Virus record (IMG/VR): IMGVR_UViG_3300009784_000001 | Span: 278,418 to 342,417 of that record | Source: a virus | Taxonomy: Duplodnaviria > Heunggongvirae > Uroviricota > Caudoviricetes | Length of the DNA stretch: 64,000 bases | Reading direction: 5' to 3' (one strand) | Shown here: piece by piece, positions 1-64,000 of the stretch | How the letters are laid out: every line of letters starts with the position of its first letter | How positions within the stretch are numbered: the stretch's first letter is position 1 | Notes under the pieces: model-generated | Databases searched by the model: none | Told to the model about the DNA's origin: nothing | What the model saw: only the letters and a program-made list of their open reading frames with translations | Translations under genes and position numbers: made by a program

Positions 1-419
1 ACTGAAACAAGTTCAGGAAAAGCATAATATCTACTATCATAACTACTGATATATTCTGGTACTATATTAAGTTCATCATAAATAATACTTGATATAATAC
101 CATTAAATTTCAATAAAGTAGCACAGGTATACATATTATTGCTACTAATTAATGGTTCTTCAATTATACATATATCAATATTTTTATTGTAGGTTGTTTT
201 AACCAGTAATTTTAATTCTTTTAATTTTTCCTCAAACTGTTTTTTCTTTATAAATAAAGTTTCGGTTCCTTTCATCTTTGTTGGTGCTTTTAATACTAAT
301 CCTGTGATTAGAATAACTTCACCTTTGTTTGATGGCGTTCCAACTTCATGTTTATATAAAGTGATGCCTAAAGTAGCTGTTGATATATCAAGACCAAGAA
401 TTATTTTTTGCTCATTCAT
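1..419 (-). CDS. RuvC-like Holliday junction resolvase (runs off window start)
   Basis: Manual translation MNEQKIILGLDISTATLGITL...IDICIIEEP; ILGLD/IIEE RNase H-fold motifs. Confidence 0.7.
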   Translation of the reverse strand, partial: MNEQKIILGLDISTATLGITLYKHEVGTPSNKGEVILITGLVLKAPTKMKGTETLFIKKKQFEEKLKELKLLVKTTYNKNIDICIIEEPLISSNNMYTCATLLKFNGIISSIIYDELNIVPEYISSYDSRYYAFPELVS

Positions 420-506
420 AATACTATTTTTTGTATACAAAATAAATGTATTATTTGTATATTTCAAGATTTAGCTATATATTTGTGATATAATATATTT
501 TTAAAT

Positions 507-626
507 ATGATAGAGGCATTAATTGGTATAGGTGGAGTGATTGTAATAGCACTTATTTCTTTGGGAATAACTCTTTGGATAAGAAAAAAAGAAAATGAAT
601 ATAGAAATAAAAGAAAAATTATATAA
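507..626 (+). CDS. small membrane peptide (39 aa)
   Basis: MIEALIGIGGVIVIALISLGITLWIRKKE..., one TM helix; below ORF-track cutoff. Confidence 0.5.
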   Translation: MIEALIGIGGVIVIALISLGITLWIRKKENEYRNKRKII

Positions 627-939
627 AAAAATTGAAGAATATTGCAAATTAAATTTAATTGAAGATATTCCTCAATTTATAAATAAGTTATTGGAGAAAG
701 AATATACTATTGAAGTATATGGAGATAAGCCTGGTGGTTTAAAAAGTGATGTAATTGAGAAGTCAAAAGAAATAAAAAAAGAGGAAAAAGTTGAAATTGA
801 AAAAGAAGAAGAAATTATAACATCTGATATTTCAAACATAGAAATAGATAATGTCCAAAAAATTGAACATTATGATAATGGGATAGAAATGGTAATTATG
901 GAAAATATGCAAAAAAGAAAGAGAAGAATTTTGAAATAA
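595..939 (+). CDS. hypothetical protein
   Basis: ORF track. Confidence 0.6.
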   Translation: MNIEIKEKLYKKIEEYCKLNLIEDIPQFINKLLEKEYTIEVYGDKPGGLKSDVIEKSKEIKKEEKVEIEKEEEIITSDISNIEIDNVQKIEHYDNGIEMVIMENMQKRKRRILK

Positions 940-959
940 TTTTATAAAATAAAAAAAAA

Positions 960-1235
960 ATGATAGAAAAAATTGAAAAAAAAGATGATAAATTATATGT
1001 TTATCATAAAGATTTATCAGGATACTTTTATGTATTCAATATTAATGAATTTAATGGGGTAAGTAGTGATCGTGATAATAATGATGTATTAGATGAAAAT
1101 TTAATCCTTAAAAGAATAGGAGAAATTGATGTTTATAATCAGGAACTTTTTAATAAACAATTAATAGGTAATTCTTTGAAAAATTTTTATTTTGAAAGAT
1201 TAAATGAGTGTTTAAATCAATCAAATGAAGAATAA
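960..1235 (+). CDS. hypothetical protein
   Basis: ORF track. Confidence 0.6.
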   Translation: MIEKIEKKDDKLYVYHKDLSGYFYVFNINEFNGVSSDRDNNDVLDENLILKRIGEIDVYNQELFNKQLIGNSLKNFYFERLNECLNQSNEE

Positions 1236-1292
1236 TGGAATATAGAATAGTTTGGAAATAACAATATAATATTTTTTTTACTTTAAAGGATT

Positions 1293-1327
1293 AAAATCCT
1301 GATACTAATAGATATCAGGATTTTTTT
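1293..1327. terminator. bidirectional intrinsic terminator
   Basis: aaaatcctgata-N-tatcaggatttt hairpin between convergent genes. Confidence 0.7.
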
Positions 1328-2249
1328 ATTTTAGAATTATATTATTCAACAACTTATTTTTATCAAAAAATATATTTTCAATTTTTATTGATTTAGAATA
1401 ATATAAAATTTTAATATTATGTTCTTTACATAATTTATATTTTATTTTATCTCTATTTTTAATTTGAAGTAAAGTCTCCTTCCCTTTAAAATGTTTAACT
1501 TCTTCAAAATGTTGTATTCCTTGACATTCAATAGCAATATTATAATCTGGAAGGTAGAAATCTAATTCTAATGGTTTTTTATATTTTAACCATTCAAATT
1601 TTTGTTCATAAATATAGTTTATATTATTAGAAATTAACATTTCTTCTATTTCCCTTTCTAATTTTGATATGTCGCAAAAAGAACATCCACATCCACTTAA
1701 ATGAGTATTTGGTGTTTGCCAAAATTCACCATGTTCTGGACAGATTATACATACTTTTATATTACTTTTAATATATTTTACTTTATTATACTTATACTTA
1801 TTTTTATGAATTTTTATAGCTTTTCCTATAAATTCTTCTGTATTTGACCGTTGAGTTTCACCCATATTTAGTTTTCCACATTTATAACATATTGCTTTAT
1901 TTAGATGATTATTTGGAATTTGCCAAAACTCACCATGTTCTGGGCAAATAATACATACTTTTGTATGCGCATCAATATAATTTACTTTGGAATAATCATA
2001 TTTATCTCCATGTGTCTCTTTTGCTTTTTCAATAAATTCTTCTGTTGTTAATTTTTTTGTTCCTCCACATTTTTGACATCCTCCCCCTCTCAAAATTACT
2101 TTTGGTGTTATATAAAACCCTCCATGTTCTGGGCATATAATACATACTTTTTCATTAGTTCCATTATATTCCGCTTTTGAATAATCATACTTATCTCCAT
2201 GAATTTTTTTTGCTTTTTCAATAAATTCTTCTGTTGTTAATTTCTTCAT
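1326..2249 (-). CDS. zinc-ribbon repeat (DUF723-like) + Vsr/PD-(D/E)XK putative homing endonuclease
   Basis: Three KYDYSKV..KVCIICPEHGEF..CxxC repeats; C-terminal LELDFYLPDYNIAIECQG. Confidence 0.75.
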   Translation of the reverse strand: MKKLTTEEFIEKAKKIHGDKYDYSKAEYNGTNEKVCIICPEHGGFYITPKVILRGGGCQKCGGTKKLTTEEFIEKAKETHGDKYDYSKVNYIDAHTKVCIICPEHGEFWQIPNNHLNKAICYKCGKLNMGETQRSNTEEFIGKAIKIHKNKYKYNKVKYIKSNIKVCIICPEHGEFWQTPNTHLSGCGCSFCDISKLEREIEEMLISNNINYIYEQKFEWLKYKKPLELDFYLPDYNIAIECQGIQHFEEVKHFKGKETLLQIKNRDKIKYKLCKEHNIKILYYSKSIKIENIFFDKNKLLNNIILK

Positions 2250-2275
2250 AGGTATATTATATTTAATTATAAATA

Positions 2276-2307
2276 TTTGTTTTAATGAATATTTATATGT
2301 ACTTTTG
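2276..2307 (+). promoter_or_regulatory. Bacteroidota sigma-A type promoter
   Basis: TTTG...TACTTTTG. Confidence 0.6.
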
Positions 2308-2331
2308 TAAAAAGTATAAAATTTTTTTTCT

Positions 2332-4746
2332 ATGTTAGAAATACCAAGAAGTGCGAAAATTAATATAAGTTGGGAAGCGCATAATTTTAATTGGAGCCGT
2401 GATAATGAATTGACAATAAAAAATCAATTTAGTAAAAAATATAATATTCCTAAAAATCACATTAAAGTAACACCACATTTTATTAATGTGGATGAAAATG
2501 GAAAAAGTGTTTCTGTTAAATCTGAAGTTATAGATAATATTCAATCGCCTGCTTTTCAACAACATTTATTTGAAGAATATATTAAAATGAATGGAATAGA
2601 GAATATTGATTTTAATAAGATTGTAGAAATAGATAATGAAATTAATACTAATATTGATTATGATGTTTATGATAAGTTTGGAAAAATTGTTATTAAAAAG
2701 ATAGAATTTGACAATTTTTTATCTTATGGGAAGGGAAATGTAATTGATTTTACTAAATTAAATGGCTTAATATTAGTAAAAGGAGAACCAGTAAATAAAA
2801 CAGGAAAAACAACTGCAATGATTGAAGTTGTTAAATTTGCTTTATATGGCTCTTATACAAAAGCCAAAACATTAGATGATTTATTTAATTTATATTTACC
2901 AAATGAAACTGAAATACTTGTTAGATGTTATTTATCAATAGATGGTGAAGATTTTGTTATTGAAAGAAGAGTAACACGTCCTAAAAAGAGAACAGAAAAA
3001 TCAAAAGCATCTTCATCAGTTAAATATTATAGGATTATTGATGGTATATGGGATATAAATGAGCCATTGGAAGAATATGATGAGAATATTGTTAAAAATG
3101 AAAGTGATAATGTAATAAACACAAATAAAAAAATAAAGGAGTGTTTACCAAAAGAAACTGATTTTGATCTAGTTATTTTTGCAAATAGTGAAAATTTATC
3201 TTCTTTGATTAATGTTGGCTCAACAGAAAAAGGTCGTCTTTTTAGTAGATGGACAGGACTTTTACCTTTAGAAAATAAGGAGAATTTAGCAAAAGATAAA
3301 TGGTTAAAAGAAATTAATCCAAAACTATTATCTAATCAATATAATACTGAACAATTACAACAAGATAATATTGATTTGAAAGTTAATATTGAAACTTCTA
3401 CTGAATCTATTGAAAATTATAATAATAATCTTGAAGCAAGTAAAAAAGTAATTGATGAATATGAAATAGAAAAATCTAATATTTTAACAACAAAAAACAA
3501 AATTGATGATAATTTATTGAAGTTGGATATTCAAACAGTTGAAACTAAAAAAAATAATTTAATAACAGAAGGGAAAAATTTAAGAGGAAAAGAAGAAATA
3601 TATCTAAAAGATATAGATTTATTAAAAAATTATTTAAATAATGATAAAGATAAAACTCTTCTTTCTTCTAATAGGATAAAAATTAATACTTTGACTGGCG
3701 AAATTGCTACTATTAAAGCCAATATAAATAATCTAAAAGGTCAAAATCAAAGTTTAGAAGGCAGTAAAAAATGTCCTACTTGTGGAAGAGAATATGATAA
3801 AGAAACTATATCTAAAATAGAAGAAAATATTAATATAAATAAAGAGAAAACAAATTCTTTAATAAAAGAAGGTACGATTAAAAATGAACTTAAAATAAAA
3901 TTAGAAGAAGAAAATGTTGAAATAGAAGAAAAGATAAAAAAAGCAGATGAAAAAACAAAATTAGAACTTAAATTAGCACAAGTAAGAGTTGATATTGCTA
4001 ATACAACAAGTCAATATAAAGAAACTATTCAATTGATTAAGGATTATGAAAAGAATAAAGAAGATATTGATAAAAATAATAAAATAGATATTAATATCAA
4101 TAATTTAAATGCTAAAATAAAGATTGAACAGAATGTAAGAGATAGTATCATTAAATCAATTTCACAGGAAGAAAAGAATATTGAAACTTGGAAAAAAGAT
4201 ATTCAAAATAAAGAAGATATAATTAAGAAATTATTTATTGAAGTAAATTATGTAAGGCATTATAAATTATATCTTGAATTGGTGGGTAAAAATGGTATTA
4301 AAAAGATAATATTAAGAAAAGTATTACCAATTATTAATGCTGAAATAAATAATTTAATATCTGACCTTGATGATTTTAATATTGAGATTATAATGAATGA
4401 TAAAAATGATATAATTTTTAATATTATCAAATATGATGAAGAAGGAAATTCAGTTAAAACTAATCTTGTGGCTTCTTCTGGATATGAATCAACTTTGTCA
4501 GGAATAGCATTGCGTTCAGTGTTATCTAAATTTTCAACTATATCAGTTCCCAATTATTGTCTTTTTGATGAGGTGGTTGCAAGAACAGGAGAAACAAATT
4601 ATGAAATATTATATAAGTTGTTGGAGAGAGTAAGTCAAAGTTATCAATTTATATTTGTTATATCTCATAGTGAGGTATTTAATCAATTATTTGATAAGAA
4701 AATAACGATTATTAAGGAAAATAATATTAGTAAAATTAAATTATAA
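2332..4746 (+). CDS. SbcC/Rad50-like (gp46-like) SMC ATPase
   Basis: FDNFLSYG, Walker A KTGKTT, coiled coil, CPTC hook, SSGYE signature, LFDE Walker B, ISH. Confidence 0.9.
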   Translation: MLEIPRSAKINISWEAHNFNWSRDNELTIKNQFSKKYNIPKNHIKVTPHFINVDENGKSVSVKSEVIDNIQSPAFQQHLFEEYIKMNGIENIDFNKIVEIDNEINTNIDYDVYDKFGKIVIKKIEFDNFLSYGKGNVIDFTKLNGLILVKGEPVNKTGKTTAMIEVVKFALYGSYTKAKTLDDLFNLYLPNETEILVRCYLSIDGEDFVIERRVTRPKKRTEKSKASSSVKYYRIIDGIWDINEPLEEYDENIVKNESDNVINTNKKIKECLPKETDFDLVIFANSENLSSLINVGSTEKGRLFSRWTGLLPLENKENLAKDKWLKEINPKLLSNQYNTEQLQQDNIDLKVNIETSTESIENYNNNLEASKKVIDEYEIEKSNILTTKNKIDDNLLKLDIQTVETKKNNLITEGKNLRGKEEIYLKDIDLLKNYLNNDKDKTLLSSNRIKINTLTGEIATIKANINNLKGQNQSLEGSKKCPTCGREYDKETISKIEENININKEKTNSLIKEGTIKNELKIKLEEENVEIEEKIKKADEKTKLELKLAQVRVDIANTTSQYKETIQLIKDYEKNKEDIDKNNKIDININNLNAKIKIEQNVRDSIIKSISQEEKNIETWKKDIQNKEDIIKKLFIEVNYVRHYKLYLELVGKNGIKKIILRKVLPIINAEINNLISDLDDFNIEIIMNDKNDIIFNIIKYDEEGNSVKTNLVASSGYESTLSGIALRSVLSKFSTISVPNYCLFDEVVARTGETNYEILYKLLERVSQSYQFIFVISHSEVFNQLFDKKITIIKENNISKIKL

Positions 4747-5006
4747 TGAAATACTTAGTAGGTTTGTTGGTTGGTGGTTTAATGGAAGACCCACAGTTAT
4801 GTTTTAATCCCCCTTATGATATAATTGAAGGGGATAATAGAGAAGAATGTTTGAGTATATATAATAAAAAACATAACTGTTTTTATTTCTATGGTAGTAT
4901 TATGTGCAGTTTACATGAAGATGGGATAATAGGAATGATTTCTAAATATTGTAGTGAAGATGAAATAGATAAAATTTTGTTAAATAATATTGCAATTGAT
5001 ATATAA
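4746..5006 (+). CDS. hypothetical protein
   Basis: ORF coupled to sbcC. Confidence 0.6.
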   Translation: MKYLVGLLVGGLMEDPQLCFNPPYDIIEGDNREECLSIYNKKHNCFYFYGSIMCSLHEDGIIGMISKYCSEDEIDKILLNNIAIDI

Positions 5007-5008
5007 AA

Positions 5009-5833
5009 ATGGTTAAATATTTAATACATTGTGCTGACATTCATGTTAAGAGTTTACAAAAACATCAAGAATACAAAGAGGTTTTAACTAATTTTATTAA
5101 TCAAATAAAACCATTTCTTGAGAAACATAGAGAAGAAACAAGAATAATTTTAGCAGGAGATATTTTTGATAATTTTCTCACTATAACAAATGAAATGGAA
5201 ATATTTGGTGCATGGTTTTTGAAAGAATTGGATAATCTTGGCACAACTATTGTAATAGCTGGAAATCATGATTTAGTAAGAAACAATATGGAAAGAGTAG
5301 ATAGTATAACTCCTTTCTTTCATCTAGTTGATTTCAAAAATACATCATATATGGATATGATAACAGGTTATAAATCTGGTTGTATTGAAGATGAAGGTGT
5401 TATTTGGTGTTTATATTCTATTTTTGATAATTATTCAAGACCTGATATAGAAAAAATTAAAGAAGAAAATCCTGACAAGATATTTATAGGTTTATTTCAT
5501 GGTCCAATTATTGGAAGTAAAAATGAAATAGGATTTACAATGTCAAAAGGGATAAATTCTGATATTTTCAAAAATTTGCATTTCGTATGTATGGGGGATA
5601 TTCATCAAAAACAATTATTAACAAGTAAGGATGGAGTTAAAATGTATTATCCTGGATCTTTAATCCAGAAGACATTTGGGGAGTCTATTAACAATCATGG
5701 CTATTCAATTATAACATTATCTGATTTTAAAATTGAACATAAGGAGGTGATTAATCCTTACAATTTCTATAATTTCAGAATTGAAAATGTAGATGATATT
5801 ATGAATGATAAAGAAATTTTAATTAATAAATAA
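5009..5833 (+). CDS. SbcD/Mre11-like (gp47-like) nuclease
   Basis: ADIH, GDIFD, GNHD, GDIH, YPGS motifs. Confidence 0.9.
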   Translation: MVKYLIHCADIHVKSLQKHQEYKEVLTNFINQIKPFLEKHREETRIILAGDIFDNFLTITNEMEIFGAWFLKELDNLGTTIVIAGNHDLVRNNMERVDSITPFFHLVDFKNTSYMDMITGYKSGCIEDEGVIWCLYSIFDNYSRPDIEKIKEENPDKIFIGLFHGPIIGSKNEIGFTMSKGINSDIFKNLHFVCMGDIHQKQLLTSKDGVKMYYPGSLIQKTFGESINNHGYSIITLSDFKIEHKEVINPYNFYNFRIENVDDIMNDKEILINK

Positions 5834-5834
5834 G

Positions 5835-6821
5835 ATGGAGATAAGAACACAAATTTTATTAAAAGAAGAATATGAATATCTAATAAATGAGGAATTATCG
5901 GTATCAGAACATGTTATTAGTGTAACCCAAGAAATAGAAAAACATTTAAAAAATCATTGGTATTTAGATTTTCATTTAAATAATTTTGATTTTGTGGGTA
6001 AGCTAGAAATAGAAATAAATAGAGTTAAAAGTGATGGTGGCGGTTCTTCCTCTATATTGGATTCAACAAATGTCTCATTAGATAATAATGGTTTAATAAT
6101 TGGTTGTAAGTTAAATATAAATGTTTCTATTAGTGAAAATAATGAAAGTGATATAGATTATTTATATGCTTCAATATTTCATGAAATAGAACATTTATTT
6201 CAAATATATCAAAAATTAAAAAATGATAAATATACCCAGCCGAAATCTTCTTTTTCTTCAAAAGAATATAAAAACAAATATTCTTTATATGATTTAGCCC
6301 AATTAACATTACAGAATGGCGATATAGAAAATATTTATATATCCTTATTATCTTGGTTATTTTATTTAAATGAATATGAACAGGATGCTACTGCTTCAGA
6401 ATTATATAATATAATGTTAAAAAAAGATTATCGTTCTGATTTTGAATTTGATATGTTTTATAAACAGTCACAAACTTATAAAAAATTGTTAAAATTAAAA
6501 GATGCTTATAAATTATTTAATAATATTAATCAAAATGATTTGGGGTACAAAGAAATGATACAATGGTTATATCAAAATAATGTAACTTTTAATTTACAAA
6601 GAACACAACAATTAATTGATTATAATATTAAAAGATTTGAAAGTAAAATTGGTAAAGTTTTGACAAAAATTAAATTAGATAAAGGAATGATGGGCGAATC
6701 TGATAGAGGTAAAATGATAGAAACTAATATTAGGATTTATTCAGATAAAGAAATAGAACAGCAAAAAAGAAGTCATGATTTAATGAAAAAGTTAATAAGA
6801 GAAGAATATAACACTTACTAA
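5835..6821 (+). CDS. hypothetical protein with HExxH motif, possible virion-internal protein
   Basis: FHEIEH; N-terminal LLKE/LINEE. Confidence 0.5.
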   Translation: MEIRTQILLKEEYEYLINEELSVSEHVISVTQEIEKHLKNHWYLDFHLNNFDFVGKLEIEINRVKSDGGGSSSILDSTNVSLDNNGLIIGCKLNINVSISENNESDIDYLYASIFHEIEHLFQIYQKLKNDKYTQPKSSFSSKEYKNKYSLYDLAQLTLQNGDIENIYISLLSWLFYLNEYEQDATASELYNIMLKKDYRSDFEFDMFYKQSQTYKKLLKLKDAYKLFNNINQNDLGYKEMIQWLYQNNVTFNLQRTQQLIDYNIKRFESKIGKVLTKIKLDKGMMGESDRGKMIETNIRIYSDKEIEQQKRSHDLMKKLIREEYNTY

Positions 6822-6847
6822 AAGAATAAAGTATTAATTTTTAACAA

Positions 6848-7537
6848 ATGATTATAAATGAATATGATGAAAGTACAAAAACATATTTTAACAAAATTAA
6901 AGAGTTTAAACCCCTAACTTTGAAAGAAGAAAAAAAACTTTTTAAATCTTATAAAAAGGGGAATTTAAAAAGTAGAGAAACATTGATAAATAGCAATTTA
7001 AAATTTGTTGTACATGTAGCAAAAAATTATAGAGATAGAGGCGTACCATTTTCGGATTTAATTTCAGAAGGAAATTATGGATTATTAAAATCTTTTGAGA
7101 AATTTGATTCTAAAAGAGATAATAAGCTGTCATCTTATGCTGTTCATTGGATTAGATTTTTTATTGAAGATAAAATAAGGCGAGATAATAATTTAAATCA
7201 ATATCCAATAGAAACTTCAATATTAAATTCATTTGAAAATGACGAAGAGATAAATTTAGAAAAAAAAGATTTTGATATAATTGATGAACAAATTGATTAT
7301 GAAAAACAAAATTATTATAAAACTATTATTGATAATTTATTAATAAAAATATTGAATGATAGGGAAAGTGAAATATTAAAGTATTCTTTTGGATTAGATG
7401 ATTTCCCAATATTAAATTTGAAAGAAATATCAGTTAAATTAAATATTTCACAGGAAAGAGTTAGACAGATAAAAGATAAAGCATTAATGAAATTAAGAGC
7501 TAAATGTTTGGAAAATAATATTGAATTAAATTTATGA
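6848..7537 (+). CDS. phage sigma-70 family factor
   Basis: NLKFVVHVAKNY, DLISEGNYGL, SYAVHWIR, ISQERVRQI (regions 2 and 4). Confidence 0.9.
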   Translation: MIINEYDESTKTYFNKIKEFKPLTLKEEKKLFKSYKKGNLKSRETLINSNLKFVVHVAKNYRDRGVPFSDLISEGNYGLLKSFEKFDSKRDNKLSSYAVHWIRFFIEDKIRRDNNLNQYPIETSILNSFENDEEINLEKKDFDIIDEQIDYEKQNYYKTIIDNLLIKILNDRESEILKYSFGLDDFPILNLKEISVKLNISQERVRQIKDKALMKLRAKCLENNIELNL

Positions 7538-7543
7538 AAAAAA

Positions 7544-7852
7544 ATGAATAAAGTTAAAGAATTTTTAGAAAATTATATGATACACATACTTTGTGTCTTG
7601 TTTTTGTTGATTGTGTGGAACAATTGTTCTCAAAGTAAAACTAATGGTAAATTAGTTAAGCAAAATAATGAATTAATATTACAATTAGATAGTATTAGAA
7701 ATACACTTGTAACAAAAGATCATTTATCTAAACAATTACAAATTGAGGGTTTAAGAACAGAAAAACGTATGATACAATCTACTGATAGAAAAATGATGGA
7801 TTTAAATAGACAAACGGAAATAGATAGTGAACTTAAAAAATTAGGGAATTAA
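7544..7852 (+). CDS. membrane-anchored coiled-coil protein
   Basis: N-terminal TM. Confidence 0.6.
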   Translation: MNKVKEFLENYMIHILCVLFLLIVWNNCSQSKTNGKLVKQNNELILQLDSIRNTLVTKDHLSKQLQIEGLRTEKRMIQSTDRKMMDLNRQTEIDSELKKLGN

Positions 7853-7881
7853 AAAAGAGAGAATAATAATATTTATGTTTT

Positions 7882-8730
7882 ATGAGAAAGATATTAAACT
7901 GGATAAATAAAAATAGAGAAACATTATTAAAATCTTGTTATTCACTACCTATATTATTCGCTATTTTTATTTCTATTAATCACTGTATAAGATGGTTTGA
8001 GATTGCTAATCCTAATAGTTTTGCTATATTATTAAGTGTAGGAGTTGAAGTAGCAGCTTTTTCAACATTATTAGCATTAATATTTTCTAAGGGTAAATCT
8101 TTTAATATATGGCTTACATTTTTTATTGTAACTTTTGTTCAGATATTAGGGAATGTTTTTTATTCTTTCAATTTTATAGATGAAACTGGGCAATTATTTC
8201 AAACTTGGCAAAAATTTGTAAAAATAATATTTGATGAAGCATGGGACATTGATAAATCAAAATTTTGGTTATCTGTATTAGAAGGAAGTATTGTACCTTT
8301 GTTATCATTACTGTCATTAGATTTAATTGCTAATTTTGAAATGAAAGATAAAAAAAAAGATGATAGCAAGATGAAAGTATTAACTACTACTGAAGAAATT
8401 AAACCAACAGTAGAAGAAATATATCATAGACCTGGAACAGCAGTTCTTGATAAAGTAGAAGAAATATTAAAAAATGAAGAACCAATAATTGAAGAAAATA
8501 GTGATGAAGAAGAAATGGAAGAAGAAAAAGTAAATGAAATAGAAAAAAAAGAAGAAGTTATAACTCCTGAAATTGTTAAAGTTGTTCCAGAAGAAGATGT
8601 TAAACAAATAAAAAAGGAAGAATTAACCAAAAAAAATGTAAATAAAGCTGGACCTTTAGCTGAAGGTATTCCACCAAAACAACAAAGTGGCATAATTCCA
8701 AAAATAAAAATTACAAATAAAAAAAGCTAA
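7882..8730 (+). CDS. multi-pass membrane protein with acidic tail
   Basis: About 4 TM helices. Confidence 0.65.
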   Translation: MRKILNWINKNRETLLKSCYSLPILFAIFISINHCIRWFEIANPNSFAILLSVGVEVAAFSTLLALIFSKGKSFNIWLTFFIVTFVQILGNVFYSFNFIDETGQLFQTWQKFVKIIFDEAWDIDKSKFWLSVLEGSIVPLLSLLSLDLIANFEMKDKKKDDSKMKVLTTTEEIKPTVEEIYHRPGTAVLDKVEEILKNEEPIIEENSDEEEMEEEKVNEIEKKEEVITPEIVKVVPEEDVKQIKKEELTKKNVNKAGPLAEGIPPKQQSGIIPKIKITNKKS

Positions 8731-8741
8731 AATGTAATGAT

Positions 8742-9194
8742 ATGATAAAGATATTAACAGAAGATTTGGCAACTAGGAAAATGTTGGACAAAATTTTTAA
8801 ATTAAATGAAGAAGATTTATCAATGGATAGTAATACTACACAGAGTGATGAAGTTCCTATTAATGATAGTACTTTCCCAAATATACTATCAAATATAAAA
8901 GAAACTTTAAGTCAAAAATTACCTAATGTAACTTTTGATGAAAATCCATTTGTTCTTAATAAAAAAAATAATACTGTTACATTGAAAGGAAAAATACAAA
9001 ATTTAAATTTAAATTTTATTATGACAACTGATACTTCCAATGGTGGAGATGGACTTTATATATCAACACAATCATTGAATTTGAATGATAAAACACTTCA
9101 AACATTGAATGTATTATATGGTCATTCACAAATATTCCAATCTGAATGGACAATAAACGAAGTAGAAAAGAAATTAAATCCCAAGAATCTTTAA
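8742..9194 (+). CDS. hypothetical protein
   Basis: ORF track. Confidence 0.6.
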   Translation: MIKILTEDLATRKMLDKIFKLNEEDLSMDSNTTQSDEVPINDSTFPNILSNIKETLSQKLPNVTFDENPFVLNKKNNTVTLKGKIQNLNLNFIMTTDTSNGGDGLYISTQSLNLNDKTLQTLNVLYGHSQIFQSEWTINEVEKKLNPKNL

Positions 9195-9907
9195 TAGTGA
9201 GAAAATTAACAAAGGAAGAATTTATAGAAAAAGCTAAATTAGTACATGGCAATAAATATGATTATAGTAAAGTAAATTATATAAATAATTCAACAAAAGT
9301 CTGTATAATATGTCCAGAACATGGAGAATTTTGGCAATTACCAAACAGTCATCTTCTCAGTTTTGGATGTTCTAAATGTACTAATAATTATAATTATACA
9401 ACAGAAGAATGGATAGAGAAAGCAAAAAAGGTTCATAGAAATAAGTATGATTATTCCAAAGTTAATTATCTAAACAATTATACAAAAGTGTGTATAATAT
9501 GTTCTCTCCATAGCGAATTTTGGCAAACTCCTGATAATCATTTAGGAGGAAATAATTGCCCTAAATGTATGAATAAAAGTAACCTAGAGGTAAAAGTATC
9601 CACATTTTTGGATGATAAAGTAAAGGTTTTAAAAAATTATAGAGGATTTAAATGGTTAAGATATAAAAAGCCATTAGAATTAGATTTCTACCTTCCAGAT
9701 TATAATATTGCTATTGAATGTCAAGGAAGACAGCATTTCTATTCAAAAGGTACATTTTTTGAAAACAATAATCAAGAATATAAAAATGTAAAAGAAAGAG
9801 ATAGAATTAAGAAGGAATTATGTGAAAAGAATAATCTTCCCTTATATTATATAAATTATAATGATGATGTGGAGGAAAAATTAAATGAGATATTGAAATT
9901 GAGTTGA
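9146..9907 (+). CDS. zinc-ribbon repeat + Vsr-like putative homing endonuclease (start may be GTG near 9197)
   Basis: Paralog of 1326-2249. Confidence 0.75.
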   Translation: MDNKRSRKEIKSQESLIVRKLTKEEFIEKAKLVHGNKYDYSKVNYINNSTKVCIICPEHGEFWQLPNSHLLSFGCSKCTNNYNYTTEEWIEKAKKVHRNKYDYSKVNYLNNYTKVCIICSLHSEFWQTPDNHLGGNNCPKCMNKSNLEVKVSTFLDDKVKVLKNYRGFKWLRYKKPLELDFYLPDYNIAIECQGRQHFYSKGTFFENNNQEYKNVKERDRIKKELCEKNNLPLYYINYNDDVEEKLNEILKLS

Positions 9908-9998
9908 TCTCTCATTTGAGAGAAACAAATCAAAGAACGCAAGCTATAGATGCTATGCGTTTTTTGTTTTAAAGATATTTATAACAAAGTATTTAATA

Positions 9999-10160
9999 AT
10001 GACTAACAAAGAAAAGAAAGAAACTGAAGAATGGTTAGATAAACAGTTGAAGTCAAAAGAATTTGAAAAAATTGTTAAAAGAATAATAGGAGATGCTTTT
10101 ATAGAATATTCTAAATTACAATATGACAATCGTTATTTTATAAAAAATAGATTTAAATGA
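9999..10160 (+). CDS. small hypothetical protein (53 aa)
   Basis: MTNKEKKETEEWLDKQ..., coupled to next gene. Confidence 0.55.
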   Translation: MTNKEKKETEEWLDKQLKSKEFEKIVKRIIGDAFIEYSKLQYDNRYFIKNRFK

Positions 10161-12631
10161 AATTAATGCAAGATAATATATATGAAACAATATATTCAAT
10201 AGTTTCAGATAAACTTTTATTGGAAGCTACTGCACAAGAAATACATCAAAAAGATGAAGTTTTTGGTAAGTCAATGTTTGAAAACAAAATTAATAATAAA
10301 AAGTTATTAAATGAGAAATTGGGTGTTTCTTCTGAAGTACAAAATACAGCAAAAAAAGTTGCTGATGAAATATGGAAAAAAAGAAATGAATCTCATTCAG
10401 CATTTATGCTGCAAGATATTGATTTTATAGGTAAATTATGGGTTAATTCATATTTAACAAAAGATAAAAATGAAGTTAATGCTGACATTAATCATATTCG
10501 TTTTCCTGGTGTTTATAATGATAGATTATATGATTTTACATATAAAGAAGATACTTCAATAGAAGATTATATTAATAGAGGAATGTCTGCAATATCTTTA
10601 AATGTTTATTTTTTCTCAAATGATTATAATAGTTTGTTAGATATAATAACCCATGAAGTTAATCATATTTATGATTTTTATATAAAAGGTAAGAATAATA
10701 AAGAAGTCCCATTTACAAGGTTAGATGTAAATGCAAGAAATGCAGAAGATTCAGGCAATCCAGAGGCAAGAAAGGTGGGAGCGTTAATATATTATGGTAG
10801 AGATAGTGAAATACAATCATATACACAACAATCATTTAGTGAAATGAAAAATGGCACCCCATATGATAAAACTGTTTTATATAACATATACAATGATTTG
10901 ATTTATATGCAAAGTAAAATTAATGCTTATGATGATGATGATTGGGAGCAAGTTATGTATTATGTTTTTCCCAATACAAAAATAAAAGGTCATGCTGATT
11001 TAGATTATTTATATAATAATGATTTTTCAGAAAAAGATACTCCTTCTATAGAATATATCAAAAAATATGTTAATAATTTATTAGATAAAACATTGAAAAA
11101 ATATATTAAAAACATAGGTAGATTAAGAGCAAATTTTAATACTAATGAAGAAATAAAAGGTAAAAAAGTAATTATAAAAGAAGAACAAGTTAAATTATTG
11201 AGACAGATTATTAATGAAGATAATAGAGAAGTTACTTATTATGAATTTTTATCACAATTAAAAGCATTTTTGAGAGATCTATTATCTAATCCTGTTACTT
11301 CTCAATTAGATGATTTTTGGAAATTAAGAGGTTTTTCAAAATCAAAACTTATTTTATATTTAATAAAGAAAGGTATTATAGAAAAAGATGAAAAGTTAAA
11401 TGAGGATAATCCAGAAGAAGTTAAAATGGATATATCTTATAAAATACCAAAAAAAAATTTTCAGCGTTCAGTAAAAAGAATGTACCAACGTTTTTTTGAA
11501 AAGAATGATATAGAACAATTGGAAGAAGATGGGGCTACTGGCGCAGGTGCAACTTCTGTTGGGGGAGCGGGGTTAGATGGGTCAAATACACTTTTAACTC
11601 CTGTTTTTCCTGTTCAAAGTCGCCCTATATATAAACCAAAATTACAAGAAGGTTTAAGTTCTATTTTGTATCATTTTACATCGCCAGATAGATTAGTTGA
11701 AATATTACAAAGTAATGAAATGGTAAGTCATCATCATGCAGAAAAACCTTATGATAATTTTTATCGTTTCTCTTTTACAAGAACAAAAAAAGGAGATACT
11801 GGTTATCAAATGAATAATTATGGTGCAAGAATAACATTTGATGGAAATTTGTTATCTACTAAATATAAAGGCGTTCCATATGATTATTACAGTAGTACTG
11901 GAAATGAAGGTTGGGGAAGTAAAGAAAATAGAAGAAAAGAAGATTTAAAATCAATACCATCTGATCTTGTTAATAGAGGAGAAAGTGTACTAGCGAGATA
12001 TACTGAAATGGAAGATATGTTATTATCACCAAAAGATACTATTGATAATATTAGTAAATATATAATAAGGATAGATGTTTTACTTGAAAATGAGAATAAT
12101 TTCAAGAAGTATATAAAGGATTATAAACCAAGATACAAAACAGCAATAAAAGAATTAACAAACACTAATTTTTATAAATCTGGTAAAATGTACTTTTATG
12201 ATAATATGAAGGATTTTAATTTTCAAACTAATAATATTGTTATTAATAGTCAATTAATTTTATATCTTAATGAGGCTTTATCTCCAATAGCTGGTTTACC
12301 AGGAATTAGTATAGATGATGTTAAACTAATTCAAAATAGCCCATTAACAATGGGAATTATTGGAAATACAAAAAGTGAAAAGAGAGATAATTTAATAAAT
12401 AAAATAAATGATAATATTATGAATAATAAAGGATTAAAATTTGCCACCTCAAGTTCACAACCAAAATGTAATCTTGCAAGATTCCCCCAACTTTGGGATG
12501 AATATAAAAGCAATTTAAATTTTTATAATTCAAAAGAAGAGGCTATTAATAATAGAAAGAATAATGATTATGTGTTATATATTGCAAATTCTGATGACTC
12601 TTATAATAATATAGAACATTTTTCAATTTAA
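10157..12631 (+). CDS. large multidomain probable virion-internal protein (HExxH and possible ADP-ribosyltransferase-like domains)
   Basis: THEVNH; LYHFTS..FSFTR..EMED; many L/I-x-E linkers. Confidence 0.5.
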   Translation: MKLMQDNIYETIYSIVSDKLLLEATAQEIHQKDEVFGKSMFENKINNKKLLNEKLGVSSEVQNTAKKVADEIWKKRNESHSAFMLQDIDFIGKLWVNSYLTKDKNEVNADINHIRFPGVYNDRLYDFTYKEDTSIEDYINRGMSAISLNVYFFSNDYNSLLDIITHEVNHIYDFYIKGKNNKEVPFTRLDVNARNAEDSGNPEARKVGALIYYGRDSEIQSYTQQSFSEMKNGTPYDKTVLYNIYNDLIYMQSKINAYDDDDWEQVMYYVFPNTKIKGHADLDYLYNNDFSEKDTPSIEYIKKYVNNLLDKTLKKYIKNIGRLRANFNTNEEIKGKKVIIKEEQVKLLRQIINEDNREVTYYEFLSQLKAFLRDLLSNPVTSQLDDFWKLRGFSKSKLILYLIKKGIIEKDEKLNEDNPEEVKMDISYKIPKKNFQRSVKRMYQRFFEKNDIEQLEEDGATGAGATSVGGAGLDGSNTLLTPVFPVQSRPIYKPKLQEGLSSILYHFTSPDRLVEILQSNEMVSHHHAEKPYDNFYRFSFTRTKKGDTGYQMNNYGARITFDGNLLSTKYKGVPYDYYSSTGNEGWGSKENRRKEDLKSIPSDLVNRGESVLARYTEMEDMLLSPKDTIDNISKYIIRIDVLLENENNFKKYIKDYKPRYKTAIKELTNTNFYKSGKMYFYDNMKDFNFQTNNIVINSQLILYLNEALSPIAGLPGISIDDVKLIQNSPLTMGIIGNTKSEKRDNLINKINDNIMNNKGLKFATSSSQPKCNLARFPQLWDEYKSNLNFYNSKEEAINNRKNNDYVLYIANSDDSYNNIEHFSI

Positions 12632-12661
12632 TACCAAACAATAAACTATTTATAATAAAAA

Positions 12662-12847
12662 ATGGTAAGTAATTTTTATGATATACAGGGTTCTTCTTTA
12701 GATAAACTTTGTAAAGTTAAAGAAGAAATTGATGAGGAATATGAAAAAGAGGAAATTGATAAGAATAAAATAAATAAATTAATGTATCAACAACTTATGG
12801 TAAGTTTACCTTTAACTGTACAAAATAGATATTTAAGACCATATTAA
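12662..12847 (+). CDS. hypothetical protein
   Basis: ORF track. Confidence 0.55.
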   Translation: MVSNFYDIQGSSLDKLCKVKEEIDEEYEKEEIDKNKINKLMYQQLMVSLPLTVQNRYLRPY

Positions 12848-12872
12848 ATAAAAAAATGACAATAATATTCAT

Positions 12873-14690
12873 ATGAATAAATTATATAATGTAGAACAAT
12901 TGAGAAAAATCATTGCAGAATCAATTGAAGAATTTGAACCTGTAATTGGTAAAGATGTTGAGAAAGATAATAAAAAAAATAATACAGAATCTTATAAAGA
13001 TGCTCAAAAAAGAGCAAAAGATTTTGATGGTGGATTAACAGAAGATACTGGAAATCCTTCTGTTGAAGATAGTATTTTTCAAACAGCCGCTGATAGAGAT
13101 AATATGGGTATGGAAAGATTAAAATATACTAATCCTGTTGGAGAACCTTTTAAAAAAAGAGTTCAAGCTCAAATAATGGGTAAAAATTCTGATTTGGAAG
13201 AAGATATTGATGATAAAAGTGGGGTATCTACAGAAGGTAATAAAAAATTTTTAAAAAAAGCAGAAGAAATGAATAAGTTTGATAATGATAACCTTGGAAT
13301 TGGTGGTAAGAATCAATCACTTGTCCAATTTGGTGATAAAATAGCCACTGGTACAGGGACACCAAAAAATAAAGAAAGTGCTTTTGAATCAGTTAATGAA
13401 GGTAAATGCAATGGTAGTTGTGTGAGAAAAGTTGGAAATGATTGGAGAGTAGTATCTAATAAAACTGGTAAACTCTGGCCACAAACTTATGATTCAAAAG
13501 AAAGTGCAGAAGATGCATTAAAAGCATATCATGTTCATGAAAATAAAGTTAAGATTGGTCAAATATTTACTGAAACAAAACATAATTTAAAACTGAAATT
13601 AACAGGATTAAATGAGGATAAAACAAAACTTAATTTTATTGATGAATCTTCAAATAAAAAATATTCTTTATTAAAGGAAAATTTCAAAAAAGCCTTACAA
13701 GAAAAAAAGATATTAAGAGAATTAGATGTAGCTACTAACTTTTCACAAGGAACACCAAATGTACAACCTGCTGGTTATAGTGTAGGTGATATATTGGAAA
13801 CCCCTGAATATGGTGGTAAATATTTAATAACAAAAATAGAAAATGGTCAAGTTATTTATAAAGATTTGAAATATGATGAAATGTCAGGTGATTCAACAAG
13901 AGAAGTTAATGATAGAATAAATTCAGGCTATTATCGAGTTATACAAAATAATAATAATAATATGCAAACAGAAAATAAAAAATTGAAAGAAGGTAGAATT
14001 TTAAATGAGTGGGGTTTTGGAAATAATGAAATGCAAACTAATAATCAATCAATGGTGCAAAAGTATCAAGAGATACTTAATATATTAAAGGGTTCAAATA
14101 TTCCTTTTAATTTAAATAATGTAACACCTCCTGATTTCGCATCAGGTAAAAGAAGATTTGATGTAAGTGCTAATGTAAGATTTGATGAAAGAAATAGACT
14201 TTTTGAATATGCTGAATGGTTGAAAAAGAATTATCCAAATTTAATACAAAATGCAGGTTCTGGTTCTAATAATACTAATGGAGAAAATCTTCAAATTATA
14301 TATATAGATGTTAAAGATGACAGTTCTCAACAATTTGAATCTAAATTAAAAAGATTAAATTTTAAAAAAGATAATTTTGTATGTGAAAGTCATATGTTTT
14401 CATTAATACCAGAAGAATATAAAGTTAATGGCAATAAGTTTTATATGAAAGATGCTTCTGAAAATGAATATTTGATTGAATGGAACAATAATTTGAAACA
14501 AAAAGCTGTTATTCTTGAATATAAAAATGAAAAGAAATTAAATGAAAACATGTCAAGAATGAAAGATTTATGGAATTATAATTCTTCAGATACAACAAAA
14601 TCTTTGAATGAACAAGAAAGAATTAGTGAGAAACAAAATATAGGAAATTTCATTCAAAAAGTTAAAGAAATTTCCAAAAAAAATGATTGA
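12873..14690 (+). CDS. hypothetical, probable head-associated protein
   Basis: Repeated IAE/VNE/LNE/LKE motifs. Confidence 0.5.
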   Translation: MNKLYNVEQLRKIIAESIEEFEPVIGKDVEKDNKKNNTESYKDAQKRAKDFDGGLTEDTGNPSVEDSIFQTAADRDNMGMERLKYTNPVGEPFKKRVQAQIMGKNSDLEEDIDDKSGVSTEGNKKFLKKAEEMNKFDNDNLGIGGKNQSLVQFGDKIATGTGTPKNKESAFESVNEGKCNGSCVRKVGNDWRVVSNKTGKLWPQTYDSKESAEDALKAYHVHENKVKIGQIFTETKHNLKLKLTGLNEDKTKLNFIDESSNKKYSLLKENFKKALQEKKILRELDVATNFSQGTPNVQPAGYSVGDILETPEYGGKYLITKIENGQVIYKDLKYDEMSGDSTREVNDRINSGYYRVIQNNNNNMQTENKKLKEGRILNEWGFGNNEMQTNNQSMVQKYQEILNILKGSNIPFNLNNVTPPDFASGKRRFDVSANVRFDERNRLFEYAEWLKKNYPNLIQNAGSGSNNTNGENLQIIYIDVKDDSSQQFESKLKRLNFKKDNFVCESHMFSLIPEEYKVNGNKFYMKDASENEYLIEWNNNLKQKAVILEYKNEKKLNENMSRMKDLWNYNSSDTTKSLNEQERISEKQNIGNFIQKVKEISKKND

Positions 14691-14720
14691 TATAAATTTA
14701 AAAAACCAAAATTAATTAGT

Positions 14721-15437
14721 ATGGAAAATGTTGGAGAAGTTATTGGGAAAAACAAAAATATAATTACCTCTTTAATGGAAGCGATAGGAAAATATGGTAA
14801 AAATACTTTGCTTTTTGCTACTATGGCTTTTCTTGTATATGTATTTGCAATTAGAGAAATAATTAATCCACCATCAAAAATGGTTAAAGAAGAATTTACT
14901 AGAATTGATGAAGCTAATAAAAAAGAAGAAATAGATGGAATTGAAAAAAGAAAAAAAGCTGATGTTTTAATACCATCCTTATTAAGTCAATTAAGAATTG
15001 ATGTTAATGCTTCTAGAGTTTTAATATTAGAATTTCATAATAGTACTAAAAATGTTAATAAATTACCTTTTTATTATTTTAGTTCAACTTATGAAGAAAT
15101 TAATAATAGTGATTTATCTATAGGGTATATAAGTGATGATTTTTATTATCAAAGAACAGGAGATTATGGTGATTTTTTAGCTAAATTAAGACAAAATCGT
15201 TCTATTTTCATTCCTGATTTATCAACAAATAATAATTCTAGAATGACAGATAAATTGATAAGAGCTGGTGCAAAATCTGTTTATTTTTATGAAATAGAAG
15301 GTATAAGTTTACCTACTGGTATATTATTAATAGAATCTGATAAAGAAACATTAGATGAAAACTTAATTAATAAAAATATTACGAAAGTTATTTCATATGT
15401 TACTTCATTATTGGAAGGAATTCCAATACCTAAATAA
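14721..15437 (+). CDS. putative holin (single TM + GAF-like domain, T4 T-like architecture)
   Basis: N-terminal TM, ASRVLILEFHN. Confidence 0.45.
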   Translation: MENVGEVIGKNKNIITSLMEAIGKYGKNTLLFATMAFLVYVFAIREIINPPSKMVKEEFTRIDEANKKEEIDGIEKRKKADVLIPSLLSQLRIDVNASRVLILEFHNSTKNVNKLPFYYFSSTYEEINNSDLSIGYISDDFYYQRTGDYGDFLAKLRQNRSIFIPDLSTNNNSRMTDKLIRAGAKSVYFYEIEGISLPTGILLIESDKETLDENLINKNITKVISYVTSLLEGIPIPK

Positions 15438-15456
15438 AATATTATAATAAATAAAA

Positions 15457-16113
15457 ATGAGTGATACTACATCAACTACTTCAAATAATACTCATAAGAT
15501 AACTGACATTTTACAATGGGTACTAATTGTTGGGTTAATTGCATTATTATTTTATTATTGGAATAATGTTCATACATTAAAAGATAATATATATAAAATA
15601 GATCAAGAAAATGGAGCTACAATTACTTATCAGGCTTCTCAAATATCTGATTTAAAACAAATAAATGATTCTTTATATCAAAAATATAAAGATGATAAAA
15701 ATGTTGAATCCATTATTCAATATAAATATATAGTAAAAAGAGATACTGTATTAAAAGAGCCTACTCAAAAAATAGAAAATGACAGTATTGTTAAATTTTT
15801 ATATTCCAATCAAAATCAATATTTTAATTATGATATAGGCGTATATACGAAAGAGAAACCTGATAGCATTGGTTTTAATTTTCAATTAAGTGATACATTC
15901 ACTATTGTTAATAAAAAACTTTATGATGATGTTTATCAAACATATATAAGCTCAAAATCTCAATCTCCTATAGAACCTCTTGTTGTTTTTAAAAAGAAAA
16001 ATAGTTTTTGGAGCAATTTTCATTTTGGACCACAAGTAGGTGTTGGATATGGTTTTATTAATAAAAAACCAGATATTTATCTTGGTATTGGAGCTCAATA
16101 TAATATTAAATAA
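15457..16113 (+). CDS. membrane-anchored protein, possible spanin-like
   Basis: TM, coiled coil, C-terminal GPQVGVGYG..GIGAQYNI beta strands. Confidence 0.4.
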   Translation: MSDTTSTTSNNTHKITDILQWVLIVGLIALLFYYWNNVHTLKDNIYKIDQENGATITYQASQISDLKQINDSLYQKYKDDKNVESIIQYKYIVKRDTVLKEPTQKIENDSIVKFLYSNQNQYFNYDIGVYTKEKPDSIGFNFQLSDTFTIVNKKLYDDVYQTYISSKSQSPIEPLVVFKKKNSFWSNFHFGPQVGVGYGFINKKPDIYLGIGAQYNIK

Positions 16114-16141
16114 AATATTTAAAAGTTTATATTAATAAGAC

Positions 16142-16411
16142 TTGATTAATTCAAGTCTTTTTTTATTTTTAAAAGTAAAAGATAATTTTATGGTAGAAAA
16201 AATAAACATATTTGTATTCATATTTTCAATTCTTTTTTTATTAAAAGAAGGATATTTATTTGTACAACAAATATTAAAGAACAGAGAAATAATGGATGGA
16301 AAAGTATATAATGAAAATGGAGTAATCCCCTATCAAATACCATTTCTAAGACTTTTATTTGTTGGTTTAGCAATTTCATATTTTATAACTTGTTTAATAA
16401 AAGGATTTTAA
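16142..16411 (+). CDS. small membrane protein
   Basis: Two TM helices. Confidence 0.55.
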   Translation: MINSSLFLFLKVKDNFMVEKINIFVFIFSILFLLKEGYLFVQQILKNREIMDGKVYNENGVIPYQIPFLRLLFVGLAISYFITCLIKGF

Positions 16412-16578
16412 TTTTAATAGTGAATGAAAAAAAAGATAGTAATGGTTTAAATAAAAGAATAGAAAGAGATAAAATTAAAAGAGAATTATGCAAAAAAAAT
16501 AATCTTCCTTTATATTATATAAACTATAATGATAATATAAAAGAAAAGTTAAATGAAATACTAAAGAATTATGGATAG
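16390..16578 (+). pseudogene. C-terminal remnant of the zinc-ribbon/Vsr endonuclease family
   Basis: ERDKIKRELCKKNNLPLYYINYNDNIKEKLNEIL nearly matches the end of 9146-9907. Confidence 0.75.
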
Positions 16579-17062
16579 TTTAGAAAAACATATTGAGGAA
16601 ATTGGGAATCGTTTTCTTGGAATGAAAAAAGAAAATACTAATATTAATGGGGTAAATGAAATACTTACAAGAATTGAAATTGATTTTAAATCAGATTCTC
16701 CAAATTTTATTTATACTACATTTGGGTTTCCTAATAATGTTCCTGTAAATGAACAAATAATTAAATGTGTTAAACAAAAAGGAGATAATGAAATTTACTA
16801 TTTATTCAGTACATCAAAAGATATTGGTTTTATAGACTTAATAAAACATGCTGAAAAAATAATTGATATTAATTCTTCTATTGAAAAAAAAAGGAATTTA
16901 TTAACTTTAAAAATAGAGGAATTAACAAAATTATTTGGTAAGTTAGAATATAATGAATTGAAAACATTAACATTTAAGTATAAAGAAAAAAGAAAAAAGA
17001 ATGTTGAAACTGAAAAAGAAGAAATTATTAATACAGATAATAGTTCTGTTAAAACAGATTAA
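16571..17062 (+). CDS. hypothetical protein
   Basis: ORF track. Confidence 0.6.
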   Translation: MDSLEKHIEEIGNRFLGMKKENTNINGVNEILTRIEIDFKSDSPNFIYTTFGFPNNVPVNEQIIKCVKQKGDNEIYYLFSTSKDIGFIDLIKHAEKIIDINSSIEKKRNLLTLKIEELTKLFGKLEYNELKTLTFKYKEKRKKNVETEKEEIINTDNSSVKTD

Positions 17063-17064
17063 AT

Positions 17065-17217
17065 ATGGGTTGTAATTGTAAGAAGAATGTTAATATTAAA
17101 ACTGATGTTAAAAAGAAATTAATTGATAATATTCAAAATAAACAATTTTCTGTAAAATCAAATTTATCTAAACAAAAGAAACTATCTGTATTAGTAGGAA
17201 CAAAAATAATTTATTAA
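17065..17217 (+). CDS. small basic protein MGCNCKK (50 aa)
   Basis: Manual translation; fills gap between genes. Confidence 0.6.
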   Translation: MGCNCKKNVNIKTDVKKKLIDNIQNKQFSVKSNLSKQKKLSVLVGTKIIY

Positions 17218-17227
17218 AGTAAAAAAA

Positions 17228-17665
17228 ATGATTGATTTAATTATTCTCATAATATTTGGGTTGTTAGCATATTCACTTGCTTTTATGTTGGTATTTAAAC
17301 AACCACCAATATTAAAACCTTTATATTGGTTATTTAAATTTGTTGGATTAAAGGATGCTTTGTCTTGCATTTTTTGTATGGGATTTTGGAGTAGTGCATT
17401 TTTGTCAGCATTGAATATTTTTGTATTATCCAATATTAAATTTACAATGTTATTAACTATTAATGGTTTTCCAGAAACATGGTTATATAAATTAATTTAT
17501 ATAGTATTAGATGGTTTTATTGGTGCAGGATTAGTTTATTTAATTCATTCATTTCAAGAATCATTAGAAGTAAAATCTGAACAAGTTAATTATGAATATG
17601 TAGATAGTTCTGATATTGCTGAAAAGATAAATTTATCTTCTTCTAAACAAATATTACATGATTAA
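17228..17665 (+). CDS. DUF1360-like membrane protein
   Basis: LSCIFCMGFW, TM helices. Confidence 0.55.
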   Translation: MIDLIILIIFGLLAYSLAFMLVFKQPPILKPLYWLFKFVGLKDALSCIFCMGFWSSAFLSALNIFVLSNIKFTMLLTINGFPETWLYKLIYIVLDGFIGAGLVYLIHSFQESLEVKSEQVNYEYVDSSDIAEKINLSSSKQILHD

Positions 17666-17667
17666 AA

Positions 17668-17886
17668 ATGGTTGATTATTTGGAAGAATTAAAAGGGTTG
17701 GATAGAGATAAACTTTTATCTGAAAATCAATTGAAAAGTGAAATGAATGGTTTTATTTATCAGTTAAGAAATACTGATTTAGGAAAACAAATAAAAAGTG
17801 AAATTCTAATTCCAAAAAAAGTAAAAGTAGATAAGTTATATAAATGGAAACAAAGAGTTAATAAATTTTTTAATTTATTCGGATAA
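17668..17886 (+). CDS. hypothetical protein
   Basis: ORF track. Confidence 0.6.
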   Translation: MVDYLEELKGLDRDKLLSENQLKSEMNGFIYQLRNTDLGKQIKSEILIPKKVKVDKLYKWKQRVNKFFNLFG

Positions 17887-18185
17887 TGAAAAAGTATTTT
17901 GCCACTGAAAAAGATATATTTGAAATTGCAACAGTATTGAATGAAAAATTTGATGAATATGATTTATCAAATATGGAAATTAGAATTGGTTTACCATCTT
18001 ATAAATTGAAAAAATTGGATGAATTTTTATTCAAAAAATTTAACCCTAATATTCCTTTATCTAAATTTATTTCGCAGGAAGAAGTAAATATGCATCTTGC
18101 TGGAATTAAATTTATGCTTTATAAGAGTGATGATAAAGGATTAGAAATTAAGGTAGATGAAAATGGTAATGAATATATTGATTAA
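17886..18185 (+). CDS. hypothetical protein
   Basis: ORF track. Confidence 0.6.
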   Translation: MKKYFATEKDIFEIATVLNEKFDEYDLSNMEIRIGLPSYKLKKLDEFLFKKFNPNIPLSKFISQEEVNMHLAGIKFMLYKSDDKGLEIKVDENGNEYID

Positions 18186-18188
18186 TTT

Positions 18189-18437
18189 ATGACAATAAAA
18201 GAAAGAGAAAAATTTAATAGATATTTGGTAGATAGATATGATCAATGCTATCCAAGAGTGAAAAGAAGTGAAAGTAGAAATATTCCTATAGGAAAAGAAA
18301 TATCTTATAAATACACTTGTTATCCATTATATTTTGATTCAGATAATTATGCAAGATTTCTTGTTAATGAAAATAATTTCGATTTTATTAATTACATGAC
18401 AGATGATGAATGGGAATATCATAATTTTGAAATATGA
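18189..18437 (+). CDS. hypothetical protein
   Basis: ORF track. Confidence 0.55.
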   Translation: MTIKEREKFNRYLVDRYDQCYPRVKRSESRNIPIGKEISYKYTCYPLYFDSDNYARFLVNENNFDFINYMTDDEWEYHNFEI

Positions 18438-19342
18438 GTAAAAATTTAACACAAGAGCAAATAATTGAACAATTTAGAAAAATACATGGGAATAAGTATG
18501 ATTATTCTAAAGTAAACTATATAAAAAAGCATTCTGAAGTTTGTATAATTTGCCCAATTCATGGAGAATTTTGGATGCAACCAAATAATCATATTGTTGG
18601 AAAAAATAATTGTCCTAAATGTTCAAAAAAGTATAAATGGACGACAGAAGAATGGATAGAAGAAGCAAAGAGAATACATGGAAATAAGTATGATTATAGT
18701 AAAGTTAAATATATTGATGCTCATACTAAAGTATGTATTATTTGTCCTGAGCATGGTGAGTTTTGGCAATCTCCTACTAATCACACACATTTAACACAAC
18801 ATAGAGGGTGCCCTAAATGTAATAAGGGTATAAAATATACACAAGATGAATGGATTGAGCTAGCTAATAAAAGACATGTTGGAATTTATGATTATTCTAA
18901 AGTAAACTATAAAGATTCAAATGCAAAAGTATGTATTTTTTGTAAAAAGTGTAATAATGAATTTTGGCAGCTTCCAAATGCACATATGGCAGGGCAAGGA
19001 TGTCCTCATTGTAAAAAATCTAAAATAGAAATAATTGTTGAAAAGATTCTAAATAGTAAAAATATATTATATTTTTATGAATATAGAAAATTTAAATGGT
19101 TAAAAAATAAAAAGTTATTAGAATTAGATTTCTATCTTCCAGATTATAATATTGCTATTGAATGTCAAGGAAGACAACATTTTGAAGAAAGAAAATGGTT
19201 TGGAGGTATAAAGCAACTTAATATTCTTCAAAATAATGACAGAATTAAGAAAGAATTATGTGAAAAGAACAACCTTTCCTTATATTATATAAATTATAAT
19301 GATAATGTAGAAGAAAAAATGAAAGAAATACTTAGTCTTTAG
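18434..19342 (+). CDS. zinc-ribbon repeat + Vsr-like putative homing endonuclease
   Basis: Third paralog, three repeats, ELDFYLPDYNIAIECQG. Confidence 0.75.
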   Translation: MSKNLTQEQIIEQFRKIHGNKYDYSKVNYIKKHSEVCIICPIHGEFWMQPNNHIVGKNNCPKCSKKYKWTTEEWIEEAKRIHGNKYDYSKVKYIDAHTKVCIICPEHGEFWQSPTNHTHLTQHRGCPKCNKGIKYTQDEWIELANKRHVGIYDYSKVNYKDSNAKVCIFCKKCNNEFWQLPNAHMAGQGCPHCKKSKIEIIVEKILNSKNILYFYEYRKFKWLKNKKLLELDFYLPDYNIAIECQGRQHFEERKWFGGIKQLNILQNNDRIKKELCEKNNLSLYYINYNDNVEEKMKEILSL

Positions 19343-19628
19343 CTGATGGAATTTTATTATATTTTTTCATAATATTTTCAAGCATTTTTTTATGATTTTC
19401 TTCATCACTAATTAATTCTTGTATAATATTAATATCTTCTTCATCATTTGTATATTGTAGTAAATTCAAATAAATTCTTATTGCATCTGCCTCTGATTTT
19501 ATTGCATTGGAAATCAATTCAGCTAATTTTAAATTAGGAGTTGAATATATTTTATTATCATTATAAAATTCTTCTTCATTTAATTTTCTTAAAACTGAAT
19601 TTGTTATTTCATTAATTATATTCTTCAT
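19332..19628 (-). CDS. ferritin/rubrerythrin-like protein
   Basis: AIKSEADAIRIY...DEENHKKML diiron pattern; likely start MKNIINE. Confidence 0.65.
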   Translation of the reverse strand: MKNIINEITNSVLRKLNEEEFYNDNKIYSTPNLKLAELISNAIKSEADAIRIYLNLLQYTNDEEDINIIQELISDEENHKKMLENIMKKYNKIPSAKD

Positions 19629-19651
19629 GTGCTTATTTTTATTATAAATAT

Positions 19652-20773
19652 TTAATTGGATGACATACATTTTTTTATTTTTGATATATCCCATCCTGTT
19701 TTTTCTTGAATTAATTTTTCTGTAAAATCGCTACTTAATGGCCCATCACTAAATCCCAAAAAGGTTATGTAATTTATTTTTTTCTTTGTACATATTTCTT
19801 CAATTCTATTGTATAAATCAATTATAACATTTTTATTTGTTCCAATGATCATATCAAAAATATGATCATCATCTTTTATAAGTAGTTTATTTTTATAGAT
19901 AGATATTTGTTTTGATTCATTATTATTTAGTATAAGGTTATCTAAAATGAAAGTTATATTTTTCCTATTTCCATCTCTCTTAAATGAATTATAACCATAT
20001 ACATGATAATCTTCTTCATAATTATATATTTGCTTATTTAGTATAATCCACTTTTTTATTTCTCTTTTTTTATTACCCCATTCAGTTTTATCTAAATCGT
20101 GAGTAGCTTCAACTATATTTTCAATTAATTTTCCATATTCATTTGGAAATTTTGAGTGTTCTAAATCCTCTTCATTCAATTTTAATAATAATATTTCATA
20201 TTTTCGTTCCCAATCATTCCTTTGAGAATATTTTTTAGATACAATGATATTTTTATTATCCTCTATAAATTTATCATAATCATTAATAGCACTTTTTTTA
20301 TCAAAATATCTACCAAGTTTTTTCCTTTCTTTACCATTTAATGTAACTATTATTCTATATTTACATTCTGATTTTTTCTTTTTCTCAATATGAAAGCCAT
20401 TTCTTCTTGCCTCATTCATTAGCTTTACAAGGTATTTACGTTTACATTCATTTGAACAAAATTTCACTTCATTTCCTTTTTTTAAGTATTTCAACTTAAA
20501 TTCTTTCCCACATTCATCACAAACATAAGTTTTTAGATATTTTCCTCTTTTTCTTTTTATAACACCTTCTTTTATAAGTTTTTCTTTATTTTTATAATAT
20601 CTTGCCAATCCTTGCCTTCTTTCAATTATTTTTTCATATTTCTCTTTATCTTCTTCATTTAATATTGTTAATTCTCTTTTTGATATCACTTCTTCTCCTT
20701 TTTCTATTCTTCCAATTAACTCTTTTTTTCTTTTTTCCATTACAATTTCAAAATTTCCTTTTTTTACTGCCAT
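19652..20773 (-). CDS. basic hypothetical protein with Zn-finger
   Basis: CDECGK..FCSNEC. Confidence 0.6.
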   Translation of the reverse strand: MAVKKGNFEIVMEKRKKELIGRIEKGEEVISKRELTILNEEDKEKYEKIIERRQGLARYYKNKEKLIKEGVIKRKRGKYLKTYVCDECGKEFKLKYLKKGNEVKFCSNECKRKYLVKLMNEARRNGFHIEKKKKSECKYRIIVTLNGKERKKLGRYFDKKSAINDYDKFIEDNKNIIVSKKYSQRNDWERKYEILLLKLNEEDLEHSKFPNEYGKLIENIVEATHDLDKTEWGNKKREIKKWIILNKQIYNYEEDYHVYGYNSFKRDGNRKNITFILDNLILNNNESKQISIYKNKLLIKDDDHIFDMIIGTNKNVIIDLYNRIEEICTKKKINYITFLGFSDGPLSSDFTEKLIQEKTGWDISKIKKCMSSN

Positions 20774-20866
20774 AACTTTTTAATTTGAAATATTATTATT
20801 TTAATATAAATATGTGTATATTTGGAAAGTGATTTATTTAATAAAGAAATATTTTTTTCTATAAAT

Positions 20867-20897
20867 TTTGAAATAAGAAAAAAAGGAATTATCTTTG
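20867..20897 (+). promoter_or_regulatory. Bacteroidota-type promoter
   Basis: TTTG...TATCTTTG. Confidence 0.7.
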
Positions 20898-20924
20898 TAC
20901 TATAAATTTTAAATATTATAAAAA

Positions 20925-21419
20925 ATGAAACTATTTCCAATGTCAGAAGACATACAAGAATTATGTGAACAAGTTATGAAAGATGAAGTTCCAGGTCTTG
21001 CTTCTATGGGTTTAAATTTTAAATATGCTGGTAGTCCAAAATCTCCATCAATAGTAAAAATCTCAAAAGGCAATCCTGTTACTGATTTTTTAACACAGGA
21101 AGAAGGTACAATACTTGTTACTGTTTATGAATTAGCTTTTGAAAGATTAACAGATGAATATAAAAAATTGATTTTAGCATCTGCTTTCGCTTCTATTGAA
21201 TATGATTCAGAAAAAGATAAAATTACTATTGGTGGTAATAATGGTACTTCTTTAAATGAAACAATTTATTTGAAGTATAGAGAACCAGCAGTTTTATCTA
21301 TATTTAATGGATATGCTGTTATCAGACAGATACAGGAAGAAGAAAAAGAAGCAAAAGCTCTTGCTGCTGCTGAAAGAGCAGAAAAAAGAAAATTAAAAAG
21401 TTCTTATGCAGGACAATAA
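20925..21419 (+). CDS. phage metallopeptidase-like fold protein (HExxH absent)
   Basis: TVYELAFERL..K.LI pattern. Confidence 0.4.
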   Translation: MKLFPMSEDIQELCEQVMKDEVPGLASMGLNFKYAGSPKSPSIVKISKGNPVTDFLTQEEGTILVTVYELAFERLTDEYKKLILASAFASIEYDSEKDKITIGGNNGTSLNETIYLKYREPAVLSIFNGYAVIRQIQEEEKEAKALAAAERAEKRKLKSSYAGQ

Positions 21420-21420
21420 A

Positions 21421-21543
21421 TTATTTTTGTCTAATAATTACACGTCTGTTTCCACTTCTATTTACAAAAGGTCTTTGAATTGGTTTTTGTATTTGTGAAG
21501 TAGTTCTTTGTTGAACTTGTGGTTTGGATTTACAATTACACAT
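21421..21543 (-). CDS. small basic protein MCNCKSK (40 aa)
   Basis: Manual translation MCNCKSKPQVQQRTTSQIQKPIQRPFVNRSGNRRVIIRQK. Confidence 0.55.
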   Translation of the reverse strand: MCNCKSKPQVQQRTTSQIQKPIQRPFVNRSGNRRVIIRQK

Positions 21544-21602
21544 ACTTTCTACTATTTATTGAAATAAATATTGATTAATTATATTTTTTTAACATTTTAT
21601 AC

Positions 21603-21633
21603 TTTGAAATTAAAAAATAAATTTATATCTTTG
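21603..21633 (+). promoter_or_regulatory. Bacteroidota-type promoter of first tRNA cluster
   Basis: TTTG...TATCTTTG. Confidence 0.75.
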
Positions 21634-21742
21634 CAGTGTAATTCAAATGAATTAGTGTTGAAGTGATAACTGAGTAAGAACATGATACTTCAAATAAATG
21701 TAGTGAGAGATGTACAGCTTTATTCATTTTTTTAGATAAGGT

Positions 21743-21864
21743 TCCCCTGTAGCTCAGTTGGTTAGAGTACTTAAAATGAAGTTTTCTGGGTAGGAAATGT
21801 TCAGCAATATCAATCAAAATCGCTGTTAACGAAGGGGTCGGCAGTTCGAGTCTGTCCAGGGGTT
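21743..21864 (+). tRNA. tRNA-Asn(GTT)-like with 48-nt insertion in anticodon stem
   Basis: Normal D and T arms; removing 21773-21820 gives CTTCG-CTGTTAA-CGAAG. Confidence 0.75.
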
Positions 21865-21911
21865 CAAAGATTTCTTATTTAGATTAAAATAAGTGGCAGA
21901 GAAGAGGATTA

Positions 21912-21968
21912 AGAAAACATACAGCATTTTTTATCAATTCAACCATAGGAAAGAAAAAGTGTTTTCTG
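21912..21968 (+). ncRNA. CAGCA-stem RNA, copy C
   Basis: AGAAAACA-TACAGCA...TGTTTTCT-G. Confidence 0.6.
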
Positions 21969-22194
21969 AAATAAAAAGATAGGGTTCACTGAGTTAAAGT
22001 GAATAGTTCAATACCAAGGTGAGGGAAGTGTTGAATGATAATATAAGTCCTTACATGTAATATAACTACATATCTAACATGTTTTATATATAGTCATGAA
22101 TGTTATAAAACCTCTGGAACATTTTTTTTTATTAGGGTAGTTTTCATTGGATTAGACCCTGACTTTATGGTAAGTTATATTTACCTTAATTTAT

Positions 22195-22270
22195 TGGAAC
22201 TTAGCTCAGCTTGATTTAGAGCATCTGTTTTACAAGCAGAGGGCCGTGGGTTTAAATCCCCCAGTTCCAA
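22195..22270 (+). tRNA. tRNA-Val(TAC)
   Basis: Cloverleaf, TCTGT-TTTACAA-GCAGA. Confidence 0.9.
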
Positions 22271-22279
22271 CAATTAAAT

Positions 22280-22351
22280 CGGGGGATAGAGCAGTGGTAG
22301 CTCACCAGGCTCATAACCTGGAGGTCGAAGGTTCGATCCCTTCTCCCCCAA
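22280..22351 (+). tRNA. tRNA-Met(CAT), initiator-like C1:A72
   Basis: CCAGG-CTCATAA-CCTGG. Confidence 0.9.
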
Positions 22352-22355
22352 CAAT

Positions 22356-22484
22356 AGGAAAGGTACAGCAAATTGAATTAAAATTCTATTTACAATTTTA
22401 CTATGAGGAAGAGAGCTTTCATCTAAAATAGGTGGAAAACAACTCTCAAAGAAATGAGTACTTCTCTAAAAACTCTCTTTCCTG
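22356..22484 (+). ncRNA. CAGCA-stem RNA, copy D (long interior)
   Basis: AGGAAAG-GTACAGCAA...CTTTCCT-G. Confidence 0.55.
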
Positions 22485-22492
22485 ATATCATA

Positions 22493-22620
22493 AAATAAAT
22501 CTTTACATCAAGGTGTACATAAATCTGTATAGTGGTACAAATGAGGGGCAAAGGAGAAGAATTTGCGTAGTCCGCTTGGAGTATCGGGTAGCTATGGTTG
22601 GGAAAGGTAAAGATTTATTT
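22493..22620 (+). ncRNA. candidate structured RNA closed by a 14-bp stem
   Basis: AAATAAATCTTTAC/GTAAAGATTTATTT enclosing GC-richer core. Confidence 0.4.
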
Positions 22621-22636
22621 TTAATTTTTATATAAT

Positions 22637-23071
22637 ATGTTATATTCAATATTATTAACATTAGGATTATTAATTTTAGCTCATTTTATTGGAGATTGGA
22701 GTAAATTTGTTCCATTTCATCAAAAAGTAGTTAATGCAAAAGTTAATAAAACCAATACATCTGGAAATTGGATATTTTTACATTCAAGTATTGTATCTCT
22801 GTATAAAATATTTGCAATTTTAATTTCATCTTGGATTATTCCAATAGGAAATATGCCAGGTTTTTTGAATACAATATGGTTTTATATTATTCTTGTAGTA
22901 ATATTTTTTGGAGAACTAATAACACATTTTGTATTTGATATTTCTAAATGGTTTCTAAATAATAAATATAATCTGAATCCATCAAAAGATATTTATTGGA
23001 CTGTTGTTGGTATTGACCAAATGCTACATTATTTAGTAATGTTAGGAATGTTATATTTATTATATTGTTAA
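22637..23071 (+). CDS. DUF3307-like membrane protein
   Basis: LAHFIGD..H..THFVFD..GIDQMLH. Confidence 0.75.
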   Translation: MLYSILLTLGLLILAHFIGDWSKFVPFHQKVVNAKVNKTNTSGNWIFLHSSIVSLYKIFAILISSWIIPIGNMPGFLNTIWFYIILVVIFFGELITHFVFDISKWFLNNKYNLNPSKDIYWTVVGIDQMLHYLVMLGMLYLLYC

Positions 23072-23079
23072 TTTTATAT

Positions 23080-23165
23080 GGCTATGTGGCGTAATTGGGA
23101 GCCGCAGGGGACTTAAAATCCCCTCTCCTGTAAAGGAGGTACAGGTTCAAGTCCTGTCATAGCTA
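23080..23165 (+). tRNA. tRNA-Leu(TAA)
   Basis: GGGGA-CTTAAAA-TCCCC, long variable arm. Confidence 0.92.
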
Positions 23166-23168
23166 CGA

Positions 23169-23289
23169 TGAGAATTAGCTCAGTTGGTAGAGCAAAGGTA
23201 TTATAAAAAGTTTCTTGAATAAGAAATGTTCAGCAATATTTAAAAATGGGAACTTTATGTCAGCAGTTCGAGCCTGCTATTCTCATCCA
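23169..23289 (+). tRNA. tRNA-like gene (TGG loop) with about 45-nt insertion in anticodon loop
   Basis: TGAGAAT/ATTCTCA-T-CCA, normal D/T arms, AAGGT/ACTTT stem. Confidence 0.7.
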
Positions 23290-23292
23290 CAT

Positions 23293-23366
23293 TTTCTGGT
23301 AGTTCAATTGAATAGAACCTTCGGCTTCTACCCGAAAAGTTGGGAGTTTGAATCTCCCCCAGAAAG
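23293..23366 (+). tRNA. tRNA-Arg(TCT)
   Basis: TTCGG-CTTCTAC-CCGAA. Confidence 0.88.
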
Positions 23367-23383
23367 CAAAATAAATAGAAAAA

Positions 23384-23614
23384 ATGAGTAGTTGTATTAA
23401 TAGATTAGATGATGAATTAGATGACCAGCAATGGAAAGAAATGGTATTAAAATGGAATGGTTTCAAATTTAAAGTAATTGATGAATTAAATGAAGTTAAA
23501 ATTAAGAATAAATATGATACCAAAGAAGTTGAAGAATGGAAATTTTTATTTAATAATAAATCCAAAATATTAGCGAATAGAGAATTGATTAACTTATTAA
23601 AAAATTGGGAATGA
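23384..23614 (+). CDS. hypothetical protein
   Basis: ORF track. Confidence 0.55.
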   Translation: MSSCINRLDDELDDQQWKEMVLKWNGFKFKVIDELNEVKIKNKYDTKEVEEWKFLFNNKSKILANRELINLLKNWE

Positions 23615-23823
23615 ATATAAAGGTAAAAGAATTAATAAGTAAATTACAATTATTTAATCCAGAAGCCGAAGTTGATATTCTATTTAATAATCAACCTTAT
23701 CCTTTGGAAATATATGGTTGGAATTGTGGTGGAGATAATAATTATTCTTCAACTGAATCTAAACAAAAAGCTATTTCAGTATCATTAGGTGGGATTGGGT
23801 TAAATGATAGTGAAAGAATGTAA
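23605..23823 (+). CDS. hypothetical protein
   Basis: ORF track. Confidence 0.55.
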   Translation: MGMNIKVKELISKLQLFNPEAEVDILFNNQPYPLEIYGWNCGGDNNYSSTESKQKAISVSLGGIGLNDSERM

Positions 23824-24159
23824 ATGAAAAGTAAATTTGAATGTAGAGATAAAGTATCATATAATACATTTGAAGAAGCAAATAAAGTATTATCAGTATG
23901 GGATAAAAAGAAAAATAATAGTGAACAATATGCTTATTCTTGTAAAGAATGTGGAAAGATACATATTACCAGTAGAAAGAAACATCTAAATAAAGTAAAA
24001 CCAATTAAATATAAGGAAATTGGATTTACAAATGAGGATAGAAAAAAATGGGGTGGTAGTCGTTCAGTTAAAGAGCAAAAAGAACTTGTAGAAGTATTGT
24101 ATAAAGGAAGAGAAAATAAAAGAGTTACTTTTGGAGATTTATTAAAAAAAGAATATTAA
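23824..24159 (+). CDS. hypothetical Zn-finger protein
   Basis: AYSCKECGKIHIT. Confidence 0.6.
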   Translation: MKSKFECRDKVSYNTFEEANKVLSVWDKKKNNSEQYAYSCKECGKIHITSRKKHLNKVKPIKYKEIGFTNEDRKKWGGSRSVKEQKELVEVLYKGRENKRVTFGDLLKKEY

Positions 24160-24179
24160 GTTTTTTTAATACAAAATAT

Positions 24180-24210
24180 TTTGGTAACTCAAAAATAATT
24201 CTTATCTTTG
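24180..24210 (+). promoter_or_regulatory. Bacteroidota-type promoter
   Basis: TTTG...TATCTTTG. Confidence 0.75.
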
Positions 24211-24231
24211 TAGTGTTATTTGAAATTATAA

Positions 24232-24419
24232 CGAGAGGTAGCTTAATGGCAGAGCGCAGTCGGAATGTAAAATTGCAATTTAATGTTCTTAAACAAGACT
24301 GAATGGTGTGCTGTGAAAGTTTGAAAAAAGTGAATACAAACTGAATGGGGTTGCAAACCTTGCAAGTTATGATGCTTGAAGTAGAATGAGTAATTGAGGT
24401 TCAATTCCCACCCTCTTGA
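24232..24419 (+). ncRNA. enlarged tRNA-like RNA (about 188 nt)
   Basis: CGAGAGG/CCTCTTG acceptor, D arm, CAGTC/GACTG stem, GGTTCAATTCC T loop. Confidence 0.65.
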
Positions 24420-24438
24420 CAAAAAAAATTAAATTGAT

Positions 24439-24705
24439 ATGAAAACATTAAGAGAAAGACAAATTGGTGAAAGATTTAAATATAGAAAAAATATAGTTGA
24501 AGTCAAATCTGTTATTTATAACAAATGTTTTTATTGTCAATTTAGAAATCAATCTAAATGGATTGTAATTCTAAATGGTTGTTATCAAGAAAAAAATATG
24601 TTTGATTCTTGTTCAAAGAAACATAATTGTTCAAGATATACCAGAAAGGATAAAAAAGATGTTTATTTCAAACTAGTCAAAAGACTTTATTTAGAAAGAA
24701 AATGA
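24439..24705 (+). CDS. hypothetical Cys-rich protein
   Basis: ORF track. Confidence 0.6.
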   Translation: MKTLRERQIGERFKYRKNIVEVKSVIYNKCFYCQFRNQSKWIVILNGCYQEKNMFDSCSKKHNCSRYTRKDKKDVYFKLVKRLYLERK

Positions 24706-25265
24706 TAGGTTCAAATAACACTGATAAGTTTAAGATATTCCAAATAAGATGGGCTGAAAAGTTGGGTTATAACGATAATCCATATTTAATAAGGTGGACA
24801 TTTATATTTTTTGGATATTCAATGAGAATACATCATTGGATTAAATCAGATGATAATAGATATTTTCATGATCATTCAAGTGATTTGTTAAGCATTGTAT
24901 TAAAAGGAAAATATACAAATGTTAAACCTCTTATGTGGAAGAAAAATTTACCTCCAACTCATTTATTTGAAGTTGAATTACCACCAGAATCTTCAATAAA
25001 GAGAAAGTTTATTTCAAATACTGTAGAGTATCCAGTTGAAGGTATTTTTAATTCTTGGAAAAATTTCTTCAATATGAAGAAATCAATATGGTTTTCAAAA
25101 GCAACTGAACAACATTACTTGAGTATTCCAAAAAAAGGTGCATGGACATTGTTATTTGAAGGAAAAGCATATCATAAGTGGGGATTTTATGTAAATCAAC
25201 ATAAATGGAGACCATTAAGATATTTCTCAAAGTTTGGTATAATACAAACAGAAAATTATCAATAA
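24702..25265 (+). CDS. cupin-like phage protein
   Basis: RIHHWIKSDD..FHDH..SIVLKGKY. Confidence 0.55.
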   Translation: MIGSNNTDKFKIFQIRWAEKLGYNDNPYLIRWTFIFFGYSMRIHHWIKSDDNRYFHDHSSDLLSIVLKGKYTNVKPLMWKKNLPPTHLFEVELPPESSIKRKFISNTVEYPVEGIFNSWKNFFNMKKSIWFSKATEQHYLSIPKKGAWTLLFEGKAYHKWGFYVNQHKWRPLRYFSKFGIIQTENYQ

Positions 25266-25281
25266 TTTTTAACATAAAAAA

Positions 25282-25313
25282 TTTGGTCATTAAAAATAAA
25301 ATTTGTATCTTTG
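25282..25313 (+). promoter_or_regulatory. Bacteroidota-type promoter
   Basis: TTTG...TATCTTTG. Confidence 0.75.
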
Positions 25314-25607
25314 CATTATAAATTATGTTTTATTGATAGATTCAGGTACTGAATATTGGCACTGTAAAATATAGTTTAGAGTAATAGGCAGTAAGTCATA
25401 TATCTATGAGTAGAGGGTAACGTTTGAAATTAGTATATACTCCTTTGAAAAAGTGCAATGACCTATTATTTTTTATTAAATATTGATAATTTTTTAAATA
25501 ATAGTATATTTATATTAAAAAACTTATAAATGGGTATTGAACCATAAATAAAAAGTAAAAACAAAAAAAGCAATGGGAACAGATGCTTAAAAAAAGAAAA
25601 AAAAGAA

Positions 25608-25739
25608 ATGAGAGAATTTAGTAAACATATTAATAATTTTGTTGAGGTTAGTTATAAACCCAATAGTAATTGTAATTCAAATGAAAAACCATTTGAAGAT
25701 GATAATAATTTGCTAAAAGGATTTTGTGTATATATGTAA
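25608..25739 (+). CDS. putative attenuator leader peptide 1 (Asn/Glu/Lys/Asp/Pro-rich, 43 aa)
   Basis: MREFSKHINNFVEVSYKPNSNCNSNEKPFEDDNNLLKGFCVYM. Confidence 0.7.
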   Translation: MREFSKHINNFVEVSYKPNSNCNSNEKPFEDDNNLLKGFCVYM

Positions 25740-25760
25740 CATTTACTCAAATATACGTTC

Positions 25761-25810
25761 CACAAACCCTGATAGCAAAATTAAAAAAGTTATCAGGGTT
25801 TTGTGTTTTT
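25761..25810 (+). terminator. attenuator terminator before tRNA operon 1
   Basis: CACAAACCCTGATAGC/GTTATCAGGGTTTTGTG + T run. Confidence 0.8.
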
Positions 25811-25817
25811 AATATAT

Positions 25818-25888
25818 GGCGCATTAGTTTAGTGGTAGAACAGGCGGTTTTCAGCCGAAGGAGAGGGTTTCGATTACCCTATGCGCTA
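25818..25888 (+). tRNA. tRNA-Glu(TTC), weak anticodon stem
   Basis: CGG-TTTTCAG-CCG. Confidence 0.75.
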
Positions 25889-25895
25889 CAAATAT

Positions 25896-25968
25896 GTACC
25901 TGTGGCAGAGTGGTTTATGCACTTGACTGTTAATCAAGACTACGAAGGTTCGATCCCTTCTGGGTACG
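25896..25968 (+). tRNA. tRNA-Asn(GTT)
   Basis: CTTGA-CTGTTAA-TCAAG. Confidence 0.9.
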
Positions 25969-25975
25969 CAAAAAT

Positions 25976-26049
25976 AGAGAGTATAGCATAATCTGGTAAG
26001 TGTGCCTTCCAAGTGGGAAGGAGATGTGGTTCAAATCCAATACTTTCTG
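25976..26049 (+). tRNA. atypical tRNA-like gene (loop CAAGTGG, nominal AGT)
   Basis: 8-bp acceptor, CCTTC/GAAGG stem, GGTTCAAATCC; lacks U33. Confidence 0.55.
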
Positions 26050-26056
26050 CAAAAAT

Positions 26057-26128
26057 AGTCTATTGGTCCAGCGGTTAGGATGCCAGATTGTCAATCTGGT
26101 GGCGAGGGTTCAACTCCCTTATAGACTG
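26057..26128 (+). tRNA. tRNA-Asp(GTC)
   Basis: CCAGA-TTGTCAA-TCTGG. Confidence 0.9.
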
Positions 26129-26134
26129 CTATTT

Positions 26135-26207
26135 CTGGGTGTAATTCAGTAGGAAGAATGCTTGGTTTGGGACCAAGATGTCGGGAGTTCGAGCCTCTCT
26201 ACTCAGA
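26135..26207 (+). tRNA. tRNA-Pro(TGG)
   Basis: CTTGG-TTTGGGA-CCAAG. Confidence 0.9.
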
Positions 26208-26214
26208 CAAAATT

Positions 26215-26290
26215 CGGATAGTAGGGAAGCTCGGTCGTTCCCGCCTGCCCTGGACGCAGGAGATCATAGGTTCAAATCCTGTTTATCCGA
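26215..26290 (+). tRNA. tRNA-Pro(TGG), C33 variant
   Basis: CCTGC-CCTGGAC-GCAGG; C1-G72, A73. Confidence 0.8.
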
Positions 26291-26427
26291 CTATAATTAA
26301 AAAAGTTAAAGGGACTTTGAAAAGAATTATAAGTGAAAATAATATGAGTAATAAATTAAAAATAAAACGAAAATGTAGCTGACCTCACAGTTAATATGGG
26401 CTGTGAGGTTGGGAATAAGGATATTAC

Positions 26428-26500
26428 TCCCTCATAGCTCAATGGTTTAGAGCTTCTGTCTTTTAAACAGAAGAACCAGGTCCGATTCCTGGTGGGGGAA
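26428..26500 (+). tRNA. tRNA-Lys(TTT)
   Basis: TCTGT-CTTTTAA-ACAGA. Confidence 0.9.
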
Positions 26501-26518
26501 CTATAAAAATAAAAAAAA

Positions 26519-26740
26519 ATGTTTTGGGATAACAAAAATAAATGTAAGAAGTATTGTATAGGTTGTAAATTTGCAAGTGAATTTAATAATAATTTTTATT
26601 GTGTTAATGAACTTGGTGAATATATTGTTGCAACAAAAAATCAAGTTTTAGTATCATTGGGATATACAGCTTTACATATATGTAGAGGTTTATTAATAAA
26701 GAAAAATTGCCCATTTTTTGAAAAAGATAGAAAATTATGA
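26519..26740 (+). CDS. hypothetical Cys-rich protein
   Basis: ORF track. Confidence 0.55.
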   Translation: MFWDNKNKCKKYCIGCKFASEFNNNFYCVNELGEYIVATKNQVLVSLGYTALHICRGLLIKKNCPFFEKDRKL

Positions 26741-26985
26741 AAGAAATTAGTATTAAAGATGTAATTGATAATAGTAAAAGAGCTAAATTAACTCATGCTA
26801 TTGCAGGGAGATTGTATTATAGGGTAGATGATATAGAAAGAAATACTACATATCAATTTTGTGTAGATATGAATGATAAAGAAGATGTTGGTTCAACTAC
26901 ATTTATTGTAGATGAAAAAGCTATTCTTTTAATGAGATATATTAGAAAATCAAAAGATTCTGGTGATTTAATTCAAATTAAATAG
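26737..26985 (+). CDS. hypothetical phage protein
   Basis: ORF track. Confidence 0.6.
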   Translation: MKEISIKDVIDNSKRAKLTHAIAGRLYYRVDDIERNTTYQFCVDMNDKEDVGSTTFIVDEKAILLMRYIRKSKDSGDLIQIK

Positions 26986-26989
26986 CATA

Positions 26990-27181
26990 ATGAGTTTTAT
27001 TTATGAAATAAAAAATTTAGAGAAAATAAAAGAAGAAGGTAGTATTTACATTCAATGCCCATGTTGCCAAGAAAGTTTTGATTATTATCTAGATAAATAT
27101 GAATTAGATATTTTGAATAAAGAAGAGGACATTTATTGTAAGTGTATAGAATGTGGTAATTCTTTCTATCTTTCTTTGTAG
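26990..27181 (+). CDS. small Zn-ribbon protein
   Basis: CPCC..CIECG. Confidence 0.6.
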   Translation: MSFIYEIKNLEKIKEEGSIYIQCPCCQESFDYYLDKYELDILNKEEDIYCKCIECGNSFYLSL

Positions 27182-27312
27182 ATTATCAAAAAGTGATAAA
27201 AATCATTTTATGTATTGTAAAAGATGAAAAGAATAAATTTGGTATATTCAATAATAATTTGTACTTTTGCGATATAATTATCTATTTATAGATACAACAA
27301 AAAAGTATAAAA

Positions 27313-27648
27313 ATGAAAAAAAGAATTATTATTTTATTATCATTATTTTTCATAATGAACATAAGTCAAGCAGCTATTTATAAAACAAAAAGTGAAAGTG
27401 ATGTAATTGAGAATAGTACAGGTTTATTTGGAGAAAAAAAAGTAGAGAAAATTGAAAATACAGAAGATAATTATGGTGGATTATTCAGAGCATCAGATCC
27501 AGGTGGAAGACCAGGGAATGGTGATGGAATTGGTCAGCAAGCACCATTAGGTGATGGATTAAAAATATTACTTATACTTTGTTTTTTCTTTCTTCTTTAT
27601 GAATTTTCTACAAACAAAAAAATTAACATAAAAAATTTGGATAATTAA
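27313..27648 (+). CDS. secreted protein with C-terminal sorting-like motif
   Basis: Signal peptide; QAPLGDGLKILL + TM + basic tail. Confidence 0.6.
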   Translation: MKKRIIILLSLFFIMNISQAAIYKTKSESDVIENSTGLFGEKKVEKIENTEDNYGGLFRASDPGGRPGNGDGIGQQAPLGDGLKILLILCFFFLLYEFSTNKKINIKNLDN

Positions 27649-27667
27649 AAAATAAATTGTAATTTTG
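27636..27667 (+). promoter_or_regulatory. Bacteroidota-type promoter
   Basis: TTTG...TAATTTTG. Confidence 0.65.
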
Positions 27668-27704
27668 TAGAGTAATAAGATATTTATAAGATATAAAAAT
27701 AGAT

Positions 27705-27782
27705 CGTGGTGTGGAGGAGTCTGGCTTTCCTCATCTGGCTCATAACCAGAATGTCACATGGGTTCAAATCCCATCACCGCAA
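27705..27782 (+). tRNA. tRNA-Met(CAT), initiator-like C1:A72
   Basis: TCTGG-CTCATAA-CCAGA. Confidence 0.88.
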
Positions 27783-27787
27783 CAAAT

Positions 27788-27841
27788 AGAAAACATACAG
27801 CATTTTTTCAATTTTCAATGGGAGAAAAAAAGTGTTTTCTG
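27788..27841 (+). ncRNA. CAGCA-stem RNA, copy E
   Basis: AGAAAACA-TACAGCA..TTTTC-AATGGGA-GAAAA..TGTTTTCT-G. Confidence 0.65.
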
Positions 27842-27850
27842 AAAAAAATA

Positions 27851-27932
27851 AGGAAAGATACAGCAATGTTAAATGGTTAAAAGAAAATTCTGTAAAAATT
27901 TTTTGAAAAGGTTCAAATCCTATTCTTTCCTG
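27851..27932 (+). ncRNA. CAGCA-stem RNA, copy F, tRNA-Tyr(GTA)-like
   Basis: AGGAAAG-ATACAGCAA, AAAATT-CTGTAAA-AATTTT, AGG-TTCAAAT-CCT, CTTTCCT-G. Confidence 0.7.
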
Positions 27933-27968
27933 TAAATTTGAAAAGTTAAATTAAAAAAAATAGAAAAA

Positions 27969-28079
27969 ATGAAACAAATTAGTAGTACATATTGTCTTGG
28001 AAGTTCATCAGCGATTAGTTTTGCTGGTACAACATCCTTTTGTACTTATCATTTTTATGATAATTTTGTTTCAAGTTAA
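27969..28079 (+). CDS. putative attenuator leader peptide 2 (Ser/Thr/Phe/Tyr/Cys/Ala-rich, 36 aa)
   Basis: MKQISSTYCLGSSSAISFAGTTSFCTYHFYDNFVSS. Confidence 0.8.
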   Translation: MKQISSTYCLGSSSAISFAGTTSFCTYHFYDNFVSS

Positions 28080-28108
28080 AAAAAGAATTACCTTAACCTG
28101 GCAAGGAT

Positions 28109-28153
28109 AAACCTGAAACAAATCTATAAAAAAGAAAAGTTTCAGGTTTTTTT
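28109..28153 (+). terminator. attenuator terminator before tRNA operon 2
   Basis: AAACCTGAAAC/GTTTCAGGTTT + T run. Confidence 0.8.
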
Positions 28154-28162
28154 AATTTATAT

Positions 28163-28247
28163 GGAAAGTAAACCTATAAGGTGTAGGAACCGCCTGCTAA
28201 GCGAGTTGTACAATTAAATGTATGTGAATCGTGTTCACTGCTCTCCG
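28163..28247 (+). tRNA. tRNA-Ser(GCT), non-canonical T arm
   Basis: CGC-CTGCTAA-GCG, long variable arm, G73. Confidence 0.75.
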
Positions 28248-28288
28248 CAAAAGTTCTTTGAAATTGTTGGTTAATTATAAATTATTAT

Positions 28289-28371
28289 GGATTAGTTGGG
28301 TAGTGGCAATCCCAAGACACTGTAACTGTCTCGCCTTCGGGCTTTCGCTGGTTCGAGTCCAGCCTAATCCA
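28289..28371 (+). tRNA. tRNA-Tyr(GTA)
   Basis: AGACA-CTGTAAC-TGTCT. Confidence 0.92.
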
Positions 28372-28412
28372 CATAAAAATATTTTTCTTAATAACTATAC
28401 TTTTTTAGTTCG

Positions 28413-29384
28413 ATGCGATATTTATATATAAATGTAAATATTATGATAAAGGAACGAGAAGAATTAATTATTAAAATAATAAAAGAGAGTAATAGTATTT
28501 CAGAGGTTTGTAAAAAGTTAAATATATCTGTTACTAATGGTAATTATATAACAATAAAAAAAATAATAAAAAACAATAATTTAGATATATCTCATTTTAA
28601 AAGAGTTTCACAAAATTCTAATAAAAAGCGATATACGTTACAAGAAATTATGGTTGAAAATTCATCATACACCAATGTAAATAAATTAAAGAAAAGATTA
28701 ATTAAAGAAGGGATTAAGGAAAATAAATGTGAAATATGTGGAATAAGTAAATGGAATGGAGAACAAATTTCTTTACAATTGCATCATAAAAATGGTATCA
28801 CAAGTGATAATAGAATAGAAAATTTACAAGTACTTTGTCCCAATTGTCATTCTCAAACACATAACTATGGTGGGAAAAATATAGATAATAAAATAAGAGA
28901 AGATAGATTTTGCAGAATATGTGAGAAAAAGTTAAACGATACACAAAAAAAGTATTGTTCAATCAATTGCTATAATAAAAGTATTGATGATAATATTCCA
29001 ACTAAAAACAAAATCTTATCTTATATAAAAAATTATACAACACTTGTAGAATTATGTAAAAAAGAAAAAATTGATAGAGGGACATTTAGAAATTGGTGTA
29101 ATAAAAGACAATGTATAGATGATGTAAATTTTTTGTTGAAAAAAAATTTTGAAATAAAAATTTTAAATATTGAAGTTAAGAATGATTTATATGAAAAAAG
29201 ATGTGAATTAATAAATAAATTTAAAAAATTTGGGTCATTCTTACAAGTAGGTAAATATTATGGAGTATCCGATAATATGATAAGAAAAAGATGTAAAAAA
29301 ATTGGTTTACCTGTTCATACAAAAGAAATGATAAAATTAATAAATTCGGAAGAATGTCAGAGTGCTTTATTGTACAACTCTTGA
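28413..29384 (+). CDS. HNH homing endonuclease with HTH repeats
   Basis: CEICG..LQLHHKNG..DNRIENLQVLCPNCH. Confidence 0.85.
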   Translation: MRYLYINVNIMIKEREELIIKIIKESNSISEVCKKLNISVTNGNYITIKKIIKNNNLDISHFKRVSQNSNKKRYTLQEIMVENSSYTNVNKLKKRLIKEGIKENKCEICGISKWNGEQISLQLHHKNGITSDNRIENLQVLCPNCHSQTHNYGGKNIDNKIREDRFCRICEKKLNDTQKKYCSINCYNKSIDDNIPTKNKILSYIKNYTTLVELCKKEKIDRGTFRNWCNKRQCIDDVNFLLKKNFEIKILNIEVKNDLYEKRCELINKFKKFGSFLQVGKYYGVSDNMIRKRCKKIGLPVHTKEMIKLINSEECQSALLYNS

Positions 29385-29432
29385 AAAGTTGTGAACTTTC
29401 GAGTTCCGTAGGTTGGAATCCTACTTCTTCCG
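29348..29432 (+). tRNA. tRNA-Ser(TGA)
   Basis: CAACT-CTTGAAA-AGTTG. Confidence 0.9.
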
Positions 29433-29443
29433 CAAGATAATAA

Positions 29444-29516
29444 GGGATAGTAACATAGAAGTTTATGTGCTGGTCTGAAAAACCAGAAATGCTTGAGGCG
29501 GTATCAGCCTATCCCA
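29444..29516 (+). tRNA. tRNA-Phe(GAA), non-canonical T loop
   Basis: CTGGT-CTGAAAA-ACCAG. Confidence 0.8.
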
Positions 29517-29526
29517 CAAATTAAAT

Positions 29527-29612
29527 GCTTCAATGGGGGAATTGCTAGACCCGCTTGATTTAGGCTCAAGTTTCTGGGAACAGAAGTGTAGGTTGGATTC
29601 CTACTTGAAGTA
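29527..29612 (+). tRNA. tRNA-Leu(TAG)
   Basis: CTTGA-TTTAGGC-TCAAG. Confidence 0.9.
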
Positions 29613-29618
29613 CAATAT

Positions 29619-29690
29619 GTTCAGTTGCCAGAGTGATAATGGGGTAGACTGCAAATCTATTTTTCGTTGGTTTGAATCCAACACTGAATT
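29619..29690 (+). tRNA. tRNA-Cys(GCA)
   Basis: GTAGA-CTGCAAA-TCTAT, U73. Confidence 0.9.
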
Positions 29691-29702
29691 CAAAAAATAA
29701 AT

Positions 29703-29773
29703 GCTGTGTTAGTATAAGAGTATTACATTGGCTTTGTAACCCAAAAATGGGGATGCGATTTCCTCACACAGCT
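29703..29773 (+). tRNA. tRNA-Thr(TGT)
   Basis: TTGGC-TTTGTAA-CCCAA. Confidence 0.82.
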
Positions 29774-29782
29774 CTAAATTAA

Positions 29783-29854
29783 GGGCTTATCATATAATAG
29801 CTATTATGCCACCCCTGCAAGGTGGTTATTGGAGTGCAATTCTCCATAGGTCCA
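29783..29854 (+). tRNA. tRNA-Ala(TGC)
   Basis: G3.U70; CCACC-CCTGCAA-GGTGG. Confidence 0.85.
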
Positions 29855-29883
29855 CTTATTTAGCATTTATTAACTTGAATAAT

Positions 29884-29914
29884 TTTGATATTAGATAATA
29901 TTTTCTTATCTTTG
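29884..29914 (+). promoter_or_regulatory. Bacteroidota-type promoter
   Basis: TTTG...TATCTTTG. Confidence 0.7.
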
Positions 29915-29933
29915 TATCATTAAAATAAATGGT

Positions 29934-30548
29934 ATGAAAAAGATAGAATTAGTTTATAATAATTTAGATATTAATAATTTACCAGGTGAAATATGGGTAG
30001 ATGCTTATGATTTTGATGGTTATTATGAAGTATCCAATATGGGGAGGATAAAAACTTGTGAAAGAGAAGTCAGTAATGGAGTTGGGACAAGAATAGTAAT
30101 TAGTAAAATTAGGAAACAGGTTTTAGGTAAAGATGATAGATTAACTTGTCCCTTTACTATAAATAATGAAAGTATATCTATAAATGTTTCAAGGTTAATC
30201 TTTCAATCTTTTAACCCCACTAAGATTTTAGATAATTTAGTGGTTTCACATAGAAATAGATGTAAATGTGATAATAGATTGAATAATTTAAAAGTGGAAA
30301 CATTACAAAACAATCATTTTGATAATGTTCATAAGTATAATTATGGCTTAAAAGAACATTTGTTAAAACTGAATAAAATTAAACATGAAAAATTTGTCAA
30401 TACAATAAAAAGCAAAGTTTGTAATAAATGTGGAATAGAAAAAGATATAATAGAATTTGTATATAAAAGAGAAGGAAAAAGAGATGAAAATAGAAATATA
30501 TGTAAAATGTGTAGAAATAAACGTGAAAGAAATAGAATTAAAAAATGA
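29934..30548 (+). CDS. NUMOD4-HNH endonuclease
   Basis: EIWVD..YEVSNMGRIK; VSHRNRCKCDNRLNNL. Confidence 0.8.
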   Translation: MKKIELVYNNLDINNLPGEIWVDAYDFDGYYEVSNMGRIKTCEREVSNGVGTRIVISKIRKQVLGKDDRLTCPFTINNESISINVSRLIFQSFNPTKILDNLVVSHRNRCKCDNRLNNLKVETLQNNHFDNVHKYNYGLKEHLLKLNKIKHEKFVNTIKSKVCNKCGIEKDIIEFVYKREGKRDENRNICKMCRNKRERNRIKK

Positions 30549-30967
30549 GTTATAAAGATTTTTTTCAAAAACCAGAGTTTGATTTGGATGAAGTAGAAGA
30601 AAAAAGAGTAAATGCTTTGAAACCAGATGAAAATGGTGATTTAATGGAAAATGGTGATTATATTTTTCAGGATAGAGCAATTCATAATCAACAAGGTAAT
30701 ACAATTCAGCGTTCTTTTACAACTGTAAAGGGAGTTAGAGTAATGGAAGATACTTACATACCCTGGTCATGCTTTCAACCAATGAGGATGACTTTTGTGG
30801 TAGATTTGACATTGCCTGATGATACATTACCAACAACTGAAACAAGTTGGATGCAAAATTGGTATGAGCCTGAAGGATTTGCTCATCCTGCATTTGTAAA
30901 TTTTGAAGATGTTGTTGAATTTATAATTAAATGGAGAAAAAGTAACCCTAAAGTGGTTAATAATTAA
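30545..30967 (+). CDS. hypothetical protein
   Basis: ORF track. Confidence 0.6.
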   Translation: MSYKDFFQKPEFDLDEVEEKRVNALKPDENGDLMENGDYIFQDRAIHNQQGNTIQRSFTTVKGVRVMEDTYIPWSCFQPMRMTFVVDLTLPDDTLPTTETSWMQNWYEPEGFAHPAFVNFEDVVEFIIKWRKSNPKVVNN

Positions 30968-30975
30968 ATAAAAAT

Positions 30976-31048
30976 GTTCAGTTCTTCTAATGGTTTAGGA
31001 AGCAAGACTGATATTCTTGTAATATAAGTTCGATTCTTATACTGAACA
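30976..31048 (+). tRNA. tRNA-Ile(GAT)
   Basis: CAAGA-CTGATAT-TCTTG. Confidence 0.88.
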
Positions 31049-31050
31049 CT

Positions 31051-31128
31051 GTGTGGGTAGCTAATATTGGTTAAGGCACTAGATTGTGGCTCTAGGTTTT
31101 TATGGGGGTTCGATTCCCCTCTCACACC
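31051..31128 (+). tRNA. tRNA-His(GTG)
   Basis: CTAGA-TTGTGGC-TCTAG, C73. Confidence 0.9.
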
Positions 31129-31142
31129 AAAAATAAGAAAGT

Positions 31143-31173
31143 TTTGTTATTTAAAAAATTATTCATATCTTTG
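31143..31173 (+). promoter_or_regulatory. Bacteroidota-type promoter
   Basis: TTTG...TATCTTTG. Confidence 0.7.
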
Positions 31174-31193
31174 TATTGTAAATTAAATAAGAT

Positions 31194-31700
31194 ATGAAAA
31201 AAATCAGAAAATTTGTATTTGAAACAAACAGTTCAAGTTCTCATTCTATTACATTAGGTGATTTAGATTCATTTAGAAAAGATAGATATGGATTAAAATC
31301 TTGTATAGATGAAAATAACAATCTTGTATTAAAAGGTGGTGAATTTGGTTGGTATTTAGAAGATGATGAGGGTGCTGAAACAAAAGTAAATTATGTTGCA
31401 GTAGCTTTAACTTATTATTATGAAGCTGCGAAAGACAATGAAGAAAATTATTATGGTTTTACATTAGATGAAATCAATAATATTATTGAATTATTTAAAG
31501 AAGTTTTGAGAGAAGAAACAGATGCAGAAGTTGTTTTCAATTTTAAAGTAGGTTGGGAAGATTCTTACATTGATCATCAATCTATTGATATGATTGCAGA
31601 TGAAATTAAAGGTAAAAATGATTCAGAATTGAAAGAATTTTTCTATAATTTCATTTTTAATGAAAATTCAATATTAATAATTGATAATGATAATCATTAA
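31194..31700 (+). CDS. acidic phage protein with FETNSSS motif
   Basis: MKKIRKFVFETNSSSSHS. Confidence 0.7.
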   Translation: MKKIRKFVFETNSSSSHSITLGDLDSFRKDRYGLKSCIDENNNLVLKGGEFGWYLEDDEGAETKVNYVAVALTYYYEAAKDNEENYYGFTLDEINNIIELFKEVLREETDAEVVFNFKVGWEDSYIDHQSIDMIADEIKGKNDSELKEFFYNFIFNENSILIIDNDNH

Positions 31701-31899
31701 TTATGAATGAAGATAGTGGAGTTAGTTGTGGATGTGGTTGTTTTTCTTTTAGTATAGGTTGGGGGACTATTATTGCTGTAATATTAAGTTGAATGAAATG
31801 GCATTCAATTGGATGGGTAATTATTCATGGGTTATTAGGATGGTTATATGTAATATATTATATTGCAAAATATGTGTTATTAAATTAAAAATATATAAT

Positions 31900-32340
31900 A
31901 TGAAAAAAATTAGAATTAGTGTTTTTGAAACGAATAGTTCCAGCACTCATAGTCTTACAATTGTATCAAAAGAAGATTTTGAGAAGTGGAAAAAAGGTGA
32001 ATTTATTTTTGACAGAAGTAATGATGAATTAGTTCCTGTTAAAGAGAAGCAATATACAGAAGAAGATTATTTAAATTATCTTAAAGATAAAGCCAAAAAA
32101 GTTGCAAATGGATATATTTTTAGAGATGTTTATTATAAAAATCTAGATGAAATATTATCATTAAATCTTATTTCTAATGATGAAATGAATGAATATTTAG
32201 AAGATGAAGGATATGATTATGATTTTCAAACTTATAAAGATTGGGAAAATGATGAATATCTTGAAACATTTCAATATTCACATACTACTCCAAGTGGAGA
32301 TGAAATTGTGGTTTTTGGTAGATATGGTTATGATGGATAA
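31900..32340 (+). CDS. second FETNSSS-motif protein
   Basis: MKKIRISVFETNSSSTHS; ATG 31900 chosen by homology to the paralog. Confidence 0.7.
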   Translation: MKKIRISVFETNSSSTHSLTIVSKEDFEKWKKGEFIFDRSNDELVPVKEKQYTEEDYLNYLKDKAKKVANGYIFRDVYYKNLDEILSLNLISNDEMNEYLEDEGYDYDFQTYKDWENDEYLETFQYSHTTPSGDEIVVFGRYGYDG

Positions 32341-32488
32341 TATATGATTTCGATAATACAACAAAAAAATATAATAAAAGAATTTATTGATTATCTACCT
32401 TTTTCTGTTCTAACAAATGAACATTCTAGGTATAAAAAGGAAATAAGTTTATATGATTATCTTGAAGAATATATTAAAAAATTAAGAG

Positions 32489-33430
32489 ATGGAGATATTG
32501 AAATCATACAAAAATGGTAATGTTGAAATTACATTATATGATAATGGAACGAGGGTAATGGAATATGATGAAACTAAACCATTATTATTTGATTATCCTA
32601 CATCTATGGATATTAAAATTACTAATTATTGTGAAGGCGGAAAGATAACCAAGAATGGTGATTTTAAATTGTGCCAATTTTGTCATGAGGAATCAAATAA
32701 AGATGGAAAACATGCTAATTTAATTGAATTAAGTAATATTTTATTTGATATTCCAGAAGGAGTTGAAATTGCACTAGGTGGAGGTAATCCATTATCACAT
32801 CCAAATTTAGTTGCTTTTTTATTAAGATGTAAAAAACAAGGTTTAATTCCTAATTTAACAGTTAATAAAAATCATCTTGTTTTTTATTATGATTTATTAA
32901 AAAATTTAATAGATAATAAATTAATTTATGGATTAGGCATATCAATTCCTACTTCTGTATGTGAATGGAATGAAAAAGAGTTATTTTTTGTAAATTATAA
33001 ACATTCAGTTGCTCATTTAATTATAGGATTGCATTCTACTAAAATAATAAATATTTTAAGAAAGATTGGTTTCAAAAAATTTTTATTATTGGGCTATAAA
33101 GAATTTGGAAGAGGTATAAAATATTATAATAGTCATTCTAATAAAATAAATGAAAATATTAAAGAATGGGAAAACAATATATTAAATATTCTAACTACTG
33201 CTAATGTAATTTCTTTTGATAATTTATCTATTAGTCAACTTAATTTACAATCTAAATTGCCTAAGAAATTGTGGGATAAATTTTATCAAGGAGATGATTT
33301 TAGTTCAACTTTGTATTTGGATGCTGTAACTAAACAGTTTGCTCCTACTTCAAGAAGCAATAAAAATGAAAGGGTAAATTGGAAAGATATAAGTTTATTA
33401 GATTATTTCAGAGATAATAGAAGAAAGTAA
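32489..33430 (+). CDS. radical SAM protein
   Basis: DIKITNYC-x13-CQFCHE, EIALGGGNP. Confidence 0.85.
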   Translation: MEILKSYKNGNVEITLYDNGTRVMEYDETKPLLFDYPTSMDIKITNYCEGGKITKNGDFKLCQFCHEESNKDGKHANLIELSNILFDIPEGVEIALGGGNPLSHPNLVAFLLRCKKQGLIPNLTVNKNHLVFYYDLLKNLIDNKLIYGLGISIPTSVCEWNEKELFFVNYKHSVAHLIIGLHSTKIINILRKIGFKKFLLLGYKEFGRGIKYYNSHSNKINENIKEWENNILNILTTANVISFDNLSISQLNLQSKLPKKLWDKFYQGDDFSSTLYLDAVTKQFAPTSRSNKNERVNWKDISLLDYFRDNRRK

Positions 33431-33457
33431 AAGTTAGATATTTATTATAAAAAAGTA

Positions 33458-34312
33458 ATGAAGAATTTAGATGAAATAAAGTTTTTATTTGAAAGAAAAG
33501 AAGAAGAGACTTTTCAAGAATATAGTGATAGAAAGGAAAAAGAACGAAGTGTATCAAGTAGTTGTAATCATAAGGGGGGGGGGATTCTTAATGAATCTGT
33601 TTCAAAAAAAAGTACTTCTGAAAGACCAAATTTTATTTCTGAAATAAAAGGTTCAACAACTAATACATGGTCTTTACATAGACTTGATGAGATGACTGTA
33701 CAAAGATTATTAGGAAAACATTCTAATAATGGTTATATAATTATATCAGCAAGTAGAGGAGTGGAAAATGAATGGAATGAACAACAGAAACAAGAACAAA
33801 GAAGATTGAATAATGAAAATTATCAAAAATTATTAGCTTCAATAAAAAATAGTGGCTTTTCTTTTATTCCTGTATATGGTGGATTTGTTGAAAATTTAGG
33901 AGAAGAAGATGAAAGACAGGTTTATGAAAAATCATTTATTGTTTTGAATTTTAATAGAAAAGGAAATGAAATGGATTTTAATGAACTTTATCAAAAAGGT
34001 TTAGAATGGACTGAAGAATTTGATCAAGATTCATTTTTATCAAAGGCTCCTGATTCAACACCAGAATATGTTGATAAAGGAGGAAATGTAACAATGAAGT
34101 TTGGTGGGGATATAAAAGTAAATGATTTAACTCAACAATATTTCACAGATTTCGTTAAGTCAAAACAATTAGGTCAAGAAACAAATACAAAGGGTGATTC
34201 AATGAGTAGAGAACACAGGATTACTTTTGAAGGAGTATTTATAAATCCTGAACCTGCTACTTTGAGTGAAAGAGTTGTAAGGGATTATTTAAATGAATTA
34301 TTTTTGAAATAA
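33458..34312 (+). CDS. putative SAM lyase (T3 SAMase-like)
   Basis: YIIISASR..GGFVE..EKSFIV..EFDQDSFL. Confidence 0.65.
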   Translation: MKNLDEIKFLFERKEEETFQEYSDRKEKERSVSSSCNHKGGGILNESVSKKSTSERPNFISEIKGSTTNTWSLHRLDEMTVQRLLGKHSNNGYIIISASRGVENEWNEQQKQEQRRLNNENYQKLLASIKNSGFSFIPVYGGFVENLGEEDERQVYEKSFIVLNFNRKGNEMDFNELYQKGLEWTEEFDQDSFLSKAPDSTPEYVDKGGNVTMKFGGDIKVNDLTQQYFTDFVKSKQLGQETNTKGDSMSREHRITFEGVFINPEPATLSERVVRDYLNELFLK

Positions 34313-34333
34313 TGTGATATTTATATAAATAAA

Positions 34334-34426
34334 ATGAAAAAAAATACAAACATATTATTAGTTGGGCAACAAGGTTGGCAACAATTTGGACAAGGCTGTG
34401 GCAATGTTCCTGATAATGGTATGTAA
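34334..34426 (+). CDS. putative attenuator leader peptide 3 (Gly/Gln/Trp-rich, 30 aa)
   Basis: MKKNTNILLVGQQGWQQFGQGCGNVPDNGM. Confidence 0.85.
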   Translation: MKKNTNILLVGQQGWQQFGQGCGNVPDNGM

Positions 34427-34460
34427 GTATATAAGGATAACCTTCGCAAATGGTGGCTCT

Positions 34461-34497
34461 GGCTTACATTACTATTAAAAGTATGTAAGCCTTTTTT
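34461..34497 (+). terminator. attenuator terminator before tRNA operon 3
   Basis: GGCTTACAT/ATGTAAGCC + TTTTTT. Confidence 0.85.
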
Positions 34498-34504
34498 AAT
34501 TTAT

Positions 34505-34576
34505 AGATTAGTGGTATAATGGTTATTACACATCGCTTTGAACGATGGAATTCCTGTTCAATTCAGGACTAATCTA
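34505..34576 (+). tRNA. tRNA-Gln(TTG)
   Basis: CATCG-CTTTGAA-CGATG. Confidence 0.88.
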
Positions 34577-34690
34577 CATCATATCAATGGCAATAGATAT
34601 GATAATAGAATAGAAAATTTACAAATACTTTGTCCTAATTGTCATTCTCAAACTGATAGTTATGCAGGAAAAAGTAGTAGAAAAAAATAA
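34574..34690 (+). pseudogene. HNH endonuclease remnant abutting tRNA-Gln
   Basis: LHHINGNRYDNRIENLQILCPNCHSQTDSYAGKSSRKK*. Confidence 0.8.
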
Positions 34691-34693
34691 AAT

Positions 34694-34765
34694 GCGTCAT
34701 TCGTATAGTGCTTATTATGCGACTCTTCCAAAGTCAGGACATCGGTTGGATTCCGATATGGCGCA
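34694..34765 (+). tRNA. tRNA-Gly(TCC)
   Basis: GACT-CTTCCAA-AGTC. Confidence 0.88.
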
Positions 34766-34775
34766 CAAAATATAT

Positions 34776-34846
34776 ACGTGTTTGGTGTAATGGTAGCATA
34801 ACTCCCTCCAAATGAGTTGGTTAGGGTTCGAGTCCTTAAATACGTG
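34776..34846 (+). tRNA. tRNA-Trp(CCA)
   Basis: ACTCC-CTCCAAA-TGAGT, G73. Confidence 0.88.
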
Positions 34847-34908
34847 CTTACTTTGAAATGTTAAATAATCTAAAATTTTTATATTATCTAATTTATTAAC
34901 ATTTTCTA

Positions 34909-34940
34909 TTTGTATAATAGAAAAAATTATCTTATCTTTG
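34909..34940 (+). promoter_or_regulatory. Bacteroidota-type promoter
   Basis: TTTG...TATCTTTG. Confidence 0.75.
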
Positions 34941-34975
34941 TTCCATAATTAATAACAATTTAAATTTTTAATAAT

Positions 34976-36070
34976 ATGGCACATAATTTAGAGAACAGAG
35001 AGGGAGAATACAGTTTTGTAAGTGCAGCTTCACAACCTGCTTGGCATAATCTTGGTAAAGTTTTTAATAAACCTAATTTGACAATTGAGGAAGCTATTAA
35101 TGAAGTAAGAGCTAATTATAATGTAAGAAAAGATTATCTGTTACGAATTACTAATGAAGATATTGAAAGAATTAAGAATGGTTTACCATTGAATGAAGTT
35201 TTTGATATGAAAGATATTATCAAAACTCACCAATGTACTGTTCGTGAAGATTTGAATAATGTTTTAGGAGTTGTTGGAAGTGGTTATGAAGTAGTTCAAA
35301 ATCTTCAAGGATTTGAATTTGTTCAGGATATTTTGAATGGAATTGAAGGAAATGTTGGGAATAATAAGCCTTATATTCAAACTGCTGGTGTATTAGGAAA
35401 TGGTGAAAGAATTTTTGTTAGTGCAAAATTTCAAAATCCTGTTAAAATTAAAGGAAGTGATGATATAATTGAAGATTACATTTTGTTTACCAATGCACAT
35501 GATGGCTCAGGTGCTGTAATTGCTACTTTTACTCCAACAAGAGTTGTTTGTAATAATACTTTGAATATGGCATTGTCAGGAGCTAAAAATAAAATTTATT
35601 TTAAGCATACAAAGAATGTTCATGGTAAATTGGATTTGAAAAATACAGATAATTTGAATATGGCTTTGAGTGTATTAAGAGGACATCAAGTATATATTGA
35701 AACTTTAACTTCACAGTTAGCAAAATTGGAAGATATTAAATTGAATGAAAATGATGTTAAAAGAATTGTTGCTGGTACATTTTTAGAGCCTGCTCAAGTA
35801 AAAGAATTTGTTCAAAATCAGTATAATCTTGATAAATTGGATATTTCTACAAAAAGTAAAAATAATATTGAAAATATGTTACATACAATAGATTGTGGTG
35901 TTGGGCAAACCATGTGGAGAGGGACTGGATTATGGGTTATTAATGGTTTCACTACTTATTATCAAAATAATAAAAGTTATAAGACTGAAGAAAAGAAATT
36001 TGATAGTATTATGGACGGTGATGCTTTCAAGAAAGTTCAAAGAGCATATGATTTAGTAAATGCTTATTGA
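34976..36070 (+). CDS. DUF932/DUF945-family phage protein
   Basis: MAHNL..PAWHNLG..YEVVQN..NAHDGSG..TPTRVVCNNTL. Confidence 0.85.
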   Translation: MAHNLENREGEYSFVSAASQPAWHNLGKVFNKPNLTIEEAINEVRANYNVRKDYLLRITNEDIERIKNGLPLNEVFDMKDIIKTHQCTVREDLNNVLGVVGSGYEVVQNLQGFEFVQDILNGIEGNVGNNKPYIQTAGVLGNGERIFVSAKFQNPVKIKGSDDIIEDYILFTNAHDGSGAVIATFTPTRVVCNNTLNMALSGAKNKIYFKHTKNVHGKLDLKNTDNLNMALSVLRGHQVYIETLTSQLAKLEDIKLNENDVKRIVAGTFLEPAQVKEFVQNQYNLDKLDISTKSKNNIENMLHTIDCGVGQTMWRGTGLWVINGFTTYYQNNKSYKTEEKKFDSIMDGDAFKKVQRAYDLVNAY

Positions 36071-36554
36071 TATGTTGGAAGAAGGATTAATCAGTTATGA
36101 AGTAGCCCAGTTAGCAAAACAACTGGGCTATACTAATGGTAGCAGTACAAACTATATTTCATATGGTGAGGACTATGTTTATGATAATGATCCGAATCAT
36201 CCAGAAAGTTTTAGAAAAGGAGAGATAAGATTTAATGCAAGAACTTTCTGGAGAAATAAATCACAAGATGATGATTGTACTTTTCACTTATTTGAATCTC
36301 CTACTCAATCATTATTATATAAATGGTTAAGAGAAAAATATAATGTGGATATAAAAATTGAAAATATTTCAGTTGATGAAAAAGAAAAAATATATTATGG
36401 AACTATAAATATTGGAGAGTTTTCTGATTATGTATATAAGAAAACAACTGATATATTAATCACTTATATTTTAGATTATGATGAATATGAATTTTGTTTT
36501 GAGAGATGTCTTTTCAAAGTATTAAATTATTTAAATGAAAAACAAATTAAATGA
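36060..36554 (+). CDS. hypothetical phage protein
   Basis: SPTQSLLYKWLREKY. Confidence 0.6.
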   Translation: MLIDMLEEGLISYEVAQLAKQLGYTNGSSTNYISYGEDYVYDNDPNHPESFRKGEIRFNARTFWRNKSQDDDCTFHLFESPTQSLLYKWLREKYNVDIKIENISVDEKEKIYYGTINIGEFSDYVYKKTTDILITYILDYDEYEFCFERCLFKVLNYLNEKQIK

Positions 36555-36789
36555 AATAGAAAAGGTTTTTCTTTGGAGAAAAGAAAAAGAAAAATGCTCT
36601 TCTAAAATAATATGGCTTGTAGTTTATGAAGATAGTCATATTGCCACTTATGATGAAGATGCTGAATATATTGGTAAGGAATGGGATATTATTCCTTTTA
36701 AAAATAGAATAGTAATGCCTATTGATTTTGTAGAAGATTTAAAAATAGATCCTGTATTTAAAAATAAAGTAAAATTTATTCATGTTTGA
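36535..36789 (+). CDS. hypothetical protein
   Basis: ORF track. Confidence 0.55.
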   Translation: MKNKLNEIEKVFLWRKEKEKCSSKIIWLVVYEDSHIATYDEDAEYIGKEWDIIPFKNRIVMPIDFVEDLKIDPVFKNKVKFIHV

Positions 36790-37537
36790 AAATCAAATAA
36801 TTAATGGGAATTGTTTGGGAATTATGAAAGAAATAAATGATGAAACTATACATCTTTGTTTCACTTCACCTCCTTACTATAATACCAAAAGTTATTCCCG
36901 ATATGCGACTTATGATTTATATCTTGAATTTTTAAGAGATGTTTTCAAAGAAGTTCATAGGATTACAAAAGAGGGAAGATTTTTTGTATTGAATATTTCT
37001 CCTGTTATAACTCCGAGATTATCTCGTTCTCATCAATCAACAAGACATCCAATTCCATTTGATTTACATCCATTATTACAAGATATTGGATGGGAATTTA
37101 TTGATGATATAATCTGGGTTAAGCCAGAAGCGAGTGTAAAAAATAGAAATGGGATATTTTCTCAATGTAGAAAACCATTAACTTATAAGCCAAATATAAT
37201 AACTGAATATTTATTAGTTTATAGAAAAAAGACTGATAAATTAATTGATTGGAATCTGAAACAATATGATAAATCTATTATTGAACAAAGTAAAATATTG
37301 GATGATTATGAAACTAATAATATTTGGTATATTCATCCAAAAGCTAACAAGCTACATCCTGCTGTATTTCCAGATGAATTAGCTGAAAAAGTTATTAAAT
37401 ATTACTCATTTATGGGAGATTTAGTATTTGATCCATTTTTAGGATCTGGAACCACTTGTAAAGTTGCTAAAAAGCTAAATAGGAATTATTTTGGTATTGA
37501 ATTAAATAAAGAATATTTTGAAACTATTAAAATATGA
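36782..37537 (+). CDS. DNA methyltransferase (N4/N6 family, TSPPY)
   Basis: TSPPY, HPAVFP, DPFLGSGTT. Confidence 0.9.
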   Translation: MFENQIINGNCLGIMKEINDETIHLCFTSPPYYNTKSYSRYATYDLYLEFLRDVFKEVHRITKEGRFFVLNISPVITPRLSRSHQSTRHPIPFDLHPLLQDIGWEFIDDIIWVKPEASVKNRNGIFSQCRKPLTYKPNIITEYLLVYRKKTDKLIDWNLKQYDKSIIEQSKILDDYETNNIWYIHPKANKLHPAVFPDELAEKVIKYYSFMGDLVFDPFLGSGTTCKVAKKLNRNYFGIELNKEYFETIKI

Positions 37538-37612
37538 AAATTTCAAATAAATCAAAGAAGTTAATATATGAAGTAATTAGTTTGGAGTAGCTCCATCAAT
37601 TTAATATAATAC

Positions 37613-37646
37613 AAAAAAAAGACTGAATTTTTTCAGTCTTTTTTTT
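37613..37646. terminator. bidirectional terminator
   Basis: aaaagactgaa/ttcagtctttt. Confidence 0.7.
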
Positions 37647-37664
37647 ATTATATTTTTATTTCTT

Positions 37665-38591
37665 TTAGAAACTTCCCCACATTAATTCTGCTGATAATCC
37701 ATTAGCTCCTACTGATAAAAGAACACCTGAATCATTAGCTGCCACTGCATTTGCAGTAGATGGATCAATTAATATTGCAACTCCATTTCCTCCTGCTGCT
37801 GTTAAAGCACCATTAGCATCAAGAGTTACATCTCCATATAATCCATTAGCCCCTTGATTTAAAGCGACTGTGTTAGTTGTACTAGTAGTTATATTTAATG
37901 CTGCTTTTAAACCTGTTGCTGAAGATAAAGCAACTGTATTTCCTTGTGCTGAATCTAATATTACATTAGCTGTCAAACCTGTTGTATCTTGTGCTAAGGC
38001 AACTGTACTTGTATTAGCTCCAAGTGTTAATCCTACTGTTAAACCACTTGCATTTGCAGATAAAGCAACTGCATTGTTTGGGGTAGCACTTGTAATTACT
38101 TCTGCTGTTAAATTATCAGTAGTGCTATTAAAACTTAAAGCAACAGTTTCTCCATTTTCAACATTAAGTGAAGGTAAAACAAATAATCCTCCATCAGTTC
38201 CAAACTTAAGGGCATTTCCAGTATCTGTGGATAAAGCAACTGCTAAACCATTGCTTCCACTATCTACTTTTAATCCCATATCTGGAGCTAAAACTACATC
38301 AACTTGTATATCTCCATTACCTGCAATTGTAGTAGTAGTTGCACTTCCATCTATTCCAGTTATAACAGGAACATCAACTGTGCTGCCATCTGCTTTTGTG
38401 AATGTTAATGATAATGTGTTACTTGTTACTGTAATTTCTGCATCTACAAATCCTTCTCCACCTGTATACCAATCTTGATTTTCTAATGATAAAATACCAT
38501 CTGTTAAGTTTACATAAAATGTTCCTGCATCACGAGAGCCTACTGCTGGAGCCATAGTAGTTCCTTTTTTAAATTTTACTAAATCTGCCAT
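37665..38591 (-). CDS. Ala/Gly/Thr-rich repeat structural (fibre-like) protein
   Basis: TVALS..GLTA.V repeats. Confidence 0.6.
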   Translation of the reverse strand: MADLVKFKKGTTMAPAVGSRDAGTFYVNLTDGILSLENQDWYTGGEGFVDAEITVTSNTLSLTFTKADGSTVDVPVITGIDGSATTTTIAGNGDIQVDVVLAPDMGLKVDSGSNGLAVALSTDTGNALKFGTDGGLFVLPSLNVENGETVALSFNSTTDNLTAEVITSATPNNAVALSANASGLTVGLTLGANTSTVALAQDTTGLTANVILDSAQGNTVALSSATGLKAALNITTSTTNTVALNQGANGLYGDVTLDANGALTAAGGNGVAILIDPSTANAVAANDSGVLLSVGANGLSAELMWGSF

Positions 38592-38684
38592 TTTTTTCTA
38601 TTTTTTTAATTTATTTATTTCTATTATATAAATAGTATTATTAATTAAAATATTTATATAAAGAAAAAAAAGTTTCTCATAAAT

Positions 38685-39770
38685 ATGGACATTTCTACTA
38701 TACAATTAAACAAATGGATGAGTTATTTGGATAACAACAAATCATTAACTGAATTATCTATTCCAGGTACTCATGATAGTTCTACATATAATACAACTAA
38801 TTCTTTATCAAAATGTCAAACTTATTCCATAGTAGATCAATTAAGTGTAGGAGTTAGATTTCTTGATTTAAGGGTTAGATATAGTAGTGGTAGTTTTGGA
38901 ATGTATCATGGAGTTGATAATTTAGGTGGTCTTACTTTTCAAAGTGTAATGACAGATGTAAAAACATTTTTGCAAAATAATCCAAGTGAAGTAGTTTTAT
39001 ATAGATTTATGAGGGAAGATAGTCAACAATTACTTCCTGATAATACAAATAATGATGATTTCTTTATTGCTCAATTACAAACTGAATTATCAAATGTTGG
39101 ATTAACATGGCATGATACTTCTACTGTGGCTGATTTAAAACTTGGAACTAATAGAGGAAGGGCTATAATTATTGAATATAATTCAAAAAATACAAATGCA
39201 GGTTTTAATATGGCTGCTTATGCTGTTAGAACAAGCCCATATAATTCTGGCTTTAGTAACTCTAGTTTTTTAACATCACAAATATCAGACAAATATCAAG
39301 ATTTAATAACGAATGCTATTCCTGCATTTGCAAAAAATAAATTTAGTAGGCTTGAATTAAATGCAGATGGTGGAACTCTTGTTTTAGGAGTACAAGTTCC
39401 TAATCCGCAACAATTTGTTCAAGCATTTGCTCCAGTATATTATCAAAATTTAAGACAATATTGCAGAAAAGGTCCAAATTATTTATGGTTTATAGATTTT
39501 GAAGAAATATTTGCAGGAACAGGAATTTTTTATCAAGAAATAATATTTAAAAACTTTGCTATGACAATCCCAACAAATTTAAAATTAATACTATCAGGGA
39601 ATATACCAACAACCACTGAACTTGAATTAGGACAAATGGCTATTGGTAAAATTGGTGGAAATCAGTATCTTTTCATGAATGATGATAATACTGTAACCTC
39701 AATTAATATAAATTCTCTTGCTACAACTGCTCAATTAAGCAGTTTACAAGGAGTTGCTCCATTAATATAA
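38685..39770 (+). CDS. PI-specific phospholipase C (PI-PLC X domain) protein
   Basis: WMS..LSIPGTHDS..CQ..QLSVGVRFLDLRV..MYHG. Confidence 0.85.
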   Translation: MDISTIQLNKWMSYLDNNKSLTELSIPGTHDSSTYNTTNSLSKCQTYSIVDQLSVGVRFLDLRVRYSSGSFGMYHGVDNLGGLTFQSVMTDVKTFLQNNPSEVVLYRFMREDSQQLLPDNTNNDDFFIAQLQTELSNVGLTWHDTSTVADLKLGTNRGRAIIIEYNSKNTNAGFNMAAYAVRTSPYNSGFSNSSFLTSQISDKYQDLITNAIPAFAKNKFSRLELNADGGTLVLGVQVPNPQQFVQAFAPVYYQNLRQYCRKGPNYLWFIDFEEIFAGTGIFYQEIIFKNFAMTIPTNLKLILSGNIPTTTELELGQMAIGKIGGNQYLFMNDDNTVTSININSLATTAQLSSLQGVAPLI

Positions 39771-39789
39771 GATATAAAAAAATAATAAA

Positions 39790-40593
39790 ATGCAAAAGAG
39801 AAAATTGAAAGTAGTTCTTGATCCAGCGCATGGTAATGATGTTGTAGGAAAATGTTCTCCTGATAAATCACATTATGAATGGATGTGGTCCAGAGAAAGG
39901 TGTAAAAATATAAAAGTACTTTTAGAAGAACAAGGTTTTGAAGTTTATTATAGTAATGATACTGATAAAGAAATAGGTTTATCTAAAAGAGTTTCAATCA
40001 CTAATGCTTTATGCAAAGGAAAGGAAAATGAGTTTATATTAATTTCTCTACATAATAATGCTGCTGGAATGGGAGATCAATGGATGACAGCAACTGGTTT
40101 TGAAAATTATATAACAGATAGAAATAATAAATCTAAAGATATAGCAAATACAATGTTATCTGAATTAGTAAAAGATTTTCCAACTATAAAAAATAGAGGA
40201 TTAAAAACAGCTAATTTCACTGTTATAACTGTTAATTGTTATTCTTTTTTACTTGAATTTTTATTTCAAGATAACAAGAATGATGTTGAATTACTAAAAG
40301 ATCCTAAAATTAATAAAATATTTGAAGAATGTATTAGAGATACATTTATAAAAATTGATGAGCAATTATTTGGTACATATTTGGAAATTAAAGAAGAACC
40401 ATCAGTAGAAATACCAGATAATTCTAGTAGTAATGAAATAAATAATATAAATGATGAAACAGTTGTAAAACCTTTAACACCACCATCTTTACCTGATAAT
40501 ACAATTAATACTAATTCACCGCAATCTAATAACATAATAACTATAATTCTTAATTTTTTGTCAAAACTTTTAAAAGGAATATTAGGGAAATAA
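39790..40593 (+). CDS. N-acetylmuramoyl-L-alanine amidase (Amidase_3) endolysin
   Basis: LDPAHG..E..LSKRV..ISLHNNA..LLEF. Confidence 0.85.
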   Translation: MQKRKLKVVLDPAHGNDVVGKCSPDKSHYEWMWSRERCKNIKVLLEEQGFEVYYSNDTDKEIGLSKRVSITNALCKGKENEFILISLHNNAAGMGDQWMTATGFENYITDRNNKSKDIANTMLSELVKDFPTIKNRGLKTANFTVITVNCYSFLLEFLFQDNKNDVELLKDPKINKIFEECIRDTFIKIDEQLFGTYLEIKEEPSVEIPDNSSSNEINNINDETVVKPLTPPSLPDNTINTNSPQSNNIITIILNFLSKLLKGILGK

Positions 40594-40610
40594 AATTTTT
40601 TTTAGTATTT

Positions 40611-40844
40611 TTGTTGATGAAAATATTAAATAATATGAAAACTTATTTTGATGTTGATGAGATAGCTTCTCTGAAATTAGAGGATGGATTTCTTTTTGTT
40701 AAGTTAATTATAAATTATAAAAATGGAAAAAAAGAAGTAATTAGAAGGTATAATGACATTTATAATACAGCTTATTATGAACTTGAAAATTTATATGATA
40801 ATTTATTAAAGAAAATTAATAAAAGAAAATGTCAGGGCAAATAA
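40611..40844 (+). CDS. hypothetical protein
   Basis: ORF track. Confidence 0.5.
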   Translation: MLMKILNNMKTYFDVDEIASLKLEDGFLFVKLIINYKNGKKEVIRRYNDIYNTAYYELENLYDNLLKKINKRKCQGK

Positions 40845-41227
40845 TAGTATATAATAAAAAAACTGAATCTCATCAATCTGATAAAAATAATTTTTATATT
40901 GGAAGAGGTAAAAATAGTATTTTAGGTAATCCTTTTACTCATATAAAAGATAAACAAACGTTAGCCCATTTTGTTGTTGATAGTAGGGACAAAGCTATTG
41001 AAAGATATGAACAATTATTACCTCAATGGTATAGAACAAAAAAAGATGTCTTTAATTTGATTAATAATTTGCATGAATTATATAAAAATGGAGAAACAAT
41101 TTATCTTGAATGTTATTGTCATCCATTAAAATGTCATGGTGATATAATAAAGGAATTTATTTTGAAAATGGATTTTAAAGAAAAATTTGTTAAAAGAATG
41201 GATTCTCTGCTTCAAGAAGAAAAATAA
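40829..41227 (+). CDS. DUF4326 protein
   Basis: YIGRG..LGNPF..LECYCHPLKCHGD. Confidence 0.85.
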   Translation: MSGQIIVYNKKTESHQSDKNNFYIGRGKNSILGNPFTHIKDKQTLAHFVVDSRDKAIERYEQLLPQWYRTKKDVFNLINNLHELYKNGETIYLECYCHPLKCHGDIIKEFILKMDFKEKFVKRMDSLLQEEK

Positions 41228-41531
41228 TGGTATTATTATGTTTTTTGCATATTTCAATAAAATTTAATACTTCTTCATTGGTTAATTCAAACCATTCATT
41301 TAATAAATGATTATTTTTGTAATGATTATGCAGCATTTTTTCTAATTTAAATGGATGTTCAGTTTTAAATACATGTGTAATTTCTAATTCATTAGGGTTT
41401 CCTGTTTGTAAAGTATCTTTTCGTTTAGTTGCATTAGTTTTACTACATCCAATTTTATAATTAGCTCTTATTATATTATTTTCATCTTTATTTTCTGTTC
41501 CAATTGAATGAATTAAATAAACAACTCCCAT
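41190..41531 (-). CDS. GIY-YIG (T5orf172/MUG113-like) protein
   Basis: VYLI..YKIG..LQTGNP..EKMLH..EWF. Confidence 0.85.
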   Translation of the reverse strand: MGVVYLIHSIGTENKDENNIIRANYKIGCSKTNATKRKDTLQTGNPNELEITHVFKTEHPFKLEKMLHNHYKNNHLLNEWFELTNEEVLNFIEICKKHNNTIIFLLEAENPFF

Positions 41532-41605
41532 CTCTTAAATTTATATAAATAATAACTTATTTTCTAAAAAAATAAATATTTATACTATATAAATATAAAA
41601 CAAAT

Positions 41606-41857
41606 ATGGCAACTTTAGTGAACAATTTTCCTTATCCTGATGGGATAGATTTAACCAAAGATCAACTTAATGGTGCAGGAGAACATCTACATAATTTATA
41701 TTCTTCCAGAGGTGATATGTATCAAAATTTATGGCAATCTCGTGATGATTTTCAATTATCCAATTTTTATGATTTTGGGCATTTTCAAGATTTGAATAAT
41801 TTTGATATTTTAAAATGGGGAAGGGGTGTAACTCCTAATTTTGCTAGTTATTTATAA
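41606..41857 (+). CDS. hypothetical protein
   Basis: ORF track. Confidence 0.55.
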   Translation: MATLVNNFPYPDGIDLTKDQLNGAGEHLHNLYSSRGDMYQNLWQSRDDFQLSNFYDFGHFQDLNNFDILKWGRGVTPNFASYL

Positions 41858-41970
41858 ATAAAGTATTATCATATATTTTGTCCTATTATCATTTTCTTCG
41901 ATAATAGTACTAAATGGGAAAGATGAATAGAGCATTTGTTTTTCTCATTTTTTTTATATAGTTTTGTATT

Positions 41971-42798
41971 ATGGAAGTTTTAAATAAAGACAAGTGGTTA
42001 TCTATTAATCAAAGAGAAGATGTTGAGGCATTAAGAAATTATATATTAAATAATTTCAAAGATTTATCTTTTAAAGAAAATACACACCAGTATTTTTTGA
42101 ATGGAAAAGAATTACAGAGTGTGACAAAATTAATTCATCGTTTTCAAATACCTTTTAATCAAAAAGAAAAGGCGCAAGAAACATTTGAAAGAAATTTTGA
42201 TAATCCTGAAAGTAAATATTATCAAAAGACTGTTAAAGAAATATTAACAGAATGGAAAAAAATAAATAAAGAATCTACTGATAAGGGACATAAAAATCAC
42301 AATATGGGTGAGAATTGTTTTTATTTATTAACAGAACAATATGACAAAATAGATAGAGAATTAGTAGATGGTAATTTAATTCCTTTAGATCAAGAAGAAG
42401 AAAATGTGATTAGATTTTTTAACGATTTACCACTTAATTATATTCCATTATTAGCAGAAGCAAGAGTTTATGAAGAAGAAAAAGAATATTCAGGTACATT
42501 TGATTTATTAATGGTTTATGATAATGGTAAAAAATTAAGCCAAAACTTGATCTTAGGAGATTTTAAAACCAATAAGGATTTATTCAAAAATTTTCAAGAA
42601 CAAAAATTATTATATCCATTTGAAAATTTATTAGATTCACCTTATTCAACATATATTATTCAATTATCAGCTTATCAAATTCCATTGAGTAATATTGGTT
42701 TAAAAGTCATAGATAGAAGATTAATATATTTAAGAGGAGAAAATTATAGTATGTACAGATTACCTGATGTTACACAAAAATTAATAAATGTTTTATGA
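41971..42798 (+). CDS. PD-(D/E)XK exonuclease
   Basis: HQY..SVT..G..H..E..SGTFDL..GDFKTN..YIIQLSAY. Confidence 0.8.
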   Translation: MEVLNKDKWLSINQREDVEALRNYILNNFKDLSFKENTHQYFLNGKELQSVTKLIHRFQIPFNQKEKAQETFERNFDNPESKYYQKTVKEILTEWKKINKESTDKGHKNHNMGENCFYLLTEQYDKIDRELVDGNLIPLDQEEENVIRFFNDLPLNYIPLLAEARVYEEEKEYSGTFDLLMVYDNGKKLSQNLILGDFKTNKDLFKNFQEQKLLYPFENLLDSPYSTYIIQLSAYQIPLSNIGLKVIDRRLIYLRGENYSMYRLPDVTQKLINVL

Positions 42799-43006
42799 TT
42801 ACATTTTTTTTTCTTTTTTTACTTATATCTTTAATATTGATTTTTTATGTAATGAAATTGTGTATAAAAGATTTTATCAAATTTTTTAAAGAAAATATTC
42901 ATTCTGGATTTTTATATATTCTGATATTGATATATTTGCTTATTGCTTTTATATACACAACAGCTACTTTTTCTTTTTTATATATAATGTATTTAATATT
43001 AAATAA

Positions 43007-43756
43007 ATGGTTATGTGTGAATTAAAAAATTGTGATATGTTTAGTGAAAAAGGTTTTTCTTCATTAAAAGATAAAAGTATTGATGCAGTTATAACAGATT
43101 TTCCTTATGGAACATTAAATAAGAGAAATGAATGGGATAAAGTAATTGATTTCAATGAATTTTGGAAAGAATTTAGAAGAATAAGAAAAGATACTACTCC
43201 TTTGATAACAACAGCTTGTATGCCATTTACAGCTTATTTAATATCTACTAATTACAAAGATTTCAAATATACTTTGGTTTGGGAAAAGAGCAAAGCAAGT
43301 GGATATCTTAATGCTAAAAAACAACCAATGAAAGCACATGAAGATATTGTTGTATTTTATAATAAACAATGCACTTATAATCCTCAAATGGTAGAAGGAG
43401 AACCTTATAATAAGGGGTTTGCTTTAAGAGATACAATGGCATACGGAAATCAAAAAGCTACTCTTGTTAAAAATGATACAGGATTAAGATATCCAAGAAG
43501 TATTCAATATTTTGTAACTGCTGAAAGAGAGGGAAAATTACATCCAACACAAAAACCGTTAGCTTTATATGATTGGTTAATTAAAACATATACTAATGAA
43601 GGAGATACAATATTAGATCCATGTATGGGTTCAGGTACAACAGCAATTGCTTGTATTATGAATAACAGGAATTTTATTGGATTTGAAAAAGAAAAAGAGT
43701 ATTTTTGTATTGCAGAGAAAAGAATAAATGACTATGAAAAGACAAGAATTAATTAA
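43007..43756 (+). CDS. DNA methyltransferase (N4/N6 family)
   Basis: TDFPYG, HPTQKP, DPCMGSGTT. Confidence 0.9.
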   Translation: MVMCELKNCDMFSEKGFSSLKDKSIDAVITDFPYGTLNKRNEWDKVIDFNEFWKEFRRIRKDTTPLITTACMPFTAYLISTNYKDFKYTLVWEKSKASGYLNAKKQPMKAHEDIVVFYNKQCTYNPQMVEGEPYNKGFALRDTMAYGNQKATLVKNDTGLRYPRSIQYFVTAEREGKLHPTQKPLALYDWLIKTYTNEGDTILDPCMGSGTTAIACIMNNRNFIGFEKEKEYFCIAEKRINDYEKTRIN

Positions 43757-43916
43757 AAAGGTAATTGATAAATTAAATGATCCTTCAACAAAGATTGATT
43801 GGAGCTCATTTGATAAAAGAATGTTTACTGATAATATGCTAAGATTATTCTGTAAACATCTTAATATAGAATTTAAGTATGAAACTCAAAATGGAACTGT
43901 TCAATGGTGATTATGT

Positions 43917-44906
43917 ATGAAATATCTGGGGTCTAAAAGGAAACTTGTAAAAGATATTCTTCCTATTATATTAGAAAATAAGGAAAAATATGATTATTAT
44001 ATAGAACCATTTTGTGGTTCTTTAGCTGTTATTCAAGAAGTAGAAGGAATTAAAAAAATTGCTTCTGATATAAATCCATTTTTAATTGCCATGTGGGAAT
44101 GTTTAAAACATTTTGAATATGAAGATAAAGAACTTCCTAAAATTGATAATTTTCTAGATTATCTTATATTAGTAAAAGGTGTTCTTAGCTTTACAAATAT
44201 GAAAATGAAAAGTAAAGATGAATGGGAATATTTTATAAATAAAGATGTGTATGATTATTATCGGAAAGAATATTATGAGTATAAAAATGAAAAATATAAT
44301 AATAATTTTTTAACTCATTATGCTATTATAGGCTTTGTAGGTTTTATGGCTTCTTTTAATGGGAGATTTTATTCAGGTGGTTATTCTGGAAAAACAGATA
44401 AAAGGAATTATATTGATGAACAAATAAGAAACACATTATCTCAAGTTTCTAAATTACATGATATAACTTTTATATGTAATAACTACATTGATTTATTTAA
44501 TAGATTATGCTTGAAAGATGGTATAAAATGTATAATTTACTGTGATCCGCCATATTTTAATACAAAGCAATATGAGTATTCAACAAAATTCAATTATAAT
44601 AAATTCTATGCTTTTTGTACTTATATGGCACAGAGAGGGCATAAAGTAATAATATCTGAATATAATTTACCCTCTTCACAGTTTGATATAATTTTTGAAA
44701 AAGAAGTTACAAATTCAATGAATACTACAATAACAAAAAAACCAATTGAAAAATTGTTTATTCCAAATAAAGATTATAAATTTGAAAATAAACTATTATT
44801 AAATACAATAAAAGTTGATGAACCTTATGCTAATGGAAGAATATATCCAAAAGAAGTATGGGAAAAAGCAGTTAATGAATATATAAAGAAAACTAGTAAT
44901 ATATAA
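43917..44906 (+). CDS. Dam-like (D12 class) adenine methyltransferase
   Basis: MKYLGSK, EPFCGS, YCDPPY. Confidence 0.9.
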   Translation: MKYLGSKRKLVKDILPIILENKEKYDYYIEPFCGSLAVIQEVEGIKKIASDINPFLIAMWECLKHFEYEDKELPKIDNFLDYLILVKGVLSFTNMKMKSKDEWEYFINKDVYDYYRKEYYEYKNEKYNNNFLTHYAIIGFVGFMASFNGRFYSGGYSGKTDKRNYIDEQIRNTLSQVSKLHDITFICNNYIDLFNRLCLKDGIKCIIYCDPPYFNTKQYEYSTKFNYNKFYAFCTYMAQRGHKVIISEYNLPSSQFDIIFEKEVTNSMNTTITKKPIEKLFIPNKDYKFENKLLLNTIKVDEPYANGRIYPKEVWEKAVNEYIKKTSNI

Positions 44907-45433
44907 TTTTATGGAAAAGAGAGAAATTACAGGTTGTTATTTTAGAGTAAAAAGAGATGAAAAATGGGTTAATATTTGTATTGAAGAATTAACAGAAGAT
45001 GAAAGAACTGAAATTCTTAAAGATAAAACAAATGAGTTTTTAATCAATACAATTCATTTATTATGTAATACTATCAATGATATTGCAGAACAATGTGATT
45101 TGACTACTGAATGGACAGTGGGTTATGTGTAAAAATAAAAAAAAAATATGCTTAGAAAATTAAGATATGATATTATTCATAGATTGGAAGATCCAAACTT
45201 TGAATTAAATAGTGAAGTAGAACAACATAAAATAATGGTTAATTTATTGGAAGATGGTATAAAAGAATTAAAAAAGTGTTGTCCTCATTCTCCTTATAAA
45301 ACGCATAAAGTTTCTGTTATTGAAAAAGAATATGATGAAGATAGATGGTATGTTGGAGAAATTATAATTGAAAAAGATCAATGTAACTTTTGTGGAAAAA
45401 TTGTGTGGATATGAAAATAATAAAATTTAATGA

Positions 45434-46198
45434 ATGAATAACAATTTTTTTGGTACAACTGAAACAGGAGAAATATCTTTTAATCTTGATTCATTTGATA
45501 ATTTATATGTAGGGAATCTAATTATTACAAAAAGATTATCAAATGGTCTTATTGATAGATTAATTGAAAATAAAGATAAATGTATTCTTCATTTAACAGT
45601 AACAGGTTTAGGAGAAAAATTAGAACCACTTGTACCTGATAAAGTAAAGAATTTTGATAAATTGGCTTTATTATTATCTAAAGGATTTCCATTGAAACAA
45701 GTAGTATTGCGTGTTGATCCAATTATAGTTACAAAAAAAGGAGTTGAAACTGCTATATCAGTAATTGATTATTTTTGTGGTGGAATTAAAATACCAAGAG
45801 TTAGAATATCCTTTCTAGATATGTATAAGCATGTAAAAGAAAGATTTAATGAAAATAATATTCCAATTCCTTATAATAGTTTTAACCCTCCTCAAAATAT
45901 GATTGATGATGCAATGTTACAATTGGTACATAAAAAGGTATTATATGGTTTTGAGTTAGAAAGTTGTGCAGAAAATATAAATGATAGATGGAAAGGATAT
46001 ATTGATACTTGTGGATGTGTTTCTCAAAAAGATGTTAATATATTAGGTATTCAAGATAAAATTCAATTGATAGGTATTGGTGATGGTAAACAAAGAAAAC
46101 AATGTCAATGTCCAAACAATAAAAAACAGATAATTAAGTGTAAACCAAATAGATGTGAACATCAATGTTTATATTGTTATTGGAAAGATGAAGAATAA
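45434..46198 (+). CDS. DUF1848-like Fe-S protein
   Basis: VLRVDPII, RKQCQC, CEHQCLYCYW. Confidence 0.7.
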   Translation: MNNNFFGTTETGEISFNLDSFDNLYVGNLIITKRLSNGLIDRLIENKDKCILHLTVTGLGEKLEPLVPDKVKNFDKLALLLSKGFPLKQVVLRVDPIIVTKKGVETAISVIDYFCGGIKIPRVRISFLDMYKHVKERFNENNIPIPYNSFNPPQNMIDDAMLQLVHKKVLYGFELESCAENINDRWKGYIDTCGCVSQKDVNILGIQDKIQLIGIGDGKQRKQCQCPNNKKQIIKCKPNRCEHQCLYCYWKDEE

Positions 46199-46199
46199 T

Positions 46200-46231
46200 T
46201 TTGTTTAATTGAAAAATTATTGTTATCTTTG
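46200..46231 (+). promoter_or_regulatory. Bacteroidota-type promoter
   Basis: TTTG...TATCTTTG. Confidence 0.7.
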
Positions 46232-46542
46232 TTTTCTGAATTATGTATAAAAATAAAATATGGGAACAAAAGAATTGAAAAAATTGTTTAATTCTGAAAC
46301 AGAATTTCTTGAATATAAAGGATTAATTTTTTCTATTAAAGATAATAATGAAGAAATAAAAAGATTAGAAAAAGAATTAAATTATCATTTAATATCTAGA
46401 TATAATAGAAAAATGCAATTACAAGAAATTTGTCCTCATATTGATACAAAAGTTACTAAAGATTATGAAGAAGGGGGTTATTTAGAAACTGGAAAATATG
46501 TTACCACAATTACTTGTAAAATATGTGATAAAGTATTAGATA

Positions 46543-47118
46543 TTGATATTAAAAGTACAGGTAGTTATGCTTGAAAAATTAAATAGAGTACATGTTTTAT
46601 GTCAATCAGATTTTGATCTTTTAATGAAAAATCATAATTTTACAGATGATAATATAGAAGAACAAAGGAATACTGCTTTTATTAGTATTATTGCTACTAA
46701 AAGCTGTAATGAAGAATATATAATAAAAAAACATGGAGTTGATACAAAACATTGGTTTAAAGAAAAACATTCTAATGTATTAAATTTAGAATTTGATGAT
46801 ATTGAAGAAGATTTAATATTTTCTAATGGGGTTGTATACAAAACAATTACAACAGAACAAGCTGATAAAATTATTGGTTTTATTGATAAAAATAATAATA
46901 AAGATTTTTTGATTCATTGTTATGCAGGAATAAGTCGTTCAGGGGCAGTTGCTTTATTTTTAAATGATTTTTATGATTGGATAGATAAAGAAACATTTCA
47001 ATTAGATTATGAAAATAGAATACATCCCAATCAAAAAGTTTATCATGAATTGAAAATGGCATTAGATAGATTTAATGGTATTGAAAATTATAAAGATATA
47101 TGGAATATAAACAATTAA
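46543..47118 (+). CDS. dual-specificity/tyrosine phosphatase
   Basis: IHCYAGISRS. Confidence 0.85.
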   Translation: MILKVQVVMLEKLNRVHVLCQSDFDLLMKNHNFTDDNIEEQRNTAFISIIATKSCNEEYIIKKHGVDTKHWFKEKHSNVLNLEFDDIEEDLIFSNGVVYKTITTEQADKIIGFIDKNNNKDFLIHCYAGISRSGAVALFLNDFYDWIDKETFQLDYENRIHPNQKVYHELKMALDRFNGIENYKDIWNINN

Positions 47119-47131
47119 AAATTAATAATAT

Positions 47132-47572
47132 ATGACTATTGCTATAGATTTTGATGGCACTGTTGTTACTCATGATTATCCAGAGGTTGGTAAAGATATA
47201 GGTGCGGTTTCTGTATTAAAAAAATTAGTTGAAAAAGGTCATCAATTAATTTTATATACTATGCGTTCTCATAAAGAAGAAGAGGTAAGATATACTTTTG
47301 TAGATGGAAATAATAAAATTAGAGAAATAAATAAGACAATAGATACACTTCAAGATGCTATTGATTGGTTTAAAAAGAATGAAATTCCTTTATATGGGAT
47401 AAATGAAAATCCTACGCAAAAAGAATGGACAGATTCTTCCAAAGTTTATGCAAATCTTTATATTGATGATTCAGCACTTGGATGCCCTTTAATTTATGAA
47501 GAAATGGAATTAAGACCTTATGTGGATTGGGAAAAAGTTGAATATGAACTTAAAAAAATAAATATATTATGA
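47132..47572 (+). CDS. HAD-family phosphatase
   Basis: IAIDFDGT..YIDD. Confidence 0.85.
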   Translation: MTIAIDFDGTVVTHDYPEVGKDIGAVSVLKKLVEKGHQLILYTMRSHKEEEVRYTFVDGNNKIREINKTIDTLQDAIDWFKKNEIPLYGINENPTQKEWTDSSKVYANLYIDDSALGCPLIYEEMELRPYVDWEKVEYELKKINIL

Positions 47573-47812
47573 AAAAAGCAGAAATAAAAGATTTGGCAGG
47601 AAAACGATATGAATTTATTAAAGAATATAATAAAATTCCTGTTGGTTCTATATTGGGAGTTAATCCAATTGGAGAGATGATAACGTTCAATGGTGGATTG
47701 TGTGATAGTGCTTCTCAAACAGCATTTACTTCTTTAGTATTAAATGAAGTAAATAATAAATTCAATTATTTAAGAGAAGTAAATCAAATTCATAATCAAA
47801 TTTGAAAAAGAA

Positions 47813-48406
47813 ATGAAGAAAAAAACTCTTCTTTTAGATATAGATGAAGTAATAAATGATCTTAAAGAAATTTGGATTGATTTATATAATAAGAAATATA
47901 ATGATAATCTTAATTATATGAATATTACTGAGTGGGAAGTTGATAAATTTGTTAAACCAGAAGCAAAAGAAGATATATATGAGTTATTAAAAACTCCTGG
48001 TTTATTTAGTAAAATGTTAACACCACCTGAAGATTCTATTAAAGTTACTGAATTATTAGTTCAATATTATGAAATATATCCTTTAAGTTATTGTGCATAT
48101 CCTCAAAATATCTATGAAAAAATAGAATATTTGGAAAAATATTTTCCCCACATTGATATTAGAAATTTCATAAGTTGTAAAAATAAATCTTTGATTAAAG
48201 GTGATTATATGATAGATGATTATGTTGAAAATCTTAGATATTTCGATGGACAAAGAATATTGTTTAATAGGGAACATAACTTATTTGTAAATAATTTACC
48301 TGATAGAATATATAGAGTTAATAATTGGGAAGATATTTTAATGTATTTTGGAACACAAAATAGTGATGTTTTAAATTATATAGGAAATGAATATAGCAGA
48401 AGATAA
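47813..48406 (+). CDS. 5'(3')-deoxyribonucleotidase (NT5C-like)
   Basis: LDIDEV..K..GDYMIDD..RVNNW. Confidence 0.85.
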   Translation: MKKKTLLLDIDEVINDLKEIWIDLYNKKYNDNLNYMNITEWEVDKFVKPEAKEDIYELLKTPGLFSKMLTPPEDSIKVTELLVQYYEIYPLSYCAYPQNIYEKIEYLEKYFPHIDIRNFISCKNKSLIKGDYMIDDYVENLRYFDGQRILFNREHNLFVNNLPDRIYRVNNWEDILMYFGTQNSDVLNYIGNEYSRR

Positions 48407-48553
48407 TAAAAAGGAAATCTTTTTTGATTATACAATAAATAATGAAATTATCATTGAAAAATATGATAAGAGTGAAGAAATAGAAAAAAAAGAAGATAAA
48501 GAATTAGTTTTAATTCCAGTCTTAAATAGTTGTTGTTATTTTAGTTAAATTTT

Positions 48554-49381
48554 ATGTTTATACCTGATATATTAGAGAAAGGATTTCAAATTTATCCTTA
48601 TAAAAATAAGTATCGAGTTTATACTTCTGATACTTATTGGTTTATTATCAATAATCCTATTGAATTAACAGAAAATAGATTTCTGATGCAGAAAGAAATA
48701 TATGAAAATAAGTTAAAACAGTGTGAAGATTGGTCTAAACAATATTGGGATAAAATAGAAAAATTAAGAAATGATAATGTTCTTTCAAAAGAAAAAATTT
48801 GGTTCACTGCGGATTCACATTTTTCTCATCCAGGTATTTTAACGCATACTGATAGGGGATTTACTGATATACATGAGCATGATGATTCTTGGAGAGATAA
48901 ATGGAATGACACTATTGGTAAAAAAGATAGAATTTATATATTAGGTGATTTTTATTGGAAAAATAGAGTAGGAGCGGTTGCTTTATTACATAAATTAAAT
49001 GGCAATAAATTTTTTATCATTGGAAATCATGATAAAGCAGTTGAAGGATTGGACAATATGTTTGAAAGTATAGATGATTTGAAAACTGTTAGATTCAAAA
49101 AAGAACAATATCCTTATTTTGAAGAATATGAATTTATTGTTTTTATGGAACATTATCCTTGTACTTCCTGGTATCAAAAGCACAGAAATTCTTTGATGTG
49201 CCATGGACATGTACATGGTAATCTTGACAATTTTAATGATATATCAACTGATTTACGTGTAGATGTTGGCATTGATGCGAAATTAGCTAAATCTTGTGAC
49301 GGTTTTATTGATTTAGAACATTTATATGAATTTTATTGGAGAAAAAGAATATTAACAGAAGGTTTAATTGAAAATATATGA
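48554..49381 (+). CDS. calcineurin-like metallophosphoesterase
   Basis: ADSHFSH, LGDF, GNHD, HGHVH. Confidence 0.85.
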   Translation: MFIPDILEKGFQIYPYKNKYRVYTSDTYWFIINNPIELTENRFLMQKEIYENKLKQCEDWSKQYWDKIEKLRNDNVLSKEKIWFTADSHFSHPGILTHTDRGFTDIHEHDDSWRDKWNDTIGKKDRIYILGDFYWKNRVGAVALLHKLNGNKFFIIGNHDKAVEGLDNMFESIDDLKTVRFKKEQYPYFEEYEFIVFMEHYPCTSWYQKHRNSLMCHGHVHGNLDNFNDISTDLRVDVGIDAKLAKSCDGFIDLEHLYEFYWRKRILTEGLIENI

Positions 49382-49625
49382 AAAAATATATTGTAACATA
49401 TTATAATCCTCATGGGCAATGTCAAAATATAATATATCTTAAAGCTAAAAGTTATGGAAATGCTGCTGCTATTTTATTTAGATATTTAAATAAATGCTTT
49501 CATCATAACTATAAAGATATGACAGATAATGAAGCAAAAGAATATGTTGGTGAATGTGATAGTGATATTTGTATCAGTGAGTTTAGAGAGCCTAAATTTG
49601 AAACAGAAGAAGAATTGTTAAGTTA

Positions 49626-50366
49626 ATGTTAAAAGGAGATGAAATTTATCTTGGTGATTGTTTTGATTTATTGTCACAAATTGATGATAAATCTGTTGAT
49701 TTAATTCTTATAGATCCACCTTACAATTTACATAATATTGAATGGGACAAAAATTTACCATTTGATAAATTGTGGAAAGAATATGAAAGAATAATTAAAT
49801 CAAAAGGTAATATATTAATATTTGCTTCTGGTATATTTGCTCATAGATTAGCTTTATCTAATGAAAAGTTATACCGATATGATTTAATTTGGAAAAAATC
49901 AAAAAATGGTTCACCATTGACATGTAAATATATGCCAGCTAAAAAGCATGAATATATATTGGTATTTGGTAAAAGTGCTGCTAAATATAATCCTCAAATG
50001 GAAGAAGGAGAACCTTATAAAAGAAAATGGACACCAAATAAAGTGAATAATATGAAATATGGTATAGAAGGAGTTATAACTGATAATAAAGGTACAAGAC
50101 ATCCCTCTACTATTTTAGATTTTCCTCAAAAATGGTCAAGGCAACAACAAGGTAAATTACACCCTACATTGAAGCCAGTAGCATTATGTGAATGGTTAAT
50201 TAAATCTTATTCAGATGAAAATGATATTGTATTAGATAATTTTATGGGTTCTGGAACAACATGTTTGGCAGCTAAATTAACAAATAGAAAATATATTGGT
50301 ATAGAGAAAGAAGAAAAATACTTTGAAATAGCTAAAAAAAGAATTGAAGAAAATATTGTTTTGTAA
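49626..50366 (+). CDS. DNA methyltransferase (N4/N6 family), paralog of 43007
   Basis: IDPPY, HPTLKP, DNFMGSGTT. Confidence 0.9.
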   Translation: MLKGDEIYLGDCFDLLSQIDDKSVDLILIDPPYNLHNIEWDKNLPFDKLWKEYERIIKSKGNILIFASGIFAHRLALSNEKLYRYDLIWKKSKNGSPLTCKYMPAKKHEYILVFGKSAAKYNPQMEEGEPYKRKWTPNKVNNMKYGIEGVITDNKGTRHPSTILDFPQKWSRQQQGKLHPTLKPVALCEWLIKSYSDENDIVLDNFMGSGTTCLAAKLTNRKYIGIEKEEKYFEIAKKRIEENIVL

Positions 50367-50483
50367 TTAATAATATTGTTTGTATATTTGTATTGAATAA
50401 AAATGAATAGAACAGAAATAAATTTATTTTTCATTTGATGGTTCGTTTTTTAATTATTATACTATTTATATTAAAAGTTTAAT

Positions 50484-51098
50484 ATGAGTAGATATATTAA
50501 GGAAGAATTGGAGAATTTAATTTTAATAGAAAAAAAAAGTTATGAAGAAATTGGTAGATTATATGGAGTTAGTGGGGTAGCAATAAAAAAAGCTGCATAT
50601 AGAAGAGGAATAGATCTACCTATAAGGAATAGGCGAACAAAAAATGCTAATGAACATTTTGATAGAGATGTATCATTAAAAAATTATGGAAATTGTAAAA
50701 ATTGCGGAAAACAATTTATTAAATATAAACAAAAGAGAAACGTTTATTGTAGTATTAAATGCCAAAACGAATATATAGGCAAAGAATATATTAAACAATG
50801 GAAAAATGGAAATATCAGTGGAAGAGTTGGTGTTGGCGTGTCTGGGCATATAAAAACTTATTTATTTAAAAAAAATAATAATAAATGTGAAAAATGTGGT
50901 TGGGATAAAATTCATCCATTAACTAATAAAGTACCATTACAAGTTCATCATATAGATGGTGATTGTACAAATTGTAAAGAAGATAATTTAGAATTGTTAT
51001 GCCCCAATTGTCATTGTTTAACAGATAATTATGGAAATTTGAATAAAAATTCAACAAGGGGTTGTTCCCCAAGATATTTAAAGAAAAATAAAGAATGA
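50484..51098 (+). CDS. HNH endonuclease
   Basis: LQVHHIDGD..NLELLCPNCH. Confidence 0.85.
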   Translation: MSRYIKEELENLILIEKKSYEEIGRLYGVSGVAIKKAAYRRGIDLPIRNRRTKNANEHFDRDVSLKNYGNCKNCGKQFIKYKQKRNVYCSIKCQNEYIGKEYIKQWKNGNISGRVGVGVSGHIKTYLFKKNNNKCEKCGWDKIHPLTNKVPLQVHHIDGDCTNCKEDNLELLCPNCHCLTDNYGNLNKNSTRGCSPRYLKKNKE

Positions 51099-51169
51099 CT
51101 CTGTAGTTCAATGGATTAGAATTTCAAAGTACGAATTTGAGGATGCGGATTCGATTTTCGCCAGAGTTA
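51097..51169 (+). tRNA. tRNA-Arg(ACG)
   Basis: TCAAA-GTACGAA-TTTGA. Confidence 0.85.
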
Positions 51170-51197
51170 CAATTAGAAACATAAAAAAATAAAAATT

Positions 51198-51665
51198 ATG
51201 AGCAGGAAAGTAAAGTATGTTGTAGAAGACAACAAATTGTATCAACTTAAAAAAGATGGTACAAAAACAGAATTGAAAGGTGAGAAGTTATTTTATGCTG
51301 TAGGGAATGCAGTTACTGATAATGGATATGGTAGGGAAATTGTTATAGTTGGAATAAGAAGTACTAGAAAGGTTGAAAAAACTTTTGTTTCTGCTTTTCA
51401 AATAAGTGGTCAAGAAGTAAATATAAGTACTAATGCAATTTCAAAAGAAACAGTTTTTAAATTAGGGCATGCTATCTGTCATCCTGATGATGATTTTGAT
51501 GTGGATAGGGGTTTAGAATTAGCAATTAGACATGCAAAAAGTTCTAAAAGAGAATTAGTGGCTAATTCTTATTCATTGTTAGGAAATGATAGATGTGAAA
51601 ATATTGTTAAAGATGAATTCAGTTATATTTCTAATAATTTAAAAGATTATATTAATGGAAAATAA
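51198..51665 (+). CDS. conserved hypothetical phage protein
   Basis: GHAICHPDDDFD..GLELA. Confidence 0.6.
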   Translation: MSRKVKYVVEDNKLYQLKKDGTKTELKGEKLFYAVGNAVTDNGYGREIVIVGIRSTRKVEKTFVSAFQISGQEVNISTNAISKETVFKLGHAICHPDDDFDVDRGLELAIRHAKSSKRELVANSYSLLGNDRCENIVKDEFSYISNNLKDYINGK

Positions 51666-51837
51666 AGATAATGAAGAAAAACCATTTTCTACTGATGCTT
51701 TGGATGGTTATCCAACAGTAAAAAGCTGGGAAGAAAATAGTGGCAGAGGATTTTGGGGAAATGAAACAACAGGTTATCATTATGATAATGATGATGAAGA
51801 TATGTCTACTTGGAGAAGTTTTAATGAATAATTTTTA

Positions 51838-51877
51838 TGACAAATTGGCATATTTTATATAATGGCATATAAATTGA
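51838..51877 (+). promoter_or_regulatory. TGACA-N3-TGGCA box + sigma-54-like promoter
   Basis: TGGCATA-N4-TTGA. Confidence 0.6.
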
Positions 51878-51913
51878 TATTTAGTAAATAATAATAATTA
51901 AAAAATAAAAATT

Positions 51914-52327
51914 ATGAATTTAGAAAAAAAAGAAATTTTAAGTAATTTAAGTGAGGTTTTTGAAGAAATTTTTCCTAGTGTTTTTGGCAGCCCAGTTATT
52001 TGGAACAAAAGTAACTTTTTATCTAATTTAGCTAACGAAAAGGTTATTGAAGATGAAAATGAATGGAAAATAGAAATTGTTGCGCCAAAAGCAGATAAAG
52101 CAAATTTCAAAGTTGAGGTTGTGAAAGATGAATTAACTGTTTCTTATGAAAAGAAAGAAGAAGTTGAAAAAGGATTTTCTTTAGAGTCTTTTGAAGAAAT
52201 TTTCACTATTCCTGAAAATGTAGATATTGATAATTTTAAGAGTGAATATAAAGACGGAATTCTCTATATTTATGCTCCTAAAAAGGAGATAACAACAGTA
52301 AATACTCGTATTATTGAAATTCAATAA
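51914..52327 (+). CDS. Hsp20 small heat-shock protein
   Basis: Alpha-crystallin domain, SEYKDGILYIYAPK. Confidence 0.9.
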   Translation: MNLEKKEILSNLSEVFEEIFPSVFGSPVIWNKSNFLSNLANEKVIEDENEWKIEIVAPKADKANFKVEVVKDELTVSYEKKEEVEKGFSLESFEEIFTIPENVDIDNFKSEYKDGILYIYAPKKEITTVNTRIIEIQ

Positions 52328-52344
52328 TTTTATTTATTTCATTT

Positions 52345-52381
52345 AAAAAATCCTGATATAAGAAATGTCAGGATTTTTTTT
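52345..52381 (+). terminator. intrinsic terminator
   Basis: aaaaaatcctgat/gtcaggatttttt. Confidence 0.75.
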
Positions 52382-52410
52382 GGTAGATAAAGATAATTTT
52401 TGTATCTTTG
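52379..52410 (+). promoter_or_regulatory. Bacteroidota-type promoter
   Basis: TTTG...TATCTTTG. Confidence 0.75.
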
Positions 52411-52607
52411 CAATGTTTTATAATTAGCATATATGGAAGATAAAATTAAAAAATTAATTGAAATATTAAAGAAAGCAAAAACAGAATTTGAACTTTATAT
52501 ACAAAGATGTCAAGAAGAACTTAAACCAGATTATAATATGGGTTTAATACAAGGACGTATAGAAAGTTATGATATAATAATTAATGAATTAAATAAAATA
52601 TTAAAAA

Positions 52608-53834
52608 ATGATAATTAAAAGTTTATTGGACAATGATCTATATTTTTATAATATGCTCCAGTTCATTGTTGATCAGAAATTTGACAAGTTGATTGTTGGT
52701 AAAGAATTATTTTTAAGAGGGGAATACAAATTTCCATTGGGTTTTGGAAAGGCATTAAAGGAAGAAATTGATTCCTGGAAAGATTTAAGATTTTCAGATG
52801 AAGAATTAGATTTTCTTTATTCAAGAACAAAAAATTGGATAAATTTTGATTTTATTTATGGATATTTAAAATCATATAAATTATCCCCTGATTTAATCAA
52901 ATTACATATTAATAGATGCTCAGATTCAACAAAAGAAGATTATGAATCTATATCTTTGAGTTATGAAGGTGAATGGGCTAAGATAATTATGTTTGAATGT
53001 TTTTTATTAGCTGTAATGAATGAAATCTATGGAAAATTGACATTTGATGTTAAACATGTGCTTAATTTTAGTGAAATATCAGCAAGAAATTCAAATAAAT
53101 TTCAAGAAATGAAAGACAAGAAAATTCAAGTTTTTGAGTTTGGGACAAGACGTAGATATTCTTTTGAAAATCAAAATTTAGCTATAATGCAAATGATTGA
53201 TTATGGTGTGATAAAAGGCACATCAAATCTTTATTTTGCTAAAAAATATGATTTGCCTGTGTTTGGTACAATGGCACATGAATTATTTTCTGTATTTGCT
53301 GCTGTATATGGTGTAGAGAGTGCTAATTATCAAGTTATATCTAAATGGGCTGAAACATTTAATGGTTCTCTTGGGGTAGCTTTGACAGATACCTTTACTA
53401 CACAATCATTTCTTCAACATTCTTTTACAAGATTTTATGCAAAATTATATGATGGAATGAGAGAAGATTCTGCTCCAAATACAGATATTTATGTTGATAA
53501 TGCTATTATTAAATATAGTGAATTAGGAATTAATCCAGTAAGTAAAAAGGTAGTTCATTCTAATGGAATTGATTCTGTTAATTTGATGTATCATTTATTA
53601 AATTACAGAAAAGATGAAATCGGAAGGGATTTAGGAGTAGGAACATTTTTAACTAATGATGTATCAAGAGAAGGTTCTGGTAAACATTTAAATAGTTGGG
53701 TTATTAAAACTGTTTTTGCTATTGTAAATGGTCAAAAGAGATATACAGCAAAATTAGGAGATAATCCAGCAAAAGCAACTTCTATTTCGGATAAATTAAT
53801 TGAATGTTATAAATTTTTATTAGATATAAAATGA
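52608..53834 (+). CDS. pncB: nicotinate phosphoribosyltransferase
   Basis: SLLDNDLY, EFGTRRR, GTSN, GTMAHE, ALTDT, GVGTFLTND. Confidence 0.88.
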   Translation: MIIKSLLDNDLYFYNMLQFIVDQKFDKLIVGKELFLRGEYKFPLGFGKALKEEIDSWKDLRFSDEELDFLYSRTKNWINFDFIYGYLKSYKLSPDLIKLHINRCSDSTKEDYESISLSYEGEWAKIIMFECFLLAVMNEIYGKLTFDVKHVLNFSEISARNSNKFQEMKDKKIQVFEFGTRRRYSFENQNLAIMQMIDYGVIKGTSNLYFAKKYDLPVFGTMAHELFSVFAAVYGVESANYQVISKWAETFNGSLGVALTDTFTTQSFLQHSFTRFYAKLYDGMREDSAPNTDIYVDNAIIKYSELGINPVSKKVVHSNGIDSVNLMYHLLNYRKDEIGRDLGVGTFLTNDVSREGSGKHLNSWVIKTVFAIVNGQKRYTAKLGDNPAKATSISDKLIECYKFLLDIK

Positions 53835-54124
53835 AAAAAGTATTATTATTTTTAAGTTTATTTATTTTTATTTCATGTGGTGATTGTGGATGTGGAGAGC
53901 CAGATTCATATGGAACATATGAATTAACATATAGCATAGTTTATTCTGATATGGTTTCAACAAAAACAATTACTATTTCAGATACTTGTTATTTAACCTC
54001 TTATAGAGGAAGTAATAAATTAAGTGTTAGAGATAAAAAGGCTAGTTATGGAGAAACAGTAATTATAGAAACAACTGCTCCTATTAGAATTGAAAAATTA
54101 ATTAAAATAGCAGAAAATGAATAA
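53831..54124 (+). CDS. lipoprotein
   Basis: Lipobox FISC; paralog of 59576. Confidence 0.7.
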   Translation: MKKVLLFLSLFIFISCGDCGCGEPDSYGTYELTYSIVYSDMVSTKTITISDTCYLTSYRGSNKLSVRDKKASYGETVIIETTAPIRIEKLIKIAENE

Positions 54125-54367
54125 AAGTGCATTATTAAAAATAGTAATTTTATTATTAGAAGATTATAAAGAAGAATTGGCTAATAATGGTTGTAATGAT
54201 ACACCAGATGAAATTAAAAATATCATTATTGAAGAAATTGGATTAAATGAATTTCAAAAATGGGCCGAAGAATGGAATAATGGAGAATGTGAAGATGCTA
54301 TAGATTATGATTGGATTGTAACAGGAGTTATTGCAAACCAGTTAAAAAAATTAAAATAGAAAATAAA

Positions 54368-54414
54368 AAGGGGGATTTATTACTATTGCAACCTCTTAAA
54401 AAATGCTAAAATGT
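54368..54414 (+). promoter_or_regulatory. SAM-II/SAM-V-like riboswitch upstream of metK
   Basis: AAGGGG-GATTT-ATTAC-TATTGC-AA-CCTCTT-A6T-GCTAAAA. Confidence 0.75.
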
Positions 54415-54458
54415 TGCAAAAATAAATCTCATTTAATAATAATTAAAAAAATAAAAAA

Positions 54459-55628
54459 ATGAGTAAAAAAGTTATTACAAGTGAGTTTGTTTCATGGGGA
54501 CATCCTGACAAAATTGCTGATCAAATCAGCGATGCAATTTTAGAAGAATTATTGTATGAAGATTCTAAAACCAGAGCAGGAATTGAAGTATTAGTAAAAG
54601 ATAATATTGTTGTTCTTGGTGGAGAAATCAATTCAAAAGGAAAAGTGGACTATGATATTGTTGTTAGAAGTGTATTTGAAAAATTACCATTTCCTGAAAA
54701 TCATAATCTTCAACCAGAGAATATTAAAATTATAAATTTAATTGGAAAACAATCCTTTGAAATTCATCAAGGAGTTGATAAATCTAATGATATTATAGGA
54801 GCAGGAGATCAAGGATTTATGGTTGGTTTTGCTTCAGATGAAACAGAGGAATATTTACCTTTAGGTGTTTATCTTGCTAAACATATTTGTCAATATATTA
54901 GTAAACAAACTCATCTCGGTTTTGGTCCTGATACTAAAACACAAGTTATTGTTGATTATTTTAATAATGAAATGCTATTATTTAATGATATACGCCCACA
55001 TATTATTGTTGAATCGATATTAGTATCAACAATGCAACAAGGAGATTTAACATATGATAGAGAATTGATAAAAAATATTATTTTGAATAATGATATGAAG
55101 ATTGATTCAGAAATTTATAAAAAATATATTAAAAATAATGAAACACTTGTAATAACTGTTAATCCTTGTGGTGAATGGAGAATTGGCGGTCCAATATCTG
55201 ATTGTGGAGTAACAGGAAGAAAAATTGTAGTAGATCAATTTGGAGGTTATTCTAATGTAGGTGGAGGGGGGTTAAGTGGAAAGGACCTTTCAAAAGTAGA
55301 TAGATCTGCTGCTTATATGGCAAGATATTTAGCTAAAAATATTGTTGCAAGTGGTATAGCAAACACTTGTAAGGTAGAATTATCTTATATGATTGGAATA
55401 CCTAATCCATCTTCAATTAATATAGAATTGAATAAAAATCAACATTTAGTACCAGAAATTAAGGCTTTTATTGAAGAAAATGTTAATCTGACTCCAAAAG
55501 CAATTATTGATAAGTTTAGTGATTGCTTTGAACCATACAGAATGGCTGTGGAAGGGCATTATGGAAATATGATGGATTGTTGGGAAGAAATTGATTTTGC
55601 AAAAGATTTGAAAGAATATTTATATTAA
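54459..55628 (+). CDS. metK: S-adenosylmethionine synthetase
   Basis: GHPDKIADQISD, GAGDQG, TGRKI, GGGLSGKD.SKVDRS. Confidence 0.95.
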   Translation: MSKKVITSEFVSWGHPDKIADQISDAILEELLYEDSKTRAGIEVLVKDNIVVLGGEINSKGKVDYDIVVRSVFEKLPFPENHNLQPENIKIINLIGKQSFEIHQGVDKSNDIIGAGDQGFMVGFASDETEEYLPLGVYLAKHICQYISKQTHLGFGPDTKTQVIVDYFNNEMLLFNDIRPHIIVESILVSTMQQGDLTYDRELIKNIILNNDMKIDSEIYKKYIKNNETLVITVNPCGEWRIGGPISDCGVTGRKIVVDQFGGYSNVGGGGLSGKDLSKVDRSAAYMARYLAKNIVASGIANTCKVELSYMIGIPNPSSINIELNKNQHLVPEIKAFIEENVNLTPKAIIDKFSDCFEPYRMAVEGHYGNMMDCWEEIDFAKDLKEYLY

Positions 55629-55641
55629 TACAAATTATTTT

Positions 55642-56442
55642 ATGGAAAATTATAGAAATAAATTTAAATTTTTATGTGAATATGATGTTTCTAAAGGTGG
55701 TCTTCTTATGGAATCAGAAGGTAGGTATAAATTAATTGGATATATAAAAGATTCTGATGTAAAATTTGCACTTGGTGATTATTATGTTTTAATTGATACA
55801 ACTGTGCCTGAATCAGATAATATAAATCAATATGCTGAAAGAGCAATTATGTATAATTCAGAAGAAGATGGATCAGGAATTACTCTTCCTCATTATAGAG
55901 AATTAAAAAATTTTATTACACTTTTACCAGAATACAAAAATTCATATTATGAACATGCTATTTTTGGAGAACCAGAAGATATAAAGAAACAAAAATCTGA
56001 AGAACTTTTTGCAACTATTCAACAAGAAAATGGAAATGCTATATTAACACATAATTCTTCTAAAAAAATTACTGATGGATATGTGAGAATAGGAATGACT
56101 TCTAATGATTACTCTGCTTCTGATTTTAGAGGAGATAATACTCCAAGAGCTTATTTCTGGGGAAGTAGTGGTGGTATGGATGTATCAAATGCTCATGCAA
56201 CTTATATTTACACTTGTGAAGTTCCAATAGATAAAATTTATGATATTCAAAATAATATAAACCACTGGGATTCAAAAGAAGCTATAGCGAATGGTTATAT
56301 TGCTACAGCATATTATATGAGTGGAGAAAAGCAAAGAGGAACAGTAGTTGCTTCTTATGTGTCTTTACCAATAAAAACCATAAAAATTAGTATGGATAGT
56401 AGTAAAATTTATAATGCCAATTGGCAGTTGATTAATCAATAA
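55642..56442 (+). CDS. hypothetical, possible ADP-ribosyltransferase-like virion protein
   Basis: LTHNSS..AYFW..YIYTCEV. Confidence 0.35.
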   Translation: MENYRNKFKFLCEYDVSKGGLLMESEGRYKLIGYIKDSDVKFALGDYYVLIDTTVPESDNINQYAERAIMYNSEEDGSGITLPHYRELKNFITLLPEYKNSYYEHAIFGEPEDIKKQKSEELFATIQQENGNAILTHNSSKKITDGYVRIGMTSNDYSASDFRGDNTPRAYFWGSSGGMDVSNAHATYIYTCEVPIDKIYDIQNNINHWDSKEAIANGYIATAYYMSGEKQRGTVVASYVSLPIKTIKISMDSSKIYNANWQLINQ

Positions 56443-56458
56443 TAAAAGGATAAATGTT

Positions 56459-56932
56459 ATGTTAACTTTTTTTGAAGAAAAATACAAAGAATATAAAGGT
56501 TGCTGTAATTGGATTCTATTTTCTTTTTGTGGAAAACATGAATATGAATATGAAGAAGATTTATGGGTTGCTGGTGATATTGGAACTATTGCATTGATAG
56601 GCGATTTATATGTAGATTTACAAGATATGATTACTGATTTAAATAATAATGCTCCAAAAGAAGAATTTCTAAAATGGTATGATTATTCTCTTGAAGTATA
56701 TCAATTAGGATTAAATAATGTAAATTATAAAAGTTGGTTAAATGGTTGCCCAAGATATACAGATGAAGAACTCAAAATGATAAGAGAAAAGAAAGAAGAA
56801 GCTATGATAAGGGAATTGGAATGGATTACAGATATTCATACTAAAAAAGATAATATCATATCAGGAATTTTTGATTCTGAAGGTATTACTTTAACTAAAA
56901 AAGATGGAACTAATGTAAGAATAAATTATTAA
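56459..56932 (+). CDS. hypothetical phage protein
   Basis: ORF track. Confidence 0.6.
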   Translation: MLTFFEEKYKEYKGCCNWILFSFCGKHEYEYEEDLWVAGDIGTIALIGDLYVDLQDMITDLNNNAPKEEFLKWYDYSLEVYQLGLNNVNYKSWLNGCPRYTDEELKMIREKKEEAMIRELEWITDIHTKKDNIISGIFDSEGITLTKKDGTNVRINY

Positions 56933-56935
56933 ATT

Positions 56936-57325
56936 ATGGATTTGTCAAATATATTAAGGGAGGAAGAAATTAGAAATAATTCTTCTTCTTTTATAAGAGA
57001 ATTAATTGATATCAATAGAGCAAGTACTATTGTTGATGCCATGTTAGATACTCCTAATAGAAAAATGGAATATTCTGATATAATTTTTGAATTTCAAAAA
57101 GATAAAGCAGATTTTTTTAGAATTAAAAAAAGTAGATTTTGTGAAATAGGATTGTATGTAAGTCAAAAATATTATCTTAATAAATTAGAAGAATGGCATA
57201 AAAAGGAAAATGATTATAAAGAATTGCTTATTGAAAAAAATGAACAAATTGATAGACTTCTTATTCAAATAAAAACATATGAAAAAGAAGGAATGAAAAA
57301 GAAAAAATGGCAGTTTTGGAGATGA
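56936..57325 (+). CDS. hypothetical protein
   Basis: KKKWQFW C-terminus. Confidence 0.6.
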   Translation: MDLSNILREEEIRNNSSSFIRELIDINRASTIVDAMLDTPNRKMEYSDIIFEFQKDKADFFRIKKSRFCEIGLYVSQKYYLNKLEEWHKKENDYKELLIEKNEQIDRLLIQIKTYEKEGMKKKKWQFWR

Positions 57326-57361
57326 CAATTTGTCATATAATTGTTTTGGTATGAAATTTGT
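57323..57361 (+). promoter_or_regulatory. TGACA-N3-TGTCA box + sigma-54-like promoter
   Basis: TGGTATG-N4-TTGT. Confidence 0.6.
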
Positions 57362-57388
57362 AAAATGTTATGTAAAATTTAAATAAAT

Positions 57389-59335
57389 ATGAATAAAGTA
57401 ATTGGAATAGACCTTGGAACGACTAATTCGTGCGTTTCAGTTATGGAAGGGAATAATACAGTTGTTATTCCAAATAATGAAGGAAGAAATACAACTCCTT
57501 CAATTGTTGCGTTTATAAATGATAGTGAAAGAAAAGTTGGAGAACCTGCGAAACGTCAAGCAGTAACTAATCCTACAAAAACTATTTCATCCATTAAGCG
57601 TTTTATGGGTGAAAAATATAGTAATCTTGGAAAGGAAATTGAAAGAGTTTCTTATAAAGTTGATAAAGGTACAAATGATCTACCTAAAGTAGATATTGAT
57701 GGAAAACTTTATTCTCCTCAAGAAATTTCAGCAATAATTCTTCAAAAAATGAAAAAGACTGCTGAAGATTATCTTGGTCAAGATGTAAAAGAAGCTGTTA
57801 TTACAGTTCCTGCTTATTTTTCAGATGCTTCAAGACAAGCAACAAAAGAAGCTGGTGAGATAGCTGGTTTAAAAGTTTTAAGAATTATAAATGAGCCAAC
57901 AGCAGCAGCATTAGCTTATGGTTTAGATAAATCAGATAAAGACAAGAGAATTGCTGTATTTGATTTAGGTGGAGGTACATTTGACATTTCTATTCTTGAA
58001 TTAGGTGGTGGTGTATTTGAAGTAAAATCAACAAATGGTGATACACATTTAGGTGGTGATGATTTTGATCATGTTCTTGTTGATTGGTTAGCAGATGAAT
58101 TTAAAAAAGATGAAGGAATTGATATAAGAAAAGATCCAATGGCAGCACAACGATTGAAAGAGGCTGCTGAGAAAGCTAAAATTGAATTATCAAGTTCTTC
58201 TTCAACAGAAATTAATTTACCATATATTATTCCTGTAGATGGAATACCTAAACATTTAGTAAAAACATTAACTCGTGCTAAATTTGAACAATTATGCGAT
58301 AATCTAATTAAAGCAACTATTAAACCATGCGAAAAAGCATTAGAAGATGCTGGATTGAAGCCATCTGATATTGATGAAGTTATTTTGGTTGGAGGTTCTA
58401 CTCGTATTCCTACTGTTCAAGATACAGTTGAAAAGATATTTGGAAAAGTTCCTTCTAAAAATGTAAATCCTGATGAAGTTGTTGCAGTTGGGGCAGCTAT
58501 TCAAGGTGCAGTTCTTACAGGGGAAGTAAAAGATGTTTTATTACTAGATGTAACACCTCTTTCCCTTTCTATTGAAACAATGGGAGGAATAGCGACTAAA
58601 TTAGTTGAGTCCAATACAACTATTCCTTGTAAAAAATCAGAAATATTTACTACAGCAGTTGATAATCAACCAGCGGTTACAGTTAGAATTTGTCAAGGAG
58701 AACGTTCATTGTTTAATGATAATAAACAAATTGGAGTATTTAATTTGGATGGAATTTTACCTGCAAGACGTGGTACACCACAAATTGAGGTTGTATTTGA
58801 TATCGATTCAAATGGTATATTGAATGTTTCTGCAACAGATAAAGGAACAGGAAAAGAACAACATATTACTATTGAAGCATCAAGTGGTTTATCTCAAGAT
58901 GAAATTGATAGAATGAAAAAAGAGGCTGAACAGTTTAAGAAACAAGATGAAGAAGAAAAAGTTAAAATTGAAAAGTTAAATAAAGCCGATTCTTTAATAT
59001 TTCAAACTGAAAAACAATTTGAAGAATTTGGAAATAAATTAACAGAAGATGATAAAAAAGAATTTCAACCAATATTGGATGAATTGAAAGAAGCTGTTAA
59101 AAATAAAAATGTTGATAAAGTTGATTCTCTTGAAAAACAATTGAATGATATATGGGTAAAGTTATCTGCTAAATTATATTCACAAAGTAATGGTAATCAA
59201 GGAAATAGTAGTAATCCATTTGGAGAAGGATTTAATTTTGATGATTTGATGAAGAATTCACAAGCTGGAGCAGCTTCCAACAATAATTCACAATCATCTG
59301 ATGTACAAGATGTTCCTTTCGAGGAAGTAAAATGA
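57389..59335 (+). CDS. dnaK: chaperone DnaK
   Basis: [18 protein letters not shown], full length. Confidence 0.97.
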
Positions 59336-59575
59336 TAATTTTAAGCTAAAAAATTTGGTAATGTAGAGATAAATTTATATTTTTGCATTACCATTTTTAA
59401 TAATTTTAGTTATGAATAATTTTGAAAAAATTATATTAGTTTGTTTTCTTATTGAACTCATTACTTATGGGATAGCTGGCTACATAGCTGGTTGGGTAAG
59501 AAATGTATGGTTTTCATTTAAATTATACATACCATTTTATAATATTTATTATACTTTAACATCAAAAGATACAAT

Positions 59576-59845
59576 ATGAAAAAGTTAATTTTTATTTTTA
59601 TATTACTTTTAATTATAATTTCCTGTTCTGAAGAAAAAGGAACATATATAATGATTTATAAAGTTTATTATTCTGCTGAACATGTAGTAACTGATACATT
59701 AAAAAGTAATTCTGCATTTATTTATGATTCTGATAAAGGAACAAATTATATATTTGAAGATAATCATTTTTTGTTAAAAACAACAGCACCAATAGAAATT
59801 ATAGAGAATACTTTCATACCAGATAATTCATCTGAAAATAAATAA
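59576..59845 (+). CDS. lipoprotein
   Basis: IISC lipobox, KGTN..TTAPIEI shared with 53831. Confidence 0.7.
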   Translation: MKKLIFIFILLLIIISCSEEKGTYIMIYKVYYSAEHVVTDTLKSNSAFIYDSDKGTNYIFEDNHFLLKTTAPIEIIENTFIPDNSSENK

Positions 59846-59849
59846 AGTT

Positions 59850-60272
59850 ATGAAAACGCTTTCTGTGAAACAACCCTGGAGTACTTTATTATTTTATGGG
59901 AAGGATATTGAAAATAGAAGTTGGAGAACGAATTATAGAGGAGAATTACTAATACATGTTTCTTCTAAACCTTTAATAACTTTAACAGATGCATGGAATA
60001 ATGGCTATTTAACAAGAAAAATAGTTGAATTTATTAAAAATAATAATATTGAGGAGTTTATACTAAATAAATATGGCTTTGAACAATATTGTAAAGGTTT
60101 ACCTACTTCTTGTATATTAGGAAAAGTTACATTAATAGATTGTGTTAGAGATAGCAGATCTATTTGGGCAGAAGAAGATTGTTGGCATTGGATAATAGAA
60201 AATCCTATATTGTTTGATAAGCCAATTGAAAATATAAAAGGAAAATTAAATTTATGGGAATATTATGGCTAA
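59850..60272 (+). CDS. ASCH domain protein
   Basis: LSVKQPW..GKDIENRSW..YRG. Confidence 0.9.
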   Translation: MKTLSVKQPWSTLLFYGKDIENRSWRTNYRGELLIHVSSKPLITLTDAWNNGYLTRKIVEFIKNNNIEEFILNKYGFEQYCKGLPTSCILGKVTLIDCVRDSRSIWAEEDCWHWIIENPILFDKPIENIKGKLNLWEYYG

Positions 60273-61371
60273 AAAAAGTTTATATCAAGTTTTAAATGTT
60301 ACAGAAGAAGAAAAGAAATTACCTCAAGAACAGTTTAATGAAATAATTAAAAAAAGATACAGAGAAAACGCATTGGAAAATCATCCTGATAGGCAACAAG
60401 GGAAATCTGAGGCAGAAAAGAAAATATGTGAAGAAAAATTTAAAGAAGCAGCAGAGGCTTATGAAGTCTTATCAGATGAAAATAAGAGAAGAAATTATGA
60501 TATGACTGGAAGCAATTCTGGTTTTAATTTTTCTCAATTTCATGATGATGATTTAGCAACATTTTTGCATAATTTTATGGGCGGTAATCATTTTGGGTTT
60601 GGTGGTAATTTTGATATGAATACTTCAAGATCACCAAGAATGTATAAAGGAAAAGATGTTACATTTAAGGTTCAATTAAGTATTGATGATGTAATAAATG
60701 GTTGTGAAAAGAAATACAAATATAAAGTAAATAGACCTTGTTCTTATTGTAATGGTGGAGAAAAAACAACTTGCCCTCATTGTAATGGTGCTGGTATAAT
60801 AATCAATACAAGTCAAAGAGGTGGTTTTATAATGCAGCAATCTTCTCCTTGTCCTTATTGTCAAGGAACAGGATTTGTGATTAGTAATAGTTGTTCTTAT
60901 TGCCAAGGAACAGGTTTAAAGGAAACAGAAGAATCTATAACTGTTAAATTCCCAAAAGGAGTAACAATAGGAGATTCATTAATAATTGCAAGTGGAGGTC
61001 ATCATTTACCCCGAAGTATGAATAGTGTTCCTGGTGATTTAAATGTTGTAGTTGGAAATATTGACAGTGGAGAATGGCAAATACAACAATATGATTGTCT
61101 TTTGATGAAAGAAATATCCATTGTTGATATAATTTTAGGTTCAGATATTGAAATCACTGGTATAAGAAAAGAGAAATTAAAAGTTTTTATTCCACGAAAT
61201 ACTAGTAATGAAGCGCATTTTAGGTTAGTTGGAAAAGGATTACCAATGAGAAATTCAAATAGAAATGGAGATGCTTATTTAATTGTTAAATATAAGTTTC
61301 CATCCCAAGAAATTGATAAAGATGATAGGAAAACTCTTGAAAAATTAAAGAAAAGTCCTAATTTTAAATAA
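60265..61371 (+). CDS. dnaJ: chaperone DnaJ
   Basis: HPD, four CxxCxGxG-like repeats. Confidence 0.93.
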   Translation: MAKKSLYQVLNVTEEEKKLPQEQFNEIIKKRYRENALENHPDRQQGKSEAEKKICEEKFKEAAEAYEVLSDENKRRNYDMTGSNSGFNFSQFHDDDLATFLHNFMGGNHFGFGGNFDMNTSRSPRMYKGKDVTFKVQLSIDDVINGCEKKYKYKVNRPCSYCNGGEKTTCPHCNGAGIIINTSQRGGFIMQQSSPCPYCQGTGFVISNSCSYCQGTGLKETEESITVKFPKGVTIGDSLIIASGGHHLPRSMNSVPGDLNVVVGNIDSGEWQIQQYDCLLMKEISIVDIILGSDIEITGIRKEKLKVFIPRNTSNEAHFRLVGKGLPMRNSNRNGDAYLIVKYKFPSQEIDKDDRKTLEKLKKSPNFK

Positions 61372-61393
61372 AATAATAAATTAATAAAAAAAA

Positions 61394-61561
61394 ATGAAAA
61401 AAATTCTTATTTTAGCAGTAGTATTTACTGCAATGTTAGCAAGTTGTTCACCTTCTACAAAAGGAGTTAAAGGAACTGGTGAAAATACTGATTCAACAAT
61501 TGTAGTTGTTGATAGTACTGTAAATGTATCAGATTCTACTTCAACAGTAGTTAATCAATAA
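61394..61561 (+). CDS. small lipoprotein (55 aa) with DST repeats
   Basis: MKKILILAVVFTAMLASC..DSTIVVVDSTVNVSDST. Confidence 0.75.
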   Translation: MKKILILAVVFTAMLASCSPSTKGVKGTGENTDSTIVVVDSTVNVSDSTSTVVNQ

Positions 61562-61676
61562 AATTAAAAATGAAAAGTCAGGAGTAAAATCCTGATTTTT
61601 TGTTTAATTTTTAAATTAAAAATCTTTTGCCACATAAAAAATATTAATACATATATTTATGTATAAAATATAAGAG

Positions 61677-62654
61677 ATGACAAAAAGATTACTAAAAGAA
61701 GATTTTGTAAATAAATCATTATTAAAACAAAAAAAGAAAAAAGATTATTCAAAAGTTGAATATGTAAATAATCATATGCCAGTTTGTATAATTTGCCATG
61801 AATTAGATGAAAATGGAGAAGAGCATGGGGAATTTTGGCAATCCCCAATGAAGCATCAAAATGGTCAAGAAGGGTGTAAAAAATGTCAAGATAAAATTTC
61901 TTGGACATTTGAAATGTGTTTAAGTGAAGCATTAAAGTATAAGAAACGTATAGATTTTTATAAAAATTCTTCAAAAGCATATGATGCAGCTAAATCACAT
62001 AAATGGTTGGATAAAGTTTGTGAACATATGAAAATATGGGGAAATAAATATAAAAGATGTATATATGTTTATGAATTTAAAGAGTTAAATAGTGCTTATA
62101 TTGGTTTAACTTATAATATTAATAATAGAAACAAAGGTCATCACACAAATGGAAGAGTATATAATTTTTCACTAAAAAATAATATTGAAATCCCTAATCC
62201 AATTCAGTTAACTGATTATATTGATGTTGAAGAAGCTGCAAAATTAGAAGGTGAGTTTTTAGATAAATATAAAAAAGAAGAATGGAATATTATTAATAAA
62301 GTAAAAACTGGACAAATAGGCGGTTATTCAAAATATGGCGATTATAATAAAGAAATGTTTATAAATAAAGTAAAAAATTTTAAAAGCATTTATGAAATTG
62401 AAAGAAAAGATGTAAGTATATATAATACTGTTATGAAGATGAAATGGGAAGATGAAGTTTTTAAATGTTTTTATGATAAAAGAAAAGTAGTTTTAATTAA
62501 TATTGAAGATAATACTCATATGATATATAAAACAATTAATGACTTAGCAAGAGAAAACAGAATAAATGCAACAATTGTACAAAAATATATAAAAGAAGAA
62601 AAAATATATAAAAATAGATTTAAATTTATAAAATTTTTAAAATGGGAAAATTAA
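61677..62654 (+). CDS. zinc-ribbon + GIY-YIG putative homing endonuclease
   Basis: PVCIICHE..HGEFWQ; CIYVY..AYIGLT. Confidence 0.75.
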   Translation: MTKRLLKEDFVNKSLLKQKKKKDYSKVEYVNNHMPVCIICHELDENGEEHGEFWQSPMKHQNGQEGCKKCQDKISWTFEMCLSEALKYKKRIDFYKNSSKAYDAAKSHKWLDKVCEHMKIWGNKYKRCIYVYEFKELNSAYIGLTYNINNRNKGHHTNGRVYNFSLKNNIEIPNPIQLTDYIDVEEAAKLEGEFLDKYKKEEWNIINKVKTGQIGGYSKYGDYNKEMFINKVKNFKSIYEIERKDVSIYNTVMKMKWEDEVFKCFYDKRKVVLINIEDNTHMIYKTINDLARENRINATIVQKYIKEEKIYKNRFKFIKFLKWEN

Positions 62655-63265
62655 TTTATAAAGTAGGGGACGCAACCAATCCTTGTGTTGAAAGTGGTAC
62701 AAGAATTATTATTCATATTTGTAATTCAATAGGTTCTTGGGGTAGTGGGTTTGTAGTAGCATTAAGTAAAAAATGGAAACAACCTGAAATGTTATATAAA
62801 CAATGGTTTAGTCAAAGAGCATTTCTTAAAGGAAATGATGCTTTTCAATTAGGTAATATTCAAAAAGTTGCATTAGATGTTGATAAGTATTATGCTAAAA
62901 CTTATGTAATAAATATGATTGCACAAGATGGTATTATGTCTAATATAAGAAATGATATTCCATTAAGATATGATGCTTTAGAAAAATGTTTGCAGAAAGT
63001 TTATGATTTTTGTAGTGAAGAAAGAAAAAAAGGTATTCCAATTTCTGTACACTGTCCTCGTCTTGGAGCAGGGCTTGCAGGAGGTGATTGGAATAAAATT
63101 GAAAAACTAATTGAAAAATGGTTAGTACATGGTAAAGATGGTTTTGATACTTATGTTTATGATTTATCGAATGAGGTTGGTAAATGGAAAGGGACTGTTT
63201 ATGATGGTCAAGAACAGCTAGAAGTAGTTGATAATGAAATTAAGACTGAATTTTTCCCTACTTAA
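62642..63265 (+). CDS. macro domain protein
   Basis: GDAT..HICNSIGSWGSGF..PRLGAGLAGGDW. Confidence 0.88.
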   Translation: MGKLIYKVGDATNPCVESGTRIIIHICNSIGSWGSGFVVALSKKWKQPEMLYKQWFSQRAFLKGNDAFQLGNIQKVALDVDKYYAKTYVINMIAQDGIMSNIRNDIPLRYDALEKCLQKVYDFCSEERKKGIPISVHCPRLGAGLAGGDWNKIEKLIEKWLVHGKDGFDTYVYDLSNEVGKWKGTVYDGQEQLEVVDNEIKTEFFPT

Positions 63266-63783
63266 TGGAAACTTCATCTGGAATAATATTGTTTAGAGAA
63301 AGAAGTAATACAAAAGAACTTGAATTTTTTGTAGCTCATCCTGGTGGTCCATTTCATAAAAATAATGATATATGGTATTTTCCTAAAGGCGGTATAGAAG
63401 AAAAAGATTATCATATGTTACCAAGTGGTTATAAATGTTCAGAACTTCAAGCAGCATGGACAGCTTCTTATAGAGAATTTTATGAAGAAACTGGTGATAT
63501 GACATTACAACTTCTTTCTTCTTTACCCATATATTTGGGAAAAATTAAACAATCTACAAAAAAGAATGTTATAGCATTTGCAAAAGAATGTTATTGGAAT
63601 TTAGATCCTGATAAATGTTATTCAAATGAAATAGAAATTGAATATCCTTCTAAATCAGGAAAGTTTATTACAATACCTGAAAATGATAAATTTGCTTGGA
63701 TGACTTATGAAAATTTAAAAGATAAAACTCACCCAAAACATTTAGTTTTTTATGAACAAATAATTGAAAAATATAAAAAATGA
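63265..63783 (+). CDS. NUDIX hydrolase
   Basis: HPGGPF..FPKG..REFYEETG. Confidence 0.85.
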   Translation: METSSGIILFRERSNTKELEFFVAHPGGPFHKNNDIWYFPKGGIEEKDYHMLPSGYKCSELQAAWTASYREFYEETGDMTLQLLSSLPIYLGKIKQSTKKNVIAFAKECYWNLDPDKCYSNEIEIEYPSKSGKFITIPENDKFAWMTYENLKDKTHPKHLVFYEQIIEKYKK

Positions 63784-64000
63784 CAAAAAAGGAATTAATT
63801 GAATTATTATCTAATTATGAAGATGATACATTGATATTAGTAGATGGCTATGAAAATGGTTATGATGATATTGAAAATATAACAATTGGTGGAGTTTATC
63901 CTCGTTTAGCTCATGAATGGTGGGAAGGTAAGTATTCTAATGCTGATGAAGATTGGCAAAATTATCCTGAATTAAGAGAAGAAATAGATAAAATGCAAGA

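Follow-up and report, generated by a model that had tools for sequence, protein, structure and literature searches.

A SAM-II-type riboswitch ahead of a jumbo-phage SAM synthetase gene, with a predicted relay that would bury the start codon

The SAM synthetase gene (metK) of a phage with a 359,943 nt genome is preceded by an RNA element which its sequence allows us to assign, with high confidence, to the SAM-II type of riboswitch, the closest family being the long-loop RF01726 of Bacteroidota and not SAM-V. An earlier note on this DNA had claimed a SAM-II-like riboswitch ahead of a phage metK, and this is borne out both by a match to RF01726 (36.9 bits) and by recurrence of the element, with covariation, in related phages. 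Comparison of these leaders indicates that three pairings, which form the aptamer, an anti-aptamer helix and an anti-start helix, are mutually exclusive, conserved and covarying in the phages. We propose that in this copy they probably constitute a translational OFF switch, giving feedback control of SAM synthetase through burial of the metK AUG. The window referred to below is the whole stretch analysed, 64,000 nt (positions 278,418 to 342,417 of IMG/VR record IMGVR_UViG_3300009784_000001), and all features described in it lie on the plus strand.

The aptamer (54368..54411), delimited by RF01726 and by placement of its motifs, is of the long-loop SAM-II type. It comprises a P1 helix of 6 bp (AAGGGG, 54368-73, with CCUCUU, 54392-97), the loop core GAUUU (54374-78), UAUUGC (54384-89), GCUAAAA (54405-11, GCUAAA being 54405-10) and a pseudoknot, P2, in which UUGC (54386-89) pairs with GC (54405-06) and AA (54408-09). 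Every motif lies where the earlier note had placed it, in SAM-II pseudoknot order. U54407, unpaired in P2, is expected by analogy with the SAM-II structure to be the partner of the SAM adenine, a U-adenine Hoogsteen pair having been described in that structure (PMC6411933). The ligand-pocket nucleotides GAUUU, UUG and CUAAA are all intact; the linker that the long-loop consensus has between P1 and GAUUU is missing, so that the two abut, and P2 shows no clear extension.

A search against all Rfam families returned RF01726 at 54365-54419 (36.9 bits, E 2.9e-5), a score below the gathering threshold of 44 bits, with a cmscan alignment that is wrong in the loop because the linker is missing there. 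In the whole phage genome the aptamer is nevertheless the top RF01726 match (E 3e-6), with a gap of 18 bits to the runner-up at 18.9 bits. A pattern combining the core with P1, composed after the sequence had been seen, occurs once in the genome, exactly at the aptamer, and in none of 60 genomes simulated with matching dinucleotide composition. Of the two models named in the earlier note, SAM-II thus gave a match, albeit below its cut-off, and SAM-V (RF01826) gave none in the genome at E<=1, nor does a Shine-Dalgarno sequence follow the pseudoknot. SAM_alpha (RF00521) likewise has no match in the genome at E<=1, and at gathering level Rfam finds only tRNAs in the window. A candidate tandem aptamer at 54305-64 (RF01726, 18.9 bits) was rejected, as it lies inside the upstream ORF and its 3' core is missing.

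The metK gene itself (54459..55628, AUG at 54459-61, 389 aa) is intact, scoring 350.4 bits against a cut-off of 309.4 for TIGR01034, and its signature motifs GHPDK, GAGDQG, TGRKI and KVDRS align with solved MetK (E 5e-72). The stop codon of an 80-aa ORF (54117..54359), which is syntenic in the closest metK relative (locus L012), lies 9 nt before P1. No promoter was found directly ahead of the aptamer in the window, L001 or L012, and the nearest upstream intergenic box of the Bacteroidota type (TAnnTTTG) is at 52403..52410; the riboswitch therefore probably lies within an operon, with a polycistronic mRNA probably running from this box through the nicotinate phosphoribosyltransferase (NAPRTase) gene (52608-53834) and two small ORFs into the riboswitch. 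A nicotinate phosphoribosyltransferase gene is placed likewise in L012, and a similar gene lies near the metK of L322. Directly behind metK is a 266-aa ORF (55642..56442), with a similar ORF after metK in L001 and L012, which has no match in NCBIfam, PHROGs, Pfam or PDB sequences. This ORF is unrelated to the SAM lyase of L446. The gene immediately behind the phage-type metK at that locus (L446:441-2376) matches SAM lyase family PF23780 (E 1e-15), an arrangement that places SAM synthesis beside SAM destruction; a promoter box lies upstream and no riboswitch is seen there.

The phage record is complete, bears terminal repeats and a gp23-type capsid gene, and has 26% GC. The genome is present in termite-gut sequencing runs, which may be the source of the window; in these an 85,861-nt contig spans 54344-54460, its aligned parts lying the expected 117 nt apart. 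An RNA library yielded one 266-nt contig identical to metK, which is no proof of transcription. The gp23 match is split in two within a single 652-aa frame (152856-154574, outside the window), and the ~190 extra residues between the halves are possibly an intein or an inserted domain. Nine adenine methyltransferase genes were identified (six N6/N4 and three D12-type), and five relatives have 3-5 matches each to the N6/N4 methyltransferase family. A search of the genome for SAM lyases gave no match, as did its positive control. Shine-Dalgarno-like words are not enriched upstream of the phage ORFs (3.8% compared to 5.4% at random), TAnnTTTG boxes are found upstream of 16% compared to 5.6%, and positions -3 and -12 are A-rich, on which grounds we take the host to be a member of the Bacteroidota. 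In Bacteroidetes, which have the same expression style, structure in the initiation region tunes translation (PMC6847099).

MetK searches covered ~170 loci and uncovered an aptamer before metK in ~15 distinct leaders, on viral contigs as long as 373 kb or, in L015, L099, L101 and L102, on short metagenome pieces that are phage-type by their MetK. The RF01726 scores of these phage-type leaders range from 29.7 to 56.6 bits, with only L099 (56.6), L442 (47.2) and L022 (46.4) above the 44-bit cut-off; because most fall under it, standard annotation misses the phage copies. The core (GAUUU, UUG, CUAAA) is invariant in the 15 aligned phage leaders, window included. P2, in which all 60 cells are paired, is mostly invariant and shows little covariation, with a single two-sided change of C-G to U-A. 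P1 is present with 3-8 bp and varying pair types in 17/17 leaders, in a survey whose script picked the best helix and was therefore biased towards pairing. A promoter box lies just upstream of 22 of 25 leaders (near-duplicates counted), a position that most phage copies share with the host copies. On a further viral contig (L183:7803-7866) RF01726 scores 44.1 bits, at the cut-off, with no metK recognised behind it in the available stretch. Looser pattern scans gave mostly chance matches.

The second pairing involves an anti-aptamer strand (54412..54430) whose nucleotides 54413-19 pair with 54386-92 and 54421-30 with 54372-81 in the predicted ON state, forming a helix of 17 bp that precludes P1 and P2 alike. 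The competing hairpin (54372-54430) has a z score of -3.2, and 0/200 shuffles fold as well. The earlier note had described this mutually exclusive hairpin as ending at 54428 and as offering a switch; it is real, it is 2 bp longer (to 54430) and it shows compensatory changes in relatives, among them UGUAGU/ACUACA, UGGGAC/GUCCCA, UGUACC/GGUACA and UGUCGU/ACGACA. It is however only half of the switch, the anti-start pairing having had no place in that claim. In a permutation test on 15 phage-type leaders, the variable loop of the aptamer paired better with its own spacer than with the spacers of other leaders (mean -2.3 kcal/mol, p<5e-5). In folds of successively truncated leaders P1 dominates up to ~54425 and has given way fully to the anti-aptamer fold once 54430 is reached, at which point the AUG has yet to be made; this points to a decision taken during transcription.

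The third pairing is made by the anti-start strand CUCAUUU (54428..54434), whose first three nucleotides (CUC, 54428-30) are also part of the anti-aptamer helix. It is complementary over 7 bp to 54457-54463, across the metK AUG, in an A-rich translation initiation region (54435..54463) that lacks a Shine-Dalgarno sequence and is the predicted target in the OFF state. In homologs the 3' end of this strand usually runs into CAU and further complement of the start region, and across the leaders the start region pairs best with its own spacer (-2.5 kcal/mol, p<5e-5; 8/15 at shuffle p<=0.05), although these p values, like that for the loop, overstate independence because the 15 leaders are kin. The window ranks first among the 15 in both cross-pairing tests. 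An exact complement of positions -2..+4 is found in 6 of the 15 phage spacers, where 1.7 would be expected, and strict helices over the AUG likewise show enrichment among the phages (5/15). Locus L101 has a GUG start, and its anti-start pairing is still present.

Locking the aptamer in the window raises the pairing of the AUG from 0.41 to 0.98 (0/100 shuffles) and the cost of opening it from 0.5 to 2.9 kcal/mol (5/100 dinucleotide shuffles). Occlusion increases by at least 2 kcal/mol in the locked state of 11/15 leaders, a result that is weak by itself because the method is biased upward, shuffled sequences gaining 0.5-2.4 kcal/mol on average in the same way. The relatives are not uniform: L018, L017 and L442 carry a nested hairpin variant of the relay, in L127, L129 and L393 the aptamer is only 11 nt from the AUG, L182 and L322 have no anti-start helix, and L102 and L017 fit the platform model poorly.

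Under the model that we favour, the aptamer would be transcribed first and P1 would fold. Binding of SAM would then lock the pseudoknot so that the downstream strand could not invade, and the freed 3' end of that strand would form its 7 bp over the AUG, blocking ribosome initiation. At low SAM the downstream strand would instead invade the aptamer through its 17 bp and capture the CUC, leaving the A-rich initiation region open. The switch would hide the start codon itself because ribosomes of a Bacteroidota-type host do not use Shine-Dalgarno pairing, and its purpose may be to keep SAM available for the phage DNA methyltransferases without overproduction. We infer SAM binding, the direction of control, its timing and this purpose from the pairings and their genomic context.

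The first alternative to be weighed is that the window copy descends from a working switch but is decaying or locked ON, and no longer silences metK at cellular SAM levels. Its ON fold is predicted to lead the OFF fold by 6.7 kcal/mol, not counting the energy of the pseudoknot and of SAM, and homologs have gaps between -6.7 and +8.2 kcal/mol; equilibrium folding alone therefore gives no poised switch, and in most homologs unconstrained equilibrium folds do not separate ON from OFF, which are distinguished only as forced states. A further weakness of the favoured model is that the anti-start helix of the window is weak (-3.4 kcal/mol). For a copy locked ON, the anti-aptamer strand also covers UUGC from 2 nt past the aptamer end. 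The same alternative draws on losses among relatives, since 26 of the 40 sequences in the MetK clade lack the switch, the close relatives L013 and L014 among them. In L012, where the anti-AUG pairing is lacking and the anti-aptamer retained, 14 consecutive A (L012:1585-1605) stand in place of the metK start codon, reflecting either a homopolymer error or a lost start. Against decay, all core nucleotides are intact, and the window loop is unlike that of most homologs yet is matched exactly by the anti-aptamer and anti-start strands, as the two first ranks attest. Dominance of P1 until ~54425 would moreover leave time for SAM to bind. We therefore regard a decayed or ON-locked copy as unlikely and retain the AUG-burying OFF switch as the better reading.

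The distribution of the switch also bears on its history. A quick tree, from which L026 and L099 are absent, groups the window MetK with phage-type sequences in a clade of 40 rows (SH-aLRT 100), from which the 23 Bacteroidota MetK sequences are separate; the switch is present in 14/40 of the clade members, a distribution that requires at least six events of gain or loss. By this tree, a single recent pick-up of host metK together with its switch is not supported for the clade. Ancient presence with losses and repeated grafting would each account for the patchy distribution. Cultured phages have no close MetK, the best being ~41%. Two viral contigs of 56-57 kb, L182 (minus, 918-2286) and L322 (minus, 8428-9800), carry a MetK that groups with those of hosts and an aptamer closely resembling the one in L102, a locus with a phage-clade MetK; this suggests exchange of switch or gene among phages.

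We lean, if only somewhat, towards the broader reading that in one lineage of Bacteroidota jumbo phages SAM homeostasis is managed by the phages themselves, by means of a phage-type MetK, a SAM-II switch repeatedly gained or lost, and a relay of three states through which the start codon is buried. If so, the phage could sense a shortage of SAM during infection and feed many DNA methyltransferases, and the relay would be an undescribed, Shine-Dalgarno-independent expression platform common to a subset of hosts.

A second alternative accepts a real SAM-II riboswitch but has it act on transcription, through Rho-dependent termination or through decay promoted by the freed anti-aptamer strand, the AUG pairing being secondary. 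Among Bacteroides TPP riboswitches, translational ones lie <5 nt from the start and those >40 nt away are transcriptional (Costliow et al., 10.1101/867226), and the spacer of 48 nt in the window would fall in the transcriptional class. Host leaders lend this some weight: in 77 + 39 Bacteroidota SAM-II leaders, the anti-aptamer helix is common (20/68, 13/22 and 8/15 at p<=0.05), without a clear anti-AUG helix, the strict form of which shows no group enrichment in hosts (3/65, 2/22 and 1/15), and the host spacers are C-rich (21.6% C compared to 12.8% G; C>G in 53/60). Phage spacers, in contrast, do not resemble Rho loading sites, being short and rich in A and U (9.6% C); the plus strand has no intrinsic terminator between the aptamer and the AUG; the anti-AUG pairing covaries in the phages; and termination within a probable operon would, we reason, cut off the downstream genes too. 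Control at the level of transcription is thus quite unlikely, and burial of the AUG remains the preferred account of the phage leaders.

The AUG-hiding relay is clearest in phages but is probably not unique to them. In a subset of hosts, CCCAU occurs in the spacer of 11/29 genes starting with AUGGG compared to 1/36 others, an excess to which kinship may contribute, and in the second host sample the corresponding count is only 2/12. Roughly one in eight of the sampled Bacteroidota SAM-II aptamers lies 0-5 nt before the metK start (L198, L215, L234, L238, L259), a direct-occlusion layout like that of phage L127 and L393.

Two further possibilities concern the ligand and the sense of control: the element could respond to SAH, or to SAM and SAH alike, or it could be an ON switch in which the long hairpin serves as a terminator. 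The score under the Rfam cut-off and the junction of P1 and core without a linker are compatible with an altered specificity, although the core matches SAM-II, which discriminates >1000-fold against SAH (PMC1273637); only three of the eight nucleotides after the hairpin are U, arguing against a terminator, and there would be little sense in SAM activating the gene for its own synthesis. We consider either of these very improbable. Chance resemblance, which might be entertained for a 26% GC genome with many weak RF01726 matches, is refuted by the comparative data and is barely credible given the 18-bit gap, the placement directly before metK, the covarying recurrence and three relatives above the cut-off.

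The long-loop SAM-II class is known (RF01726; Weinberg et al. 2010, PMC2864571), and the phage copies resemble it in P1, pseudoknot core, metK target and Bacteroidota context. They differ in being encoded by jumbo phages, ahead of a separate clade of MetK, and the window copy also in lacking the linker between P1 and GAUUU; in the parts of that paper and its supplement available to us, no expression platform is described for long-loop SAM-II. SAM_alpha (RF00521; Corbino et al. 2005, PMC1273637) and SAM-V (RF01826) share the H-type pseudoknot and the conserved U, GC and GCUAAA core. By comparison with both, the window has neither terminator nor Shine-Dalgarno sequence, and its AUG, 48 nt away, would be reached by the relay strand. 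SAM-II and SAM-V riboswitches can hide a Shine-Dalgarno sequence adjoining the pseudoknot. Alternatively, control in the SAM-II/SAM_alpha and SAM-V families is exerted by terminators (PMC1273637, PMC2258182). The molecular detail of translational control by riboswitches in Bacteroidota, which do without Shine-Dalgarno sequences, has been left open (10.1101/867226); the Bacteroides TPP switches and the window element share hosts of this kind, and the latter is proposed to control translation from a distance.

The earlier note's remark that riboswitches are rarely reported in phages agrees with the literature, in which a glutamine riboswitch was described in Methylophage Melnitz and a few marine phages and such elements were called rare (Buchholz et al. 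2022, PMC9004378). Both that riboswitch and ours are predicted and phage-borne, but they differ in ligand and class, and the target of the Melnitz element is unclear, whereas the window switch precedes the enzyme that makes its presumed ligand and is conserved over many phage lineages. In our literature search, mostly without subscription journals, neither SAM-II in phages nor the AUG-hiding platform proposed here was the subject of any paper. The phage leaders offer a compact design of ~100 nt with natural compensatory variants, and suggest that phages actively regulate the pool of SAM, a metabolite of DNA methylation and of several restriction systems.

Similar cores were also seen in other viral settings. 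In marine viral contigs with tRNA clusters (L175:3987-4022 and L180:1106-1141, neither with an Rfam SAM match at E<=0.1) a SAM-II/V-like core stands directly before a GGAG(G) Shine-Dalgarno sequence and a short ORF, and the same arrangement is found in the marine viral contigs L174, L178, L186, L188, L189, L191 and L194. At L387:1081-1114 and L421:8641-8674, again with no Rfam match at E<=0.1, a similar core with an 8-bp P1 and a Shine-Dalgarno-like GGG directly precedes a 115-aa ORF with a signal-peptide-like start.
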